A DNA stretch of 64,000 nt from Anaerolineae bacterium (lineage in GTDB: Bacteria > Chloroflexota > Anaerolineae > Anaerolineales > E44-bin32): positions 62,670 through 126,669 of the forward strand of contig BTQZ01000002.1 in the NCBI GenBank assembly GCA_036986135.1, written 5' to 3'. Position numbers and translations under genes: made by a program. Of this stretch, positions 1 to 64,000 are shown piece after piece. The notes below the pieces were generated by a model that had not been told where the DNA came from, ran no database searches, and saw only the letters and a list, made by a program, of their open reading frames with translations. Position 1 is the stretch's first letter, and each line of letters opens with the position of its first letter.

Positions 1-714
1 AAGAGCTTCCTTGCAGCCGGATTTCCGGTGATCGTGGAAAAGGGGTTCATTCTGGGCGAGGGGGATGGCGGTGGCGGCTGGGCCGGCCACTATGTGCTGT
101 TGACAGGGTACGATGATGAGACGCAGAGCTTTGTTGCTCAGGACACGAATCCGGGCACGGGCGGGGCGGATCGCAGCATCTCATACGAAGAACTCGATGA
201 GGGCTGGCGTCAATTCAACCGGGTCTACATGTATATCTACCGGCCTCAGGATGAAGCCCGAATCGAGTCCATCATCGGAGAAGACGCGCAGCTCGACTTC
301 AATCGAACGGCTGCGCTCGAGGCGGCGCAGGCAGAAATCGAATCGGATCCGCAGGATCCCTACGGTTGGTTCAATTTGGGAACGAACCTGGTCTATTTTG
401 AGCGTTACGGTGAGGCTTCACAGGCCTTCGATAACTCCTTGGCGCTAGGGCTTCCCTGGCGCTTTACCCGCTACCAATTCGGGCCGTACATCGCCTATTT
501 CAACCAGGGCCGGTTTCAAGACGTCGTGGACCTGGCAGAGGCAACCCTTTTCCGGACTTACAAAGCCGAGGAATCCTTGCTCTGGCGTGGTTGGGCCAAA
601 TTCCGACTTGGAGATCTCAACAGTGCAGTCACCGACTGGCGCGAAGCACTGCGATACAACCCGAACTACCAGGACGCGCAGTACGCGCTGGAGTACGTCG
701 GGTCGACTCCCTGA
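1..714 (+). CDS. C39-like cysteine peptidase domain / TPR-repeat protein (5' partial, runs off window)
   Basis: Frame open from base 1. GWAGHYVLLTGYDD..AQDTNPG resembles the His core of papain-like C39-type peptidases. C-terminal TPR-like repeats (YGWFNLGTNLVYFERYGEASQAFDNSLALG; GWAKFRLGDLNSAVTDWREALRYNPNYQDAQYAL). Confidence 0.55.
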   Translation, partial: KSFLAAGFPVIVEKGFILGEGDGGGGWAGHYVLLTGYDDETQSFVAQDTNPGTGGADRSISYEELDEGWRQFNRVYMYIYRPQDEARIESIIGEDAQLDFNRTAALEAAQAEIESDPQDPYGWFNLGTNLVYFERYGEASQAFDNSLALGLPWRFTRYQFGPYIAYFNQGRFQDVVDLAEATLFRTYKAEESLLWRGWAKFRLGDLNSAVTDWREALRYNPNYQDAQYALEYVGSTP

Positions 715-780
715 TCCCGAACAAGGAGCTGCCCGGTGCGGTATGATTGACTACCATACGAAAAGGACCAAGGTGTGCGA

Positions 781-1275
781 ATGCTTATCAGTGACAAGAT
801 GAACCAGGCGATGAACCAACAGATCGGAAGCGAACTCGGCGCTTCCAACCAATACCTGCAGCTTGCCTCATACTTCGCCGGCGAAGATCTTCCAGAATTG
901 GAGGCCTTCTTCTTTCGCCAGTCAGATGAGGAACGAGCGCATGCCATGAAATTTGTGCATTACATACTGGATGCCGGGGGAAAGGTCATGGTCCCCGCGC
1001 TAGAGGCAGCCCCACGGGAAGTGGACTCCGCGGAACAGGCGGTCCAGATGGCGCTCGACTGGGAGAAGACCGTTACGGAGCAGATCAATAGCCTACAGGC
1101 ATTGGCGACGCAGGAGGGGGATTACGCGGCTCAGGGATTCCTAAATTGGTTCTCTACCGAGCAGATCGAGGAAGTCTCATCCATGGGCGAATTACTGCGC
1201 ACGATACAGCGAGCGGGGGACCAGCTGCTACTGGTCGAAGACTTTGTCTCGCGCCGCGTCGATCCGCACGCTTAG
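781..1275 (+). CDS. Ferritin (non-haem bacterial ferritin family)
   Basis: MLISDKMNQAMNQQIGSELGASNQYLQLASYF..EERAHAMKFVHYI is the classic ferritin di-iron helix pattern. ATG at 781 preferred over GTG 775 (AAGG 7 nt upstream). Confidence 0.85.
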   Translation: MLISDKMNQAMNQQIGSELGASNQYLQLASYFAGEDLPELEAFFFRQSDEERAHAMKFVHYILDAGGKVMVPALEAAPREVDSAEQAVQMALDWEKTVTEQINSLQALATQEGDYAAQGFLNWFSTEQIEEVSSMGELLRTIQRAGDQLLLVEDFVSRRVDPHA

Positions 1276-1303
1276 AGCCGACGCTTATGGCATTTCCAAT
1301 CCT

Positions 1304-1338
1304 CCCGCCCACGTATGAGCGTGGGCGGGTTTTTATTT
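1304..1338 (+). terminator. Intrinsic terminator after ferritin
   Basis: CCCGCCCAC (1304-1312) / GTGGGCGGG (1321-1329) 9-bp stem followed by TTTTTATTT. Confidence 0.7.
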
Positions 1339-1457
1339 CAGAACACGAGCTAAGGAAGATTTAAGCTTTGTGAGTCAAACTTGGATTGGTGAGCCACGTG
1401 AAACCCAACAACGCCGCTCCGCACAGCCCTCCATAAACCCATTCGAGAGAGAGAGAT

Positions 1458-2138
1458 TTGACCCAACAAAAGGACATCCTGGTCGTCGAGGACGAAGACA
1501 ACATTCGAGAGGTTATCGGTCGATACCTGGAGCGCGAGGGCTTCAGTGTACGCGAGGCGGCCGACGGATATGCCGCGCTGGATGCCATTGAGCAGCAGGA
1601 GCCTGATCTGATCGTCATGGATCTCATGCTGCCAGGCATTGACGGCCTCACCCTCACGCGGCAGGTGCAGCAGCAGTCCGGTATCCCGATCATTATTCTG
1701 ACCGCGCGCGGAGACACAAGCGATCGGATCCGCGGCCTCGACTGGGGGGCAGACGACTATATTCCCAAGCCTTTCAGCCCCCGCGAGCTCGTGTCCAGGA
1801 TCCATGCTGTGCTGCGAAGGGTAGGAGAGCCAACCGCCTCCGAGTTGACGTTTGGAGAAGTCACCATTGCCTACGAGTCAAGGCAGGTGCATAGGAACGG
1901 CGAACCGGTTTCGCTGACCGTCAGGGAATTCGACTTGCTGTGGTTCCTGGCCAGCCACCCCGGGCAGGTTTTCAGTCGCGAAAATCTGCTTGACAACGTC
2001 TGGGGCCTAGATTTTTCCGGGGATCCTTCCACGGTGACGGTGCACATGCGCCATCTGCGCAAGAAGGTAGAGCCGGAGCCCTCTTTACCGCAGCACCTGA
2101 TCACCGTGTGGGGGGTAGGCTATCGTTTTGAGAAGTGA
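1458..2138 (+). CDS. OmpR-family response regulator (receiver + winged helix)
   Basis: ILVVEDEDNIR, DLIVMDLMLPGIDG and KPF motifs; C-terminal LTVREFDLLWFLA..VWGVGYRF. TTG start. Confidence 0.9.
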   Translation: MTQQKDILVVEDEDNIREVIGRYLEREGFSVREAADGYAALDAIEQQEPDLIVMDLMLPGIDGLTLTRQVQQQSGIPIIILTARGDTSDRIRGLDWGADDYIPKPFSPRELVSRIHAVLRRVGEPTASELTFGEVTIAYESRQVHRNGEPVSLTVREFDLLWFLASHPGQVFSRENLLDNVWGLDFSGDPSTVTVHMRHLRKKVEPEPSLPQHLITVWGVGYRFEK

Positions 2139-3367
2139 CTAGCCGAAGACTGAACTTCCTCATCACTCTCGGTCTGGCGCTGGCTGCAACGTTGGGCCTG
2201 GCGGTGCTGGTCATGCGCCCGAGCCCGCAAGAGCTGCTCGATCTGGCGATCATGTTTGCTGTCGCCGGATTAGGAGCTTCACTCGTAGGATTCCTGTCGG
2301 TTCAGACGGGCTGGTGGCGCCGCGCCACCAGCCTCACGCAGACTTTGACCGTAGGCCACCTACTGGCGGCACTTTTCGGTCTGGTGATAGTGCTGCTTGC
2401 GGCCAGGCTGATGTTCATCAGCGAACACGACCTGGTCCTTGCAGGTGTGCTTTTGTTTTTCGCCAGCAGTGTTGCAGTGTCGTTGGGCTACTTCTTTTCG
2501 AATTCCATTACGCAGAGGCTCAAGGAACTCGGTCGTGGGGCCAGCCTCCTGAGCGAGGGCGACTTCTCTGTGCGAGTCGCGGTTGATGGTCGGGATGAAG
2601 TGGCGGAATTGGGCCTGGCTTTCAATGCGATGGCCGAACGTCTCGAGCTGGCGGAGCGCGAGGCCGAACGATTGGAGCAGGCGCGACGGGATTTCATTGC
2701 GGGGGCCTCGCACGACCTGCGCACTCCGTTGTCCTCGCTGCGGGCCATGCTGGATGCGATCGCGGATGGAGTGGTTGAGGATACCGCCGACTATATTCGT
2801 CGTAGCCAGCGCGTGATCACCCAAATGAGCAACCTGACGGATGACCTTGTCGAATTGGCGACCCTGGACAGCGGGGCAGCCCCTATGGAGCGGTCGCCCG
2901 GCTCGATCGAGGAAGTCATTGAGACTGCGATGGAAGGCGCAGCCCATAGGGCGGAAGCGAAGGGTGTTGAGCTTACCGCCCGGGCCCACAGCGAACTCCC
3001 CTTGATCCCGATGGCCGCCGACAAAATCGGCCGGGTCGTTCAAAATCTACTTGACAATGCCATCGACCATACCGGGTCGGGTGGGGAGGTAAGCATTTTG
3101 GCCACGGAACGAAATGGCGCGGTGGAAGTGACAGTGCGGGACTCGGGGGAGGGCATCCGCCCGGAGAGCCTGCCCTATATCTTCGAGCGCTTTTATCGCG
3201 GTGAGGAGAGTCGACCGCGAGCAGACAGCGACGCCGGAGGGGTGGGGCTCGGCCTGGCAATCGCCAAGGAGCTCGTCGAAGCGCATGGGGGGAGCATATG
3301 GGCCGAGACTGGCGCACAACGCGGGTCTCGCATCACATTTTCGCTGCCAAATGAGCAGGCCCCGTGA
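2135..3367 (+). CDS. Sensor histidine kinase (2 TM, HAMP, HisKA, HATPase_c)
   Basis: H-box ASHDLRTPLSSL, N-box QNLLDNAIDHT, G-boxes DSGEGI and GGVGLGLAIAKE. 4-nt overlap with the upstream regulator. Confidence 0.9.
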   Translation: MTSRRLNFLITLGLALAATLGLAVLVMRPSPQELLDLAIMFAVAGLGASLVGFLSVQTGWWRRATSLTQTLTVGHLLAALFGLVIVLLAARLMFISEHDLVLAGVLLFFASSVAVSLGYFFSNSITQRLKELGRGASLLSEGDFSVRVAVDGRDEVAELGLAFNAMAERLELAEREAERLEQARRDFIAGASHDLRTPLSSLRAMLDAIADGVVEDTADYIRRSQRVITQMSNLTDDLVELATLDSGAAPMERSPGSIEEVIETAMEGAAHRAEAKGVELTARAHSELPLIPMAADKIGRVVQNLLDNAIDHTGSGGEVSILATERNGAVEVTVRDSGEGIRPESLPYIFERFYRGEESRPRADSDAGGVGLGLAIAKELVEAHGGSIWAETGAQRGSRITFSLPNEQAP

Positions 3368-3576
3368 AGTCCGATCGAGAAACAGGACAACTTGCGCTTT
3401 CAACACATAGGCGAAGGGCGATACGGGGAAACTGAAGCAGCAATCCAATCATTGCTTGCGGAACATTCCCCCTGGTCGCAAATCAATCCGGATTTCCCGG
3501 TCTGTTCGGCGACACGCGGGAAATATACCTGCAGAATCTCCCCATAAAGAGGGCTCATAGCGTTAAAGGGCGGTTG

Positions 3577-3585
3577 TGCTATACT
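3577..3585 (+). promoter_or_regulatory. Extended -10 promoter TGcTATACT for the 3.6-10.6 kb cluster
   Basis: TGcTATACT, then 8 nt, then an in-frame GTG at 3594. Same architecture as several other genes in the window. Confidence 0.45.
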
Positions 3586-3593
3586 GCCGCGCT

Positions 3594-3818
3594 GTGGATG
3601 CCGGAGGAGAGACCACGCAACGTGCCGTGGTCTGGCTACGCCACCGGGGTTTGGATTCGCTGGTGGCGGACATCCTAGAGGCCGCTGGCCCCTTTACAAC
3701 GTTCTTAGCGCAGCTCAGCTATATGGCCGTACCGTTCCTTGGGGATGGCTTGAACGACGTTGGGCGCTCGCTAGAGCGGCCAGAGGGGCTTATTCAAGAG
3801 TTAAGGGAAGGCTCATGA
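3594..3818 (+). CDS. Small hypothetical protein, first gene of cluster (start uncertain; ORF opens at 3576)
   Basis: ORF 3576-3818. Hydrophobic segment PFTTFLAQLSYMAVPFL. Stop overlaps the next start (ATGA at 3815-3818). No recognisable family. Confidence 0.35.
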   Translation: MDAGGETTQRAVVWLRHRGLDSLVADILEAAGPFTTFLAQLSYMAVPFLGDGLNDVGRSLERPEGLIQELREGS

Positions 3819-4564
3819 CGGCCGTCGATCTGCAGGGCTTGCTGCTGCTCTTCGCATTCCTGGGGCTGATGCTGGGATCAGCCGCCATCGGCCGGCGCTG
3901 GCCTGCGACTTTCCGGCAAATCTCCGCCTTTGAAGGTCTGGGAAAGGCCATTGAGCGTGCCGTCGAAGCGGGCGAACGCGTCCACGTATCCCTCGGCACG
4001 GGTTCCGTAATTGGCCCTGAAAGCGCTCCCGCTTTTGCGGGTTTAGCAGCACTCACTCGGATCGCGCGAGCGACCTCCATGAGCGATCGACCCGCGGTGG
4101 TTACCGCGGGCGACGGCGCAATGGCAATCCTTGCCCGCGATACGCTCCGCAGCTCCTACGGCGAGATGGGTGCCTCTGACCTCTACGACCCTACTTCTGG
4201 CCGCCTACTTGGGCCTACCCCCTTCTCCTATGCCGCTGGTTTACCCAGCGTACTTTCCAACGAAAACGTGTCCGTGCATATGCTCAGCGGCTTCTACGGT
4301 TTCGAGGCCGGTCTGGCAGCCGAGTTTGGCGAGCGGGCGCGGGCCTTTGTCATCGGCGGGACTAACGAGGTCCAGTCGCAAGCCCTGCTCTACGCGGTCG
4401 CACAGAATCCTCTGATAGGTGAAGAAGTGTTTGCCAGTGGCGCATATTTAGGGGCAGGGGAGCTGCACAAGGCCAGCCTGCGCGCGCAGGACATTATCCG
4501 GATTGGTCTCATCGTGCTGATCTTGCTGGGCGTAGTCATGGCTACCTTCGAGGACCTGATATGA
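3815..4564 (+). CDS. Membrane protein, N- and C-terminal TM helices around a ~190-aa soluble domain; unassigned
   Basis: TM LLLLFAFLGLMLGSAAIG and IIRIGLIVLILLGVVMATF. ATGA overlaps at both ends. Confidence 0.6.
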   Translation: MTAVDLQGLLLLFAFLGLMLGSAAIGRRWPATFRQISAFEGLGKAIERAVEAGERVHVSLGTGSVIGPESAPAFAGLAALTRIARATSMSDRPAVVTAGDGAMAILARDTLRSSYGEMGASDLYDPTSGRLLGPTPFSYAAGLPSVLSNENVSVHMLSGFYGFEAGLAAEFGERARAFVIGGTNEVQSQALLYAVAQNPLIGEEVFASGAYLGAGELHKASLRAQDIIRIGLIVLILLGVVMATFEDLI

Positions 4565-5193
4565 GGCTCTTCCGGATCTCTGCGTTGTGGGCTGCGGTGG
4601 CGGCCGCGGTTGGGGTCTTTGTTCTGTTGGGCTACTTTGTAAATTTCGATTTCATCCAAAATATCCGCTTGCTATTCATGCGGTGGGCAGCGCTCCTGGC
4701 CGCGGCCGCCCTGCTGGTTGGCCTGGCGAACCTGGTACAGGTGCACTGGCGCAAGCTGAGTCTGGCGGAGGAGGGCTGGATCTACAGCGCGATTCTTATC
4801 CTGGCATTCCTGGTCACGTTAATCCTGGCTCTGTCCTTTGGACCGGACAATCCGGTTGCGCTGTCTATTTTTAAGTACATGCAACTTCCGCTCGAAGCGG
4901 GACTCATGGCTCTTCTCTCAGTGATACTGCTCGTGGCCGGGTTCCGATTGGTGACCCGGCGGCGGGACGCCTTCAGTATTCTGTTCTTGGCCACCGCATT
5001 GCTTGTCATGTTTGGAACGGGACCGGCAGTGACGGAGGGACCGGTAACAGTCGTCATGCGAGATCTGCGAGCCTGGATTTCACAGGTGTGGTCGGCCGGG
5101 GGGGCGCGTGGGATCGCGCTCGGAGTTGCCCTCGGGGCAACGACAACCGGCTTGCGAGTACTGCTAGGCGCCGACAAGCCTTATGGATCCTAA
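4561..5193 (+). CDS. Polytopic membrane protein (about 5-6 TM), unassigned
   Basis: Alternating hydrophobic segments throughout. Translationally coupled (ATGA 4561-4564). Confidence 0.6.
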   Translation: MRLFRISALWAAVAAAVGVFVLLGYFVNFDFIQNIRLLFMRWAALLAAAALLVGLANLVQVHWRKLSLAEEGWIYSAILILAFLVTLILALSFGPDNPVALSIFKYMQLPLEAGLMALLSVILLVAGFRLVTRRRDAFSILFLATALLVMFGTGPAVTEGPVTVVMRDLRAWISQVWSAGGARGIALGVALGATTTGLRVLLGADKPYGS

Positions 5194-5196
5194 CTA

Positions 5197-6996
5197 GTGG
5201 AAGAAATTCACTGCCCGATGTGCGGCAAACCCAATCCTGGGGGAGCCGAAGAATGTGTGCACTGTGGGGCGCGTCTCAAGCCGCTCGAGGCGGGCGGAAA
5301 ACCCAAGGACACGGAAGATTGGCTGGACCGCATGCGGGAAGAGGCGGCGGAGCCACCCACCGATTCGGACTCGAGTGAGGCGGTTCCTTCGGAGCCAGAA
5401 TTCGAGCTGGATTTCGATCGGCTGAGGGCCGGTGAAGAGGTACCCGGGCAGGTCGAAGAGGAGGTTCCGGAGTGGCTGCAGCGCATTAGAGAGAAGCAGG
5501 CAGAGGAACCGACAGACATCCCGACTTCTGGGGAACCGGCGCCGGAAGAAGCCCTGCGAGCCGCAGTGACTCGAGCAGATGAGGTTCAAATAGAGCAGAC
5601 AGACCTAGCGCCAGAGGGTGATCTCAGGCCCGCAAGTGAACCAGAGCCCACAGTGGAGTCTCCGGACTGGCTCGAGGGTGCGGAAGATCAAGATGCGGAG
5701 ACCGAAGAGGGCCTTCCACACGTCCCAGCCCTGGTTGGTGGGGCGGAGGAATCAGCTGACGCCGAACTGGGCGATCTGGGTCTGCCCGATTGGCTGGGGG
5801 AGATCGAACCCCTCGAAGACGAGGAAGCCCCCCGAGATGCACCGGACCTGGCCCCGGCAACGCTCCCGAATTGGCTGGAAGCTATGCGTCCGGTCGAGAC
5901 CTTTCGGTCCGTCGTCGAAATCGAATCAGAAGATGATCAAGCGGTTGAATCGGTAGGACCACTTGCCGGGCTGAGCGGCGTTCTGCTCGCTGAGCCCGTT
6001 GTGGCGATGCCGCGCACCTCAAGCGTTGGCTCTATGCAGCTCGACGTTTCAGAGCGCCAATACGCTCAGGCAGAACTGCTGCATCGATTAGTGGATGAAG
6101 AAGAGCGAGAAGCGCCGGCCAAGCCGAAGCGCAAGACTCGGCTGGCGGTCTTTCGCTGGGCTATTGCGGCCATCGTCCTGGTGGCCGTTTCGCTCCCCAT
6201 TGTCACAGGCGCGCCCAGCTTCGCCCTACCCGGTCTCGAGCCCCGAGAACTCGGAGCGCTGTTCAATCTGGTGGAGCAACTACCGGGAGAGCAGCCGGTG
6301 CTCGTCGTGTTCGATTACGAGCCCGGGTATGCTGGCGAGCTCGAGGCGGTTTCAGGGGCATTTCTGGATCAGATTATGGCCCGAGGGCTGCCCCTTGCGA
6401 GTATGTCCACCCGCCCAACGGGATCCGCGTTAGCCATGCGTGCGATGGATCCTTATGCTGATCGCCACGGCTACGAAAACGGTCAGGGGATCGTGCATTT
6501 GGGCTACTTGTCTGGGGGACCGACCGCGGTGCAGCTCTTTGCGTTCAATCCACGCGAGGCCGTACTCGAGGGATTTGCGCTGCCCGAAGAGCTGAAGGAG
6601 GCCGGTCTCACCGCCTGGGATACGCCTGTGCTGGATCAAGTTCAAGCTCTTTCGGACTTCGGCATGGTGGCCGTCATTACTGCCGATAGTGAGTCCGCAC
6701 GCGTATGGGCGGAACAGGCCCGCCCCAACATGGGCGACACTCCGCTGGTCGTGGTGCTGTCCGCGGGCGCGGAGCCGCTCATTCGACCCTACTTTGAGAG
6801 CGACGATCCCAAGGTAGGCGGAATTCTGTCGGGGCTGCCGGCGGCTGCCGCCTACGAGCTGCGCAATGGCCGCTCCGGACTTGCGCAGGAGCGCTGGGAC
6901 GCATTTGGCGCCGCGATGCTGGCGGCCGAGTTCGTGCTGCTGGCGGGCATAAGCTATGGACTTCTAATCTGGTGGAGAAACCGAAGCCTGGCGTAG
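5197..6996 (+). CDS. Zinc-ribbon protein with acidic [DEN]WL repeats, 2 TM and a ~230-aa extracytoplasmic-like domain
   Basis: CPMCG..CVHCG zinc ribbon at aa 6-23. Five repeats: EDWLDRMRE, PEWLQRIRE, PDWLEG, PDWLGE, PNWLEAMRP. TM LAVFRWAIAAIVLVAVSLPIV and a C-terminal TM. Confidence 0.7.
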   Translation: MEEIHCPMCGKPNPGGAEECVHCGARLKPLEAGGKPKDTEDWLDRMREEAAEPPTDSDSSEAVPSEPEFELDFDRLRAGEEVPGQVEEEVPEWLQRIREKQAEEPTDIPTSGEPAPEEALRAAVTRADEVQIEQTDLAPEGDLRPASEPEPTVESPDWLEGAEDQDAETEEGLPHVPALVGGAEESADAELGDLGLPDWLGEIEPLEDEEAPRDAPDLAPATLPNWLEAMRPVETFRSVVEIESEDDQAVESVGPLAGLSGVLLAEPVVAMPRTSSVGSMQLDVSERQYAQAELLHRLVDEEEREAPAKPKRKTRLAVFRWAIAAIVLVAVSLPIVTGAPSFALPGLEPRELGALFNLVEQLPGEQPVLVVFDYEPGYAGELEAVSGAFLDQIMARGLPLASMSTRPTGSALAMRAMDPYADRHGYENGQGIVHLGYLSGGPTAVQLFAFNPREAVLEGFALPEELKEAGLTAWDTPVLDQVQALSDFGMVAVITADSESARVWAEQARPNMGDTPLVVVLSAGAEPLIRPYFESDDPKVGGILSGLPAAAAYELRNGRSGLAQERWDAFGAAMLAAEFVLLAGISYGLLIWWRNRSLA

Positions 6997-7000
6997 AACC

Positions 7001-7735
7001 TTGGATACTGCAGACCTGATCGCGAGTTTCATAGCCTCAGTGCTGACCATCATGGTTCTCAGCTACCTGATAGGCGACAATCCGCTCTTCAAGATTGCTA
7101 TGCACCTACTGATTGGGGTGGCCGCCGGCTATGCGGGAGCGGTCGCGGTGCACAATGTGCTGATTCCGGGATTGGCTAAACCGGTCCTGGAAGCGGGCCT
7201 CACGGGTTTGGCAGACCCCCAGTTGATCGTCACCGTGATCGTTCCGTTCATCCTGGTCATCTTGCTTTTCTTGAAGGTTGCTCCTTCAACCGCTCGCTAC
7301 GGCACGATCTCCATGGTGCTGCTGGTAGGAGTCGGTGCGGCAGTCATCGTGGGGGGTGCAATAACAGGAACCCTCATTCCGCTAACGCTGGAATCGATGG
7401 ATTCCTTGAACCCCAACGTCATCAATCAACTCACCGGGGAATCAGGCTTGGAGCGCCTGCTTAATGTCATCATCATGCTCGTTGGCACGCTTACCGCGCT
7501 CTTTTACTTTCGCTTCACCGTCCGGCAGCGCGAAGGGGAGGCGCCGCTTTTCATGGTCGCAGGCGCAAGCATCCCGGGTCCGCTGACGATGCTGAGGGGA
7601 ATCGGCAAGGGATTTATCGCGGTGACATTCGGGGTGATGTACGCCGGAGCCGTAGCAGCCACGCTGATCGTTCTTGCCGAACGGGTGCAGTTCATCTGGG
7701 ACACCGTTACGGGCGTGATAGAGAGCATCGGATAA
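7001..7735 (+). CDS. Polytopic membrane protein (about 6 TM), unassigned
   Basis: TTG start 4 nt after the upstream stop. Hydrophobic throughout (LIASFIASVLTIMVLSYLIG, HLLIGVAAGYAGAVAV ...). Confidence 0.6.
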   Translation: MDTADLIASFIASVLTIMVLSYLIGDNPLFKIAMHLLIGVAAGYAGAVAVHNVLIPGLAKPVLEAGLTGLADPQLIVTVIVPFILVILLFLKVAPSTARYGTISMVLLVGVGAAVIVGGAITGTLIPLTLESMDSLNPNVINQLTGESGLERLLNVIIMLVGTLTALFYFRFTVRQREGEAPLFMVAGASIPGPLTMLRGIGKGFIAVTFGVMYAGAVAATLIVLAERVQFIWDTVTGVIESIG

Positions 7736-7739
7736 AAGC

Positions 7740-9497
7740 ATGAGCACGATACTTGAGGCCGATACCCTACTGGCCGTAGATGTGGGAACGGTAAACACTC
7801 GCGCCAGCCTATTTGACGTGGTGGACGGGCGATACCGAATGGTGGCCACGGGTCGCGCGTCATCAACGGCTGGGGCTCCGCTATTCGATCTTCGAGAGGG
7901 TATGCAGGTCGCCCTGGACGAAGTGAGTGAGATCACGGGAAGGCACTTTTTCGACGAATCAGAAGCGCTCGTCATGCCCACCACCGCCAGCGGAGCCGGT
8001 GTGGATGCATTTGTCTCGACTGCTTCCGCTGGCCCCCATGTCCGGACGGTGCTGGTTGGACTTATGCCTGGCGTTTCGATAGAAAGCGCCCGTCGCTTGG
8101 CTAGCTCAACTTACCTGAATGTAGTAGACGAGATTGGCCTGATGGATCGGAGGCGGGAAGAGGCGCAATTGGATGTGATGCTCGCCGCGATGCCGGATCT
8201 CATCCTGATGGTGGGTGGCACGGACGGTGGCGCTACCGCCAGTGTAATTCGACAGATCGAGACGGTGAGTCTGGCCACGAGTCTGCTCCCCACCGCTCGG
8301 CGCCCCGCGCTGGTATTTGCAGGTAACACCAGTCTCGGAGCAGCGGTCATGGAGCGTTTTCAGGACCGCTCGGCGGTGGCGGTGGTCCCGAATATCCGTC
8401 CCGACCTAGAGCAAGAAGAGCTCGGACCGGCGCGCCTGAAACTGGCTGAGATCGTCAATGAATTTCGCTCGCAGCGCATTGCTGGATTCAATGACCTCAA
8501 TGGATGGTCCGGCGGACACACAATGCTCACAGCGGACGCCTTCAGTCGCGTGGTGCGCTACCTGAGTCAGGTGTACGACCCTGATAAAGGTGTATTGGGG
8601 ATCGATGTCGGTGCGGCTCACGTAACCGTGGCGGCGGCTTTTGATGGCAAGCTAAACAGCAAGGTGCACTCAGACCTGGGTCTCGGGATTTCCCTTCCCG
8701 GTCTCCTTCGCTACGCATCCGTTTCCGATGTTTCTCGCTGGCTCCCCACGGATATCACAGAGGCTGATGTGCGTGACTACATCTTCAACAAAGCTATTTA
8801 CCCTGGCACGATTCCCGCCGAGCTGTCCGATCTGCACATCGAATACGCGCTCCTTAGGGAGCTGGTTCGAGCCGGCATTTCGCTCTCCAGAGGCGAATGG
8901 GCGGAGGGTGCCTCCTCCGAATTGATGCCGCCTCTGGAACCCATCATCGCCAGTGGCGGGGCGATCGCTCGCGCTCCTCGGCCCGGATACGCGGCGCTTG
9001 CGCTGCTGGACGCCGTTCAACCGCGCGGCATTACCACGTTGGTTCTGGACCCCTATAACTTAGTTCCCGCGGTGGGGGCTGCGGCGAGCTTGTTTCCGAT
9101 GATCACAGTACAGGTGCTGGAGTCCGGCAGCTTCGTCAGCCTGGGAACGGTTGTTTCGCCGGTTGGACGGAGCCGACCGGGACGACAGGTGCTTCGCATC
9201 CGCATCGAGCCTGAGAGCGGCGGCGAGCCGATCGAAGGAATCGTTCGCTACGGTCAGCTTGTCCTGCTTCCGCTTCGTCAGGGAGAACATGCTCGCATGA
9301 CATTGAGGCCGGAAAAAGGATTCGACGTAGGTTTCGGCGGACGAGGCAAGGCAGGAGCGCTGCGAATTGCGGGAGGGGCATTAGGAGTCATTATTGACGC
9401 GCGCGGCCGGCCAATCGAATTATCCAAAGATCCCGAACGTCGAAGAGAGCTCAATCAGAAGTGGCTCTACGATATTGGAGCTATGCTCCAGGGCTAA
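7740..9497 (+). CDS. MutL-family (glutamate mutase L-like) actin-fold (ASKHA) ATPase-like protein
   Basis: Phosphate-1-like LLAVDVGTVNTRASLFD, LILMVGGTDGGATASV (my recollection of the MutL/PF13941 hallmark), second GIDVGAAHVTVAAA. No glutamate mutase S/E genes nearby. Confidence 0.6.
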   Translation: MSTILEADTLLAVDVGTVNTRASLFDVVDGRYRMVATGRASSTAGAPLFDLREGMQVALDEVSEITGRHFFDESEALVMPTTASGAGVDAFVSTASAGPHVRTVLVGLMPGVSIESARRLASSTYLNVVDEIGLMDRRREEAQLDVMLAAMPDLILMVGGTDGGATASVIRQIETVSLATSLLPTARRPALVFAGNTSLGAAVMERFQDRSAVAVVPNIRPDLEQEELGPARLKLAEIVNEFRSQRIAGFNDLNGWSGGHTMLTADAFSRVVRYLSQVYDPDKGVLGIDVGAAHVTVAAAFDGKLNSKVHSDLGLGISLPGLLRYASVSDVSRWLPTDITEADVRDYIFNKAIYPGTIPAELSDLHIEYALLRELVRAGISLSRGEWAEGASSELMPPLEPIIASGGAIARAPRPGYAALALLDAVQPRGITTLVLDPYNLVPAVGAAASLFPMITVQVLESGSFVSLGTVVSPVGRSRPGRQVLRIRIEPESGGEPIEGIVRYGQLVLLPLRQGEHARMTLRPEKGFDVGFGGRGKAGALRIAGGALGVIIDARGRPIELSKDPERRRELNQKWLYDIGAMLQG

Positions 9498-9500
9498 ATC

Positions 9501-10568
9501 ATGATCGCCAATCACTTGCCGCGTACCAGACATATCTTGCCCATGACAAGGGTGCAACGCGAGCGGAAGCTCGATGGACCCGGTGTTTTGACCGTCAGGG
9601 TAAGGGAAAAGGTACAGTCGACCGATGTGATCGCCGAAGTGCAACCGCAGCCGCAACATCACTTTCTCGATCTGGCCTCCGCCTTAGGTGTTTCGGATGC
9701 GGAGGCGGCGCGCCTGCTGCGGGTGGACCTGGGGAGCGACGTGGAGGCGGGCCAAGTGTTGGCGGGCCCGGCCGGGATCGCAAGGCGCACAGTTCGTGCC
9801 CCAGCTAATGGCAAGGTGCTTTCCCTCTCTAGAGGCCGAGTGCTATTCGAAGCTCGCGAAGCGGCGCGCGCAGTTCACGCAGGGGTGCCGGGGGAGGTCA
9901 CCGCCTCCGATGGCGCGCGCTCGATCATCATCTCGGCCGTCGGGGCGCTTGTCCAAGGAGCATGGGGAAACGGCCGCCGGGGATGGGGAGTATTGCGTGA
10001 CGTGGGTGAAAGTCGGAGTGCGCGGTTGGAGCCTAACGAACTCGACATGATTCTTCGAGGCGCGGTTGTACTAGTAGGAGTGGTCGATAATCCTAAGTCT
10101 CTTCATCAAGCCACTGAAATTCCAATCCGCGGCCTGGTATGTGGAAGTATGGCGTCGGAGCTTATACCCACCGCATTGCACATGTCATATCCGATCTTGT
10201 TGACGGAGGGTTTTGGGGCAATCCCGATGAACTCCCCGTCCTACGACCTGCTGAGCACCAATGCGGGAAGGGAAGCGAACGTGGAAGCGTCGCTGCTGGA
10301 ACCCTATGAGACTCAACAGCCCGAGATCCTGGTACCGCTCCCTGCCACGCAGGACCTTATGAATCCGGAACGAATCGTGCAACTGTTGCCTGGAGTGCGG
10401 GTGCGGGCCTTGAGAGCGCCTCATGTCGGGGCGGTCGGAAGCTTGCTGCATTTGATGCCGGGGGTCGAGTCCTTCCCAAGCGGCATATTGGCGCGCAGCG
10501 CGATGGTCGAGCTGGAGGGGATTGGCTCCGTCGCAGTGCCGCTGAGCAACTTAGAAGTGATTGCTTGA
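9501..10568 (+). CDS. Hypothetical protein with N-terminal lipoyl/barrel-sandwich-hybrid-like segment
   Basis: VEAGQVLAGPAGIARRTVRAPANGKVLSL resembles the hybrid motif of biotinyl/lipoyl-type or HlyD-type barrels. The rest is unassigned. Confidence 0.5.
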   Translation: MIANHLPRTRHILPMTRVQRERKLDGPGVLTVRVREKVQSTDVIAEVQPQPQHHFLDLASALGVSDAEAARLLRVDLGSDVEAGQVLAGPAGIARRTVRAPANGKVLSLSRGRVLFEAREAARAVHAGVPGEVTASDGARSIIISAVGALVQGAWGNGRRGWGVLRDVGESRSARLEPNELDMILRGAVVLVGVVDNPKSLHQATEIPIRGLVCGSMASELIPTALHMSYPILLTEGFGAIPMNSPSYDLLSTNAGREANVEASLLEPYETQQPEILVPLPATQDLMNPERIVQLLPGVRVRALRAPHVGAVGSLLHLMPGVESFPSGILARSAMVELEGIGSVAVPLSNLEVIA

Positions 10569-10660
10569 TGGAACTTGGTTCGAAACTTGCAACTTATGGC
10601 GTACCCGATCGCGTTGTAACGCGTTCATGCGGATCTTCTTAGGCGTGAGGGGAGGATATT

Positions 10661-11245
10661 ATGGCAGAAGACTTTGAAGTTACTGGGGGGCTGCCCGAGG
10701 ACGGTGAGAATCGCACCTTTGTAATTGCGGCCGCTGGGCTCGGAGGCTTGATCGTGCTGAGTCTCGTATGTCTGGGGGTCTACGCCCTAGTCTTGCAGCC
10801 GCGGCAGCGCGAGGCTGCCTTGCAGCAACCGACCAGTATCGTTCTCACAAATACGGCTGTCGCGCTCGGTCTGACGCAGACCGCGGAGGCAGAGGATTTT
10901 ACGCCAATACCCACGGAGCCGCCTCCGACATTCACACCTGCGCCCTCTGACACTCCGGTGCCGACTCAGGTGGTTGTGCTGCCAACAGACACCCCCACTC
11001 CTACCCCATTTACGACGTTGCCAACGGTGGCGCCCCTAACGGCCACCGCGGCGGCCCAGATGACGCAGACCGCATTGGCGATCGCGGGCGGGGCCGGGTC
11101 GCCCACACCTCATCCAACGGCGCTCCCCGTAGCCGGCTTTGCTGATGATGTTGGACTGCCCGGATTGGCGGGGCTGGCGGGGCTATTCTTGGCGGCGATT
11201 TTCCTGACCAGGAGGCTGCGGTCGAGAACCACGCCTGCAAGATGA
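10661..11245 (+). CDS. Pro/Thr-rich protein with N-terminal TM and C-terminal LPVAG + hydrophobic + RRLRSR tail
   Basis: SD GAGGGGAGGA upstream. N-terminal TM FVIAAAGLGGLIVLSLVCLGVYALV, PT-rich linker, C-terminus LPVAGFADDVGLPGLAGLAGLFLAAIFLTRRLRSR (sortase-signal-like). Confidence 0.6.
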   Translation: MAEDFEVTGGLPEDGENRTFVIAAAGLGGLIVLSLVCLGVYALVLQPRQREAALQQPTSIVLTNTAVALGLTQTAEAEDFTPIPTEPPPTFTPAPSDTPVPTQVVVLPTDTPTPTPFTTLPTVAPLTATAAAQMTQTALAIAGGAGSPTPHPTALPVAGFADDVGLPGLAGLAGLFLAAIFLTRRLRSRTTPAR

Positions 11246-11261
11246 TTGAATAGCGAACCAC

Positions 11262-11295
11262 AAAAGGGGCCGCGCATGGCTGCGCGGCCCCTTTT
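11262..11295. terminator. Bidirectional intrinsic terminator between convergent genes
   Basis: AAAA-GGGGCCGCGCA-tggc-TGCGCGGCCCC-TTTT, an 11-bp perfect stem. Confidence 0.75.
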
Positions 11296-11317
11296 CGATT
11301 TCAGGTTCAGCGTTAGG

Positions 11318-11821
11318 TTAGTCTGGCAGGCCGAGCTTGGCCAACGTTTCGAACAGCTGCGCGACGCCGTTTCCGTCCAGCGCGCTGGTCTCCAGATATG
11401 GGGCTTGGAGTGAGTCGGCAAATTGCTGCGCCTGCTCTGGCCGTTGGGTGCGTTCCAGATCAATCTTGTTGCCTACCACGATGAATGGTTGCTGCTCAAC
11501 CGCCTCGAGAATCTCGTCCCTCCAGCGGGCGAGGCCAACGAAGGATTCGGGTTCCGTCACGTCGTATACCAGGGCTGCGGCACGGCTCCCGCGATAGAAG
11601 CCCGCGCGTATGACCTGGAAACGATCCTGACCCGCCATGTCCCAGATCGAAAGCTTGACGGTTTGCCCGGTCAGATCTACAGTCTGTGTCTGAAAATCGA
11701 CCCCAATCGTGGCCACGCGGGTCTGTTCGAATTTCCCTTCACAGAAACGCCGAATCAGCGACGTCTTACCGACATTGCCATCGCCTGCGACGACTACCTT
11801 CAAGACGGGAACGCTGTTCAA
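11318..11821 (-). CDS. Ras-superfamily small GTPase, Rab-like (prokaryotic, no prenylation Cys)
   Basis: G1 GDGNVGKT, switch I TIGVDF, G3 WDMAGQDRF, G4 GNKIDL, G5 ETSAL. TTG start 3 nt after the upstream stop. Confidence 0.85.
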   Translation of the reverse strand: MNSVPVLKVVVAGDGNVGKTSLIRRFCEGKFEQTRVATIGVDFQTQTVDLTGQTVKLSIWDMAGQDRFQVIRAGFYRGSRAAALVYDVTEPESFVGLARWRDEILEAVEQQPFIVVGNKIDLERTQRPEQAQQFADSLQAPYLETSALDGNGVAQLFETLAKLGLPD

Positions 11822-11824
11822 GGG

Positions 11825-12556
11825 CTACTGGTGACGACCGAGAAAATACTTATGGGGAAATACGAGTTCATCCGGATCGACGGGTGGGTTGCCTAGCAAG
11901 GTTCGGTTGGCCCGCTCAAATAGCAGATGAAGTTCCTCGAGCGATTCCAATTGATCGGCGGCGGGGTCCGTTGAAAATAATGTCATGAGGGTCGTGAACT
12001 CTCCCGGCACATAGGCAAGCCACCGCCCGCCTTCGATCTGAGTCGATTGCATGCCGGCGCCGAAGATTTCCTTTGTGGCAGCCCGGTAAGAAGAAAGCAT
12101 CGGAATGGCCAGTTCCGCCTCGATCTGAAATTCTCCGATGGTGTTGAGCGGCATACCAGAATCGTTATCATAGACCGAATACCCAAGCACCTTTGCAACG
12201 TTCTTCTGGCGGATGACCACACTCTTGCCTTCGGTGGTGGCCGCTTTCCATTCCTCTGAATCCGGCGACATTTCGACGTACCGCTTCACAGTCTGCTGCT
12301 CGCGGCGATAGTGATCGTACAGTTCTTGGAATTGGGCGCGGTTTATCTCACCCGTGGCAAACTCCTCGGCCAGCCTGTTGATCTTGCCCTGGACCCGATC
12401 CAAGTACTCCTGGGGGTTTTCAAGCGGTGATGGATCGCTGTCTGTAGTGGGCTGCGGAGGAGTCGCCACAGCGGCCCCTTGCTGAGGTGCTGCGGGGGCC
12501 GCCGGTGACTGGGGCTGGGTATCGCCCGAAATGAGGTCGCGTAGGCGTCTTAACAT
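11825..12556 (-). CDS. Coiled-coil protein with C-terminal Roadblock/LC7-or-longin-like alpha/beta domain (GTPase partner)
   Basis: Start moved to ATG 12556 (MLRRLRDLISG), which removes the overlap with the PGM gene and sits 21 nt below TGcTATAAT. Q/P/A-rich N-terminus, helical YLDRVQGKINRLAEEFATGEINRAQFQELYDHYRREQ, C-terminal mixed fold. Confidence 0.55.
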   Translation of the reverse strand: MLRRLRDLISGDTQPQSPAAPAAPQQGAAVATPPQPTTDSDPSPLENPQEYLDRVQGKINRLAEEFATGEINRAQFQELYDHYRREQQTVKRYVEMSPDSEEWKAATTEGKSVVIRQKNVAKVLGYSVYDNDSGMPLNTIGEFQIEAELAIPMLSSYRAATKEIFGAGMQSTQIEGGRWLAYVPGEFTTLMTLFSTDPAADQLESLEELHLLFERANRTLLGNPPVDPDELVFPHKYFLGRHQ

Positions 12557-12577
12557 AACGATTACCCGATCGCGGGC

Positions 12578-12586
12578 ATTATAGCA
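12578..12586 (-). promoter_or_regulatory. Extended -10 promoter TGcTATAAT for the GTPase operon
   Basis: Reverse complement of attatagca reads TGCTATAAT. 21 nt upstream of ATG 12556. Confidence 0.5.
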
Positions 12587-12620
12587 CGGGGGGCATATGC
12601 TCATGAAATGGGAAGAGAGT

Positions 12621-14069
12621 CTAGTCCGCTTGAGCCACCTGACGGCCGTATTCGAGCAAAGACTCGAGGTCTCCGGGCTCGCGAGCTTCAGCGTAAACAC
12701 GGAGCAGCGGCTCCGTTCCGGAGGGTCGGACGAGCAGCCACGAATCGTCTTCCATATGGAATTTCACTCCATCCCGGTTGCTAACGCGCTCTACCTGGAG
12801 CTTGCCGATAGCCTCTGGAGCGCCGTCAACGAGCCGCGAGGAGAGCTGTTCCTTGGGAACCGGTCGCGACAGCCGCAAGTCCAAACGCCCGTAATGCGAG
12901 GGCCCGACATCCTTCACGAGCTCGCCGACCAGATCTTCCAACGTCGATCCAGTTGAGGCGACCATTTCCAATACCAGCAGGCTGATGAGGATTCCATCGC
13001 CTTCCGGGATATGGCCCTTGAAAGAGATGCCTCCAGACTCCTCGCCCCCGATAAGCACGTCTTCGCGCAGCATACAATCGGCGATGTGGTCGAATCCGAC
13101 CGGGGTCTCTATGACCTCCAGACCATACTTCTTGCCGAGCCGATTGATCATCTGGGTCGTCGATACGGTCTTGACGATTTTGCCGCTCCAACCCCGCTGC
13201 TCCACCAGGTATTTCAACGCCAACGACATCAGCCGATGTGGATCGACGAACTCTCCCCGCCCATCCATGGCTCCGATCCGATCCGCATCTCCATCCGTAG
13301 CCAGACCAAGCTGACCGTGACCTGCCGCGATGCATCCGGCCAGTGCTCCTAGATAGCGAGCGATAGGCTCGGGGTGAATTCCTCCGAAACCGGGATTCAT
13401 CTCACCTCGCACCTCCGTTACTTCGCATCCCGTTCCCTGGAGGATCCCCTTGATCTGACCACGACCCGATCCATACATGGAATCCACTGCAATGTGCTGA
13501 GGGTTTTCGGCAATAGCATCGAAATCGATCAGGGTGCGCAGGTGATCATGGTAGCTCGCAGTGGGATTGAAACGTTCTATCAATCCCGTTTCCTTTGCTT
13601 GCCCGTAGTCCATTAGGTTCGGACCCCGACCGCGAGATTCATTATCGTTGAAGTAGAACTCGACCCGACGGCACTGCTCCCTTGCGGCGGCACCTCCGTA
13701 GGCGGCCTTGAGCTTGAGCCCGTTGTAGCGCGGCGCATTGTGTGAGGCGGTGATCATGATGCCCGCCATCGCGCCCAGGTTACGCACGGCATATGAAATA
13801 CAGGGGGTCGGAACGTCGGCGCTGGTCAAATAGACCTTGATTCCGTTCCCGGCCAATACGCGTGCCGCCTCAACTGCGAACCGATCGGAGAGGAAGCGTG
13901 TGTCGAACCCGATAACCACTCGTCGCGCATCCGGAGTCAAGGTCCCGTTATGCCATTCATCTGCCGCAACGGCGTCCGCAATTGACTGGCTCACGAGACG
14001 CACGTTGTGAAAGGTAAAGGTGTCCGATATGACTCCCCGCCATCCATCGGTTCCAAAGGTTATCGGCAT
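12621..14069 (-). CDS. Phosphoglucomutase/phosphomannomutase family protein
   Basis: Active-site loop ITASHNAPRYNGLK, metal loop ATDGDADR, sugar loop GGEESGG. GGAGG SD upstream. Confidence 0.9.
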   Translation of the reverse strand: MPITFGTDGWRGVISDTFTFHNVRLVSQSIADAVAADEWHNGTLTPDARRVVIGFDTRFLSDRFAVEAARVLAGNGIKVYLTSADVPTPCISYAVRNLGAMAGIMITASHNAPRYNGLKLKAAYGGAAAREQCRRVEFYFNDNESRGRGPNLMDYGQAKETGLIERFNPTASYHDHLRTLIDFDAIAENPQHIAVDSMYGSGRGQIKGILQGTGCEVTEVRGEMNPGFGGIHPEPIARYLGALAGCIAAGHGQLGLATDGDADRIGAMDGRGEFVDPHRLMSLALKYLVEQRGWSGKIVKTVSTTQMINRLGKKYGLEVIETPVGFDHIADCMLREDVLIGGEESGGISFKGHIPEGDGILISLLVLEMVASTGSTLEDLVGELVKDVGPSHYGRLDLRLSRPVPKEQLSSRLVDGAPEAIGKLQVERVSNRDGVKFHMEDDSWLLVRPSGTEPLLRVYAEAREPGDLESLLEYGRQVAQAD

Positions 14070-14092
14070 TCTTAGTCCTCCGGCTCGGGATT

Positions 14093-15406
14093 CTAACCGC
14101 GGTATTTGAGTCCGAGGGCGATATCGTTCAGATTCGTGCCCGTCGGCCCGGTCTTGATCAGTGCTCCGATCGCATCGAGCAGCGGATAGGCGTCGTTCCG
14201 CGCCAGCGCAGCCTCCGGGTGAAATCCAATCTTCTTTGCGCGTTGAATGCTTTTTGCATCGATCTGGGCCCCAGCCGCATCGGTCGGACCGTCGATGCCA
14301 TCGGTGGCCAGCGACATCAGTGCGAACCCGCTCTCCCCCTCAAGCGCGGTGGCCGCTCCGAGAGCAAGCTCTTGATTGCGACCCCCGAGCCCATCCCCTC
14401 GAATCCTGACCGTGGTCTCTCCTCCCATGATCAAGCAGTCGCCGGGATTGGCCGCGCTTAAACGAGATGCCAGGCGCCAACCAGCCACTCTGGCTTCCCC
14501 GCGCATGTTACGTGCCAAGATCTTGGGCCTAAAACCGAGCTGCCTGGCCTTTTCCGCCACGGCCTCAAGGACCATTCGATTGGAGCCCACGAGGACATTT
14601 ACCGGCCGGCGCGCGGGCGATGGCTTTGGACGGGGTCTTTCAAGCGCCCCCCGGATAGCCATCGGCACTGCCTCCCATATTCCATACGCTCGCAGGACTT
14701 GTTGGGCTTGCTCTGGACGGCGCTTGCGGATCACGGTAGGCCCGGAGCCTATCGAACCCAGGCGATCGCCAACCACGTCGGAGAGAATGAGCGAGATCAC
14801 TCGCGCGGGAGCCGCAAGCCGGGCCAGCCCGCCGGACTTGAGTTGTGAAAGGGCTCCACGCACCTGATTGATTTCTTCGATAGGCGCTCCGGAAGTCAAT
14901 AGTAGTTGGTTCGTAACCCGAAGCTCCTCCAGCTCAACCCCTCGAAGGGGCAGCTCGATCATGGCCGAAGCGCCTCCAGAGACCAAAACCAGCACAAGGT
15001 CTTCATCGCCGGTTTCGGCCAACAGAGCGGCAGCGGTGACGCCGGCATCCAGACTACCTGGGCCGGGAAGTGGGTGCTCAGACACGATGGTCTGAAAAGC
15101 CCGGGATAGACTGGCCTTCGGGCCGCTGCCCTCGATCCCCGGGTATCGCGGTTCCGTGACCAGCCCTTCCGTCACTCTTCTTCTCAGCCGGGCAGAGGTC
15201 GCCGAAGCCATTGCCGGTGCGGCCTTCCCAATGGCAATCACGTAGATCTTCCCAGTTGGGTGAAGATCTACACGGTGATCGCCCGCATGAAGGACCTGGC
15301 CCTCCAGGCTCAGATGCTGCCGCACCGCAGCCGAAGCGTCGGCTGCCGCGAGCGCCGCCTTTCGAAGGGCAGTCAGGTGGCTCTTATGTTTCGCGTATTC
15401 AGTCAA
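14093..15406 (-). CDS. Glycerate 2-kinase / hydroxypyruvate reductase-like (DUF4147 + MOFRL)
   Basis: IYVIAIGKAAPAMA, LVLVSGGASAM and GGETTV..GLGGRNQELAL motifs typical of the MOFRL glycerate kinase family. Confidence 0.8.
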   Translation of the reverse strand: MTEYAKHKSHLTALRKAALAAADASAAVRQHLSLEGQVLHAGDHRVDLHPTGKIYVIAIGKAAPAMASATSARLRRRVTEGLVTEPRYPGIEGSGPKASLSRAFQTIVSEHPLPGPGSLDAGVTAAALLAETGDEDLVLVLVSGGASAMIELPLRGVELEELRVTNQLLLTSGAPIEEINQVRGALSQLKSGGLARLAAPARVISLILSDVVGDRLGSIGSGPTVIRKRRPEQAQQVLRAYGIWEAVPMAIRGALERPRPKPSPARRPVNVLVGSNRMVLEAVAEKARQLGFRPKILARNMRGEARVAGWRLASRLSAANPGDCLIMGGETTVRIRGDGLGGRNQELALGAATALEGESGFALMSLATDGIDGPTDAAGAQIDAKSIQRAKKIGFHPEAALARNDAYPLLDAIGALIKTGPTGTNLNDIALGLKYRG

Positions 15407-15446
15407 GGGAATGTGCCACGATGTTCAGACGGATGAGTGCTCCGAA

Positions 15447-16676
15447 CTAGGAACCGTCGATATCGGATACAGCCTGAGCTGCAGCAGCCTCGGCGTCTAG
15501 CCGACCGGTCAGGACTGCCTGCACCGCCCCGGCCAGTGGAGGTCCGATGGCCTTCAATAGTGAGCCTTGGGGCTTGGCCACCGCAACTGAGACGATACGA
15601 CTGGCGGTCGCGGCCAGCGAGCCATCCGGCCACCGCCCCAGCACCTCCGGCTGAGCAGGCAGCAGCCCCAGAGCATGAGACCACTCTGCCAGGAATGCCG
15701 GTTCAGTCAGCCACTCAATCAGTTCCGCCGACAACTCTTTGTGCTCGGGGTTTGCCACTGCCCAAGACCATGGCACGGCAAGCGCGATCCCTAGTCCGTT
15801 CCTTGTAGGGAGTGGCCCCAGGGCATGCATCCCGGGATCATGGGAGGCGAAAAAGGCGCCATAGGGTGCCTGCGCGGCCTCAGAGCGTCGCTCTTGAAGG
15901 GCCAGCCAGGTCTCTCCGGAGGTGGATAAATCGAGGGAGGCCGGGGATAGGTTTCCAGATTCGGAAGCGGTCGCCAAAAAGCCGAGCGCCTCAGCAAGAA
16001 CATTCTCGTCGAGTCCCGAATCTTGGCTGAGCTCTCCTCCGAGTGACAGGTACTGCGCAATAAGAAATGTAGCCTCCGGGTCCGCCGCCGGGATAATAAA
16101 CTTATTGGCCTCGATGATCAGGTCGGTCCAATTGAGAGGTACTGCTTCAAAGGCCGCTATTTCCGAGGCAAAGGTCTCCATCTCGCTCGCAAAGGGTTGC
16201 GCGTAGCGAATTCCGTCCACGCGTGCGGTGTCCTCTGCAAAGGCGTAATTATCTGAAGGATTGCCGAGCTCTGGTAACGGCGCGAGCAGACCCGTCAGGG
16301 CCATAGTGCTAAGCGCTTCGGGATCGAGCGTCACGAGATGAGGCAACGTGGCGGGCGCCGCTCGGCTGGCAGCCGAAAGAGATTCCATGAGGCCTCCCGG
16401 GCCCCTCTCCGCCTTTGTCCGAACGACCAACCGGATATCGGGATTCTCGTTCTGAAAGGTCTCCAAGCGTTCCAGCAGTACCATCCCCGCCGGCGTTTCG
16501 GGATTCGGTGCGAAGGCGGGAGCTACCCATAGAATGAGCTCCGTCGGTGCGACGGCCGTCGGAGTGGGAGGAATTGGCGCTGAAGTAGGAGTTGGGAGGG
16601 GAGTCGAAGCCGGTATTTGCGGCGCGTTGGCGCAGCCCGCCAACAGGAAAAGCCCCAACAGTAGGGCTGGACGCAT
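15447..16676 (-). CDS. ABC-type extracellular solute-binding lipoprotein (sugar-type family 1-like)
   Basis: Lipobox LLAGC at the N-terminus, Pro/Thr linker, ~370-aa periplasmic-binding-like body. No cognate permeases adjacent. Confidence 0.65.
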   Translation of the reverse strand: MRPALLLGLFLLAGCANAPQIPASTPLPTPTSAPIPPTPTAVAPTELILWVAPAFAPNPETPAGMVLLERLETFQNENPDIRLVVRTKAERGPGGLMESLSAASRAAPATLPHLVTLDPEALSTMALTGLLAPLPELGNPSDNYAFAEDTARVDGIRYAQPFASEMETFASEIAAFEAVPLNWTDLIIEANKFIIPAADPEATFLIAQYLSLGGELSQDSGLDENVLAEALGFLATASESGNLSPASLDLSTSGETWLALQERRSEAAQAPYGAFFASHDPGMHALGPLPTRNGLGIALAVPWSWAVANPEHKELSAELIEWLTEPAFLAEWSHALGLLPAQPEVLGRWPDGSLAATASRIVSVAVAKPQGSLLKAIGPPLAGAVQAVLTGRLDAEAAAAQAVSDIDGS

Positions 16677-16684
16677 GGTGCGTC

Positions 16685-16690
16685 ATTATA
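16685..16690 (-). promoter_or_regulatory. -10 box TATAAT 8 nt upstream of ATG 16676 (leaderless-type)
   Basis: Minus strand reads TATAAT-gacgcacc-ATG. Confidence 0.45.
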
Positions 16691-16701
16691 CTTGGGCGCC
16701 A

Positions 16702-16710
16702 TGCTACAAT
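16702..16710 (+). promoter_or_regulatory. Extended -10 TGcTACAAT 9 nt upstream of uvrC ATG (leaderless-type)
   Basis: TGcTACAAT-cgcgccgac-ATG(16720). No SD is possible in the 9-nt gap. Confidence 0.5.
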
Positions 16711-16719
16711 CGCGCCGAC

Positions 16720-18567
16720 ATGCCCGAAGTCATGCTTGAAGGGATCCCCGCCAAGCCCGGCTGCTATCTCATGAAGGATAAGGCAGGTCGGGTGATCTAT
16801 GTCGGCAAGGCGGTTAATCTCCGCAGCCGCGTTCGCTCCTACTTTCACGCTTCAGCCGCACAGGATCGGAAGACGACGATTCTCGTTGCGCGCATAGCGG
16901 ATATCGAGTGGATCGTCGTCGATTCGGAGCTCGAGGCCTTGATTCTCGAGATGAATCTGATCAAACGGCACAAGCCGAAGTACAACGTGCGCCTCAAGGA
17001 CGACAAACGCTATCCTTATGTCAAGGTGCACTGGGCGGATCCCTTCCCGAAAGTCACAATGACCCGTCGCATTGCCAACGACGGCGGCCGCTACTACGGC
17101 CCCTATACCAGTGTGTGGGCTGTGCATCAGACCCTGGATGTCTTGCGGAAAATCTTCCCCTATCTGACCTGCGATCGAGTCATCACCGGTGAGGATCTGA
17201 GGGCCTGCCTGTACTATGACATCAGGCTTTGCATGGCGCCTTGTATCGGCGTCGTTAACCGGACGGGCTATCGGGCGATGATTGCAGATCTATGCAGGTT
17301 TCTCGAGGGGCAAACGGAACCTATCCTTGAGCGGCTTGAGAACGAGATGGAGCGCGCTTCGGCCGCGACGGAATACGAGCGTGCGGCGGCCATCCGCGAT
17401 CAGCTGACCGCTATCGAGAAAGTGGTGGAAGGCCAAAAGGTCGTTTCCAAAGATAAGATGGATTCAGACGTGATTGCCTTCGCCAGGGACGATCGAAATG
17501 CCTGCGTCCAAGTCTTCTTCATTCGACGTGGAAAGATGATTGGCCGGGAGTACTTCGTATTGGAGGGAACGAGCAAGGCCAATGATGAAGAAGTCGTGCG
17601 AGCCTTTGTGAAGCAGTTCTACGCCAATTCGGCGACCCTCCCGCAACGAGTGCTGCTCCCGCTGGAAATCGAGGAAGCCACTATCATAGAAAGCTGGTTG
17701 AATCGTCGGAGTGAGCATCGTAAAGTCAAGATCACGGTGCCGCGACGAGGGGTGAAGAAGGAGTTGGTGGCGATGGCGGCCGACAATGCGGCCGAAACGC
17801 TGACCATGCTCAGGGCACAATGGGAGGCCGATCGAAGCAAGCATGTACAGGCGCTCTCAGAGTTGAAGGAAGTACTGAGCCTGCCACGGCCGCCCAACCG
17901 GATTGAAGGCTACGATATCTCGAATCTTCAAGGCACTGCCGCAGCCGGATCTATGGTAGTTTTCGAGCAGGGTTCGCCGAACAAGTCACTGTATCGCAAG
18001 TACACCATCAAGTCCGTTCAGGGTCAGGATGATTTCGCGAGCATGGAGGAGCTGCTGAATCGCCGGTTTCGCAGATGGGAGCTCTCCCAAGAGGCTGTGA
18101 AGGCCCCCGGGGCCAAGCTCGATCGTGCATTCGGCTTTTTGCCCGATCTAGTATTGATCGACGGTGGCAAGGGCCAGCTCAGGAGAGCGGCCGATGTGCT
18201 AAGGTCCTTTGGCTTGGCAGACCAGGTTCCCATCGTGAGTTTGGCCAAGCGGCATGAAGAGTTGTACCGACTGAATCGCCCTGACCCGGTCATCCTGCCC
18301 AGGAACTCCCAAGCTCTGTTTCTGGTCCAGAGAGTACGTGATGAATCCCATCGCTTCGCGCTCAGTCACCACCGGTCACAGCGAAGGCGGAGCGGGCTTA
18401 CTTCGCGGCTTGATACGATCCAGGGGATCGGCCCCGCACGCCGGAAGGCACTCCTGCAGGCCTTCGGCGATCTGGAAGGAATACGTTTAGCGGATGTGGA
18501 GGAGATCGAAACCGTTCGCGGCATCAATCGGGAGCTGGCGAAGCGGGTAAAATCCGAGATCGCCTAA
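16720..18567 (+). CDS. uvrC: Excinuclease ABC subunit C
   Basis: GIY-YIG start MPEVMLEGIPAKPGCYLMKDKAGRVIYVGKAVNLRSRVRSY, UVR domain, RNase H-like and (HhH)2 C-terminus. The upstream 62 codons of the ORF overlap the divergent gene. Confidence 0.93.
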   Translation: MPEVMLEGIPAKPGCYLMKDKAGRVIYVGKAVNLRSRVRSYFHASAAQDRKTTILVARIADIEWIVVDSELEALILEMNLIKRHKPKYNVRLKDDKRYPYVKVHWADPFPKVTMTRRIANDGGRYYGPYTSVWAVHQTLDVLRKIFPYLTCDRVITGEDLRACLYYDIRLCMAPCIGVVNRTGYRAMIADLCRFLEGQTEPILERLENEMERASAATEYERAAAIRDQLTAIEKVVEGQKVVSKDKMDSDVIAFARDDRNACVQVFFIRRGKMIGREYFVLEGTSKANDEEVVRAFVKQFYANSATLPQRVLLPLEIEEATIIESWLNRRSEHRKVKITVPRRGVKKELVAMAADNAAETLTMLRAQWEADRSKHVQALSELKEVLSLPRPPNRIEGYDISNLQGTAAAGSMVVFEQGSPNKSLYRKYTIKSVQGQDDFASMEELLNRRFRRWELSQEAVKAPGAKLDRAFGFLPDLVLIDGGKGQLRRAADVLRSFGLADQVPIVSLAKRHEELYRLNRPDPVILPRNSQALFLVQRVRDESHRFALSHHRSQRRRSGLTSRLDTIQGIGPARRKALLQAFGDLEGIRLADVEEIETVRGINRELAKRVKSEIA

Positions 18568-18603
18568 TCGAACCACGTTCGGGGGAGGCAAACACCGGAT
18601 CAA

Positions 18604-18972
18604 ATGAGACAAGCCTGGATCATTGACGACGACGACGAAATGAGCCATGCCGTGCGGCTTATGCTGGAGCTGCTGGAATTCCAGGTGCGCACCCATCGGG
18701 AGGCTCGCCGAGCAGCCCAAGTGCTGCTCGCAGGCGAACGTCCCGATCTGATCGTACTGGACATCAACATGCCGGAAGTGACCGGCATGGATTTCCTGGA
18801 GTTTCTCGGTATGCGCACCGAATTGAAGGATCTCCCGGTGATCATGCTCTCCACAGAAGCCTCGGATGTGCGAGTGGATGAGGCCATGAAATTGGGGGCT
18901 AAGGGCTTCGTATCAAAACCGGTCACCATCGAGGAATTGGAGACGGTGATCGCGAAAGTATTCCCAGCATAG
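18604..18972 (+). CDS. Single-domain response regulator (CheY-like receiver)
   Basis: AWIIDDDDEM, PDLIVLDINMPEVTGMD, and KGFVSKP with the conserved Lys. Confidence 0.85.
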   Translation: MRQAWIIDDDDEMSHAVRLMLELLEFQVRTHREARRAAQVLLAGERPDLIVLDINMPEVTGMDFLEFLGMRTELKDLPVIMLSTEASDVRVDEAMKLGAKGFVSKPVTIEELETVIAKVFPA

Positions 18973-19000
18973 CGAAAATACACTCAAGGAGGAGGTAGCA

Positions 19001-19420
19001 ATGCCGGTTAGACACGCCTCTGCCACATGGCACGGCAGCATCCAGGAGGGCCATGGGCATATACAGTTCGGCGATTACGAGGGTTCGTATTCGGTTCCCT
19101 CACGATTCGAGGAAGGGGACGGGACGAACCCCGAGGAGTTGCTCGGAGCGGCCCATGCCGGGTGTTTCTCTATGGCGCTGTCCTCAAACTTGAGCGCCGC
19201 GGGCCATCCACCAAGCGCCGTCCAAACCTCCGCTCAAGTGCACATCGACAAGCTAAAAACGGGCTGGGCCGTGACACGTGTGCATCTCGTTACTAAGGTA
19301 GAAGCCGCAGGTCTCGAGGCTGGGGCCTTCCAGAAATTCGCGGAGAAGGCCAAGTCAACATGCCCCATCTCGCGCGCACTGGCGGGGGTCGAGATCACGA
19401 TGGAGGCCAGCCTGTCCTGA
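19001..19420 (+). CDS. OsmC-family peroxiredoxin
   Basis: GTNPEELLGAAHAGCFSMAL and KSTCPISRAL carry the two conserved Cys. Strong SD AAGGAGGAGG. Confidence 0.85.
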   Translation: MPVRHASATWHGSIQEGHGHIQFGDYEGSYSVPSRFEEGDGTNPEELLGAAHAGCFSMALSSNLSAAGHPPSAVQTSAQVHIDKLKTGWAVTRVHLVTKVEAAGLEAGAFQKFAEKAKSTCPISRALAGVEITMEASLS

Positions 19421-19486
19421 TGGTCTCGCAGGGCTTGTCCTGATGGTCTCGCAGGGCTTGTCCTGATGGTCTCGCAGGGCTTGTCC
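19413..19486. repeat. Perfect 23-bp tandem repeat, about 3.2 copies (TGTCCTGATGGTCTCGCAGGGCT)
   Basis: Copies at 19413-19435, 19436-19458 and 19459-19481, plus the partial TGTCC. The first copy contains the osmC-family stop codon (19418-19420). Confidence 0.95.
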
Positions 19487-19511
19487 GGATAAGCTTGCGG
19501 TCGGTCCCAAG

Positions 19512-21113
19512 CTATTTAAGATCTTGCTTGAGTTGCTCCTGCGGTCCATCTATGAGCAATCCCAGCCGAACGGCAGCCTCTTGAAGTTGGCGCCAGTGAA
19601 GGGGATCGACCACCACGCTATTGGACCCTAGCTGCTCCCTCAAATAGCGACCTGTGCTCGGCTCCTTCAACAGCAGGTCGAGTACCTGCGGGTCCTCCAC
19701 GTGAAGGATGGCCTGCCGCTCAATTCTCGCCTCCATCCCGGCCCGCTCCCACCGCTCAAGTGCTTTGAGGACGCCTTCCGGCGTCCCTATCTCAGATAGA
19801 ACTTTGCGAGCATGAGCGGCGGTCAGCCCAAGGTGCTCAGCGGCATGTAAAGATTGGGCCGTCAGCCGATAATAATAGGCGCCCCCATCCATCCGCTCCC
19901 ATGAGCAAAGCCGGGCGAGCTGATAGCGCAGCGTGCGATCCGCTCCGCGCGCGATCCGTATGCGACCGTCGGGCCACGCCGCCGCCTCACCTTCCTTCGA
20001 GACGGTCACGTGCGCATCTGACCCCATGGCCGCTATGAGGCGAAAGGCGGACGGATCGTGGCCAATATCGGCAAGCCCCAGCCAAAGCATCGGGCCCGCG
20101 ATCAAGTGTCTTAAGTATTGCCCCTCGACCTTGTCCCAGGCCTCAAAGCCATGCAAACTGCTGCCATCGTCGGCGAGTTGCAGATACCAACTATCGAATC
20201 CTCCGGCCGGGCGCATGAAGCCTGGTTCCACAGCATGCACCGCCTCTACGAAACTGGATAGCGACCACCAGGTGTCGGCCGGGAGCGTGTCAATCAAGTC
20301 AAGCGCCGCGCGCCTGCCCGCCAGCGGATCGTTGGGCCAATCGCCGGTTGAGCTGAGTACGCCTGCAGTTTGGGAGAGATCGTTCCATTCGGTCGAGCTC
20401 TGCCAGGTTTCTTGGAGAAGCCTTAATGCTCGACCGCGAGGCATTTGCAGGAACTCGCGTATTCGCTCTGGGGATCCGATGACATCCGCTTCCTGCAACA
20501 GACCCTCTATCAAAGCCAGCGAATCCGGCTGTCGGAGGAAGTCCGATAACCATCTGCGATCCAACTCTCCTGCTCGACGGTGGGCGGCCAAAATTGTTGT
20601 CGCGTCGTCCACTGCATAGGCATTCGATGGGATGATTTGTTTCGGAGGTGAGACGGGCTCCCCTAGCGGGCGACGCTCAGGGCGGCTCATCTCTGGCATC
20701 TTGTCCAACAGGTCGTCGGGGACGAAACCGTATTCCTGGGGTCCGCGGGTGGAGTCGGCGAAGGCCTTTGCCATAAGCCCCCGATACCAGAGCATTTCCA
20801 AGGGAGAGGCCGGTTCCTTCCACGGCTCCAGGCGGTCTCTCTTGCCCGGACCCATTTCCCTTAGCGGGCCAAATTGGCGGACGAGCACCTCCATCGGAAC
20901 CCGCCCTCCGCTCTCCAGTATGCATTCCAAGGCATGCCTTGCGTCCCCAGGCAGGGTCTCTAAGATCTCCGGGGTTCGATCCAGCATGGCGCTGGACAGG
21001 TTCTGAACCATTATGGAGTGGTGCTCATTTGGGAGTTCCAGTCCCCAGAGACGGGCGATAACCTTCAGGTGTCCCCGGTCGTGATCCTGGAGGGTCTGGG
21101 CGAGCATCTGCAC
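19512..21113 (-). CDS. Hypothetical protein with C-terminal XPB/Ssl2 N-terminal-like (Helicase_C_3-type) domain, no helicase core
   Basis: YRLTAQSLHAAEHLGLTAAHARKVLSEIGTPEGVLKALERWERAG..ILHVEDPQVLDLLLKEP..VVVDPLHWRQLQEAAVRLGLL matches my recollection of that domain pattern. 6-nt gap to the upstream lipid kinase gene. Confidence 0.5.
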   Translation of the reverse strand: MQMLAQTLQDHDRGHLKVIARLWGLELPNEHHSIMVQNLSSAMLDRTPEILETLPGDARHALECILESGGRVPMEVLVRQFGPLREMGPGKRDRLEPWKEPASPLEMLWYRGLMAKAFADSTRGPQEYGFVPDDLLDKMPEMSRPERRPLGEPVSPPKQIIPSNAYAVDDATTILAAHRRAGELDRRWLSDFLRQPDSLALIEGLLQEADVIGSPERIREFLQMPRGRALRLLQETWQSSTEWNDLSQTAGVLSSTGDWPNDPLAGRRAALDLIDTLPADTWWSLSSFVEAVHAVEPGFMRPAGGFDSWYLQLADDGSSLHGFEAWDKVEGQYLRHLIAGPMLWLGLADIGHDPSAFRLIAAMGSDAHVTVSKEGEAAAWPDGRIRIARGADRTLRYQLARLCSWERMDGGAYYYRLTAQSLHAAEHLGLTAAHARKVLSEIGTPEGVLKALERWERAGMEARIERQAILHVEDPQVLDLLLKEPSTGRYLREQLGSNSVVVDPLHWRQLQEAAVRLGLLIDGPQEQLKQDLK

Positions 21114-21119
21114 CGCAGC

Positions 21120-22034
21120 TCAGACGATGAGATGGATAGCTTCGGGGAGCACCTGCACGGTGAGCTCACGCACGTCGTTCGTAGCGTTGGCGAAGATCTC
21201 TCCGTCCGTGTGAATGAGCAGTGGATGATCCGCTTCGAGCTCAAGCTCCCGGAATCGCCCAATGTGGACTTCCTTGAAGCGTCCGTGCGTGCCGCGCATG
21301 AATTCAGGGATCATGCGAAACATCCTGGGGCGCGATACCCACTCCACCATCGCATAATCGAGCACGCCGTCATCCGGCAGGGCGTCCGGTGCAAGGATGA
21401 AACCGCCCCCCTCGCGCCGACCATTGCAGAAGGTAATCAGAAGGAACTCGTTCTCGATCTCTTCCGAGTCGGTGTGGATCTTGAAATGGGGAGCATGGTG
21501 ATCTCGAAGTATGGTCTTCACCGCGGCCACGAAATACATGGGAGTGCCCTGGAGACGAGTGATGGTATGGGAATTGATGACCGCGGCTGCGTCAAATCCG
21601 ATACCGAGGGAGTTGTCCCAGTACTCGGTGCGGCCTGACCCGTCTCGCACCATTCCGATATCCAGGCCTCTCGGTTCCCCGGAAAAGGCTCGCAGGATTG
21701 CCACGGTAGGATCAGATTCAAGCCCGACATTGGCGCAGAAATCGTTCCCATTTCCTATGGGTACCGCGGCCAGCAAGGGACGGATTTCGGAACTAACCTG
21801 CATCAACCCATTGATGACCTCGTGCACCGTGCCATCGCCACCAACGGCCACCACGATGTCAAAGCCGTCTTGGGCTGCTTCCAAGGCCAGCTCTGTCGCA
21901 TGAGTGGGGTACTCGGTGCCGGTCCATTCCGCGCCTCCCATATGTTCGATCGTCGCCTGCAGTGAGGAGGCAATCCGCCATCCACGCCCATTGTCGGCGT
22001 GATGGTTAAAGATTAGCTTTACGCGGCGATCCAC
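21120..22034 (-). CDS. Diacylglycerol/lipid kinase family protein (YegS/DagK-like)
   Basis: KLIFNHHA.., DIVVAVGGDGTVHEVINGL, IGNGNDF. GTG start. Confidence 0.85.
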   Translation of the reverse strand: MDRRVKLIFNHHADNGRGWRIASSLQATIEHMGGAEWTGTEYPTHATELALEAAQDGFDIVVAVGGDGTVHEVINGLMQVSSEIRPLLAAVPIGNGNDFCANVGLESDPTVAILRAFSGEPRGLDIGMVRDGSGRTEYWDNSLGIGFDAAAVINSHTITRLQGTPMYFVAAVKTILRDHHAPHFKIHTDSEEIENEFLLITFCNGRREGGGFILAPDALPDDGVLDYAMVEWVSRPRMFRMIPEFMRGTHGRFKEVHIGRFRELELEADHPLLIHTDGEIFANATNDVRELTVQVLPEAIHLIV

Positions 22035-22079
22035 TCGTTCAACTGTCCTTTGAAGGCTGCAATTGGGACGATGGAAGCG

Positions 22080-22085
22080 ATTATA
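22080..22085 (-). promoter_or_regulatory. -10 box TATAAT upstream of the lipid kinase gene
   Basis: Minus strand reads ggcTATAATcgc, about 45 nt upstream of GTG 22034. Confidence 0.4.
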
Positions 22086-22504
22086 GCCGATGCGCGAACC
22101 ACTCCTTTATGCGCACGACTCACGCCCGGAACTGACGGCATGCCTGATCACAGCCCCTCAGTAGTACCTTTTTTAAGCGTAATGTGGATTGACTCTTAAG
22201 CCGAGTCTGCGTAGAGTCAGGGCAGTAGGAGCCTCAGGCCACCTAAGGACTGCTATACCCCCGTCGGCCGTGGCGCTACTCTGACCAAACAGCCCAAGCC
22301 ATTCAGTGGGTGGCGAAGGGAAAGTAGTACGCCGGTCGGTCGGAGTTCCGCCCTTCCCTGCGGCGAACAGATGTGGGGCCTTCCGGTAAGAGCGGCAGTG
22401 CCGGCCGTCCGGCGGATTGGCAGGGGGCTCTGCTACTTTAAACAACCCCAATAACCCACACGAGATTCGAGCAAGTAGGAAACATACGCGCGGCTGTCGA
22501 GCCG

Positions 22505-24253
22505 CTAGGAGGACGTACCTAGATCGGATCCTCGGCCCAGGACCCGGTATGCGGTCGAGCCTTCACTTGTTCCGTCGGCTTCAAAGCCAAATTGGTGATG
22601 GGCCGGCTCTAGATATTCGTGGGTGCGTTCGCTGATCCACAATTCCCCATCTGCAGCACGACTTTGCAGCCTGCGCGCGGTTCTCACCAAATCTCCGGTG
22701 ATTGTGAGTTCTTGCCCGATCCTGATGCCTTGGCCCAGCGCGCGATCCGGGAGGTGGGGTCCTACAGTGACCTCCCCGGTGTCGATCCCGATGCCGATGC
22801 CTGGCGCAGGGAGATCAGGGCCTCCGTCGGCCGATTCGACATGCTCAAGCAGCGCTAGCGCAGCGTGGGTCGCGAGCAGGGCGCTCACTTGAGGAGGTGC
22901 GCGGTTCGGAGAAACCCCAAAGGTTGCGGTCAATGCCGATTGCTCTGCGAGACCTACGGTTCCTCCGTGTTGCTGAACAATCTCCGCGCTCTCTGTGAGA
23001 AGGGATTCATCAACCGATGCGGAAAATCTCGCATGCAGTACCGAGACTTTCTCAGCGGACCCGATGGTCGGAAGCGTATCCGCTTCACCGGCCGACGACC
23101 GTCGTTTGGAGCTCGCCGGCAAACGCAGCTTGAACCAGGCCGGTAGGATAAGCAGAGACCCGATCGCGACCGAGACCAAAAATGGAAAGCGCGGCCCGAA
23201 GAGCTCCCAAATCTGGCTTCCGATCCAGGGAGACGGGAGAGAGAAGATGCTGATTGAAGTCGCAAACAGGCCATATGCGACTCCCCTCAGGTGTTGGGGG
23301 ACCGCTTTCGAGATGAGCGAGCTTCCTGAAGGGGCAAATAACCCGAAGCCGATTCCCTGCAGAGCGAACGAGATCGTGAATCCCAGCACATCGCCCGAGA
23401 TCGCAAGCACCAATCGCGATCCGACGCCGGCGAGTAAGGCCAACGCGACGACCGTTCGTTCGCTGGTCCGGTCGACCAGCCATCCCGCCGGATAGAGCGT
23501 GAGCAGAAGAGCCAGCCCGTAAATCCCGTCCATGAAACCGATGCTCTCCAGACGAATCCCCTGGACGTCGGTCAGGTATACAGGGATTAAATCGATCGAT
23601 AGCCTCATGGCGATATCGCGTACTCCATCGATGATCAAAACCCAGGCGATTACGCCGCCTGCGACAAACAAGGCCCACATCTGAGCAAAGGAGCTTTTGA
23701 AGGATTCCCAAGACACCTTTTGGCTTGAGAGCTTTAGGGAGGGGGCCGTACGCAAAAGGAAGAAGAAGATGGCGGCCGCAACTGCAAAGGCAACCATTGC
23801 GACCCCGAACATGAATTGGAATCCAACCGCGGCTGCCAGCACACCGCCGACCATCGGGGCGACGACGCCCGATCCGCGATAAACAGATTGCGAAACCCCG
23901 AACATCCGTCCTCGAGACGGTTCCGGAGTGATATCGGCGATGTAGGCGGCGAAAGCCGGGATCGTTAGCGAGGAAGTGATGGCCATCAACGCCGGAGCTA
24001 GCAGCGCGGCTTCCCAGGTTGGGGCAAGCGCGTAGACGGTGAAAGTCAGCACACCCGTCACGCTCCCGATAAGAATTACCTGCAAGCGACCAACGACATC
24101 CGATAACCAACCGCCCAGAAGCTTTACCAGGATGGGGAAGATCATGGAGATGGTAAAGAACAATCCCAATTGAGTGATGCTGGCGCCTAGCTCCCGGATG
24201 TAGACCGGAATCAGCACAACCGGCATGGTGACGGCGAAATTCGTCAGCGCCAT
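22505..24253 (-). CDS. MFS transporter fused to a C-terminal degenerate class III nucleotidyl cyclase-like domain
   Basis: About 12 TM MFS body. C-terminus VSVLHARFSAS..GGTVGLAEQSALTATFG..GIGIDTGEVTVG..ITGDLVRTARRLQSRAADGELWISERT follows the cyclase homology domain but lacks both metal Asp and the Asn. Confidence 0.7.
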   Translation of the reverse strand: MALTNFAVTMPVVLIPVYIRELGASITQLGLFFTISMIFPILVKLLGGWLSDVVGRLQVILIGSVTGVLTFTVYALAPTWEAALLAPALMAITSSLTIPAFAAYIADITPEPSRGRMFGVSQSVYRGSGVVAPMVGGVLAAAVGFQFMFGVAMVAFAVAAAIFFFLLRTAPSLKLSSQKVSWESFKSSFAQMWALFVAGGVIAWVLIIDGVRDIAMRLSIDLIPVYLTDVQGIRLESIGFMDGIYGLALLLTLYPAGWLVDRTSERTVVALALLAGVGSRLVLAISGDVLGFTISFALQGIGFGLFAPSGSSLISKAVPQHLRGVAYGLFATSISIFSLPSPWIGSQIWELFGPRFPFLVSVAIGSLLILPAWFKLRLPASSKRRSSAGEADTLPTIGSAEKVSVLHARFSASVDESLLTESAEIVQQHGGTVGLAEQSALTATFGVSPNRAPPQVSALLATHAALALLEHVESADGGPDLPAPGIGIGIDTGEVTVGPHLPDRALGQGIRIGQELTITGDLVRTARRLQSRAADGELWISERTHEYLEPAHHQFGFEADGTSEGSTAYRVLGRGSDLGTSS

Positions 24254-24380
24254 GCCGATAAGAAAAATGAGCGTGGGTCGGTTGATTACCAGCTTGTCAG
24301 AAATGTCCCACCCCTGGCATCAATTCGACGGGGTACTCAGATCTTGGCAATCCCGTGTTGTTCTTCCAGGTGTAAGTGGT

Positions 24381-24983
24381 TCAGTTACCTATCAGGCGGT
24401 CCACCTCCGCTATGGCCTGATTACGGCTGCGGAATAGGACCGCGTGCATTCCGATCTCCGCGGCTGCGGAAATGTTGTTCTCAAGATCGTCGACGAATAT
24501 CGCGCGGTCTGCTCGGACCTCCAGCCTATCGAGCGCAAGTCGGTATATTGCAGGATCTGGCTTCCTCAGACCGACCTCGGCCGAGATGACCAGATCATCA
24601 AATGCGTCGTCGATGCGCCAGTGACGCACAAGCTGCTCGCGAAGCTCGAGCCAAGCGTTCGAAATGAGTCCGGTCTGGAATTGCGCCCTCAATCCTCGGA
24701 TATAGCCTACCAATTCCGGATCGAGGTCATCACCCTGCCAGAAGTCCCGAGTCAGCTGCTGCCCTTCTTCTTGGCTTAGATCCAATTCCTGGCGCACCCA
24801 TTCCCAAACCTCATGCGCGTGGATTTCACCCCGGGAAGCCTTCCGACCCATTTCTCCGCCAAAGATCAATCGATCCAGCTGGCGCGGCTCCATCCCCAAA
24901 CGCTGCTCCCAACGCTCGCGCTTGGTTCGATCTTCCGTACGCACGATGACGCCCCCTAGATCCCAGAAGACGGCTTCAATCAT
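24381..24983 (-). CDS. HAD-superfamily hydrolase (subfamily IA-like)
   Basis: MIEAVFWDLGGVIV (motif I variant), LISNA (motif II), FVDDLENNI (motif IV). ORF opens at GTG 25040; ATG 24983 chosen by typical N-terminus. Confidence 0.75.
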   Translation of the reverse strand: MIEAVFWDLGGVIVRTEDRTKRERWEQRLGMEPRQLDRLIFGGEMGRKASRGEIHAHEVWEWVRQELDLSQEEGQQLTRDFWQGDDLDPELVGYIRGLRAQFQTGLISNAWLELREQLVRHWRIDDAFDDLVISAEVGLRKPDPAIYRLALDRLEVRADRAIFVDDLENNISAAAEIGMHAVLFRSRNQAIAEVDRLIGN

Positions 24984-25044
24984 GGCTTCATGCATTCTCG
25001 TTGAAGTGTATCCGAAGGGACTCAAGCCATACAAAGGCACAGTT

Positions 25045-26061
25045 TCACTCGGGTAGGCCGAGGTTCATCAATTCCTTACCCGGCCGAAGCTCCTTGGCAT
25101 AGGTATCCCACTGAAGGGAGATCTTCATGCCTGCCTTCTCATAGAGTCGCGTGGCTCCCGTAGGGTTCTGACCATCGACACCGAGGCCAACCTTTAATGT
25201 GCTGCGTCGCCAGAATTCCCCAAACGAATGCTGAAGGAGCGCGAGCGCAAGGCCTTGCCTTCGCCACGGACGGCGCACACTAAGCGAGCGGATCCAGCCC
25301 ATCTCGGGATCATCGTCGGCGCTTGGCTGAGCACGCGCCAGGCCCGCGATCTGATCACCGTCCCAGGCGATGAACCATAACCCGGGATCGTAACTAGATT
25401 CGTGGAAACTCGAGTGCGACCATCGTTCAAACCCCCGCTCGAATGACTCGGGCACATGTCCCCAGTGATCCTCGAAGGCTTCATCTTCGGCGCGGTAAAC
25501 CGCCTCCGCATCCCGGCCACGATCAAACGGCTTGAGTTGGATCTCGTGCGGCCATTTGGGCGGCCCGGGGAGTTCTTCAAGGTCGATCGTCATACGCCAG
25601 AAGAAACGGTCCGCGGTAAAGCCTCGATCTTCCAGTAACTGTGCGGAAGGCTGGTGGCCATGATAGGTGCCGACGCTCATTACGACCCGTGCGTCGTCAG
25701 GAACCCGGTCGATGACTTGGGCCGCGCGCTGCTCGGCCCACCCTATCAGATAACTGCCGATACCGAGCCCTTCGTGGTCTAGATGCACATTGCCGAACAC
25801 CCATGGATGCACAGGAATCTCAGAGGTATCCCAAATCTCAGTCGCGCCGACGAGCTCGCCCCGGGCGCTTTCGACAAGCCGGATATTTGATTGAGGCTCA
25901 AACCCCGGCGTTTCCCAATCTGCGCGCGCGCGATCCGCGTTTGTCTCGTCGGTGCCAATCACCGCGTTGGCAAAGGCATTGATGAACTCTACGACTCGCT
26001 CCAGATCGGCCATGGTGGCTGGGCGGGAAGAATATCCATCGGGTAAAGGGTCCACGATCAC
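25045..26061 (-). CDS. Double-GNAT N-acetyltransferase (MshD-like architecture), paralog 1
   Basis: Two GNAT halves. SVRRPWRRQGLALALLQHSF is the acetyl-CoA motif A. GTGA overlap with the upstream paralog. Confidence 0.8.
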   Translation of the reverse strand: MIVDPLPDGYSSRPATMADLERVVEFINAFANAVIGTDETNADRARADWETPGFEPQSNIRLVESARGELVGATEIWDTSEIPVHPWVFGNVHLDHEGLGIGSYLIGWAEQRAAQVIDRVPDDARVVMSVGTYHGHQPSAQLLEDRGFTADRFFWRMTIDLEELPGPPKWPHEIQLKPFDRGRDAEAVYRAEDEAFEDHWGHVPESFERGFERWSHSSFHESSYDPGLWFIAWDGDQIAGLARAQPSADDDPEMGWIRSLSVRRPWRRQGLALALLQHSFGEFWRRSTLKVGLGVDGQNPTGATRLYEKAGMKISLQWDTYAKELRPGKELMNLGLPE

Positions 26062-26972
26062 TCCTCGAGCGGCTTACGATAATCCGTCCAACGCTTCACT
26101 CTTTCGAAACCCATGCCTTTGTAAAGGCGAAAGGCGCCGCTGAGGTTCTGAGTGTCCACGCTCAGGGCGGCCTCCTCCATTCCCAGATCTCTCAACATGT
26201 GGAAGCTCTGCGCGATCAGCGCGCGTGCCAAGCCGCGGCGGCGCCAAGGACGCCGCACGCTGATGCCTTCTGTGTAGCCCCGCTTGCGGTTGTACTCTTC
26301 GTTCTCACGCTCGTCGATGAAATTGAGAACCATGCCGGCCACTCGATCGCCGTCCCAGGCGACCTTCCAGAGCTCGGGGTTGAAGGTTGGCTCCTCGAGC
26401 CATTCAGGAAATGTCTCCTCGGTCGGAGGTGCGTAGCCCCAATGGTCCCTGAAAGCCTCTACACTGGCCTCCCAGATAGGACGAATATGCTCTTCCTTTG
26501 CCGGACGGACTTCGAGACCGGGAGGTATCGGCAGATCAGGCAGTTTGCCATCCAGAGCGCGCGCCATTTCGACCTCGTGACGCACCGGCTCATAGCCTTC
26601 GCTCAGCACCAGAGCCTCCTTTCCAACTTGAGTATCCGCACCAGAGGTCTGGAAGAAGCGCTCACCGTCATTCGCATGGCCGGATGCTATTTGCAGGAGG
26701 CGACGTTCGCACCACCTCAGCATCGTCCTTCCGATCCCTTTTCTTCGCCACTCAGGCAAAAGGGTGCCAAGGTGCCAATAGATACGATCCCCCTCAAGCA
26801 GTTGTTTCCAGAACACACGGCAGTACGCGATCGGTTCACCGTCAGCTTCAGCAAACAGCATGTCCTGGAAGGGGTCACAGTTCGTAAGGTGGGAGTATGA
26901 TCGCTGGATGTCCTCAAGTGAGGTCACCTGCTTGATCTGGTCGAAATCCTTGGAGCCCTCAACAATGGCCAC
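26058..26972 (-). CDS. Double-GNAT N-acetyltransferase, paralog 2 (true start probably upstream, near 27062)
   Basis: SVRRPWRRRGLARALIAQSF motif A. The frame stays open to 27089 and encodes GLTFRGFRGEVDYPAIVAIV, which aligns with GYSSRPATMADLERVVEFI of paralog 1, but holds no ATG/GTG/TTG. Confidence 0.75.
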   Translation of the reverse strand: MAIVEGSKDFDQIKQVTSLEDIQRSYSHLTNCDPFQDMLFAEADGEPIAYCRVFWKQLLEGDRIYWHLGTLLPEWRRKGIGRTMLRWCERRLLQIASGHANDGERFFQTSGADTQVGKEALVLSEGYEPVRHEVEMARALDGKLPDLPIPPGLEVRPAKEEHIRPIWEASVEAFRDHWGYAPPTEETFPEWLEEPTFNPELWKVAWDGDRVAGMVLNFIDERENEEYNRKRGYTEGISVRRPWRRRGLARALIAQSFHMLRDLGMEEAALSVDTQNLSGAFRLYKGMGFERVKRWTDYRKPLEE

Positions 26973-27120
26973 GATAGCTGGGTAGTCGACCTCTCCACGG
27001 AATCCGCGGAACGTAAGGCCTTCGATCTCTGGCGCATCTTGCAGTTCAACTTGTTGTAGTATCGAGTTCTCCTTAACAAATATGGGCCGCTAAGTTCCCG
27101 CGGCCCACTCGATTACTATC

Positions 27121-27153
27121 AGGAAAAGAAAAGCCGCGGGGGAGGCCCGCGGC
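27121..27153 (-). terminator. Intrinsic terminator of the ABC permease operon
   Basis: GCCGCGGG (27133-27140) / CCCGCGGC (27146-27153) 8-bp stem. The minus-strand tail reads UUUUCUUUUCCU. A second hairpin, GGGCCGC/GCGGCCC, lies at 27084-27106. Confidence 0.65.
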
Positions 27154-27348
27154 GCGTTGTTTCAGGGTTTCACTTCAACCGGCAGCAGGCGCAATCCACT
27201 CAGGCAGGGCGATGCCCGATGCCTCAGCGATGTCAGGAAGTTGAATTGTCACGTGCACCTCCCGTACCGGACCGAAGCGAAGTCTAGCATTGGCCATAAG
27301 GCGTGTCAAGGAAAGGGGCATCCGGCAGGTGCGATCGTGCACCACGGT

Positions 27349-28302
27349 CTATCTTGGGCGCGGGTCCGCTACTCGCTCCATGCCACGCGAGGTGAGATAA
27401 AAGGCCAGCGCGAAAAGCGACAATGCCAGAGCGGGAGGGATGAGCGCATGCCAGGAAGGCTCTCGGATGCCGAGCGCCTGATCGTATGTTAGGGTCTCGT
27501 AGATCATGGTCCCCCAATTGTTTATCGAGCGAGTAAACCCGAAAAAGGAGATGAAGCCGTCGGCGACCACCGCACCGGTAACCACCACCATCGCCGATAA
27601 GGCAGCCAACGGAAGTAAGTGGGGAATGATGTGGTGCGTCAGCACATGCGTCGACCCGGCTCCCGAGCTCCTTGAAGCCTCCACAAATGGCATTTCGCGC
27701 AGTTTGAGGGATTGTGTCCTCAAAATGATGGCTGTACCTCCCGCACCCGCTATGAATCCATAGATCAGGCCGAGCGCAACGGGGCTAATATCGCGGAAGC
27801 GCGTTCCTACGATCACCATCAGTATCGGTGCAGGCAGCAGCAGGGCCACGTCGGAAAAACGGGAGAGCACCGAATCCACCGACCCGCGATAGTACCCAGC
27901 ATAGGCCCCGACGATCGTTCCAACGATTGAGGCCGTTATTGCAGCGGCCAATCCGAGACCAAAAGTAGGAGTCGTGGCGGCCAGCAGCCGGCTCAACACA
28001 TCACGGCCCAAGGCATCTGTGCCGAGCAGATGGCGGGAAGAGGGAGGGCTTGGGTGAATGACTTCGGGATCGAATCCGACTTGCGGGTCGTAAACGCCGG
28101 AGGGCCAGACGGTCTCCATCAGGATCGGGTGAATCACCGCCATAACCGCGAACACCAGTATCAAAACCAATCCAAATACTCCTAGCGAGCTTCTCTTGTA
28201 TTCTCGCCAAGCTCCCTTGAGCCTGCCGATGGTCAAAGCCAGGCGAATTTGAGCCCGGGCCAGCGCTCGCCTTCTCTCACTGTCGCGCGTCGGATCAGCC
28301 AT
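27349..28302 (-). CDS. ABC transporter permease (DppC/OppC-like)
   Basis: N-terminal TM then binding-protein-dependent transport fold. EAS.SSGAG..HIIPH EAA-loop region. Confidence 0.85.
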   Translation of the reverse strand: MADPTRDSERRRALARAQIRLALTIGRLKGAWREYKRSSLGVFGLVLILVFAVMAVIHPILMETVWPSGVYDPQVGFDPEVIHPSPPSSRHLLGTDALGRDVLSRLLAATTPTFGLGLAAAITASIVGTIVGAYAGYYRGSVDSVLSRFSDVALLLPAPILMVIVGTRFRDISPVALGLIYGFIAGAGGTAIILRTQSLKLREMPFVEASRSSGAGSTHVLTHHIIPHLLPLAALSAMVVVTGAVVADGFISFFGFTRSINNWGTMIYETLTYDQALGIREPSWHALIPPALALSLFALAFYLTSRGMERVADPRPR

Positions 28303-28319
28303 CGTTTATCTGAACCTAC

Positions 28320-29492
28320 CTAGACCTTGGTTTCCTGCGCTTCAGCTACCCGGAGCCGGGGATCCATGGTCGCCAGCACTACTTCCAGGATCAGCCGCCC
28401 GATGAGAGTAACTACCCCGACCAACAGAAACAGCGCCATAACCATCGGCATGTCCTGCTGGTAGAGCGAGCTGAACAGCATGCTCCCCACGCCCGGCCAA
28501 TCCAAAACATCTTCGATGATCACGATCCCCGTGAGGAGAAAGGGCAGGCTAATGATCAGACGACTGACGACCGGAAGAATGGCGTTGGGGCTTGCATGCC
28601 GGTCGCGCACGATTTGCTCTGGCAGGCCCTTTGCACGAGCCACGGTGACATACTCTTGATTATGCTGCTCGCGCAGGCTGGTGCGCATGATGAGCATCGT
28701 CTCACCGAATGTCAGCAGGATGAACGTGAGCATCGGAACGGCGGCAAGGTTGACCAGATCCATCGCCTGGGGGCCAAAGCCCCATGCGCGCCAGATGAGG
28801 AAGGAGATGCCTCCGACTAGGACCAGCCCCACCAACAGCGGTATCCCGCGAGCTCGACGCCTCACCAGCAGCCAATTCAAGATTGCCAGACCGCCGACCA
28901 CGACCGCAAGCGTAAGAAGCATTCTGCTCGCCGCGGCCTCGGGTTGCAGATCGATCTGTGACCACAGCTGGCGGTCGTAGCTTCCGGCAGGATTGCCCGA
29001 AAATCCTCGATAGACCCCCAGCCGCCGGCCGACCATGTAGGCGATCAGCCATGCCAACCAAGGCGGGAAGGAGGTGAACAAGGCCAGGCCGCTCAGCGTG
29101 GTGGCATTCGAAATGAGCTTAGGAGACCGCCAGCCGGTGAACTTGCCCAGACGCAATCCCAATAGGTATGCCAGCGCTGCGCCGGGAAGAAGGATCAGCA
29201 TGCTCAACGGCAGCGTCACCTTGAGGACCTCAATCACGTCGCTGCCATAAAACGAAGTGCCAAGCTTGCCAGTGAAAAAATCTCTCATCCAATTCAGGTA
29301 CTGCTGCCAAAGGGGGAGGTTGAGGCCGAGCTCTTCCCGAAGCGCCTCCCGCTGGGCGGGGCTCATGCCCAGCGCAAATTGGACGGTGAAGTCTGCTGGC
29401 ACAATGATCTGTACCAGGAAGAATATCGCCGTAACGAAGAGCAACAGTGTGACGAGACTGCCAAGGCCTCGCCGTAGGATATAGCGAGTCAC
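28320..29492 (-). CDS. ABC transporter permease (DppB/OppB-like, with ~60-aa insertion)
   Basis: MTRYILRRGLGSLVTLLLFVTAIFFLV canonical N-terminus; ARAKGLPEQIVRDRHASPNAILPV EAA motif. Confidence 0.85.
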   Translation of the reverse strand: MTRYILRRGLGSLVTLLLFVTAIFFLVQIIVPADFTVQFALGMSPAQREALREELGLNLPLWQQYLNWMRDFFTGKLGTSFYGSDVIEVLKVTLPLSMLILLPGAALAYLLGLRLGKFTGWRSPKLISNATTLSGLALFTSFPPWLAWLIAYMVGRRLGVYRGFSGNPAGSYDRQLWSQIDLQPEAAASRMLLTLAVVVGGLAILNWLLVRRRARGIPLLVGLVLVGGISFLIWRAWGFGPQAMDLVNLAAVPMLTFILLTFGETMLIMRTSLREQHNQEYVTVARAKGLPEQIVRDRHASPNAILPVVSRLIISLPFLLTGIVIIEDVLDWPGVGSMLFSSLYQQDMPMVMALFLLVGVVTLIGRLILEVVLATMDPRLRVAEAQETKV

Positions 29493-29577
29493 AGCGCGGG
29501 TCCCAAGTCAGCTACCCCACATCTTGGGCAAATGGTTCAACCAGGGAATATGCAAACTCGGGCGGAGCATGAATGGA

Positions 29578-30606
29578 TCACTCGGCTCTCACCGCGTTAA
29601 GCAAGTCTGCGAGCATCCCGTATGCGGTCGTATTCGGGCCTGGATCCGTGCCCATGATCGTCAGACCGCCAAGAACATCGCTGGCGAAGGTGATCAAGGA
29701 TGAGGTCCCACGCACGTGATAGAGAGGGTCTTCGGGACCGACCCGTTCAGGACGTACTCTGCCTAGCGCCATGCTGTTTTCGCGCCAGCCGCTGCAAACC
29801 AGCCTCCAGCGCAGCCCGTCTTGCGTGGCAGCGCTGATCTGATTCGCATCCAATTCGCCAATTCCACCACGTTCCACATCTTGGATGCCCAGCGGAGAGT
29901 CCATTAGCACGGTGGCCAGCGCGGCAACTTTGATCGCCGCGTCCCAGCCATCGATATCCCCTGAAGGATCGGTCTCTGCGACGCCGATGGCTTGGGCTTC
30001 CTCCAGAGCGGCTGCAAACGACTTCCCGTCCTCCATTTCAGATAGCATGAAGTTTGTCGTTGAATTCAGCACACCCCGAAATGAAGTCAGCCGTGCACCC
30101 GGCATGCACTCGCGCCAGGTCGAAAATAATGGCGTTCCATCCATCACCGTAGACTCAAATAGAAAACGCCGGCTCTTGGATCTTGCGAGCTCAGACAGTG
30201 CCTGATATCCATGCACCACGGGACCTTTATTGGCCGTGATTGCGTGCATCCCGCGCCGCAGCGCGGTCTCAAGGTAGCCAATCGCCGGCTGCCCGGACCG
30301 GTAGTTGACCGGCATGCTTTCAAGGATCGCCTCCGCCTCGATCTCCTCCAGCAGCTCGGTGATTTCGTTAGGGGCTTGGGCATGTGCAAGCTCAGAGAGG
30401 CTCCCCGCGCGCCCTTGTATTTCGAGCGCACGCGCCAGATCCAATCCTGCTTTATCGTAGGCCGCTCCATGCCGTCCAGTGGCTATTGCGACTACGCGCA
30501 GGTCCAGCCCGTAGCGTTCTTGAACCTCTGCGTGCTTGGCTACGATCAGACGCGCAAGCGCTCCGCCCACGTTTCCAAACCCGAGCAGAACCAGCCGTAC
30601 CGTCAT
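29578..30606 (-). CDS. hom: Homoserine dehydrogenase (short form, no ACT domain)
   Basis: LLGFGNVGGALARL Rossmann motif, ITANKGPV, catalytic-domain pattern DP.GDIDGWDAAIK. Confidence 0.8.
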   Translation of the reverse strand: MTVRLVLLGFGNVGGALARLIVAKHAEVQERYGLDLRVVAIATGRHGAAYDKAGLDLARALEIQGRAGSLSELAHAQAPNEITELLEEIEAEAILESMPVNYRSGQPAIGYLETALRRGMHAITANKGPVVHGYQALSELARSKSRRFLFESTVMDGTPLFSTWRECMPGARLTSFRGVLNSTTNFMLSEMEDGKSFAAALEEAQAIGVAETDPSGDIDGWDAAIKVAALATVLMDSPLGIQDVERGGIGELDANQISAATQDGLRWRLVCSGWRENSMALGRVRPERVGPEDPLYHVRGTSSLITFASDVLGGLTIMGTDPGPNTTAYGMLADLLNAVRAE

Positions 30607-30736
30607 CCTAGAATAGTAGTCCCGCCAGCGCAGACTTGAGAAGGGCCGAATCTCCCCTCCTTGAGTGCCCCTCTTTCAATGATTTCATCACGAGCTAGAG
30701 TGTGGTGCACACAATCGGTTTCAGCCTCGATAGAGA

Positions 30737-31456
30737 TCAGACCAGCGGCCAAGGATAGTTGCGCTGCGGCCCGGGCTCGGGAAAGTGTGATTCTCGAAAT
30801 AGCCAGGAATTCCGCTCCCTTAGGGCCCGAATTTCATCGGAAGAGAGCAGCCCTGCGAGCTCCAAGCTAAGTGTCCCCTGATCTTCGAGTTTGGAAGTTA
30901 GAGCCTGCAGATTCCTGAGCAAGGCCGATGGAATGGCCTCACCTGCAAAATCCCAGATAACGGTTCGAAGCTTATGCTCCTCATGAAAGCAAACGCCGTG
31001 ATCGATCAACTGGATGTGGCCCTCCGGCATATGGATTACGTGCCCAGCCTTGCGATCGGCATTATTTATCAACACATCGAAGAGCGCCGCGGGTCTTAAC
31101 AACTGCTTCTCACCTTCCGAAAAGGTGAAGTAGTTGCGGGTTGGCTCCACATCAAGGTAAAGCTGGAGCGATCCGCCGCCCGCAGGACCGTCCTCGCGAA
31201 GGGTCGTGGGTGGAACTAGGTCCCATCCGAGAGCCTCACTGGTTTTGAAGGCAGCCACTTCCCGAAGCGCCAGTGTGCTGCCTGGAAAATCCCAAAGCGG
31301 CTGTTCTCCATTCGAGGGCTTGTAAACGGCCGACATGGGCCCATTCACGGTGTTTACCTCGACCAGGAATGTGTGGTTAGATCCGACAGCAAACTGTCCC
31401 TGGAAACTAATCTCACCCGTGCGCAGGGAATGCAGAACGGAGGCCTTGGATCTCAT
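30737..31456 (-). CDS. SCO1664-family protein (PI3/4-kinase-like fold), member of the conserved trio
   Basis: LINNADRKAGHVI..LIDHGVCF resembles the catalytic/activation loops of PI-kinase-like proteins. Start moved to ATG 31456 (MRSKASVLH), 13 nt after the upstream stop. Confidence 0.65.
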   Translation of the reverse strand: MRSKASVLHSLRTGEISFQGQFAVGSNHTFLVEVNTVNGPMSAVYKPSNGEQPLWDFPGSTLALREVAAFKTSEALGWDLVPPTTLREDGPAGGGSLQLYLDVEPTRNYFTFSEGEKQLLRPAALFDVLINNADRKAGHVIHMPEGHIQLIDHGVCFHEEHKLRTVIWDFAGEAIPSALLRNLQALTSKLEDQGTLSLELAGLLSSDEIRALRERNSWLFRESHFPEPGPQRNYPWPLV

Positions 31457-31469
31457 TCTAGAGAGGGAA

Positions 31470-31979
31470 CTATATTTTGTGCCCGTTGCTCTTGGGACAG
31501 AAGTGTCCTTTGGGATCTTTTGGCTCGCCGCAATTGCCACAAATGGGTCGACCTTGACTTGCGACTTCGAGTCCCCAGAGACACATAGCGCGGAGCTGTG
31601 ACCGAGTACACCAGAAGCGGACGACTTCCGATCCCTCGTCTTCGGATTCGAGCTGGCGCGCTACGAGCACCAGCCGGTCGCTCACTTCGTCGTAACCCAA
31701 ACCTATGTTGCCGACCCGAAACATCGGATCCAGTGGCTGCTCCAGTCCCATCTCATCGCTGCTGTAGTCGGCAGAGGCTTCCGATAGCTCCGGCAATCGA
31801 TCACCCAGTTCGTCGAGGAACTCCTCCAAGCCAATTGCGAGTGACTGCACTTGATGCTTTTCGACGATCAGCGTCACGAGTTCGCTCCCCTTGCGCGCCT
31901 GAATGTAGAAGACGCGCTTTCCGGGAGGACCGACGGCCCCGGTGGTGATCCGGCTGACTGGGTTTAGCTCAACTTCCAT
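31470..31979 (-). CDS. DUF3090-family protein with C-terminal zinc-ribbon-like motif
   Basis: TTGAVGPPGKRVFYIQAR..LVTLIVEKHQV..CGNCGEPKDPKGHFCPKSNGH matches my recollection of DUF3090 (TIGR03847). Confidence 0.65.
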   Translation of the reverse strand: MEVELNPVSRITTGAVGPPGKRVFYIQARKGSELVTLIVEKHQVQSLAIGLEEFLDELGDRLPELSEASADYSSDEMGLEQPLDPMFRVGNIGLGYDEVSDRLVLVARQLESEDEGSEVVRFWCTRSQLRAMCLWGLEVASQGRPICGNCGEPKDPKGHFCPKSNGHKI

Positions 31980-31997
31980 GGTGAGGCTTGAGACGTG

Positions 31998-32603
31998 CTA
32001 CGGGGGCGGCGATCGAAGTATAACATTCAGCTGAATAAGCCTGGCGGACCTATCTTCAATGGACAATTCAGAAATCGAGGCCGGCCCAACATCAAGCCGC
32101 TGGAATGAATCGATGGGCAAGCCGATGTAGTGAGCAATGGCCAACTTGATCGGATCGGCGTGAGAAACGCAGGCGAGGGCGCCAGAGTGTTTAGAGCGGA
32201 GCCCCTCCAACGTCTCGACGATTCGTGACTGCGCCTCAAGAAACGATTCCCCTTCCGGAAATCGTGCCAGGGAGGGCGTATATTGGATGGTTGGCCACAG
32301 CTTCCGTCGGCGCGCAGCTCGCAAACTAAGCCCCTCCCAGCGGCCGATCCTCAACTCGCCCAGACCCTGCAGAACGATGACATTCAATCCCTGGATGGCC
32401 GCAATCTCATCGGCAGTTTCCGCGGCTCGCTCCAGCGGACTTGAGTAGACGGCCTGCAACCTTACCGTCCGCAGCATTTCGGCTGCCTCTGCTGCCTGCT
32501 CCTTGCCAGCGGCATTCAGGTGCACCCCAGGAAGCCATCCAGCCAGCTTGCCCTTTTCTACATAGTCGTTCTGGCCGTGCCTGACGAGGTAAATCGTCGT
32601 CAT
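31998..32603 (-). CDS. Histidine phosphatase (phosphoglycerate mutase-like) family, MSMEG_4193-type
   Basis: IYLVRHGQN catalytic RHG motif, later VSHADPIK. ATGA overlap with the rarA stop. Confidence 0.8.
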   Translation of the reverse strand: MTTIYLVRHGQNDYVEKGKLAGWLPGVHLNAAGKEQAAEAAEMLRTVRLQAVYSSPLERAAETADEIAAIQGLNVIVLQGLGELRIGRWEGLSLRAARRRKLWPTIQYTPSLARFPEGESFLEAQSRIVETLEGLRSKHSGALACVSHADPIKLAIAHYIGLPIDSFQRLDVGPASISELSIEDRSARLIQLNVILRSPPP

Positions 32604-34030
32604 GAGGTACTGCGATCACGGGTGTGGTGCCGCTTTAGGCTCTGAATCTCGGATTCCGGAAGATCGGGGATTTCAATGAAATTCTCCAGCTCGAGCGCCT
32701 GACGCTGGGCACGCCTCCACCGGTCGAGTCGATCGGCGACCTCTTGCTCGTAGCCTAGATCTGAGGGGTGGTAGAAGTAGGTGCCGAGCAGCTCTTCTGG
32801 CAGGTAGCCTTGGCCGACAAAGTGAGCGGCGTGCTCATGCGGATAGTCATACTCGGCCCCATGGCCCAGGGCAGCCGCATCGCGGCTTGGGTCTTTGAGG
32901 TGATTCGGAACTTCAACTGCCCCCTGTTCTTCGATCGATTTAAGGGCTTTGAAGTAGGCCCCCGCGGAGTTGGACTTCGGCGCGGTCGACAAGTACAGCG
33001 TGGCCTCCACGAGTGGATATATTCCTTCGGGCAGACCAACAAATTGGAATGCCTGCATGGCGGCGGAAGTCACCACCAGGCCCATTGGATCTGCCAGTCC
33101 AATATCCTCAGAAGCCAGGATCAACAGCCTTCTAAGAATGAAGCGCGGATCCTCCCCGGCATACAGCATCTTCGCCAGCCAAAACAGAGCGGCGTCTGGA
33201 TCGGAACCGCGTACTGACTTGATGTAGGCCGAAATAGTGTCGTAGTGGGCGTCGCCATCCTTGTCATACAGCACGGCTCTGCGCTGAATCGATTCCTGAG
33301 CGACTTCGAGCGTGATGTTAATCGTGTCCTCATGGGTGGATTCAACCGCCAGTTCCAGCGCATTAAGCGCGTTGCGGGCGTCCCCGCCAGCCACGCGCAC
33401 CAAGTGTGCCAGGGCATCCGACTCAATCGTCACGTTCCTCGTGCCGTAGCCGCGCTGCTCGTCCGCCAGGGCCGCTCGAATAATGCGCTCGACCTCGTCG
33501 TCCTGCAGCGGTCGCAGCTGAAATACACGCGAACGGGAGACCAGCGCGCCTATGACCTCGAAATGAGGATTTTCAGTGGTTGCTCCGATGAGAGTGATCA
33601 TCCCCTGTTCGACCTGAGGAAGAAGGGCATCCTGCTGGGCTTTGTTCCAGCGGTGCACTTCATCCACGAAAAGAATGGTTCTTTGGCCGTGGTACTTGCG
33701 GCGCTCCTGTGCGGCGCTAATGACCCTGCGGAGCTCGGCCTTGCCGGCCAAGACCGCAGACAGGTTCTCAAAGGCTGAAGCGGTCGTGTTGGCAATGATC
33801 ATCGCCAACGTTGTCTTACCCGTACCGGGAGCTCCCCACAGAATGATGGAAGAGAACAATCGATCGCTCTCGATCGCTCTGCGGAGCAAGCGGCCTTCGC
33901 CAATAATGTGCTCTTGGCCTTCGAATTCACCAAGCATCTTGGGCCGCATGCGAGCGGCGAGCGGTGCCTCCACGACAAAACGCTCGTTTAAGGCGTGGTC
34001 AAAGAGGTCCTGGGAGCGCATGTCGCGCAT
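32600..34030 (-). CDS. rarA: Replication-associated recombination protein A (AAA+ ATPase)
   Basis: Walker A GAPGTGKTTLA, Walker B ILFVDEVHRWNKAQQD, MgsA C-terminal domain. ATG 34030 or 34021 is preferred over 34123. Confidence 0.9.
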   Translation of the reverse strand: MRDMRSQDLFDHALNERFVVEAPLAARMRPKMLGEFEGQEHIIGEGRLLRRAIESDRLFSSIILWGAPGTGKTTLAMIIANTTASAFENLSAVLAGKAELRRVISAAQERRKYHGQRTILFVDEVHRWNKAQQDALLPQVEQGMITLIGATTENPHFEVIGALVSRSRVFQLRPLQDDEVERIIRAALADEQRGYGTRNVTIESDALAHLVRVAGGDARNALNALELAVESTHEDTINITLEVAQESIQRRAVLYDKDGDAHYDTISAYIKSVRGSDPDAALFWLAKMLYAGEDPRFILRRLLILASEDIGLADPMGLVVTSAAMQAFQFVGLPEGIYPLVEATLYLSTAPKSNSAGAYFKALKSIEEQGAVEVPNHLKDPSRDAAALGHGAEYDYPHEHAAHFVGQGYLPEELLGTYFYHPSDLGYEQEVADRLDRWRRAQRQALELENFIEIPDLPESEIQSLKRHHTRDRSTS

Positions 34031-34062
34031 TGTACCAGTCGCTATGATAAGATGGCGGCGTT

Positions 34063-34713
34063 TTGCAGGAAGTGGAGATCGTGCTGGCCTCCGCCTCGCC
34101 ACGCAGGCAGGAACTAATCGCACTGACGGGCTGGGAGGTGAGAATAGCAGCGGAGGAGGTAGATGAGCGCAGGCGGCAGGACGAGGGCCCGCGGGATATG
34201 ACGCGGCGGCTGGCCTTTGCCAAGGCGAAGGCTGCGGGCGGCAAATCCGGCCTGATTCTCGGAGCAGACACAGTGGTGGTCGATGGAGAGCAGCTGCTCG
34301 GCAAGCCGATGGACCTTGGGGATGCCAGGCAGATGCTTGAGGCTCTGAGTGGTCGCAGCCATCAGGTGGTCACCAGCATCGCGCTCCTTGATCTGAATTC
34401 CGGCACGCATGTCGTAGATACCTGTGAAAGCCGTGTTCCAATGAGACGATTCAATAACGCCGATCTCGACAGCTACCTGGCCAGCGGCAATCCGCTCGAC
34501 AAGGCCGGATCCTATGCAATCCAAGATAAGGAATTCATGCCGGTCGATGCGGCGCGCATGAAAGATTGCTTCGCGAATGTAATGGGGCTGCCGCTTTGCC
34601 ACGTCGTACGGAACCTCCCCCAGGCGCCCCCGGTCGACGTTCCGGCCGCCTGCCAGGCACACACCGGTTACGAATGCCCAATCTATTCGGAAGTTCTCGA
34701 GGGAAACCTATGA
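34063..34713 (+). CDS. maf: Maf-like nucleoside triphosphate pyrophosphatase
   Basis: IVLASASPRRQELI, GADTVV, KAGSYAIQ motifs. The start may be GTG 34072. Confidence 0.85.
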   Translation: MQEVEIVLASASPRRQELIALTGWEVRIAAEEVDERRRQDEGPRDMTRRLAFAKAKAAGGKSGLILGADTVVVDGEQLLGKPMDLGDARQMLEALSGRSHQVVTSIALLDLNSGTHVVDTCESRVPMRRFNNADLDSYLASGNPLDKAGSYAIQDKEFMPVDAARMKDCFANVMGLPLCHVVRNLPQAPPVDVPAACQAHTGYECPIYSEVLEGNL

Positions 34714-36944
34714 AGTTGATCGGGGTACCATTCATGGCATTCGTCCTGGCGGCTTGCGGGACGGCCACGACTTCCCCACCCTCCCCTCCTGGGGAACTGC
34801 CCGACCCGTTGGTGCTCACCGAATCGGCCCCCGATCCAGAGGCCGCCGCTCGCGAATTCTTGGAGGCCTGGAAGGTTCGCGACTATGCCACGATGTACGA
34901 CATGCTCAGTCCGCTGACGCAGGACAGCATCACTCCAGAAGCGTTCGCGGAGAGATACGATGATATATGGCGCAGCGCTGCACTCACCGGGCTTGACTAC
35001 GAGATCGTGTCCTCCTTCATCCTGAATCCGCGGCAGTCTCAGGTTCGCCTGCAGACCGCACTCCACAGCCTCGCGGCCGGGGACATCAACCGAGACTTGC
35101 AGATGGATCTGACCCTGGTCGATGACGCCTGGACCGTGGCATGGAGCGACGGGTTGATCCTTCCGGAACTGGAAAACGGAAGGAATTTATTCCTGGATGT
35201 CGTTACGCCTACCCGGGCCAATATCTATGACCGCAGCGGACTGGCGCTGGCCGCGGAGTCGGAGGCAGTCGCGCTCTGGATCGTGCCTAATCAGATCGGC
35301 GACGAGGACGCGGAACTTGACATGCTCAGCACGATCCGGCGGCTGATGGATTACCCCTCGAACGACTCCATTCAGGTTCTCTACGATCAGATCCGGGACA
35401 CCAACTTCCGGGTAAACCTGGGGGAGGTGCCGCTGGAAGCATTTCAACAGGTGCAGGGCATTCTGTCGGAGGTGGGTGGCGTACAGTGGGGCACTTACGA
35501 CACGCGGCTGTACTTCGATGGCGGCCTGGCGCCGCACGCGATGGGCTACATCAGTTGGATCCAAGAAGAGGATCTGCAAGATTACCTACTGAGCGGATAT
35601 CAAGGCGACGAATTCGTCGGACAAATCGGATTGGAATACTGGTACGAGGAGGCTCTTCGCGGTCGGCCCGGCGGTACTCTGTATACGACCGACGCTGCGG
35701 GGCGGCCGGACACCGTCATCGCCTCACAAGAATCGGAACCACCCTATGCGGTGTACGCTACCCTCGATCGCGAGTTGCAGCGCCACGCCCAGCAGGCGCT
35801 TGAGGACAGCGACCTTACGGGGGCAGTCATCGTTCTGGAGCGGGACACCGGCGCAGTGCTGGCGATGGCATCAACGCCGGATTTTGACCCCAATCTCTTC
35901 GACACGAATAATCCCAACAGTGCCTCCGGTTTGTCGGAACTCTTTCAGATTCCGAAAGACCCGCTGCTCAACCGTGCCACGGTTGGCGCCTACCCTCTCG
36001 GGTCGGTCTTCAAGACCGTCACCATGGCGGCCGCCTTAGAATCGGGCTTTTACGATGCGGACACGATCTACAATTGCGGGCTCGAGTTTAGGGAGCTGCC
36101 CGGGATAACACTCTATGACTGGCGCTATGAGAAGGGGTTGCCGGCTTCAGGAGAGATCACGCTTCAGCAAGCGCTGGTGCGATCGTGCAACCCCTATTTC
36201 TTCCGCATCGGCTTGGATCTGTACAACCGGGGGCTAGAGACGGCCATCTCCGATATGGCGAAGGGCTTTGGGCTCGGCGAGCCAACCGGCATAGAGATTG
36301 GTGAGCAAGCGGGCCTGGTACCGGATCCCGAGACCAAGCTGGCGTTGTTCGGCGACGAATGGGCGCCGAGCGATTCGGTGCAGCTGGCGATCGGGCAAAG
36401 CTTCCTGCAAGCCACCCCGATCCAGGTGGCCCGCATGATCGCCGCCATCGGAAACGGCGGCACCCTTTATCAGCCACAGATTGTTGACCGGGTTCAGAGC
36501 GCAGAAGGCGAGATCCTTTCGCAGTTTGAGCCTATCGTGCAGGGAACGCTGCCGGTCAGCTCTGAAAACCTGGAGGTCATCCAGGAGGCCATGGTGGGGG
36601 TCATTCGTGATCCCCGGGGTACCGCGCGAAAAGTGTTCCTCGGCCTGGATCTCGACATAGCCGGCAAGACCGGCACGGCCCAGACCGGGGACTTTACGCC
36701 GCCACACGCCTGGTTTGTGGCATACACTTTCGAGGAGCGTGAGGACATTCCCGATATCGTGGTGGTAGTGGTCCTGGAGTTTCAGGGCGAAGGATCGGAA
36801 TGGGCCGCGCCGGTCGCCAGACGAGTCATTGAATCCTACTTTCTGGGACGACCGACTAAGCTGTATCCTTGGGAAGCTCGCATCCGAATCCCAGCCACCC
36901 CCGAGCCGGAATCCGAAGAGGACGCCGACGGGCAAGGGGGCTGA
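34710..36944 (+). CDS. Penicillin-binding protein 2-type transpeptidase with N-terminal NTF2-like domain (lipoprotein signal)
   Basis: MKLIGVPFMAFVLAACG lipobox; SxxK GSVFKTV, SxN RSCNPYF, KTGT AGKTGTAQ. ATGA overlap with maf. Confidence 0.85.
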   Translation: MKLIGVPFMAFVLAACGTATTSPPSPPGELPDPLVLTESAPDPEAAAREFLEAWKVRDYATMYDMLSPLTQDSITPEAFAERYDDIWRSAALTGLDYEIVSSFILNPRQSQVRLQTALHSLAAGDINRDLQMDLTLVDDAWTVAWSDGLILPELENGRNLFLDVVTPTRANIYDRSGLALAAESEAVALWIVPNQIGDEDAELDMLSTIRRLMDYPSNDSIQVLYDQIRDTNFRVNLGEVPLEAFQQVQGILSEVGGVQWGTYDTRLYFDGGLAPHAMGYISWIQEEDLQDYLLSGYQGDEFVGQIGLEYWYEEALRGRPGGTLYTTDAAGRPDTVIASQESEPPYAVYATLDRELQRHAQQALEDSDLTGAVIVLERDTGAVLAMASTPDFDPNLFDTNNPNSASGLSELFQIPKDPLLNRATVGAYPLGSVFKTVTMAAALESGFYDADTIYNCGLEFRELPGITLYDWRYEKGLPASGEITLQQALVRSCNPYFFRIGLDLYNRGLETAISDMAKGFGLGEPTGIEIGEQAGLVPDPETKLALFGDEWAPSDSVQLAIGQSFLQATPIQVARMIAAIGNGGTLYQPQIVDRVQSAEGEILSQFEPIVQGTLPVSSENLEVIQEAMVGVIRDPRGTARKVFLGLDLDIAGKTGTAQTGDFTPPHAWFVAYTFEEREDIPDIVVVVVLEFQGEGSEWAAPVARRVIESYFLGRPTKLYPWEARIRIPATPEPESEEDADGQGG

Positions 36945-37011
36945 GTGAGCCAGCGGATCCCCTGTCCCAAGCACTCCATCGCAACTCCACCAACTGCACA
37001 GCAACCTGCTT

Positions 37012-37905
37012 ATGAATGAACCCGCACTCGGACTCGTACTGCGCGCCCGAGCGGGCTTCTACGACGTGGAAACCGAGCAGGGGGTTGTTCAAGCGCAGCT
37101 CAGAGGACGCCTGAGAAAGGAGAGCGACGAGATCGCGATCGGTGACCGAGTGTTGGTACGCGGCACAGAAGGCGGCAAGGTGATGATTGAATCCGTGCAG
37201 CCGCGAGAACGAGTGCTCTCTCGGCGCGATCCCGGTCGGCAGGCGGAGCAGGTGCTGATCGCCAATCCGGATCAAGCTGTTTTTGTTTTCGCTTGCGCCG
37301 ACCCGGATCCAAATTTTCGATTGTTGGACCGGCTGCTGGTGATGGCAGAGAGCGTCGAGATTCCCTCGCTCATCTGTGCAAATAAGATCGACCTAGTGAA
37401 ATTTAAGAGCGCCAAAGAGGAATTCGGCGAGTACCGCGATATAGGCTACCGCGTGCTCTACACGTCGGCCTTGAAAGGCAAAGGAATCAAGGCGCTGCGC
37501 AAGCGGCTTAAGGACAAGATCTCCGTGTTCGCCGGCCCATCTGGGGCAGGCAAGTCCACGCTTCTAAATGCGGTTCAGCCCGGGCTTGGGCTGCGGACTG
37601 AGGAGGTCAGCGACATTGGGCTGGGCGCACACACCACGGTGGTTCGGGAACTGCTGCCGTTGGAGAACGGGGGCTATGTGGCCGACTCGCCCGGACTGCG
37701 AGCATTCGCGCTCTGGGACATCGAGCCAGAGGAACTCGACGGATACATGCCAGACCTGGCGGCGCTCGTTGATCGGTGTGAATTCAGCGACTGCACACAC
37801 ATTCATGAGCCGGGTTGTGCGGTCGTGGCCGCGGTGGAAGCCGGTCAGATCAGCCTTGAGCGGTACGACTCTTACTTGAGAATGCGTGAGGGGGCTATTG
37901 GCTGA
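37012..37905 (+). CDS. rsgA: Ribosome small-subunit-dependent GTPase A
   Basis: Circularly permuted GTPase: ANKIDL (G4) before GPSGAGKSTLLNA (G1). C-terminal zinc knuckle CEFSDCTHIHEPGCAV. Confidence 0.92.
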   Translation: MNEPALGLVLRARAGFYDVETEQGVVQAQLRGRLRKESDEIAIGDRVLVRGTEGGKVMIESVQPRERVLSRRDPGRQAEQVLIANPDQAVFVFACADPDPNFRLLDRLLVMAESVEIPSLICANKIDLVKFKSAKEEFGEYRDIGYRVLYTSALKGKGIKALRKRLKDKISVFAGPSGAGKSTLLNAVQPGLGLRTEEVSDIGLGAHTTVVRELLPLENGGYVADSPGLRAFALWDIEPEELDGYMPDLAALVDRCEFSDCTHIHEPGCAVVAAVEAGQISLERYDSYLRMREGAIG

Positions 37906-37927
37906 GCCGGGAAGCGACCGAGCGGTC

Positions 37928-37996
37928 GAGCTGGGGAGCGGTGGAGCTGGGGAGCGGCGGAGCAGGGGAGAGGGGGCGCGGCTGAGCTGGGGGGCG
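37928..37996. repeat. G-rich 16-bp tandem repeat (GAGCTGGGGAGCGGYG x about 3 plus a partial)
   Basis: Units at 37928-37943, 37944-37959 and 37960-37975 (diverged), and a partial at 37984-37996. Five G4-G6 tracts lie on the + strand between convergent stops. Confidence 0.85.
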
Positions 37997-38003
37997 AAAG
38001 CCT

Positions 38004-39137
38004 CTAGAGCGGTCTCAGGACCCGGTCTTCCTTCAAGCGTTTGAACCAGAGTGACGAACCACGCGGCATAGATTCCATGGCAGCCTCCTGCCAGGCACGG
38101 ACGCCCAGGCCCTGTACGGTTTGAGGCCGGTAGCCAACTCCCCGCCAGGCGGCGGCGTGCTGCGCCAGGTACGGCGGGAGAAACAGCAATGAGGCCTCAC
38201 TCTGCAGTTCGTTTGAGGCCGATTCCACCTGGTTCATCAGTGCTGGAATGGCTTCATCCAACGGAAGGTTGGGCGCGAAGTACAGCTCATCGATACGAGT
38301 TACCAGATTCTCGACCTGCCAGCCCGCAATGCCGGCGGTGTGACTGTCGCGCTCAATCATGAGAAAGGCCTTCTCACCGAAAGCCGCCATGACATCTTCG
38401 CGGTTCATCTTCTTCTTGCCATGCGTAACTTGAGTGATGAACCGCGCGATATCGTCGGCATCCTGCGGGCGGCCACGCCGCACCAAGAGCTGCCCGGGTT
38501 GCGCCTCAGGCGGTTGCTCCAGAAGGGGTTCCCTGGGCTTCGGTAACTCCGCCCAGGCCGCCTGAACCTGTTCCCAGGTGTTTTCGAAGGAACCCTCATT
38601 GCGGATCACGACCGAAGCTGCGCGCTCCTTTGCCGTTTGCGGTGATTGGGCCGCAATGCGCTGCTTGGAGGCGGCTTCAGAAAGCTTGCGCTTGTGCATC
38701 AGGCGCGAAACCTGAAGCTTTTCCGCTGCGGATACAACCCATACGCTGTCACAACCCGCCGCCAGATCGGTCTCCAGCAATTTGATCGCTTCGATCACCA
38801 CCACACTGTGCTTCGCGCGTCGGATCAGCAGATCGATGGCGTGAGTTACCAGTGGATGAACGATGTTTTCGAGTTTTTCGAGCGCCCCTGGATCCGAGAA
38901 CACAATCTTCGCAAGTCGGGTGCGGTCGATCTGGCCCTCATCGTCGACGATCCACTCGCCAAATGCCTTTAGAACCAGCGGGAAACCGGGCGCACCTTTG
39001 GCCATTGCGCGATGCGCCAGCGCATCGGCATCGATGCCGTAGGCCCCAAGATGCTCCAGCATCTTGCGCACGACACTCTTACCCGTGGCAATATTGCCCG
39101 TGAGACCAATTAGGTACTTGCCAGGCCAGCGACTCAA
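38004..39137 (-). CDS. coaE: Dephospho-CoA kinase fused to a ~170-aa C-terminal GNAT-like (degenerate) domain
   Basis: IGLTGNIATGKSVV P-loop and DADALAH of CoaE in the first ~200 aa. C-terminus LLVRRGRPQDADDIARFI..AFLMIERDSHTAGIAGWQVEN lacks the acetyl-CoA R/QxxGxG/A motif. Confidence 0.8.
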   Translation of the reverse strand: MSRWPGKYLIGLTGNIATGKSVVRKMLEHLGAYGIDADALAHRAMAKGAPGFPLVLKAFGEWIVDDEGQIDRTRLAKIVFSDPGALEKLENIVHPLVTHAIDLLIRRAKHSVVVIEAIKLLETDLAAGCDSVWVVSAAEKLQVSRLMHKRKLSEAASKQRIAAQSPQTAKERAASVVIRNEGSFENTWEQVQAAWAELPKPREPLLEQPPEAQPGQLLVRRGRPQDADDIARFITQVTHGKKKMNREDVMAAFGEKAFLMIERDSHTAGIAGWQVENLVTRIDELYFAPNLPLDEAIPALMNQVESASNELQSEASLLFLPPYLAQHAAAWRGVGYRPQTVQGLGVRAWQEAAMESMPRGSSLWFKRLKEDRVLRPL

Positions 39138-39200
39138 ATCATCACTCCATAAAGGGCCAGCTGATTGTAGCTTTCAGGATTGGGGTTGTCAAAGATCGGC

Positions 39201-41447
39201 TCAGCGGCCGAGTTGAGCGTAGTAAATCTGATCCCCGGCCGCCACAAATAGATCGTTGGGAGGCGCGGCGGTGATGGCAGTTACCTGGGCTTCGAAGGTC
39301 GTGGGGTATTGCGCCTGATATACGAGCCGCATGCTGTAGTGGAAGACCGTACCTTCCATGCCATCCAGGAAGAACAGCGAAGGTTCCGGAGGCGGGGAGT
39401 ATACGGAGCTTACGGGTTCGGCGCCCAATATCGTGGCCTGTGGACCGAATCCGGCTCGCTCGTCCTGAAACTGTGGCTTCGATTCGCATTCGACTCGAAT
39501 GCGAACGTTGCCTTCTATCGTGCTCTCTACCTCCCTGCGACACCGATCAATCCCGCCATCCGCGTATAGGATAATAAGCTCGTCTTGGGCAAGTGCCAAG
39601 TCAATCGCCGTTCCTAGTTCTCGAACTTCTTCGACGAAGTAAAGGGCGGGGGAACCACTAAAGAGGCCGTCGGCTGCGTCGTAGATCCAAACTGCGTTCT
39701 TAACCGGATCCAGAATGTAAAGATCGTCACCGAATACTTCAATGGCTTGAATCCTTCCCCATCCCACATCGGGTGCAGCTAGCTGGCCGGTGAGCGGCGA
39801 AGCTCCGGGAGCGCAGTACAGAAGGGAGGAGTCTGCATCGATTGCCACCACTCCTTCCGTGCCCAGGGCGCCGGGCTCGGGCTGTATCACCATACCAACC
39901 GGCTGGCCAAAATCAGGAATACTGTCTGCGCCGGCCAGGCACTGAAACTGGCTATCGATCTCATATCCACGTCCTGTGGCCCAGGCATGCCAGATGGTCA
40001 TCGTACCTCGGTCATAGGCGTAGAGGTCGCTTGCCGTGGCCGCAACGGAGGCCAACTCGGCCTTCGGTCCGAAGCCCCCACTCACCGCAGGCACAAAGTC
40101 CAATCGGATAACCCGATCCAGACCATCCATTGCCGCTTGCACCTCGCCGCGAAGGGAGATCGATCCGTCCGTGGTCTGATAGCTCTCAGCCAGGTCGAGC
40201 CACTGAGAGGCCGTAACCCAGTCTGGCCGCGATTCCTCACCGGGCGGCCTGAGTTTAGCGGCGATTACGGATGATTGAGCCTGAGCTAGGTAACTGTCAA
40301 ACTGCTCCGCGCGACCCTGCTTGAAGTAAATTAGGCTGGAAATGCCGACTACCAGGATCGGCACTGCCGCGGCAGTGAAGGCCAGCAAGTGGGGCGAAAA
40401 TTCATCAAACTTCTGGGGGTCTAGCGTCCCGGGAATCAGGCGGACGATAACCTCAATCATGAGGCGCGAGGCTCGCCTTGTGATGACTCTCAGTCGGAAG
40501 GCCAGCTGGCGGGCCCAGATCTTGGGTGTGTCGTTCTCGAAGTCAGCGGGATCGTCCTTTGGGGTTTCAGTATCCTGCACCTTGGACCGTGGACCGGGAC
40601 CAACAACCCCGATTGCGGGAGGTTGGTCAAGTGAATGTTCACCCGCGTGTTCATGCTCAACCGCTTGGGAGCTGGGATCGCTTACACTCGCGGGCCTGGG
40701 TTGGATAGCGGGAGAGGGGTCGCCAGGATACGTAGGCGCTGCTGGCTGCTTGTAAGCCTGGGACTCCGCCGAAACCTTCGCGCCTGACAGGGATGCTCCC
40801 GAAGCGGATTGCGGCGAGGGCTTCCTCGGGACCTGGATCACCAAGCCCGTGATGTCTCGATCGGCTCCGGCCACCAAACGATCGGATACCTGATCTAGAT
40901 CCAGTCTGGCGAGCCCCGTGAGGGCAACGTCGGACCACGGTACGTCGTCTGCCGCGGTGAGAATGATGAGATCGGATGGCTGCACCTCGAGATGCTGGAA
41001 CTGAATCATCGGGGCCCGCGATCTGCCGAGGGGACGCTTGGAGCCGTTCATGCGACTCACGCTTCCCGATCGAATCAAAATAGTCTCACCTGCTCCGCAC
41101 TCGGAGAAATACAGGTCCTGGCCGCGGAGCGCACCCACCACCATGCCTGCTTCAATAGCGCCCTCGACCAGATCCTGATTCACAGCCATGGTTGCCTGAC
41201 GCAGAGCGGCGGTAACGGATCCAGGAGTCCTGAAGAAGGCTTGCGCGGCGACCTGTGCCAGCCTCGAAGCACGACCTTCACCTGCACTACCGAGCAGTTT
41301 GAGGCTGACAAAGAGAAAATCGTGGCTGCGCCCTCGCGCAGCCTTGCGTGGGGGCGATAGCGCAAGCGTGCCGGGCGGTGGGGAACTCTGTCCCTCTCCG
41401 CCTGCGATGTGCAGTAGGCTGATGTTCGCTTTTACAGGCTTAGTCAC
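39201..41447 (-). CDS. Membrane protein: degenerate PP2C/SpoIIE-like N-domain, Pro-rich linker, TM, extracytoplasmic beta-propeller-like domain
   Basis: The N-terminal ~210 aa follow the PP2C pattern (..GMVVGALRGQDLYFSECGAGETILIR..PLG..DLIILTAADD) but lack the DGxGG metal site. TM LLAFTAAAVPILVVGISSLIYF. Repeated DxLYxxD-type blades. Confidence 0.55.
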   Translation of the reverse strand: MTKPVKANISLLHIAGGEGQSSPPPGTLALSPPRKAARGRSHDFLFVSLKLLGSAGEGRASRLAQVAAQAFFRTPGSVTAALRQATMAVNQDLVEGAIEAGMVVGALRGQDLYFSECGAGETILIRSGSVSRMNGSKRPLGRSRAPMIQFQHLEVQPSDLIILTAADDVPWSDVALTGLARLDLDQVSDRLVAGADRDITGLVIQVPRKPSPQSASGASLSGAKVSAESQAYKQPAAPTYPGDPSPAIQPRPASVSDPSSQAVEHEHAGEHSLDQPPAIGVVGPGPRSKVQDTETPKDDPADFENDTPKIWARQLAFRLRVITRRASRLMIEVIVRLIPGTLDPQKFDEFSPHLLAFTAAAVPILVVGISSLIYFKQGRAEQFDSYLAQAQSSVIAAKLRPPGEESRPDWVTASQWLDLAESYQTTDGSISLRGEVQAAMDGLDRVIRLDFVPAVSGGFGPKAELASVAATASDLYAYDRGTMTIWHAWATGRGYEIDSQFQCLAGADSIPDFGQPVGMVIQPEPGALGTEGVVAIDADSSLLYCAPGASPLTGQLAAPDVGWGRIQAIEVFGDDLYILDPVKNAVWIYDAADGLFSGSPALYFVEEVRELGTAIDLALAQDELIILYADGGIDRCRREVESTIEGNVRIRVECESKPQFQDERAGFGPQATILGAEPVSSVYSPPPEPSLFFLDGMEGTVFHYSMRLVYQAQYPTTFEAQVTAITAAPPNDLFVAAGDQIYYAQLGR

Positions 41448-41455
41448 GGCCAGCT

Positions 41456-41463
41456 ATTTTACA
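41456..41463 (-). promoter_or_regulatory. -10 box (TG)TAAAAT 8 nt upstream of GTG 41447 (leaderless-type)
   Basis: Minus strand reads TGTAAAAT-agctggcc-GTG. Confidence 0.4.
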
Positions 41464-41547
41464 GTTACGACCTGCGGTCAGCAATCGGGTTGCAAGAAGC
41501 GGACCCACGGATTTGTCATTCGTGGAAGCGGCGTTGAGTGTGGGCTA

Positions 41548-42477
41548 CTAGGGCCAGAAACCTAGGTAGAAACTGAGGCCCAGTCCGATTGCTACGAGGA
41601 GTAGAAGTACGACGCTGGCGGTCGCCAGCAGCAGGCCTGACCGCAGGCAGCCGTTGGAGCGCGCAGCGTCCTTATCCGGCACTTCGACGATAACTAGAGT
41701 GATATTGTCGTGTCCGCCCCGCGCCCTGGCCATATCGACCAAGGCACGCGCGGCCTCCTCTGGAGAATGCTCGGACAACGCCTCCAATATCTCCTGATCA
41801 TCCACGAGATCAGTCAGTCCGTCGGAGCAAATTAAAATTTGGTCGTGAGCGGTCAGCTTCAGGCCTTGATTGGCTTCGGATGCTTCATCGCTTTCATCGG
41901 TAGATAGTCGCAACCGTGCGTCAGGTTTGGGATCTTGATCGCCGCCCAGATGCCGGTGAAGCACGTGTGCATTTGGATGGTTTCGAGCCTCCTCCGGAGT
42001 CAAAATACCGTGATTGATGGCTTCCTGGACCCAGGTGTGATCAATAGATATCTGTTGGATCTCGCCGGACCGAATGAGATAGGTCCTGCTATCGCCAACT
42101 GAGACGGTATACAACCGGCGACCGACCACCATCGCCGTAGCGATCGTGGAGCCCATGCCTTGCAGTGCTCCGTCCTGCATCGAAGATTTGGATATGGACC
42201 GACCCACACTGGTGATGGCTTTCGAGAGCTCCGTAACGGGGTCGTCGCCGCTGGCGTCAGCCATGGCACCGGAGACTTCATCCACCGAGATTTGCGCCGC
42301 CACTTCGCCCGCTTGATGGCCGCCGATCCCATCGGCGACGATGGCCAGCGTAACCGGCATTTGGTCCGACTCTCGCTTGTAGTAGGTAACGGAGTAGCGG
42401 TCCTCGTTGATCTCCCGGGCCTCGCCCGGATGAGACAAGGCGGCAACTGTAAGATGTGATTTATCGGTGGTGATCAT
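41548..42477 (-). CDS. PP2C-family Ser/Thr phosphatase with C-terminal TM anchor
   Basis: LAIVADGIGGHQAGEVAA, VGDSRTYL, ILICSDGLTD, GGHDNITLVIVE. C-terminal TM LLLATASVVLLLLVAIGLGL. Confidence 0.88.
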   Translation of the reverse strand: MITTDKSHLTVAALSHPGEAREINEDRYSVTYYKRESDQMPVTLAIVADGIGGHQAGEVAAQISVDEVSGAMADASGDDPVTELSKAITSVGRSISKSSMQDGALQGMGSTIATAMVVGRRLYTVSVGDSRTYLIRSGEIQQISIDHTWVQEAINHGILTPEEARNHPNAHVLHRHLGGDQDPKPDARLRLSTDESDEASEANQGLKLTAHDQILICSDGLTDLVDDQEILEALSEHSPEEAARALVDMARARGGHDNITLVIVEVPDKDAARSNGCLRSGLLLATASVVLLLLVAIGLGLSFYLGFWP

Positions 42478-44276
42478 GCAGTGGGTGATCCCTCGTCCGG
42501 CGAGATCCGAATCTTTCGCGGAGGATGATCTCCAGGCAGCTGAAAGCGGAATTCTACACGTCCTAACTGAATATGATCGCCGTGCTGCAGGCGCTGTCCG
42601 GATTTTGGAACAAGCTCGTAATTGATCCAGGTCCCAGCGACGCTGCCCTGGTCCCGCAGCAAGTAATCGCCATCGGCTTGGCGGATCAGCCGCGCATGCA
42701 TCCGCTCCACCGATGGATCGTCCAGAACGATAGCAGCCAGTGATGCGTCTCTCCCAAGTACGACATCTACCCCGGTCAGCGGAACCGGGTCACCCGATGG
42801 TCGCAGTGGGATAAGCAGGGCTTCGGGAGGGCCAGTGCTTTGGAGCCTCATGCGCTGGACCGGGTTTAGCCGGACTCCGGCGGCGGGCTGCGGGAGCGGC
42901 GCACGCCGAATGAGAGTTGTGAGACCAATGATGAGCACCATGCCTGCCACGATTACGGCCAGCACCGCCACCAGCGAATCCAACGCCGGGCGAAGAGCGG
43001 AGAGGCCTTCCTCCGGCCTGGAAACCACTACTTGGACCGGATGCTCGATCGTACCTGCCTCCAGGCCGAGAGTATCCTCTACGAGGACTCTGAGAGTATG
43101 GGCGCCGCTCTGCCGGTACTCCGTTAGATCCCACTCGAATCGATCAAACGGCGCTACACGCCGCACGTCAACCACTTCATCGTCAACCAGCAATGAGCTC
43201 CGCTCAATACTGCGAGCATACCCGTCTGGGAACGTGGTCAATATCTGGAGATCGAAGGAGGTCGGAGTCATATCCTCCACCCTCAGCTCTGGGTCATCTG
43301 TCTGTCGCACGATTTCGTTTGGCGGCTGAATGAATGCCACTTCGGGAGGCCGTACGTCGATCTCATAGCGTATGGGTGGTGAGCTCGTCTGAAAACCGTC
43401 ATCACTGACCTGGACCTGTATCAGATGGGTCCCTGGCGTATCTGCCTGTGAAGAGAATGTGACCTTGTATTGGAACCGCTGATCCAGTATGCGATCGGCG
43501 ACCGCCCCCATTCCATCCTCCGGATCAAAGGCCAGAAACTCGCCGCCAGTGGACTCCGCAAGCTCCCTCAAGGGCTCAACTTCGGGTTGCTCCAGACCCT
43601 GCTCGTTGGAGAATAAGATCGAATAGATGGCGGTGCCAGAATCGTTCGCACGGGAGATAGCGTTCGCGATCGGTAGATCCCGCGGGGTTTCAATGAGTGG
43701 CGTCATGAATACAAGCGAGCTCGGAAGCGCCGCATCCTCCAGAGGATCAGCCGAGAAATCTAGCGCTAGCAGCAGCAAATCAAACCCGGATATGCTTCCT
43801 TCAAACGTTGGCTCCATTTGGTCCAGGGAGGCCGCAAGCTCGGCGGCCGAGTTGGAGTGCTGAATGAGCAAGCCGTCCGAGGTCAGCAGGCTGAGGTCGT
43901 CTATGCCGATCAAACTGGCATCTGGGTCGCGCCAATAATCGAGCAGTTCCTCCCTGGCGAGGTCGAATCGCGTCCGGCCGCGGGAGTCGCGCACACCTAG
44001 GCCGGGAGCGGTATTGATGACAAAAACCTGACGGGTGCCGATCAATACCTCCTCGACTGCCAGGTCGCCCACCGGTCGCTCATCCTCGAGAATTTGGAAG
44101 TTGTCAGCGGTGAGGCCTGCAATGCGCCGGCCTGCTTCATCCGAAACACTTACCAGCAGGCTTATAGACGGGAAGGCCCGTGTATCCGGCTCGGACAGGC
44201 TGAGAGAGGGTTGAAGCTGAGCAGTTGGGCGGAGCGCTATAGCCAGGAGAAGGCTGAGACGCCCCCAGCGGTGCAT
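42474..44276 (-). CDS. Membrane protein: extracytoplasmic vWA-like + Ig-like region, TM, cytoplasmic FHA domain
   Basis: C-terminal FHA VVLGRDASLAAIVLDDPSVERMHARLIRQADGDYLLRDQGSVAGTWINYELV..HGDHIQLGRVEFRF. TM LVAVLAVIVAGMVLIIGLTTLI. ATGA overlap with the PP2C gene. Confidence 0.75.
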   Translation of the reverse strand: MHRWGRLSLLLAIALRPTAQLQPSLSLSEPDTRAFPSISLLVSVSDEAGRRIAGLTADNFQILEDERPVGDLAVEEVLIGTRQVFVINTAPGLGVRDSRGRTRFDLAREELLDYWRDPDASLIGIDDLSLLTSDGLLIQHSNSAAELAASLDQMEPTFEGSISGFDLLLLALDFSADPLEDAALPSSLVFMTPLIETPRDLPIANAISRANDSGTAIYSILFSNEQGLEQPEVEPLRELAESTGGEFLAFDPEDGMGAVADRILDQRFQYKVTFSSQADTPGTHLIQVQVSDDGFQTSSPPIRYEIDVRPPEVAFIQPPNEIVRQTDDPELRVEDMTPTSFDLQILTTFPDGYARSIERSSLLVDDEVVDVRRVAPFDRFEWDLTEYRQSGAHTLRVLVEDTLGLEAGTIEHPVQVVVSRPEEGLSALRPALDSLVAVLAVIVAGMVLIIGLTTLIRRAPLPQPAAGVRLNPVQRMRLQSTGPPEALLIPLRPSGDPVPLTGVDVVLGRDASLAAIVLDDPSVERMHARLIRQADGDYLLRDQGSVAGTWINYELVPKSGQRLQHGDHIQLGRVEFRFQLPGDHPPRKIRISPDEGSPTA

Positions 44277-44282
44277 GTGCAG

Positions 44283-44291
44283 ATTTTAGCA
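44283..44291 (-). promoter_or_regulatory. Extended -10 TGcTAAAAT 6 nt upstream of ATG 44276 (leaderless-type)
   Basis: Minus strand reads TGCTAAAAT-ctgcac-ATG. It lies in the 20-nt gap after the guaA stop. Confidence 0.5.
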
Positions 44292-44296
44292 CGAGG

Positions 44297-45820
44297 CTAT
44301 TCCCATTCGATCGTCGCGGGCGGCTTGCTCGTGATGTCATAGACCACGCGATTAATGCCGGAGACCTCGTTGACGATCCGACCGCTGATCCGAGCAAGCA
44401 GGTCGTGTGGTAAGCGAGCCCAGTCGGCCGTCATGAAGTCCTCCGTTGCCACGACTCGCAAAGCAATCGTCTCGCCATAGGTGCGCCGGTCTCCCATCAC
44501 ACCCACCGATCGCACGGGCAAGAGCACGGCAAACGCCTGAGCCACTTCATGCGAGTGCAATTCGTCCGTAAGGATTCGGTCCGCCGCACGCAGCTGCTCG
44601 AGTCGAGTCTGCGTGACCTCGCCCAAGCACCTGATGGCGAGACCCGGGCCGGGGAACGGATGGCGCGCCAGCAGCTCGTCCGGCAAGCCGAGCTCACGGC
44701 CGACATTGCGGACCTCATCTTTAAAGAGGAAGCGCAGAGGTTCGACAATCGCGAAGTCCATGTCCGCCGGCAGCCCTCCCACGTTGTGATGGGTCTTGAT
44801 CCGAGCCGCCACTTCACGATCTCTGCCGCTAGATTCAACGACATCCGGATAGATCGTGCCCTGCACTAGGAAGCGCGGCTGCTCGATACGCTCAGCAGCC
44901 TCTTCAAACACTCGAATGAACTGCTCGCCTATAACCCGCCGCTTCTGCTCGGGATCGGTGACCCCAATCAGGCTGCCCAGAAATCTTTCAGAAGCATCAA
45001 TTACCTGAAGTTGGCCGCCAAGCAGCGGAGTTAGGCTCGCCGCAACCATGGCCTGTTCGCCGCTGCGAAGCAAGCCCGTGTCCACAAACACACACTCGAG
45101 TCGCTCTCCCAGGGCTCGATAAGCTAGTACGGACGCCACAGCAGAATCGACGCCACCGCTCACAGCCGCGACCGCGCTTCCCTCGTCGACCTGCTGCTGA
45201 ATGCTCCGAACGGCTTTAGGAACAATGGATGAAGGGGACCAGTCGGTGCTTGCCCCGCATATGTCCACTGCGAATCGGCGCAATATTTCGCCGCCCCCCA
45301 GCGTATGTTCGACCTCAGGGTGGAATTGCAGGCCATAAATCCGAGCGGCTTGATCACCCATTGCCGCGTGGGGCGAATTCTTCGAGCTGGCTATGACCTG
45401 AAATCCGCTGGGCAAAACATCCACACGGTCGCCGTGCGACATCCAGACCTGATGCGATCCAAATTCAAGAAGGCCGTCTACATCAACGACATGGATCTCC
45501 GCCGCTCCGTACTCGCGAGATTGGGCAGGAGCGACTTGCCCTCCCAGCGCGTCGGCGAGAGCCTGCATTCCGTAACAGATTCCCAGGATCGGTCGCCCAG
45601 ACTCAAGAACGAAAGCAGGTATTCGAGGTGCCTTTTCTTCATAGATTGAGGCCGGTCCGCCAGACAGGATGTAGCCGGAAGGGTTTACGGCCAAAATATC
45701 TTCGGCGGGTGCGTCATACGGAAAGAGCTCACAATAGACCTGAGCCTCTCGCACTCGGCGCGCGATCAGATGTGAGGTTTGGGATCCAAAGTCGAGGATG
45801 GCGATCGTGTCAATCATCAA
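44297..45820 (-). CDS. guaA: GMP synthase (glutamine-hydrolysing)
   Basis: GATase LGICYGMQ..HPE; ATP-PPase loop AVSGGVDSAV; C-terminus PPATIEWE. Confidence 0.95.
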   Translation of the reverse strand: MMIDTIAILDFGSQTSHLIARRVREAQVYCELFPYDAPAEDILAVNPSGYILSGGPASIYEEKAPRIPAFVLESGRPILGICYGMQALADALGGQVAPAQSREYGAAEIHVVDVDGLLEFGSHQVWMSHGDRVDVLPSGFQVIASSKNSPHAAMGDQAARIYGLQFHPEVEHTLGGGEILRRFAVDICGASTDWSPSSIVPKAVRSIQQQVDEGSAVAAVSGGVDSAVASVLAYRALGERLECVFVDTGLLRSGEQAMVAASLTPLLGGQLQVIDASERFLGSLIGVTDPEQKRRVIGEQFIRVFEEAAERIEQPRFLVQGTIYPDVVESSGRDREVAARIKTHHNVGGLPADMDFAIVEPLRFLFKDEVRNVGRELGLPDELLARHPFPGPGLAIRCLGEVTQTRLEQLRAADRILTDELHSHEVAQAFAVLLPVRSVGVMGDRRTYGETIALRVVATEDFMTADWARLPHDLLARISGRIVNEVSGINRVVYDITSKPPATIEWE

Positions 45821-45823
45821 GGA

Positions 45824-46399
45824 CTACTCACCCTCAAATACGATCTTGCCCTCGCTCATATCGGTGATCACCGCCAGGGCTTCAATAGGTACTTCCAGAT
45901 GGCCCAGCAGATCGCGGCCGCCCTCAAATTGCTTCTCGATCAAGGTGCCGATGCCGACCACCGAAGCCCCTGCCGCGCTGGCCAGCCGTACCAATCCCAT
46001 GATGGTTTGGCCCGAGGCAAGGAAGTCATCTATGATCAACACCCTTTCCTCGAGGCCCAAATACTCGGGCGAGACGATCAGCTCCACCGTCCGCCCCTTG
46101 GTGTGCGAAGGAGCCAGCGTCAGAAAAATCTGATCCGGCATGGTGATGGGTTTGGACTTCCGCGCGTAAACTACGGGCAAGCCTAGTTCGGCGGCCGTGG
46201 TCAAGGCAGGAGCGATGCCTGAAATCTCGGCCGTCAGTACTTTGGAGGCGGATACTCCGTGAAAGCGCTTTGCGAGCTCCTTTCCGCACGCAGCCATCAA
46301 GCCGGGATCGACCTGATGGTTGATGAATCCGTCGACTTTTAAGATGCCTCCGCCGAGGTTGGCGCCATCTTGCAGGATTCGCTGTTCGAGGAGTTTCAT
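45824..46399 (-). CDS. xpt: Xanthine phosphoribosyltransferase
   Basis: MKLLEQRILQDG..LKVDGFINHQVD and PRPP loop VLIIDDFLASGQT. 3-nt gap to guaA. Confidence 0.9.
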   Translation of the reverse strand: MKLLEQRILQDGANLGGGILKVDGFINHQVDPGLMAACGKELAKRFHGVSASKVLTAEISGIAPALTTAAELGLPVVYARKSKPITMPDQIFLTLAPSHTKGRTVELIVSPEYLGLEERVLIIDDFLASGQTIMGLVRLASAAGASVVGIGTLIEKQFEGGRDLLGHLEVPIEALAVITDMSEGKIVFEGE

Positions 46400-46488
46400 A
46401 TTCTTAATCGCAGTAGGGCTGCTCGATTTTACAACCGGCGCAATGCGCGGCCAAGCTCAGCACAAGAATCGGATGGCGCACATTTCAC

Positions 46489-46517
46489 TTGACATAGAAC
46501 GGATGTTCCGCTAGAAT
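46489..46517 (+). promoter_or_regulatory. lexA promoter TTGACA-17 nt-TAGAAT
   Basis: TTGACA 46489-46494, TAGAAT 46512-46517, 17-nt spacer. SD AAGGAGG at 46553-46559. Confidence 0.7.
46496..46509. promoter_or_regulatory. LexA operator 1 (Cheo-type GAAC-N4-GTTC), in the promoter spacer
   Basis: aGAACggatGTTCc has perfect GAAC-N4-GTTC arms. Confidence 0.7.
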
Positions 46518-46518
46518 A

Positions 46519-46532
46519 CGAACAAGCGTGCG
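46519..46532. promoter_or_regulatory. LexA operator 2 (imperfect), just downstream of the -10
   Basis: CGAACaagcGTGCG has one mismatch to CGAAC-N4-GTTCG. Confidence 0.5.
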
Positions 46533-46564
46533 GATTTCCGCGCAAGCTGCGCAAGGAGGCTGCA

Positions 46565-47215
46565 ATGGCTCGAGGCAAGCTGTCGGATCGCCAGCGCAAA
46601 ATGCTCGATTTTATACGTATGTTCAGTCTGCAGAATGGTTATCCGCCTTCCATTCGAGAGATTGGGGCGGCGGTAGATATCTCGTCGACATCCGTTGTGA
46701 ATTACAACCTGAACCGTCTGGTCGACCAGGGATACCTGGATCGTGACCAGAATGTCTCACGTGGCCTTCGGCTAACGGAGAAACTCTCTTCGCAGGTGAG
46801 CGGCATTGTGCGCGTACCGCTGGTGGGCCGGATCTTTGCCAGCGAGCCGGTGCCGATTCCGAGCTCCGATTCTCCGATGTTTGGGGCAGATGAGGCGATT
46901 GAGATCACGCAGGACTTGCTCAGCACCACGGAAGACCTCTTCGCGCTTGAGGTGAAGGGGGACTCGATGATCGACGCCATGATCAGCGAAGGGGATATTG
47001 TGGTTATGCAGCGGAGGTCGGAATGGTCGAATGGGGACATGGTCGCGGTATGGCTCAAAGATAAGGAAGAGACCACGCTCAAGCATATCTATCGCGAGGG
47101 AAATACCGTGCGATTGCAGCCTGCCAATCCCACCATGAAGCCGATCCTCATTGAGAACCCGGAGAATTTGGAAGTTCAGGGCAAGGTGATGCTTGTCCTG
47201 CGGCAGCTCGATTGA
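46565..47215 (+). CDS. lexA: LexA repressor
   Basis: Winged HTH PPSIREIGAAVDISSTSVVNYNLNRLVDQGYL; cleavage/S24 peptidase GDSMIDA..VAVWLKDKEETTLK. Confidence 0.93.
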   Translation: MARGKLSDRQRKMLDFIRMFSLQNGYPPSIREIGAAVDISSTSVVNYNLNRLVDQGYLDRDQNVSRGLRLTEKLSSQVSGIVRVPLVGRIFASEPVPIPSSDSPMFGADEAIEITQDLLSTTEDLFALEVKGDSMIDAMISEGDIVVMQRRSEWSNGDMVAVWLKDKEETTLKHIYREGNTVRLQPANPTMKPILIENPENLEVQGKVMLVLRQLD

Positions 47216-47245
47216 AGCTGTAGCCCGAGAATTTATTGATGATGC

Positions 47246-47277
47246 CCAGCGATCCGCGGTCGCTGGTTTTCTGATTT
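47246..47277 (+). terminator. Intrinsic terminator after lexA
   Basis: CCAGCGA-tccgcgg-TCGCTGG followed by TTTTCTGATTT. Confidence 0.7.
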
Positions 47278-47347
47278 GGTCGCGCCCCACGAACCCAGGG
47301 AACTTGGATCCGAGTCCAGGCTTTTGCGGTGAGATGTCTCTCAGGAG

Positions 47348-48136
47348 CTAGGTGATGGAGGCTAGCTCAGCCCGGGCTTGCGCGATCTCAAGCTCAAGAT
47401 CCTTGGCAATCTGACCCAGTAGGTCCTGGCCGGATTGGCGAGCCATACTCACATCGAGCTGAAGCTGGACCAGCGCCGAACCGGAAAGCTCATCCAGTTG
47501 CCGATTGAGTTTTGATATAAGTTGGGCAAGTCTCAGGACCTCAGCCGCCATTTCTGCCAGGATCTCTTCTCGAGACCGGGTCACTTTCTGGGGCGGACGA
47601 TCGGGCCGCTGTTGCAGCTCGAGAAGGGCATTGAGATCCTGTCCCTCGTACGCGGCATTGACCGCAGCCATCATCTCCTCCCGCCACTCCTTATCCTCCG
47701 CATCTGTGGTTAAATCTGGATGAAAGCGCTTGGCGAGCTCCCGGTACAGAGCTCTTAGCTCCGACTGCTCTGGCGGGGGAGCCGTGCGGGGCCGGACAGC
47801 CTGCGGCCTGCGGGGGGTCCAAGCGCGCTCAAATTGACGGACCACATCCGGCGCTTGCTCGAGGTCCTTTCCCCACTGGGCGCGCCGTTCGGCCGCGTGC
47901 CGCGATTTGTGTAGCTGGGCCTGTAGGTCGGCAAGCTGACGTTCGAGTGGCCGGATACGTACCTCGAGCTTTCTCTCGAATTCCGCTAGAGATACGCGCA
48001 TATCGAAGAGCTCGAGCTCCAACTCGGCTACGGTTTCCTGTCGCTTGGAGATTATGGCCCGCAGGGATCTTAGTTCGGGATCAGTGGCTTCGCGGATCGC
48101 ACTGGAAAGCGAGGGTCGATTTCGGCGACCGAACAT
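47348..48136 (-). CDS. J-domain (DnaJ-like) coiled-coil protein
   Basis: LRALYRELAKRFHPDLTTD..AAVNAAYEGQD carries the HPD motif, flanked by long heptad-rich helices. Confidence 0.7.
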   Translation of the reverse strand: MFGRRNRPSLSSAIREATDPELRSLRAIISKRQETVAELELELFDMRVSLAEFERKLEVRIRPLERQLADLQAQLHKSRHAAERRAQWGKDLEQAPDVVRQFERAWTPRRPQAVRPRTAPPPEQSELRALYRELAKRFHPDLTTDAEDKEWREEMMAAVNAAYEGQDLNALLELQQRPDRPPQKVTRSREEILAEMAAEVLRLAQLISKLNRQLDELSGSALVQLQLDVSMARQSGQDLLGQIAKDLELEIAQARAELASIT

Positions 48137-48211
48137 CCGTTGGATTGTACACGAAGCGCCGCCCTAGGATCTCACCCGATGATTCTTGCGTGAGGCGAAT
48201 CGGGAAGGAGC

Positions 48212-48654
48212 TTATAGGTGGGCGGATGCTTTCCAAAGGTCGGGGAACAGGGCCCGCTCTTGGGCAAGCGCCTCGGCGGGGGCAAGCTCGATTCCTGCCT
48301 GCAGTAGCCGTTTGACGCTGCGAACAGCATCAGGATCTCTCTGCGTGATCTCCTCGGCAACCAGGGAAGCGATTCTAGTGCCTTTAGCGCGTCTCCCATT
48401 GTTCCCACCAGTCGAGCGCCGTCCAGTCGATTGGCCTACTTGTCGAGCTCATACAGATCGCCGCCGGCACAAAACGTGCCATTAGCCCCGGTCACGATCA
48501 AGACCCGCAAATCGGGCTCCTCGTGCGCTGAGCTCACAGCGGAAGAAAAACTTTCCATCGCCTCCCAATTGAGCGCATTGTGCAGGTGAGGCCGGTTGAT
48601 GGTCAGTGGGCCAACGCTGGTGGAAGTCCTCTCAAACAGAATGCTGGTTGTCAA
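48212..48654 (-). pseudogene. Enoyl-CoA hydratase/crotonase-family pseudogene (in-frame stop, frameshift, core deleted)
   Basis: N-terminus LTINRPHLHNALNWEAMESF..LRVLIVTGANGTFCAGGDLYELDK then TAG (48433-48435). Crotonase-like C-terminus LVAEEITQRDPDAVRSVKRLLQAG..ERALFPDLW is in another frame (48364 down to 48212). About 120 aa of core are missing. Confidence 0.6.
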
Positions 48655-48678
48655 AAAGAAGCTCTCCTTGACCCGCTC

Positions 48679-48687
48679 TGGTATACT
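48679..48687 (+). promoter_or_regulatory. Extended -10 TGgTATACT upstream of tRNA-Pro
   Basis: Ends 10 nt before the tRNA 5' end. Confidence 0.45.
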
Positions 48688-48697
48688 CGTCGCCGGT

Positions 48698-48773
48698 CGG
48701 GGTGTGGCGCAGTTGGAAGCGCGCCGCGTTTGGGACGCGGAGGTCGGCGGTTCAAGTCCGCCCACCCCGACCA
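48698..48773 (+). tRNA. tRNA-Pro (anticodon TGG), CCA encoded
   Basis: CGGGGTG/CACCCCG acceptor, anticodon stem CCGCG/CGCGG with loop TTTGGGA, T-loop GGTTCAAGTCC. 76 nt. Confidence 0.93.
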
Positions 48774-48831
48774 TCTCAGTACCCCGTAGGCGCAACTTAT
48801 CTAAATAACCCGGATTCATCGAGAAGGTGCG

Positions 48832-49155
48832 GTGCGCGGTAGGCGGAGTTCGATCGCGAAGACCCAAATCGATCTGGTGCTTGTCAGCGCGCGTTACGAG
48901 CCGGAAACAAGGAGGCTGATTTTCGCGCGGGGTTTCGCGCGCCGCGGGCAAGTGTGGACGGACATCAAGCTTTTTGACCGCGCAAACCTTGTCGAGGGCT
49001 TGAAGAAGGGCCAGAATATCGTGACGGGCCGGAGCTCAACCCTTGCAGGCGATTTCGATAACCTCTCTCCCGTGCACTTGGGCTCGGAAGAGCAACTCCT
49101 TGCCGGAGGGATGAGCGCGCACGCCGGTGACGACTTGGGGCTTCCTATCCTTTAG
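48832..49155 (+). CDS. Small hypothetical protein between tRNA genes (weak DUF3892-like pattern)
   Basis: IDLVLVSARYEPETRRLIFARGFARRGQVWTDIKLFDRANLVEGLKKGQNIVTGR..GDDLGLPIL looks protein-like. No family assignment is possible here. Confidence 0.4.
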   Translation: MRGRRSSIAKTQIDLVLVSARYEPETRRLIFARGFARRGQVWTDIKLFDRANLVEGLKKGQNIVTGRSSTLAGDFDNLSPVHLGSEEQLLAGGMSAHAGDDLGLPIL

Positions 49156-49200
49156 TGATCTATCCGCGATTGCGGCGTCAGATATGCAGATTGGTCCGCG

Positions 49201-49209
49201 TGGTAGAAT
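49201..49209 (+). promoter_or_regulatory. Extended -10 TGgTAGAAT upstream of tRNA-Gly/tRNA-CAU
   Basis: TGGTAGAAT, 23 nt before the tRNA-Gly 5' end. Confidence 0.45.
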
Positions 49210-49232
49210 GCCCGCGCTTCCTCTCCCTTCAA

Positions 49233-49307
49233 GCGGGCATAGCTCAGTTGGTAGAGCGCGGGCCTTCCAAGCCCGATGCACGGGTTCGAATCCCGTTGCC
49301 CGCTCCA
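49233..49307 (+). tRNA. tRNA-Gly (anticodon TCC), CCA encoded
   Basis: GCGGGCA/TGCCCGC acceptor, anticodon loop CTTCCAA, 4-nt variable region, GGTTCGAATCC T-loop. 75 nt. Confidence 0.93.
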
Positions 49308-49318
49308 TTTTAGGGAAC

Positions 49319-49394
49319 GGGCCCGTAGCTCAGTGGTTAGAGCGGCCGGCTCATAACCGGTTGGTCGCAGGTTCGAGTCCTGCCGGGCCCACCA
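49319..49394 (+). tRNA. tRNA with anticodon CAT: elongator Met or, more likely, Ile2 (lysidine)
   Basis: GGGCCCG/CGGGCCC acceptor (G1-C72, so not an initiator), loop CTCATAA. GTGGTTAGAGC D-arm and TTGGTC variable region resemble E. coli ileX more than metT, from memory. Confidence 0.88.
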
Positions 49395-49398
49395 AATA

Positions 49399-49423
49399 CC
49401 CGCCTTCTGGCGGGCCTTTTATT
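49399..49423 (+). terminator. Intrinsic terminator after the tRNA pair
   Basis: CCCGCC-ttct-GGCGGG followed by CCTTTTATT. Confidence 0.7.
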
Positions 49424-49527
49424 GCTCAATCGCACAGATAGCGATCTGCTCGGAAATAGGAATCAAGGGGAGGGGGGAGTTCGGTTTTAGGTGTGCGAGA
49501 ATAGGCGGGCACAGGTGAAATCAGCGC

Positions 49528-50451
49528 ATGGATAAAAAGAAGGAAGATCTGGGATTGTTAGGGCGCATTGTCGGATGGTTTAGGGGCACGAGACAAGACC
49601 AGGGCCCGGAACCTGACCTGGCCGATACTGCGCCGCTCAGTCCCGACAATCTCGATCAGATCCCCGGTGTAAAGATCCGCGAGAGCCTGGAGGCGGGAAG
49701 TGCACAGTCTGTAGGTTTGGAGCGTGAAAACAACGAGGATTCGGTCTTCGTGATGTATGGGGCTTCGTATGGCGAGGAGCCGCTCCCGGAATTTGGCCTG
49801 TTTTGCGTGGCCGATGGGGCAGGAGGATTAGGACATGGAGAGCTGGCAAGCTCTATCGCGCTGAAGGCCGTGGTCAGCAGCCTGATGGAAAATGCGGTGC
49901 TCAAAGCGCTGCAACTCGATGAGACTGACCCGGCACCGAGTATTGAGGACATCGCGCGGCAGGCCATGGAGCATGCCAATGAGGAGGTTCTTGATTCGGC
50001 CATCGGAGGGGTAACGACGCTGACCGTGGCGCTGATCCTCAACGGGCAAATGGTTATTGGCCACGTCGGTGATAGCCGAGCGTACCTGGTTGAAAATGGC
50101 AAATCACGTGTGCTGACCCGTGACCACTCTTACTCATGGCGCCTGGTCGAAATCGGGCAGATCACCCCAGAAGAAGCGATGGAGCATCCGAAGCGAAACC
50201 AACTGTGGAACGCTGTAGGGCAGGGCAATAATCTGGTCATCGAAGTCGATACCTACCCGCAGCCACACGGAGGCTATCTGTTGCTTTGCTCGGATGGCCT
50301 TTGGGGAGAGGTCCCCGAAAATGAACTGAGTTCGGTGGTCACGCTATATGGGGAGCCGAATGAAGCATGTGAGGAACTCGTGCGCGCGGCCAATGCCGCT
50401 GGTGGGCCCGATAACATCACTGCCTTGCTGGTAGCCTTCCCTGGGATCTAA
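49528..50451 (+). CDS. PP2C-family Ser/Thr phosphatase (soluble, ~60-aa N-terminal extension)
   Basis: FCVADGAGGLGHGELAS, VGDSRAYLV, LLLCSDGLWG, GGPDNITALLVAF. Confidence 0.88.
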   Translation: MDKKKEDLGLLGRIVGWFRGTRQDQGPEPDLADTAPLSPDNLDQIPGVKIRESLEAGSAQSVGLERENNEDSVFVMYGASYGEEPLPEFGLFCVADGAGGLGHGELASSIALKAVVSSLMENAVLKALQLDETDPAPSIEDIARQAMEHANEEVLDSAIGGVTTLTVALILNGQMVIGHVGDSRAYLVENGKSRVLTRDHSYSWRLVEIGQITPEEAMEHPKRNQLWNAVGQGNNLVIEVDTYPQPHGGYLLLCSDGLWGEVPENELSSVVTLYGEPNEACEELVRAANAAGGPDNITALLVAFPGI

Positions 50452-50484
50452 AGTTGGCGTTCTTAGACACGGTGATCATCCATA

Positions 50485-50516
50485 CCGGCCAGCATCAACT
50501 GCTGGCCGGCTTTTAT
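50485..50516 (+). terminator. Intrinsic terminator after the PP2C gene
   Basis: CCGGCCAGC-atcaact-GCTGGCCGG followed by CTTTTAT. Confidence 0.7.
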
Positions 50517-50758
50517 CGAGCAGGAGAGGTAGTAAACAAGCGAACCGCCGAATGTGGGGGGTGCATCCGGCGGTCCAAAACGCTTCGGGGTACTACCGTC
50601 CGTGCAGGGGGAACACGATTTCGGTAGGTTCGTTCCCCTGAGACAAGCCACCAATCTTTCGATCAGGGCCGTCCTGCGAGGATCTTATCACATGCGCCGG
50701 ACGATTTGGATTAAGGGGATGTAAACGCCGATTCCCGATACCGCTAAGGCCCCGCCTA

Positions 50759-50767
50759 TGCTATGAT
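50759..50767 (+). promoter_or_regulatory. Extended -10 TGcTATGAT 8 nt upstream of GTG 50776 (leaderless-type)
   Basis: TGcTATGAT-ccgccgcc-GTG. Confidence 0.5.
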
Positions 50768-50775
50768 CCGCCGCC

Positions 50776-51513
50776 GTGGGAAGTGTGCGTCGACCTACAT
50801 GGCGGCAGTTCTTGCCATTCTTGCTAATCAATGTTGTGGTTTCCGCCGCGACGGTGCTCTTGGTACTCACCTTCTTTGGCCGGAGAGATTCGCTCCCAGC
50901 GGCGGTTCCTACGCCGACATTCGATGTAGCAAGTCGTTTGGAGAGTGCGATACCCACGCCCTCTCCCACGGTCCCACCTTCTCCCACTCCCGTGACCTAC
51001 ACCGTCCAGCCAGGCGACACGCTTGGAGCGATTTCCGCCAAGCTTGAGATTCCGATTGAAAACCTCATGGCCGCCAACGGGCTCTCTAATCCAGATGCCC
51101 TATCGGCAGGCCAGGTCCTGACCCTTCCCTCGTCGGACGATCCGCTCCCTCCAACCGCTGAACCGCCAGGCGTGGTCATCACTGCCACACCCGAAGGGCT
51201 TCCTCAAGTCGTCATTCGCGGCGCGTACGAGCGCGAGAATCTTGAGCAGGAATTTATCTATCTCGAAAACATCGGAGGAGTTGCGGTCATGGCCGGATGG
51301 TCGCTCTATGACGGGGAGGGAAATACATTCACGTTTTCTGGATTCACGCTGTATCGAGGAGGAGGCGTGAATGTCTATACGCGAGCCGGAAGCAATTCCG
51401 TAATCAATCTCTACTGGGGAATGGATGAACCTCTGTGGACCCCAGGGAAAGTGATCACGCTGCTAGATGATAAGGGTCAGGTTCACTCTACCTTCCGAGT
51501 TCCAGAAGGCTAG
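50776..51513 (+). CDS. Membrane-anchored LysM + lamin-tail-domain (LTD)-like protein
   Basis: N-terminal TM FLPFLLINVVVSAATVLLVLTFF. LysM YTVQPGDTLGAISAKLEIPIENLMAANGLSNPDALSAGQVLTLP. C-terminus EFIYLENIGGVAVMAGWSLYDGEGNTFTF..VITLLDDKGQV is LTD-like. Confidence 0.7.
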   Translation: MGSVRRPTWRQFLPFLLINVVVSAATVLLVLTFFGRRDSLPAAVPTPTFDVASRLESAIPTPSPTVPPSPTPVTYTVQPGDTLGAISAKLEIPIENLMAANGLSNPDALSAGQVLTLPSSDDPLPPTAEPPGVVITATPEGLPQVVIRGAYERENLEQEFIYLENIGGVAVMAGWSLYDGEGNTFTFSGFTLYRGGGVNVYTRAGSNSVINLYWGMDEPLWTPGKVITLLDDKGQVHSTFRVPEG

Positions 51514-51533
51514 CAAACCGGTGATCTGAATAG

Positions 51534-51569
51534 AAAAACCCCGGCGATCTCACGCCGGGGTTTTATTTT
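51534..51569. terminator. Bidirectional intrinsic terminator (LysM gene / tatA)
   Basis: AAAAA-CCCCGGCG-atctca-CGCCGGGG-TTTTATTTT. Confidence 0.8.
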
Positions 51570-51582
51570 AAGGTTGTTTGAC

Positions 51583-51798
51583 TCAGTGCTCCGAATCGTT
51601 GGAAGCTTCCTCCTTATCGGATTCCTCATCGGATTCCTCACCGGATTCCTCATCCGTTTCATCATCTTGGATGCCCCGGCGGAATTCCCGGATGCCCTTG
51701 CCCAATTCGCCGCCCAGCCGGCCCAGCCGTCCAACGCCAAAGAGCAGCACGGCGATGATCAGGATGATGATGAGCTCAGTCGGCCCAAGGTTTGGCAT
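51583..51798 (-). CDS. tatA: Twin-arginine translocase subunit TatA/E with acidic tail
   Basis: LGPTELIIILIIAVLLFG TM followed by amphipathic GELGKGIREFRRGI. Asp/Glu/Ser-rich C-terminus. Confidence 0.9.
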   Translation of the reverse strand: MPNLGPTELIIILIIAVLLFGVGRLGRLGGELGKGIREFRRGIQDDETDEESGEESDEESDKEEASNDSEH

Positions 51799-51827
51799 GC
51801 TCGACTCCAGATCGTAATGTCCTCACG

Positions 51828-51833
51828 ATTATA
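51828..51833 (-). promoter_or_regulatory. -10 box TATAAT for tatA
   Basis: Minus strand reads gggcTATAATcgtg. The ~22-nt leader contains GGAG. Confidence 0.45.
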
Positions 51834-52001
51834 GCCCGCTTCCCTCGTCGGCGGGAAGCCTAAGCACGGGAGCTTTGGGTGCCTTCAGGCAGGCGTGCAG
51901 CGGGCAAAGGAAAAATCGGCGTGGGCGAACAAGCGGGCGGCAGGCCGACGGAGAGAGCTCGCTCCCATACTCCGAAGCTCCCAGGCCCCCCTGCTCAACA
52001 G

Positions 52002-52007
52002 TACAAT
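52002..52007 (+). promoter_or_regulatory. Candidate -10 box TACAAT for dnaX operon
   Basis: TACAAT, 34 nt upstream of ATG 52042. SD-like GCGGAG precedes the start. Confidence 0.3.
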
Positions 52008-52041
52008 AGCTCACTAGATCCTAAGGCAACAAAAAGCGGAG

Positions 52042-53724
52042 ATGACACAGGCGCTGTATCGGCAGTGGAGACCCCTGACATGGTCTGAGGTTGTGGGCCA
52101 GGAGCATGTCGTGCGCACCTTGCAGAATGCGGTGAAGGCCGAGCGGCTTTCTCACGCCTACCTATTTTCCGGACCGCGCGGCACGGGCAAGACGAGCACG
52201 GCCAGGATCTTGGCCAAGGCGGTCAATTGCCTCGCAGAGTCCCTGGTGGATCGGCCCTGCAATGAGTGTAAGGCCTGTGTCGCGGTGAATGAGGGGCGCT
52301 ATCTGGACCTCATTGAAATCGACGCAGCATCCAACACGAGTGTGGATGATGTCCGTGACTTACGAGACCGCATCAACTTCGCCCCCAACGAAGGTCGCTT
52401 CAAAGTCTATATTGTCGATGAAGTCCATATGTTGTCGACGGCCGCCTTCAACGCGCTGCTGAAGACCTTGGAAGAACCTCCACCGCATGCCATCTTTATC
52501 CTAGCCACCACGGAGGTGCACAAAATCCCCGCCACCGTGCTTTCCAGATGCCAGCGACATGAATTCAGGCGAATTCCGGTGGACGAGATATTGAGCTACC
52601 TCGAGGACAAGATCCAGGAAAGTGGCTTCGAAGTAGAGCCGGAAGCCTTAATGCTCATCGCTCGTCAAGCCACCGGCAGCCTGCGCGACGCGACTTCTCT
52701 GCTGGATCAACTGGTCTCGATGGGAGAGGTCGTAACTCTAGAACGGGCCCAGGAGGTATTGGGAACTGTGGTGGATGAGGCGGTAGGCGACCTCGTACAG
52801 GCGATTGCGGACGGGGAAATTGGAACGGGGCTAGAAATTATCAATAAGGCCATCGATGGGGGCATCGACCCGCGGCAGTTCGCGCGGCAAGTTGTCGAAT
52901 GGCTGAGATCGCTGCTGTTGATCACCGCCGGCGAGAAGGTCAATTTGCAGAGCCAACCCATGATTGAACAGGCTGAATCCATGGGAACCGGGGGGATCCT
53001 GCCGGCAATGCACGCTTTCAGCCAGGCGACGCGTGGCGAGCGCACGGCATGGCAGCCGGGTTTAGCGCTTGAACTGGCTTTCATGGAGACCATTCAGCGA
53101 TCAATAGAAGCCCGTGTTGGGTCGCCGGATATCGAGCGTGCTGCGGATTCGGAGCATGAGCTCGAGAGCGAGCCGGAGGTGGGAGACCCACCCAATGGTG
53201 AACCGGGGCTCGAAGCTGCGCCCAAGGTCCTAGAAGAAGGGTCTCGGAGCGCCAAGGACGCGGTAGATGGTCGAGGGGAATCTCACCCAGGATCAGACTT
53301 TCAGCGGGTGCTCGATGCATGGCCGGAATTGCTGACCGCGGCCTATGGGCGGGATCCTCAGACGCAGGCCCTGCTGAATTCATGCAAGCCGCTTGGAGTG
53401 GACGACAACGCGCTCGTGCTGGGATTTCAGAGCGACCTGCTCAGGGAAAAGATGGAGAAGGGCCACAACCAGCAAATCGTCACCGAGGCGCTTGGCGAAG
53501 TGCTAGACGCAGAACTGGATGTTAGCTGCGTGCTGTTGAAGGATTGGGGAAGCAATCCGTCCACGGCTCCCTCGCCTCCTTTGCCTGAAGGCGGGATGGT
53601 TGCGGCTGCGCTGCGCGATCTCGGTGCGGAGGTTATCGATTATGGGCCTGAGACCGAGACGGATGGCGCAGATCCTGATCGGAAGAAAAGCACCGAAGAC
53701 AATAAAGATGAGGAGGAGCGGTGA
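52042..53724 (+). CDS. dnaX: DNA polymerase III subunit gamma/tau
   Basis: GPRGTGKTSTARILAK Walker A, zinc module CNECKAC, DEVHMLS, SRCQRHEF sensor. Acidic C-terminal extension. Confidence 0.93.
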   Translation: MTQALYRQWRPLTWSEVVGQEHVVRTLQNAVKAERLSHAYLFSGPRGTGKTSTARILAKAVNCLAESLVDRPCNECKACVAVNEGRYLDLIEIDAASNTSVDDVRDLRDRINFAPNEGRFKVYIVDEVHMLSTAAFNALLKTLEEPPPHAIFILATTEVHKIPATVLSRCQRHEFRRIPVDEILSYLEDKIQESGFEVEPEALMLIARQATGSLRDATSLLDQLVSMGEVVTLERAQEVLGTVVDEAVGDLVQAIADGEIGTGLEIINKAIDGGIDPRQFARQVVEWLRSLLLITAGEKVNLQSQPMIEQAESMGTGGILPAMHAFSQATRGERTAWQPGLALELAFMETIQRSIEARVGSPDIERAADSEHELESEPEVGDPPNGEPGLEAAPKVLEEGSRSAKDAVDGRGESHPGSDFQRVLDAWPELLTAAYGRDPQTQALLNSCKPLGVDDNALVLGFQSDLLREKMEKGHNQQIVTEALGEVLDAELDVSCVLLKDWGSNPSTAPSPPLPEGGMVAAALRDLGAEVIDYGPETETDGADPDRKKSTEDNKDEEER

Positions 53725-54026
53725 AAAGCGAGGAAGAGGAAGGATCCCTGCGAAGCCGATTGGACCAAGAGCTGCGCAAAGCACAATCTGAGCTCGCCCA
53801 ATCCAGTGTGGAAGCCACGGCCGGACGTGGCGCGGTGAAAATTACCATGTCAGGGACCCAGGAGTGCCTGAGCGTAGAAATTGGGGATGACATCCTTGAA
53901 TCCGGCGATGTTCGGCAATTGGAAGGCCTGGTCCTGCTCGCGGTGAACCAGGCGATTCGAGACTCTCAACTCATGGCGGCCCGCCGACTGAGTCCGTTCT
54001 CCGGGGATCTCGACTTAAAACGATGA
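53721..54026 (+). CDS. ybaB: YbaB/EbfC-family nucleoid-associated protein
   Basis: Position between dnaX and recR with 4-nt overlaps. GRGAVKITMSGTQECLSVEI..LLAVNQAIRDSQ pattern. Confidence 0.88.
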   Translation: MKSEEEEGSLRSRLDQELRKAQSELAQSSVEATAGRGAVKITMSGTQECLSVEIGDDILESGDVRQLEGLVLLAVNQAIRDSQLMAARRLSPFSGDLDLKR

Positions 54027-54631
54027 GCAGCGCCATGCCGCGCTCGGTTGAACGGCTGATTGAGGCCTTCGCGCGTCTTCCGGGGATAGGCCCTAAGACC
54101 GCCTCCCGACTCACCTATCACTTGCTACGTGCCTCGGAGGGCGAAAGTCAAGATCTGGCGGAGGCACTGGTGGCCGCCCGGGAGGGCACCGTTTTTTGTT
54201 CGCGGTGCTTCAATATAACTGCGAAGGAGGCCGATCCGTGCGATATCTGCGAGGATCACGGTCGGGAGGCGGCTGTGCTTTGTGTGGTAGAGGAACCCCT
54301 GGACGTGCTTGCTATCGAACGCACGGGCAGCTACGCGGGTCGATACCATGTGCTACATGGTGCAATTTCGCCGGTAGAGGGGATCGGTCCTGATGATCTT
54401 CGGATCCGTGAGTTGATCGCTCGAGTGGAGGCGGAGGGAATCGCAGAGCTTATCGTGGCCACCAATCCAACGCTGGAAGGTGAGGCCACAGCCATGTATC
54501 TCAAGGACGCGGTGCACGATCCGGAAGTGCGGATGACCCGCCTCGCGCGCGGCCTACCTGCCGGCGGCGATTTAGAGTATGCGGATGCTCGAACTCTTTC
54601 TGAGGCGCTGCAGGGACGGCGAGAAGTCTGA
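54023..54631 (+). CDS. recR: Recombination protein RecR
   Basis: HhH LPGIGPKTASRL, Cys4 finger CSRCFN..CDIC, Toprim LCVVEEPLDV..YHVLHG. Confidence 0.93.
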   Translation: MSSAMPRSVERLIEAFARLPGIGPKTASRLTYHLLRASEGESQDLAEALVAAREGTVFCSRCFNITAKEADPCDICEDHGREAAVLCVVEEPLDVLAIERTGSYAGRYHVLHGAISPVEGIGPDDLRIRELIARVEAEGIAELIVATNPTLEGEATAMYLKDAVHDPEVRMTRLARGLPAGGDLEYADARTLSEALQGRREV

Positions 54632-54703
54632 GAGCAATGACGGCTAGGGGCTGGATCTGAATGGCGGCGCCTACTCCCTTGCTTCCCGGCCCAATAACGA
54701 ACC

Positions 54704-54731
54704 TTGACTTCGGCCCAGTCCCCTTTATAAT
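54704..54731 (+). promoter_or_regulatory. rRNA operon promoter TTGACT-16 nt-TATAAT
   Basis: TTGACT 54704-54709, TATAAT 54726-54731. About 250 nt upstream of the 16S 5' end. Confidence 0.6.
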
Positions 54732-54844
54732 TGCCGTACAAGAAACCCGCGGTCTCGTCCCTACGGGGAAAGACCTGGACATTCGAAAGCGGTCAGAGAC
54801 CTGGATCTTCCCAAATGGGTGGATCTGTACGGTCTGCCAGGGAT

Positions 54845-54880
54845 GCCGATGTGAAGGAAGGATACATCGGCGTTTTATGT
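54845..54880 (+). other. Leader hairpin with U-tract immediately upstream of boxA (boxB-like or attenuator-like)
   Basis: GCCGATGT (54845-54852) / ACATCGGC (54864-54871) 8-bp stem followed by GTTTTATGT. Confidence 0.5.
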
Positions 54881-54892
54881 CGCGGGCGGCGC

Positions 54893-54910
54893 ACCTTAAC
54901 AACTGAATAG
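54893..54910 (+). promoter_or_regulatory. boxA-like antitermination element (leader copy), part of an 18-nt repeat
   Basis: ACCTTAACAACTGAATAG; core CCTTAACAA versus E. coli boxA CTCTTTAACAA. An identical 18-mer lies at 57378-57395. Confidence 0.6.
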
Positions 54911-54983
54911 TGATAGGAAGCCAGTAATAATGTTCGGGCTTTGTCTTTGAGAACCATCCCACATCTTCGGATGTGGTGAAGTT

Positions 54984-56502
<1,519 letters not shown>

Positions 56503-56730
56503 TAAGGGAGTGTTGAGCCGAAGCCTGCGGGCTGAGGCTCTACTCCAAACCGGAAATCCGCCCTACCTCGGTGTATGGGCGTCGAAGCCCCGAAAACCAG
56601 GTTTCCTATCGCTACTCAGTTGCTAAGGTGGAGGGGGCAATGCGCCCGACCTCCCGCGGAAAGCGGGTGGACAGAGAGCGCGAGGCCCGAGGGCCGAGCG
56701 TCCTGGCGAAGCCAGGGCACATTACTAAGC

Positions 56731-56807
56731 GGGCCTTTAGCTCAGTTGGTTAGAGCGTTCCTCTGATAAGGGAAAGGTCCCAGGTTCGAGTCCTGGAAGG
56801 CCCACCA
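56731..56807 (+). tRNA. tRNA-Ile (anticodon GAT) in ITS, CCA encoded
   Basis: GGGCCTT/AAGGCCC acceptor, anticodon loop CTGATAA. 77 nt. Confidence 0.95.
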
Positions 56808-56809
56808 AA

Positions 56810-56885
56810 GGGGATGTAGCTCAGCTGGGAGAGCGCCGCCTTTGCAAGGCGGAGGCCAGGGGTTCGAATCCCCTCATCTCCACCA
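56810..56885 (+). tRNA. tRNA-Ala (anticodon TGC) in ITS, CCA encoded
   Basis: GGGGATG/CATCTCC acceptor with the G3:U70 identity pair, loop TTTGCAA. 76 nt. Confidence 0.95.
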
Positions 56886-57377
56886 ACCGGCTTGCACGAT
56901 AGGACCGAGCCGGACAAGGAGCAACAAACAATCGGATACGAACCGGTTTTCGAGAACTGAATAGAACCGACCAGCATATTCGCCATGGAGTTTGAGGCGC
57001 GAGAGCGGGGTAGGGGCCCAGCTCGAGCTTCTGAAATCCTCCAAAATCCGGCCCGGCGGAATGCCGGGCCGCAGTGTGTCTAAGGGAGATTGCTTCGCTT
57101 GCAATGACAGCGATGACATTGCGGGGCGCGCAGCGCTGACGCAATCTCCAACACTCGTGGCAAATTGGCAACCGGGCTGTGAGGCAGATCCAAGTTTGAT
57201 CAGAAAGACATCTGATCACAAGGGATCGGAAGCACAGCCGGGAGGCCAACCACCGGAAGAATCATGGTGCAGCGGCCCCCGGGGAGGCGGGTTTGGAAGG
57301 CCTTCCAACAGCAGTTGGAAGTTGGCCTGACACCCCGGGCTTGTGTTCGGGGCCGAAGACCCGCCGCCCTCAATCGG

Positions 57378-57395
57378 ACCTTAACAACTGAATAG
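57378..57395 (+). promoter_or_regulatory. boxA-like element (spacer copy upstream of 23S)
   Basis: Identical 18-mer ACCTTAACAACTGAATAG, preceded by the hairpin CCCCGggcttgtgttCGGGG. Confidence 0.6.
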
Positions 57396-57517
57396 CATCG
57401 AGAGCAGCAACTTGGGTCGCTATTCCGAATGATCCAGGAATCGGCCGGAATGACAAACGGCGCTTGAGTTGAATGCTCTCACCGCGAAGAACGTCAATTT
57501 CTCCGTATCACACTAAA

Positions 57518-60510
<2,993 letters not shown>

Positions 60511-60581
60511 GATACGGAGAAATTGGCGTTCTTAATGCGGTTTGCTATTCAGTTAACAACTTCATACTGCTTCGCAGAATC

Positions 60582-60705
<124 letters not shown>

Positions 60706-60907
60706 TTTTCATTTAACCCCACACCTGCGGTCGGAGTGGGGAGCATAGAACGGAATCTGGACTTCCCAAGATCCGGAAGCCTGCTTCCTCAGCACAGATC
60801 GCGATCGGCTATTCGTTCCCTACTGCGTAGCGAACCATCCCCTCGAGCCCTACACCAACCTATTTGTACGGCGGGCCGCCGTCTTATTGGGCGATATTCC
60901 CGGGGGT

Positions 60908-60913
60908 TATAAT
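60908..60913 (+). promoter_or_regulatory. -10 box TATAAT 10 nt upstream of GTG 60924 (leaderless-type)
   Basis: TATAAT-ccgcgacacg-GTG. Confidence 0.4.
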
Positions 60914-60923
60914 CCGCGACACG

Positions 60924-61505
60924 GTGACAAGTTACCGAACGCCCGACGATGCCACACTCATGCGCAAGGTCGCAGGTGGGGATCGGCGGGCATTTTTGGC
61001 TCTCTACGATAGCTACGCAGCCAAGGTCTATGGGCTGGCATTGCGCGTTGTTAGCGACCCGATGACGGCGGAAGAGGTGACCCAGGATGCATTCGTTAGG
61101 CTGTGGACCCGGGCCGAGACCTTCAACCCGCATCGCGGGAGGCTTTCCTCCTGGCTGCTCACCATCACGCGCCGGATAGCCATCGATCAAATTCGTCTTG
61201 AGGCTCGCCGTCCACCGGAATGGAAACCTTCCGACCCAGCAAAGGCAATGGAAAGCGTTCCGGACCCAGCAAGCCAAACCGAGGAAGCGCGCTGGGCAAC
61301 CCTGAGGTTCGCCCTGGATAAGCTTCCTGACGAACAGCGATCGGTCATTGAGCTTGCCTTCTATCACGGAATGTCGCACAGCCAAATCGCTGAGTACCAG
61401 TCCACCCCGCTTGGCACGGTGAAGACCCGACTTCGGCTCGGCATGGAGAAATTGCGCCGGGAATGGGAACAGGGCACAAATCCAAATGACCCGGCTCAAC
61501 GTTAA
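60924..61505 (+). CDS. ECF sigma factor (SigK-like)
   Basis: DDATLMRKVAGGDRRAFLALYDSY (region 2.1), EVTQDAFVRLW (2.4), QRSVIELAFYHGMSHSQIAEYQSTPLGTVKTRLR (region 4). Start options are 60864, 60924 and 60960. Confidence 0.85.
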   Translation: MTSYRTPDDATLMRKVAGGDRRAFLALYDSYAAKVYGLALRVVSDPMTAEEVTQDAFVRLWTRAETFNPHRGRLSSWLLTITRRIAIDQIRLEARRPPEWKPSDPAKAMESVPDPASQTEEARWATLRFALDKLPDEQRSVIELAFYHGMSHSQIAEYQSTPLGTVKTRLRLGMEKLRREWEQGTNPNDPAQR

Positions 61506-61528
61506 TAGGGTTGGAGAGTGTTGATCTG

Positions 61529-62263
61529 ATGGATCATAAGGCCGAAGAGCAACTGGCAGCGCATGCGCTAGGCGCCTTGGATTCCGAGGAGCGCCAATGG
61601 GTGGAGGTTCACTTAGATGGATGCACGCGGTGCCAGGCGGCGCTCGCGTCGTATGAGTCCGTTGCTGACGGGCTATTGCATGCACCGGATCGCATGCCTG
61701 TTCCAGGGGCCGTCCGCTCGCGCCTATCGAAGCAAATTGGCAGGCCAGCCGACCTCCCCAGATGGAGAAGCGCCGTCAAGGCAGTTCCCGCGGCAGGGTT
61801 GGCAATGGCTGTCGGACTGATCCTGCTCCTGGCGGTCAACCTTGGATTCCTGGTTCAAACTCAGCGGCTGTTGGACCAGGGTCAGGGCGCGCTTGCTCAG
61901 CAGCAAGCGGGGCTAACCGCGGCTGCCATTGCGAGCTACCCCAGCTCACAGGTGGCGGTGATCGAGGAAGACGGAGTGCGAGGAACCCTTGTTTACGATC
62001 CGAGCCTTCCGGTTGGAGTGATGTATGTCTGGGGACTTCAACCTCCCTCAGATGACCAGACGTACCAAACTTGGTTAGTCGACGCTGAAGGGCAGCGAAC
62101 GAGTGCTGGCCTGCTTACATTCAGCGCAGATCCAGGGTTCGGATGGCTAATGATTGAAGCGCCGACACCGATGGGAGAATTCAAGAGCCTGGGAGTGACC
62201 CTAGAGCCGGCCGGCGGCAGCGAGGCGCCCACCGGCCCCCGCATCCTAGGCACTGATCTCTAG
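61529..62263 (+). CDS. Anti-sigma factor, RskA-like (zf-HC2, TM, anti-sigma-K C-domain)
   Basis: HLDGCTRCQAAL zinc motif; TM AAGLAMAVGLILLLAVNLGFLV; C-terminus TYQTWLVDAEGQRTSAG..LGVTLEPAGGSEAPTGPRIL. TTG 61511 is an alternative start. Confidence 0.8.
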   Translation: MDHKAEEQLAAHALGALDSEERQWVEVHLDGCTRCQAALASYESVADGLLHAPDRMPVPGAVRSRLSKQIGRPADLPRWRSAVKAVPAAGLAMAVGLILLLAVNLGFLVQTQRLLDQGQGALAQQQAGLTAAAIASYPSSQVAVIEEDGVRGTLVYDPSLPVGVMYVWGLQPPSDDQTYQTWLVDAEGQRTSAGLLTFSADPGFGWLMIEAPTPMGEFKSLGVTLEPAGGSEAPTGPRILGTDL

Positions 62264-62419
62264 CAATCCCTCCGAACTCATCTTCCCCACACTTTCGATA
62301 AATCCACTCCCTGCCACCTGAGTGGACTCAGCCACAAGTGGAGAGATCCAGATCGACCCATTGTGACGTATTGCCTATGACGCCGAACTTGAAAACGGCG
62401 CGATGCCAAAGGAGAAGAC

Positions 62420-63163
62420 ATGAGTCTGCACAAACTTTCGTTCGTTGCTGGCGGATTAGCGCTCGTGCTCGCTGCGTGCGCAACCGCCACGCCCGAACCA
62501 GCCCCCGAGCCCACCTCAGCGCCAACTCCAACTCAGGAGGAAGCCGAGGAGATGGCTCCCACAGTGACCGTCAGCGATCAGGCCGCAGCGGATGGGGCGA
62601 TCACCGTGGATCTGGTTTCCGCGCAGGCGCCGGGATGGATCGTGATCCACGCCCAGGCGGATGGAAAGCCGGGACCCGTGATTGGGTTTGCGGCGATCGA
62701 AGTGGGCAACAATGCTGACCTAGCGGTAGTGATCGACCTCGATCAGGTCACCGATACGCTCTACGCGATGCTGCACATGGACCTGGCCGCAGCCGGCGAG
62801 TACGAATTCCCAGGAGAGGATGCGCCCGTCTTCGACGATGGCGGCAACATCGTGCTGGCGCCGTTTTCCCTGCTTGAGGCCGAAGCCTCCATCGGGGAAG
62901 AAAATGTGCAGGTGGTTGACAACAACTTCCAAATGAAAGTCATCACCGTTCCGGTCGGGACAACTGTTACGTGGGTATATGACGGCGCCCTTCCGCACAC
63001 CGTCACCTCCGACACGGGCCTCTTTGACAGCGGAACGATGGGAGAGGGTGACCTCTTCACCTATACCTTCGATGAAGCTGGCAGCTTTCCCTACTTCTGC
63101 AAGTTTCATGGGGGCGCCGGCGGAAGCGGAATGTCTGGGGTCGTGGAAGTGACCGAGGGGTAG
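62420..63163 (+). CDS. Lipoprotein with C-terminal cupredoxin (plastocyanin/amicyanin-like) copper site
   Basis: Lipobox LVLAACAT. C-terminus HTVTSD..FPYFCKFHGGAGGSGMSG supplies the His, Cys, His, Met type-1 Cu ligand pattern. The N-terminal ~110-aa beta-rich domain is unassigned. Confidence 0.75.
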   Translation: MSLHKLSFVAGGLALVLAACATATPEPAPEPTSAPTPTQEEAEEMAPTVTVSDQAAADGAITVDLVSAQAPGWIVIHAQADGKPGPVIGFAAIEVGNNADLAVVIDLDQVTDTLYAMLHMDLAAAGEYEFPGEDAPVFDDGGNIVLAPFSLLEAEASIGEENVQVVDNNFQMKVITVPVGTTVTWVYDGALPHTVTSDTGLFDSGTMGEGDLFTYTFDEAGSFPYFCKFHGGAGGSGMSGVVEVTEG

Positions 63164-63187
63164 CTCCGAATATTGAACTGGGGGAGA

Positions 63188-63220
63188 GGGCCAGCTCCAA
63201 GCTGGCCCTTTCTATTCTCT
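63188..63220 (+). terminator. Intrinsic terminator after the cupredoxin gene
   Basis: GGGCCAGC-tccaa-GCTGGCCC followed by TTTCTATTCTCTT. Confidence 0.7.
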
Positions 63221-63324
63221 TCCGCAACCGCTCGGGAGACTATCTGGCCACCTATTTGCTCGGACTTCGGGGTCATATACAGGGGCCGGCGCTTCATGGG
63301 CCTCTGAGTTATCATGGCCGGGCC

Positions 63325-63921
63325 ATGGATGAGACGGCGCTCATCCGGGGAGCGAAGTCGGGCGACCTGGATGCCTTCAACCGCTTGGTCATGAATTATC
63401 AGGGATTGGCTTACAACGTCGCCCTGCGCATCATGGGAGACGAGCCCTCCGCGGCCGATGCGACTCAAGAGGCCTTCATCTCGGCCCATCGCGGGTTGAA
63501 GCGCTATAGGGGAGGCTCGTTTCGAGCCTGGCTGCTCCGGATCGTGACCAATGCCTGCTACGATGAACTGCGGCGCCGCAAACGGCGTCCCGCGGTTTCC
63601 TTGGACGAAATGACAGAGCAAGAAGGCGCCCTGCCGCTTGCGAGCCCAGGCGAGGGTCCAGAGGCGGCAGCTCAGCGAACGGAACTGATCCGGGCAATTG
63701 AAGATTGCCTGCTAGGGCTCTCGCCAGAGTTCAGAACAGTAGCGGTACTGGTCGATGTTCAAGGCTTTGACTACCAGGAAGTGGCCGATACCATTGGAAA
63801 ACCACTGGGGACGGTCAAGAGCCGGCTGGCGCGTGCCCGGGCCAGACTCAGGGAGTGCCTCCAGCAGCATGGGGAACTCTTGCCTGCCAAGATGCGTCTT
63901 CAGAATGAGGCGGTCGGATGA
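63325..63921 (+). CDS. ECF sigma factor (RpoE-like)
   Basis: MDETALIRGAKSGDLDAFNRLVMNYQG, ATQEAFISAHRGL, FRTVAVLVDVQGFDYQEVADTIGKPLGTVKSRLARAR. TATCAT at 63310-63315 lies 9 nt upstream. Confidence 0.88.
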   Translation: MDETALIRGAKSGDLDAFNRLVMNYQGLAYNVALRIMGDEPSAADATQEAFISAHRGLKRYRGGSFRAWLLRIVTNACYDELRRRKRRPAVSLDEMTEQEGALPLASPGEGPEAAAQRTELIRAIEDCLLGLSPEFRTVAVLVDVQGFDYQEVADTIGKPLGTVKSRLARARARLRECLQQHGELLPAKMRLQNEAVG

Positions 63922-64000
63922 CCGATATGGATGGAATCGCGCGACGCGACCTGGAACGACTATCTGCTTTTCTAGATGGGGAGTTGAGTCCCGCAGAAGC
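63918..64000 (+). CDS. Probable anti-sigma factor (3' partial, runs off window)
   Basis: ATGA overlap with the sigma stop. MTDMDGIARRDLERLSAFLDGELSPAE is a typical anti-sigma N-terminus. Confidence 0.5.
   Translation, partial: MTDMDGIARRDLERLSAFLDGELSPAE

Follow-up and report, generated by a model that had tools for sequence, protein, structure and literature searches.

Does a Rab-like small GTPase encoded in a bacterium have a partner protein of its own? To our knowledge, no member of the bacterial small GTPases outside MglA (the 'Rup' proteins) has been characterised and no regulator is known for them. The locus described here raises this question, as the genome of an uncultured member of the Anaerolineae (Chloroflexota) contains a self-contained operon of two genes, one for a Rab-like GTPase and the other for a partner of predicted longin/Roadblock fold. 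We have followed up a first-pass annotation of this operon within a contiguous stretch of 64,000 nucleotides (hereafter the window), and found no paper describing this GTPase-partner cassette. What we observed is how the genes are built, which fold is predicted for the partner, and how far the two genes are conserved and inherited together. On this basis, we put at about 0.68 the probability that the two genes form a self-contained cassette of a GTPase switch and its cognate regulator or platform.

The cognate partner would then be readable from a minimal and widely conserved operon, and this partner has the predicted fold that regulates Rab, Rag and MglA elsewhere and acts on such switches in eukaryotes, Asgard archaea and Myxococcus. 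Both proteins are small (167 and 243 aa), soluble and tractable, offering a pair in which longin action on a Rab could be studied without the complexity of TRAPP or of the tri-longin GEFs. Further, the operon adds a bacterial case to the discussion of how GTPase regulation in eukaryotes arose.

Organisation of the two-gene operon

Both genes are read from the minus strand, the partner gene first (Table 1). The GTPase gene had been placed 3 nt behind the partner gene, and the sequence reads accordingly, with the partner's TAG stop at 11825-11827 followed by CCC and then by the TTG start of the GTPase. As no obvious Shine-Dalgarno sequence precedes the TTG, termination-reinitiation coupling is the likely route to translation of the GTPase, and in the other paired loci the two genes are spaced by 3-21 nt or overlap. 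The position of the TTG start is shared by the orthologues, several of which use ATG there, while the partner starts with the ATG at 12556 and its orthologues open with the same M-[LF]-K-R-L-R motif. A longer partner reading frame from GTG at 12700 was rejected, as it would cross the promoter into the upstream gene. Although the partner's TAG and the GTPase start lie in the same frame in the window, we also rejected a programmed read-through fusion, because, of about 10 independent lineage groups, just 4 have the two in frame, hardly different from the one third expected by chance.

Table 1. Positions of the genes, protein segments and putative expression signals of the operon in the window.
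Feature	Position	Strand	Remarks
Extended -10 promoter element, TGCTATAAT	12578..12586	-	21 nt upstream of the partner ATG; -35 weak
Partner gene	11825..12556	-	243 aa and TAG stop
N-terminal basic-hydrophobic motif MLRRLRDLISG	12524..12556	-	Family consensus M-[LF]-K-R-L-R-x-[LF]
Pro/Ala/Gln-rich linker, aa 12-47	12416..12523	-	Predicted disordered, pLDDT <50
Helical hairpin, aa 48-67 and 73-96	12269..12415	-	AF2 pLDDT ~95
Predicted longin/Roadblock-fold domain, aa ~111-243	11828..12226	-	AF2 model, Foldseek, VIA-align
Spacer CCC	11822..11824	-	3 nt, from partner TAG to GTPase TTG
Rab-like (Rup-type) small GTPase gene	11318..11821	-	167 aa, TTG start; G domain only, no lipidation tail
Intrinsic terminator hairpin	11262..11295	-	15-bp GC-rich stem flanked by A- and U-tracts; after the GTPase stop

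Transcription would start from a single promoter of the extended -10 type and yield a bicistronic mRNA ending at an intrinsic terminator. The TGcTATAAT box noted earlier in front of the pair was recovered at 12578-12586, where TGCTATAAT is the sole match to TGNTATAAT on either strand of the window (0.51 expected anywhere in it), and 13 of 14 orthologous loci have an extended -10 box in the corresponding position, including loci with diverged flanks. This site is missing from the promoter-scan list because the scan requires a -35 match. The terminator hairpin folds at -38.3 kcal/mol (z -6.5) and is common to the GTPase gene and a convergent gene at 10661-11245; with A- and U-tracts flanking the stem on either side, it is probably bidirectional. 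Similar hairpins are found 3' of the GTPase gene in close relatives.

The GTPase and its partner

The GTPase belongs to the Ras superfamily both by profile (Pfam Ras, PF00071, 166.1 bits against a curated cut-off of 21.6; TIGR00231, 98.1 bits) and by its motifs. All five G motifs that the first-pass annotation had listed for the 167-aa product can be read directly from the sequence, namely GDGNVGKT (G1, residues 13-20), Thr38 within TIGVDF (G2), DMAGQ (G3, 61-65), NKID (G4, 118-121) and TSA (G5, 145-147). The catalytic set is complete, including the P-loop, switch I Thr38, DxxGQ with Gln65, NKxD and SA. Its 60 best PDB relatives are all Rab, Ypt or Sec4 proteins, with Ypt1/Rab1 at the top (E 4e-38), and the nearest non-Chloroflexota clusters in a protein-language-model atlas are from Asgard archaea, which we treat as a lead only. 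The stretches corresponding to the Rab-specific motifs RabF1-F5 agree with the consensus in part and read IGVDF (5/5), KLSIW (4/5), RFQVIR (3/6), FYRGS (3/5) and LVYDVT (5/6); that consensus, which reportedly goes back to Pereira-Leal and Seabra in 2000, is IGVDF, KLQIW, RFrsiT, YYRGA and LVYDIT. The hypervariable C-terminal tail with a prenylatable Cys that marks eukaryotic Rabs is absent: Cys27 is the sole Cys, and the protein ends in LGLPD about 5 residues past its last helix, with orthologues equally long. The protein therefore has no prenylation signal, in line with the earlier statement that a C-terminal Cys lipidation signal is lacking.

A placement within MglA had been named beforehand as an outcome that would speak against the first-pass reading, and the sequence points elsewhere. 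In MglA, G3 is TVPGQ or GTPGQ, with Thr or Gly-Thr replacing the Asp (PMC4316618), whereas the GTPase has DxxGQ and is therefore not of MglA type; the same genome encodes a separate MglA-like GTPase with the G3 F-G-T-P-G-Q and a Pfam Ras score of 37 bits. Nor does the GTPase have the Arg finger that directly neighbours the G2 Thr in Group 1 MglA, or the Thr-Thr of Groups 2-5, the residue before Thr38 being Ala37. An arginine, Arg35, is instead found three residues before the switch I Thr38, an offset that we take to be that of the G-alpha arginine finger, and is kept in all Rab-like sequences of the alignment except two (L052, L054). These two, from elsewhere in the class, carry DLAGG, resembling the Group 1 Rup form; the GTPase of the window keeps the G3 Gln and is thus not a Group 1 Rup.

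The partner had no sequence match in Pfam, NCBIfam or the PDB, and all of its 378 homologues are unnamed or 'hypothetical'. Judged by sequence comparison, it is the founding member here of an unannotated family restricted to Chloroflexota, with 311 clusters at 50% identity among 1.84 billion representatives, and this family of about 300 clusters is now defined for annotation. The first-pass description of a low-complexity N-terminus and an alpha/beta C-domain holds, the N-terminus being Pro-rich, while its 'long helix' is a helical hairpin in the AF2 model and not a single long coiled coil. Residues 1-47 have low pLDDT. The motif at the very N-terminus is kept across the family (net charge +2 to +5, helical hydrophobic moment 0.5-0.84), with an amphipathic moment that is moderate and not exceptional against shuffles; a role as a membrane or partner anchor is conjecture. 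The linker behind it is highly variable in length, and short family members are wholly without the N-terminal region. Conservation is concentrated further on, with invariant Gly69, Gln75 and Tyr83 and near-invariant Asn72 and Phe76 in the turn and second helix of the hairpin, and with invariant Pro198, Phe213 and Glu214 and near-invariant Gln202, Ala216 and Asn217 in the C-domain. No Arg is invariant in the family alignment.

In the AF2 model, the C-domain follows a short helix and has the topology strand-strand-helix-strand-strand-strand-helix-helix. All 50 of the 50 Foldseek matches listed for the partner belong to the longin/Roadblock superfamily, as do the best 31 rows of an unbiased VIA-align search against 48,161 chains, in which longin domains come first (Z 11.8-10.3), followed by Roadblock/MglB (Z 9.7-9.4). 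Longin-type matches include Fuzzy LD1 (Z 11.8, rmsd 2.9, 118 aligned), Sec22b (Z 11.7/10.8), VAMP7 (Z 10.3-10.9), a Loki longin (Z 10.5) and TRAPP and Mon1-Ccz1 (Z 8.6-10.7), while on the Roadblock side MglB (Z 9.5-9.8, rmsd 2.4-2.7 over 97-99 residues), LAMTOR2 (Z 9.8) and an Asgard Roadblock (Z 9.7) were matched. The two folds differ in that the C-terminal helices of longins pack where Roadblock has its N-terminal helix (PMC10933270). The longin alignments reach partner residue 242-243, with pLDDT of just 53-79 in the last helix, and the Roadblock N-terminal helix lies outside the aligned range in the Roadblock superpositions. The C-domain is thus predicted to have a longin/Roadblock fold, nearer to longin than to Roadblock: the model has the features of a longin as well as the Roadblock order (helix-strand-strand-helix-strand-strand-strand(-helix)). 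A Roadblock/LC7 or longin fold is also what the first-pass annotation had suggested. At the sequence level, Robl_LC7 (PF03259) had no match in the window partner or in 39 family members up to E = 5, hhalign of the family against 31 Anaerolineae Robl_LC7 proteins gave a probability of 0.8% (E 0.07), no longin profile matched and no Pfam family of any kind was consistent over the 39 members. The link between partner and Roadblock consequently rests on predicted structure.

These data bear on whether the operon could in truth be a polarity module of the MglA/MglB kind or a conservon of the actinobacterial type. Such an identity would account for a small GTPase beside a Roadblock-superfamily fold in a bacterium and for the MglB match at Z 9.5-9.8, but it is hardly credible given a G3 of DMAGQ, not TVPGQ or GTPGQ, a G2 Thr with no adjacent Arg and a Pfam Ras score of 166 bits against 37 for the genome's own MglA-like protein. 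On the partner's side, the failure with Robl_LC7 and in profile-profile comparison with Anaerolineae Roadblock proteins points the same way, as do the separate Robl_LC7 genes of the window's genome and a cassette in which neither a histidine kinase gene nor a DUF742 gene is present.

Co-inheritance of the two genes

Partner and GTPase genes are adjacent in 17 of the 22 species-level loci, with further adjacent pairs in two class-level genomes (L009, L010) and at locus L084, which makes about 20 species that keep the pair together. A comparison of 12 diverged lineage groups shows no shared gene families other than these two, and the cassette has moved between genomic contexts with its gene order and tight spacing intact. 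The two gene trees are congruent, with matching subclades in both. Whether the pair is conserved as a unit had been proposed earlier as a check, and adjacency and tree congruence answer it in the affirmative. No third component is conserved across lineages around the cassette; neighbouring phosphoglucomutase and glycerate kinase (DUF4147/MOFRL) genes are conserved among close relatives only.

The two genes could, on the other hand, share an operon without their products interacting, the partner having a function unrelated to GTPases and the adjacency being an inherited, lineage-specific accident. Some genomes in which we found no Rab-like GTPase do encode distant partner members (26-33% identity), which means that the partner family extends beyond the pair. 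Partner homologues without such a GTPase are seen in family f32 as well as elsewhere, with unrelated neighbours such as alginate-lyase-like, HflX and FtsZ genes; the window's own genome also has an unlinked partner paralogue (L025). Likewise, among the GTPases of the class sample, nine orthologues (50-59% identity) stand without a partner gene next to them, and in five of these nine genomes this query did not recover a partner. In three genomes with the genes unlinked, however, the GTPase orthologue is still there, and one of these re-pairs it with a second partner paralogue. An accident of adjacency would also have to account for an order and spacing that persist across the 12 lineage groups with nothing else conserved. 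A single-chain AF2 model of both proteins, built as the natural read-through with TAG read as Gly and a mixed paired/unpaired alignment, gave confident domains and no confident relative placement (pTM 0.50); the absence of a confident interface would fit separate functions, yet at this pTM the model, which cannot represent a 2:1 complex, says nothing either way on an interface. Finally, this fold is found time and again as the partner of small GTPases, and canonical Roadblock genes adjoin those of related Rab-like GTPases from other Anaerolineae: one with an N-terminal extension lies directly 3' of a DUF4388-Roadblock gene and a Roadblock-like gene (G013), and another, fused to REC, is followed by DUF4388-Roadblock genes (G038). 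We take these sister-clade neighbours as independent support for the pair as switch and regulator, and consider two unrelated functions improbable.

Proposed mechanism and comparison with known systems

For a switch with its cognate regulator or platform, the first product would be the regulator or platform, combining the basic N-terminal motif, a flexible Pro-rich tether, the helical hairpin and the longin/Roadblock-fold domain, and the second, translated by coupling 3 nt downstream, would be the Rab-like G domain. Longin/Roadblock proteins and GTPases form pairs in MglB-MglA, Ragulator-Rag, TRAPP, Mon1-Ccz1 and Fuzzy-Inturned with Rabs, and SRX-SRbeta. By analogy with these, the characterised pairs of this kind, binding of the partner to the GTPase is most likely at the switch face, with control over whether GTP or GDP is bound, and the partner probably acts as a dimer, in keeping with the role of such domains as platforms for GTPases (PMC10933270, PMC4316618). 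An MglB-like GAP that repositions intrinsic catalytic residues takes somewhat less than half of the weight, and a GEF or scaffold slightly more than a third; we lean towards the former because the partner family has no invariant Arg and the GTPase clade has a conserved Arg35.

The partner might instead be an effector, adaptor or tether, reading one nucleotide state and placing the GTPase, for example at a membrane via its basic N-terminal motif, with no catalytic part in regulation. Ragulator scaffolds the Rags, and in SNAREs the longin domains work with no effect on nucleotide turnover. Non-catalytic longins of this sort (Sec22b, VAMP7, Ykt6 and AP sigma subunits) are among the top structural matches, the GTPase is without any lipid anchor, and the partner has a basic-hydrophobic N-terminus that is conserved, a linker that is long and flexible, and no invariant Arg. 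We nevertheless regard this role as unlikely: the N-terminal amphipathic moment does not stand out from shuffles, the short family members are without the N-terminal region, and MglB, the sole characterised bacterial Roadblock partner of a small GTPase, alters nucleotide turnover (PMC4316618).

Returning to the regulator, we tentatively suggest, as a bolder and less probable reading, a bacterial, minimal two-gene longin-Rab cassette, in which the GTPase, with its G-alpha-style Arg35, would have a GAP or GEF of its own in one longin-fold protein, and the N-terminal motif and tether would place the unlipidated GTPase at a membrane in the manner of Ragulator. The longin-Rab partnership is usually taken as a eukaryotic or Asgard invention; if our suggestion is true, Rab/longin logic predates the archaeal-eukaryotic lineage or has been exchanged between Chloroflexota and Asgard archaea.

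Among the systems described so far, MglA/MglB, known from Myxococcus xanthus and Thermus thermophilus, likewise consists of two bacterial genes, for a Ras-superfamily GTPase and a protein of Roadblock-superfamily fold; MglB is there a Roadblock homodimer acting as GAP of the small GTPase MglA. Both systems have a GTPase with an intrinsic Gln, and possibly an intrinsic Arg, and a partner without a conserved Arg finger. They differ in G3 (T/GTPGQ in MglA, DxxGQ here) and in the Arg, adjacent to the G2 Thr in MglA and three residues before it here. MglB is also without the N-terminal motif, linker and helical hairpin of the partner, with which it has no sequence similarity, and the partner is nearer to longin topology. 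In a 2014 census, none of 121 Rup-clade GTPases was coupled to MglB (PMC4316618).

The eukaryotic longin regulators of Rabs are the best structural matches of the partner domain, and their client is a Rab-type G domain, the closest solved relatives of the GTPase being Ypt1/Rab1. The tri-longin GEFs Fuzzy-Inturned/CPLANE and Mon1-Ccz1 serve Rab23 and Rab7, respectively, and the TRAPP core longins Bet5/Trs23 serve Ypt1. These are multi-longin heterodimers without sequence homology to the partner, which has a single longin-like domain in 243 aa, and they work with prenylated GTPases and endomembranes, whereas the GTPase here is unprenylated and bacterial, with no endomembranes. Asgard archaea have Rab-like GTPases with Roadblock or longin genes as well, for example in an operon of a LAMTOR1-like Roadblock protein, a Rab-like GTPase and DENN (bioRxiv 10.1101/2020.10.19.343400; PMC10933270), which also joins a prokaryotic Rab-like GTPase to a Roadblock-superfamily protein in one operon. 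It differs in its archaeal host and in DENN; here the host is a member of the Chloroflexota, and the two genes come without DENN and with a distinct, Chloroflexota-restricted partner family.

Roadblock-fold proteins are also platforms for small GTPases in Ragulator (LAMTOR)-Rag and in the conservon of actinobacteria (CvnB/CvnD; MfpD/MfpB), but Rag and CvnD/MfpB belong to other GTPase families and both systems have more components. The membrane tether of Ragulator is an N-terminal anchor on a flexible segment, whereas a tether role for the partner's motif is conjecture. With the Rup proteins of Wuichet and Sogaard-Andersen 2014, the GTPase shares a non-MglA, eukaryote-like set of G1-G5 motifs, a single domain of <240 aa and a taxon, as Chloroflexi are among the Rup taxa. 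Group 1 of that study is without the G3 Gln and has a four-gene neighbourhood with coiled-coil, OmpA-domain and GGDEF/EAL or HK genes, whereas the GTPase here keeps Gln65 and just the two cassette genes are conserved across lineages. Group 2 differs in being crenarchaeal, and the GTPase would fall among the 'unclassified' Rup of Wuichet and Sogaard-Andersen 2014.

Organisation of the cassette

The genes for the Rab-like small GTPase and its partner form a compact predicted transcription unit on the minus strand, running from 12586 to about 11262. As the first-pass annotation had it, the GTPase follows 3 nt behind the partner gene, with TAG, CCC and TTG read in succession from 11827, and an extended -10 box precedes the pair. 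The box sequence TGNTATAAT occurs only at this site in the 64-kb window, and 13 of 14 loci retain a TGnTATAAT box, including all three with an unlinked partner gene. The start of the partner is backed by homologues with the same initial M-[LF]-K-R-L-R motif, and that of the GTPase by orthologues sharing its first residue, several of them with ATG.

Features of the partner–GTPase unit and the gene facing it (window positions)
Feature	Position	Strand	Remarks
Extended -10, TGCTATAAT	12578-12586	-	21 nt upstream of partner ATG
Partner ORF	ATG at 12556, TAG at 11825-11827	-	243 aa
Spacer CCC		-	3 nt, between partner TAG and GTPase TTG
GTPase ORF	TTG at 11821, end at 11318	-	167 aa
Terminator hairpin	11262-11295		15-bp GC-rich stem, A-tract on one side, U-tract on the other
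Convergent gene	10661-11245		converges on the hairpin

The terminator hairpin (-38.3 kcal/mol; z -6.5 against shuffles) has near-identical counterparts 3' of the GTPase gene in the closest relatives. Because the convergent gene faces it and its A- and U-tracts lie on opposite sides, it probably terminates both genes. Beyond it, the plus-strand stretch 7740-10568 contains a 585-aa gene matching Pfam 'MutL' (PF13941; 187 bits) and, 4 nt further on, a 355-aa gene whose sole match, a weak one, is to the RnfC barrel-sandwich family. After this stretch comes the gene of a Pro/Thr-rich 194-aa membrane protein, which converges on the GTPase terminator.

The partner stop is TAG in 12 of 18 loci (the window, 11822-11827, and loci L060-L080), and in 10 of the 18 the GTPase shares its reading frame. 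Counted by independent lineage groups, the in-frame rate is about 4 in 10, near chance, which gives no grounds to propose programmed read-through into a partner–GTPase fusion. A single-chain model of the read-through product reached a pTM of 0.50, without a confident interface between the two proteins.

Identity of the GTPase and predicted fold of the partner

The GTPase matches Pfam Ras (166 bits), Roc (109) and Arf (44) as well as TIGR00231 (98 bits), and its best 60 sequence matches among solved structures are all Rab/Ypt/Sec4, led by Ypt1 and Rab1 (E 4e-38), with a Thorarchaeota Rab at 2e-33. Together with these matches, direct reading of the five G motifs (GDGNVGKT, Thr38 in TIGVDF, DMAGQ, NKID and TSA) confirmed the earlier view of a complete and partly eukaryote-like set, and the C-terminus has neither a Cys nor a tail, in line with the claimed lack of a lipidation signal. 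Compared with the RabF consensus, RabF1 matches in full, and one position is off in each of RabF2 and RabF5. The G3 motif of MglA is TVPGQ or GTPGQ, and Group 1 of the Rup GTPases (prokaryotic, non-MglA) has a G3 without Gln (PMC4316618); with DMAGQ, both identities are ruled out. The distinction from MglA by G3 motif also shows against the MglA-type GTPase of the same genome, which carries FGTPGQ in G3 and opens another, short contig (G000:C68:39-578, L002). Two Pfam Robl_LC7 genes are located on contigs C3 and C28 of this genome.

In the sequence T-R-V-A-T-I-G, an Arg precedes the switch I Thr by three residues. The arginine finger motif of G-alpha is R-V-x-T-x-G, and Arg35 of the GTPase, with the same offset and a near-motif, is a candidate counterpart. 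This Arg is kept in all Rab-like sequences aligned from the class, except for L052 and L054. These Ras-family GTPases of two class genomes have DLAGG in G3, without the catalytic Gln, and Tyr replacing the Arg, and thereby fit Group 1 Rup as described in PMC4316618. Overall, Ras-family relatives at E <= 1e-10 were present in 88 of 301 sampled genomes of the class.

The partner had no match in Pfam, NCBIfam or PDB sequences, and no Pfam family was matched consistently by 39 family members, even at E = 5. Nevertheless, its sequence relatives indicate that the family is small but real: a 5.8-billion-protein collection holds 378 homologues, the named ones all 'hypothetical' and from Anaerolineales/Chloroflexi, a profile search returned 311 clusters among 1.84 billion representatives, and the protein atlas contains Chloroflexota 'hypothetical protein' clusters only. 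Invariant or near-invariant residues lie in a predicted helical hairpin, at its turn and along its second helix (Gly69, Asn72, Gln75, Phe76, Tyr83), and on the helix that follows the final strand (Pro198, Gln202, Phe213, Glu214, Ala216, Asn217), and the family alignment has no invariant Arg.

From an alignment of 39 sequences, AlphaFold2 modelling (mean pLDDT 80; >90 in folded parts) predicts a disordered N-terminus (residues 1-47), the two helices of the hairpin (48-67, 73-96), one short helix at 111-119 and then strand-strand-helix-strand-strand-strand-helix-helix to the C-terminus. Thus, the low-complexity N-terminus noted earlier stood, while the long helix became a hairpin. The best 50 Foldseek matches in the PDB were longin/Roadblock-superfamily chains only, including Sec22b, TRAPP subunits, AP sigma, LAMTOR, dynein LC7, Streptomyces Roadblock and MglB. 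VIA-align on these candidates gave Z 11.8 for the Fuzzy longin (rmsd 2.9, 118 residues), 11.7 for Sec22b, 10.9 for VAMP7, 10.7 for TRAPP, and 9.8 over about 100 residues for LAMTOR2 and MglB. A Foldseek-independent search of 48,161 representative chains gave the same order, with rows 1-31 all from this superfamily, followed by a GAF/PHY domain. Longin matches run through the partner's C-terminal helices, whereas Roadblock matches cover the shared core only and leave out the Roadblock N-terminal helix. Following the distinction drawn in PMC10933270, the predicted C-domain is therefore best described as longin-type, its last helix being of modest confidence. The three fold searches thus narrow the proposed "Roadblock/LC7 or longin" fold towards longin, and hhalign gave no sequence-profile link to Roadblock proteins from the class itself (probability 0.8%).

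Linkage and inheritance of the pair

The window comes from an Anaerolineae genome of 2.9 Mb and 84% completeness, and the nearest public records are Anaerolineales/Chloroflexota MAGs. Among 300 other genomes of the class, the partner family was found in 17, but just two of these, G053 and G167, have the GTPase immediately after it. Another nine GTPase orthologues (50-59% identity) have no partner next to them and often lie beside hpt and tdk. Scanning one genome per species for closer relatives yielded 22 partner loci (49-95% identity), 17 of which have the GTPase immediately downstream in the same order, with gaps of -20 to +21 nt. One locus is cut at a contig end, and in one genome the GTPase was not found. 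In three loci from related genomes the partner stands alone and a GTPase orthologue (65-68% identity) lies elsewhere, preceded in one of these genomes by a second partner paralogue.

When paired loci from 12 diverged lineage groups are compared, partner and GTPase are the only gene families common to all, and therefore the two genes have moved together between genomic contexts. The GTPase tree unites the linked forms in a clade of 21 with a support of 87; the two unlinked ones are nested within it, and L009 and L010 fall outside. The partner tree has a matching 23-row clade (support 96), and both share the subclades L075/78, L076/77, L079/80, L066/67 and the window group. Adjacency, congruent trees and lineage spread together bear out conservation of the pair as a unit, which the first-pass annotation had proposed to check.

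The partner family is also present in genomes where no Rab-like GTPase was found. Genomes of family f32 (L014-L020) carry short, distant homologues (26-32% identity) without the N-terminal motif and linker, placed next to a divergently oriented, conserved ~330-aa gene with a weak alginate-lyase match, and no Rab-like GTPase was found in them. The window's genome itself has a highly diverged paralogue (L025, G000:C5:42578-43135; 32% identity) with a long acidic N-terminal extension, a long tree branch and no GTPase alongside. In G301 and G302 (L082, L083), the unlinked GTPase gene immediately follows that of a 257-263-aa membrane protein, which is conserved between both and has no Pfam match.

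Putative mechanism and comparison with known systems

Judged from sequence, the pair is co-inherited and predicted to be co-transcribed, and translation of the GTPase is probably coupled to that of the partner. Its components are a Rab-type switch with a full motif set and a partner of predicted GTPase-platform fold; the longin/Roadblock fold forms such platforms in all three domains of life. The partner would bind the switch face of the GTPase, probably as a dimer, and would set its nucleotide state. Since the GTPase has its own Gln65 and the candidate Arg35, and the partner is without a conserved Arg, we lean towards an MglB-like GAP that positions intrinsic GTPase residues. The partner is nearly as likely to act as a GEF, in the manner of longin-based Rab GEFs, or purely as a scaffold or tether. 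For any such complex, the conserved basic N-terminal motif of the partner, on its variable Pro-rich tether, could serve as an anchor, although its amphipathicity is unremarkable. No third conserved gene that could point to a downstream process was found across the 12 lineage groups.

In the nearest other Rab-like clades of the class, the GTPase carries a fused response-regulator receiver domain or an unassigned N-terminal extension. At L125 (G013:C1:1669000-1680000), a DUF4388(PATAN)-Roadblock gene and a Roadblock-like 390-aa protein precede an N-terminally extended Rab-like GTPase. At L126 (G038:C44:26000-39500), a hybrid GAF-PAS histidine kinase and an OmpR-type regulator precede a REC-GTPase (REC-Ras fusion), followed by a DUF4388(PATAN)-Roadblock fusion, further Roadblock-like genes, a weaker one among them, and a second Roadblock/MglA-like module. 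From these gene orders, Anaerolineae Rab-like GTPases repeatedly accompany Roadblock-superfamily proteins, whereas none of the 121 Rup-clade sequences in a 2014 census was coupled to MglB (PMC4316618).

Roadblock/longin–GTPase modules are known from Myxococcus, actinobacteria, Asgard archaea and eukaryotes (PMC4316618, PMC10933270), and databases already give GTPases of this kind the automatic name 'Rab family GTPase'. A full-text literature search returned no description of the cassette. Set beside these systems, what is apparently new is a dedicated partner of predicted longin-type fold for a bacterial Rab-like GTPase, the previously undescribed sequence family of that partner, and the minimal two-gene form of such a cassette.
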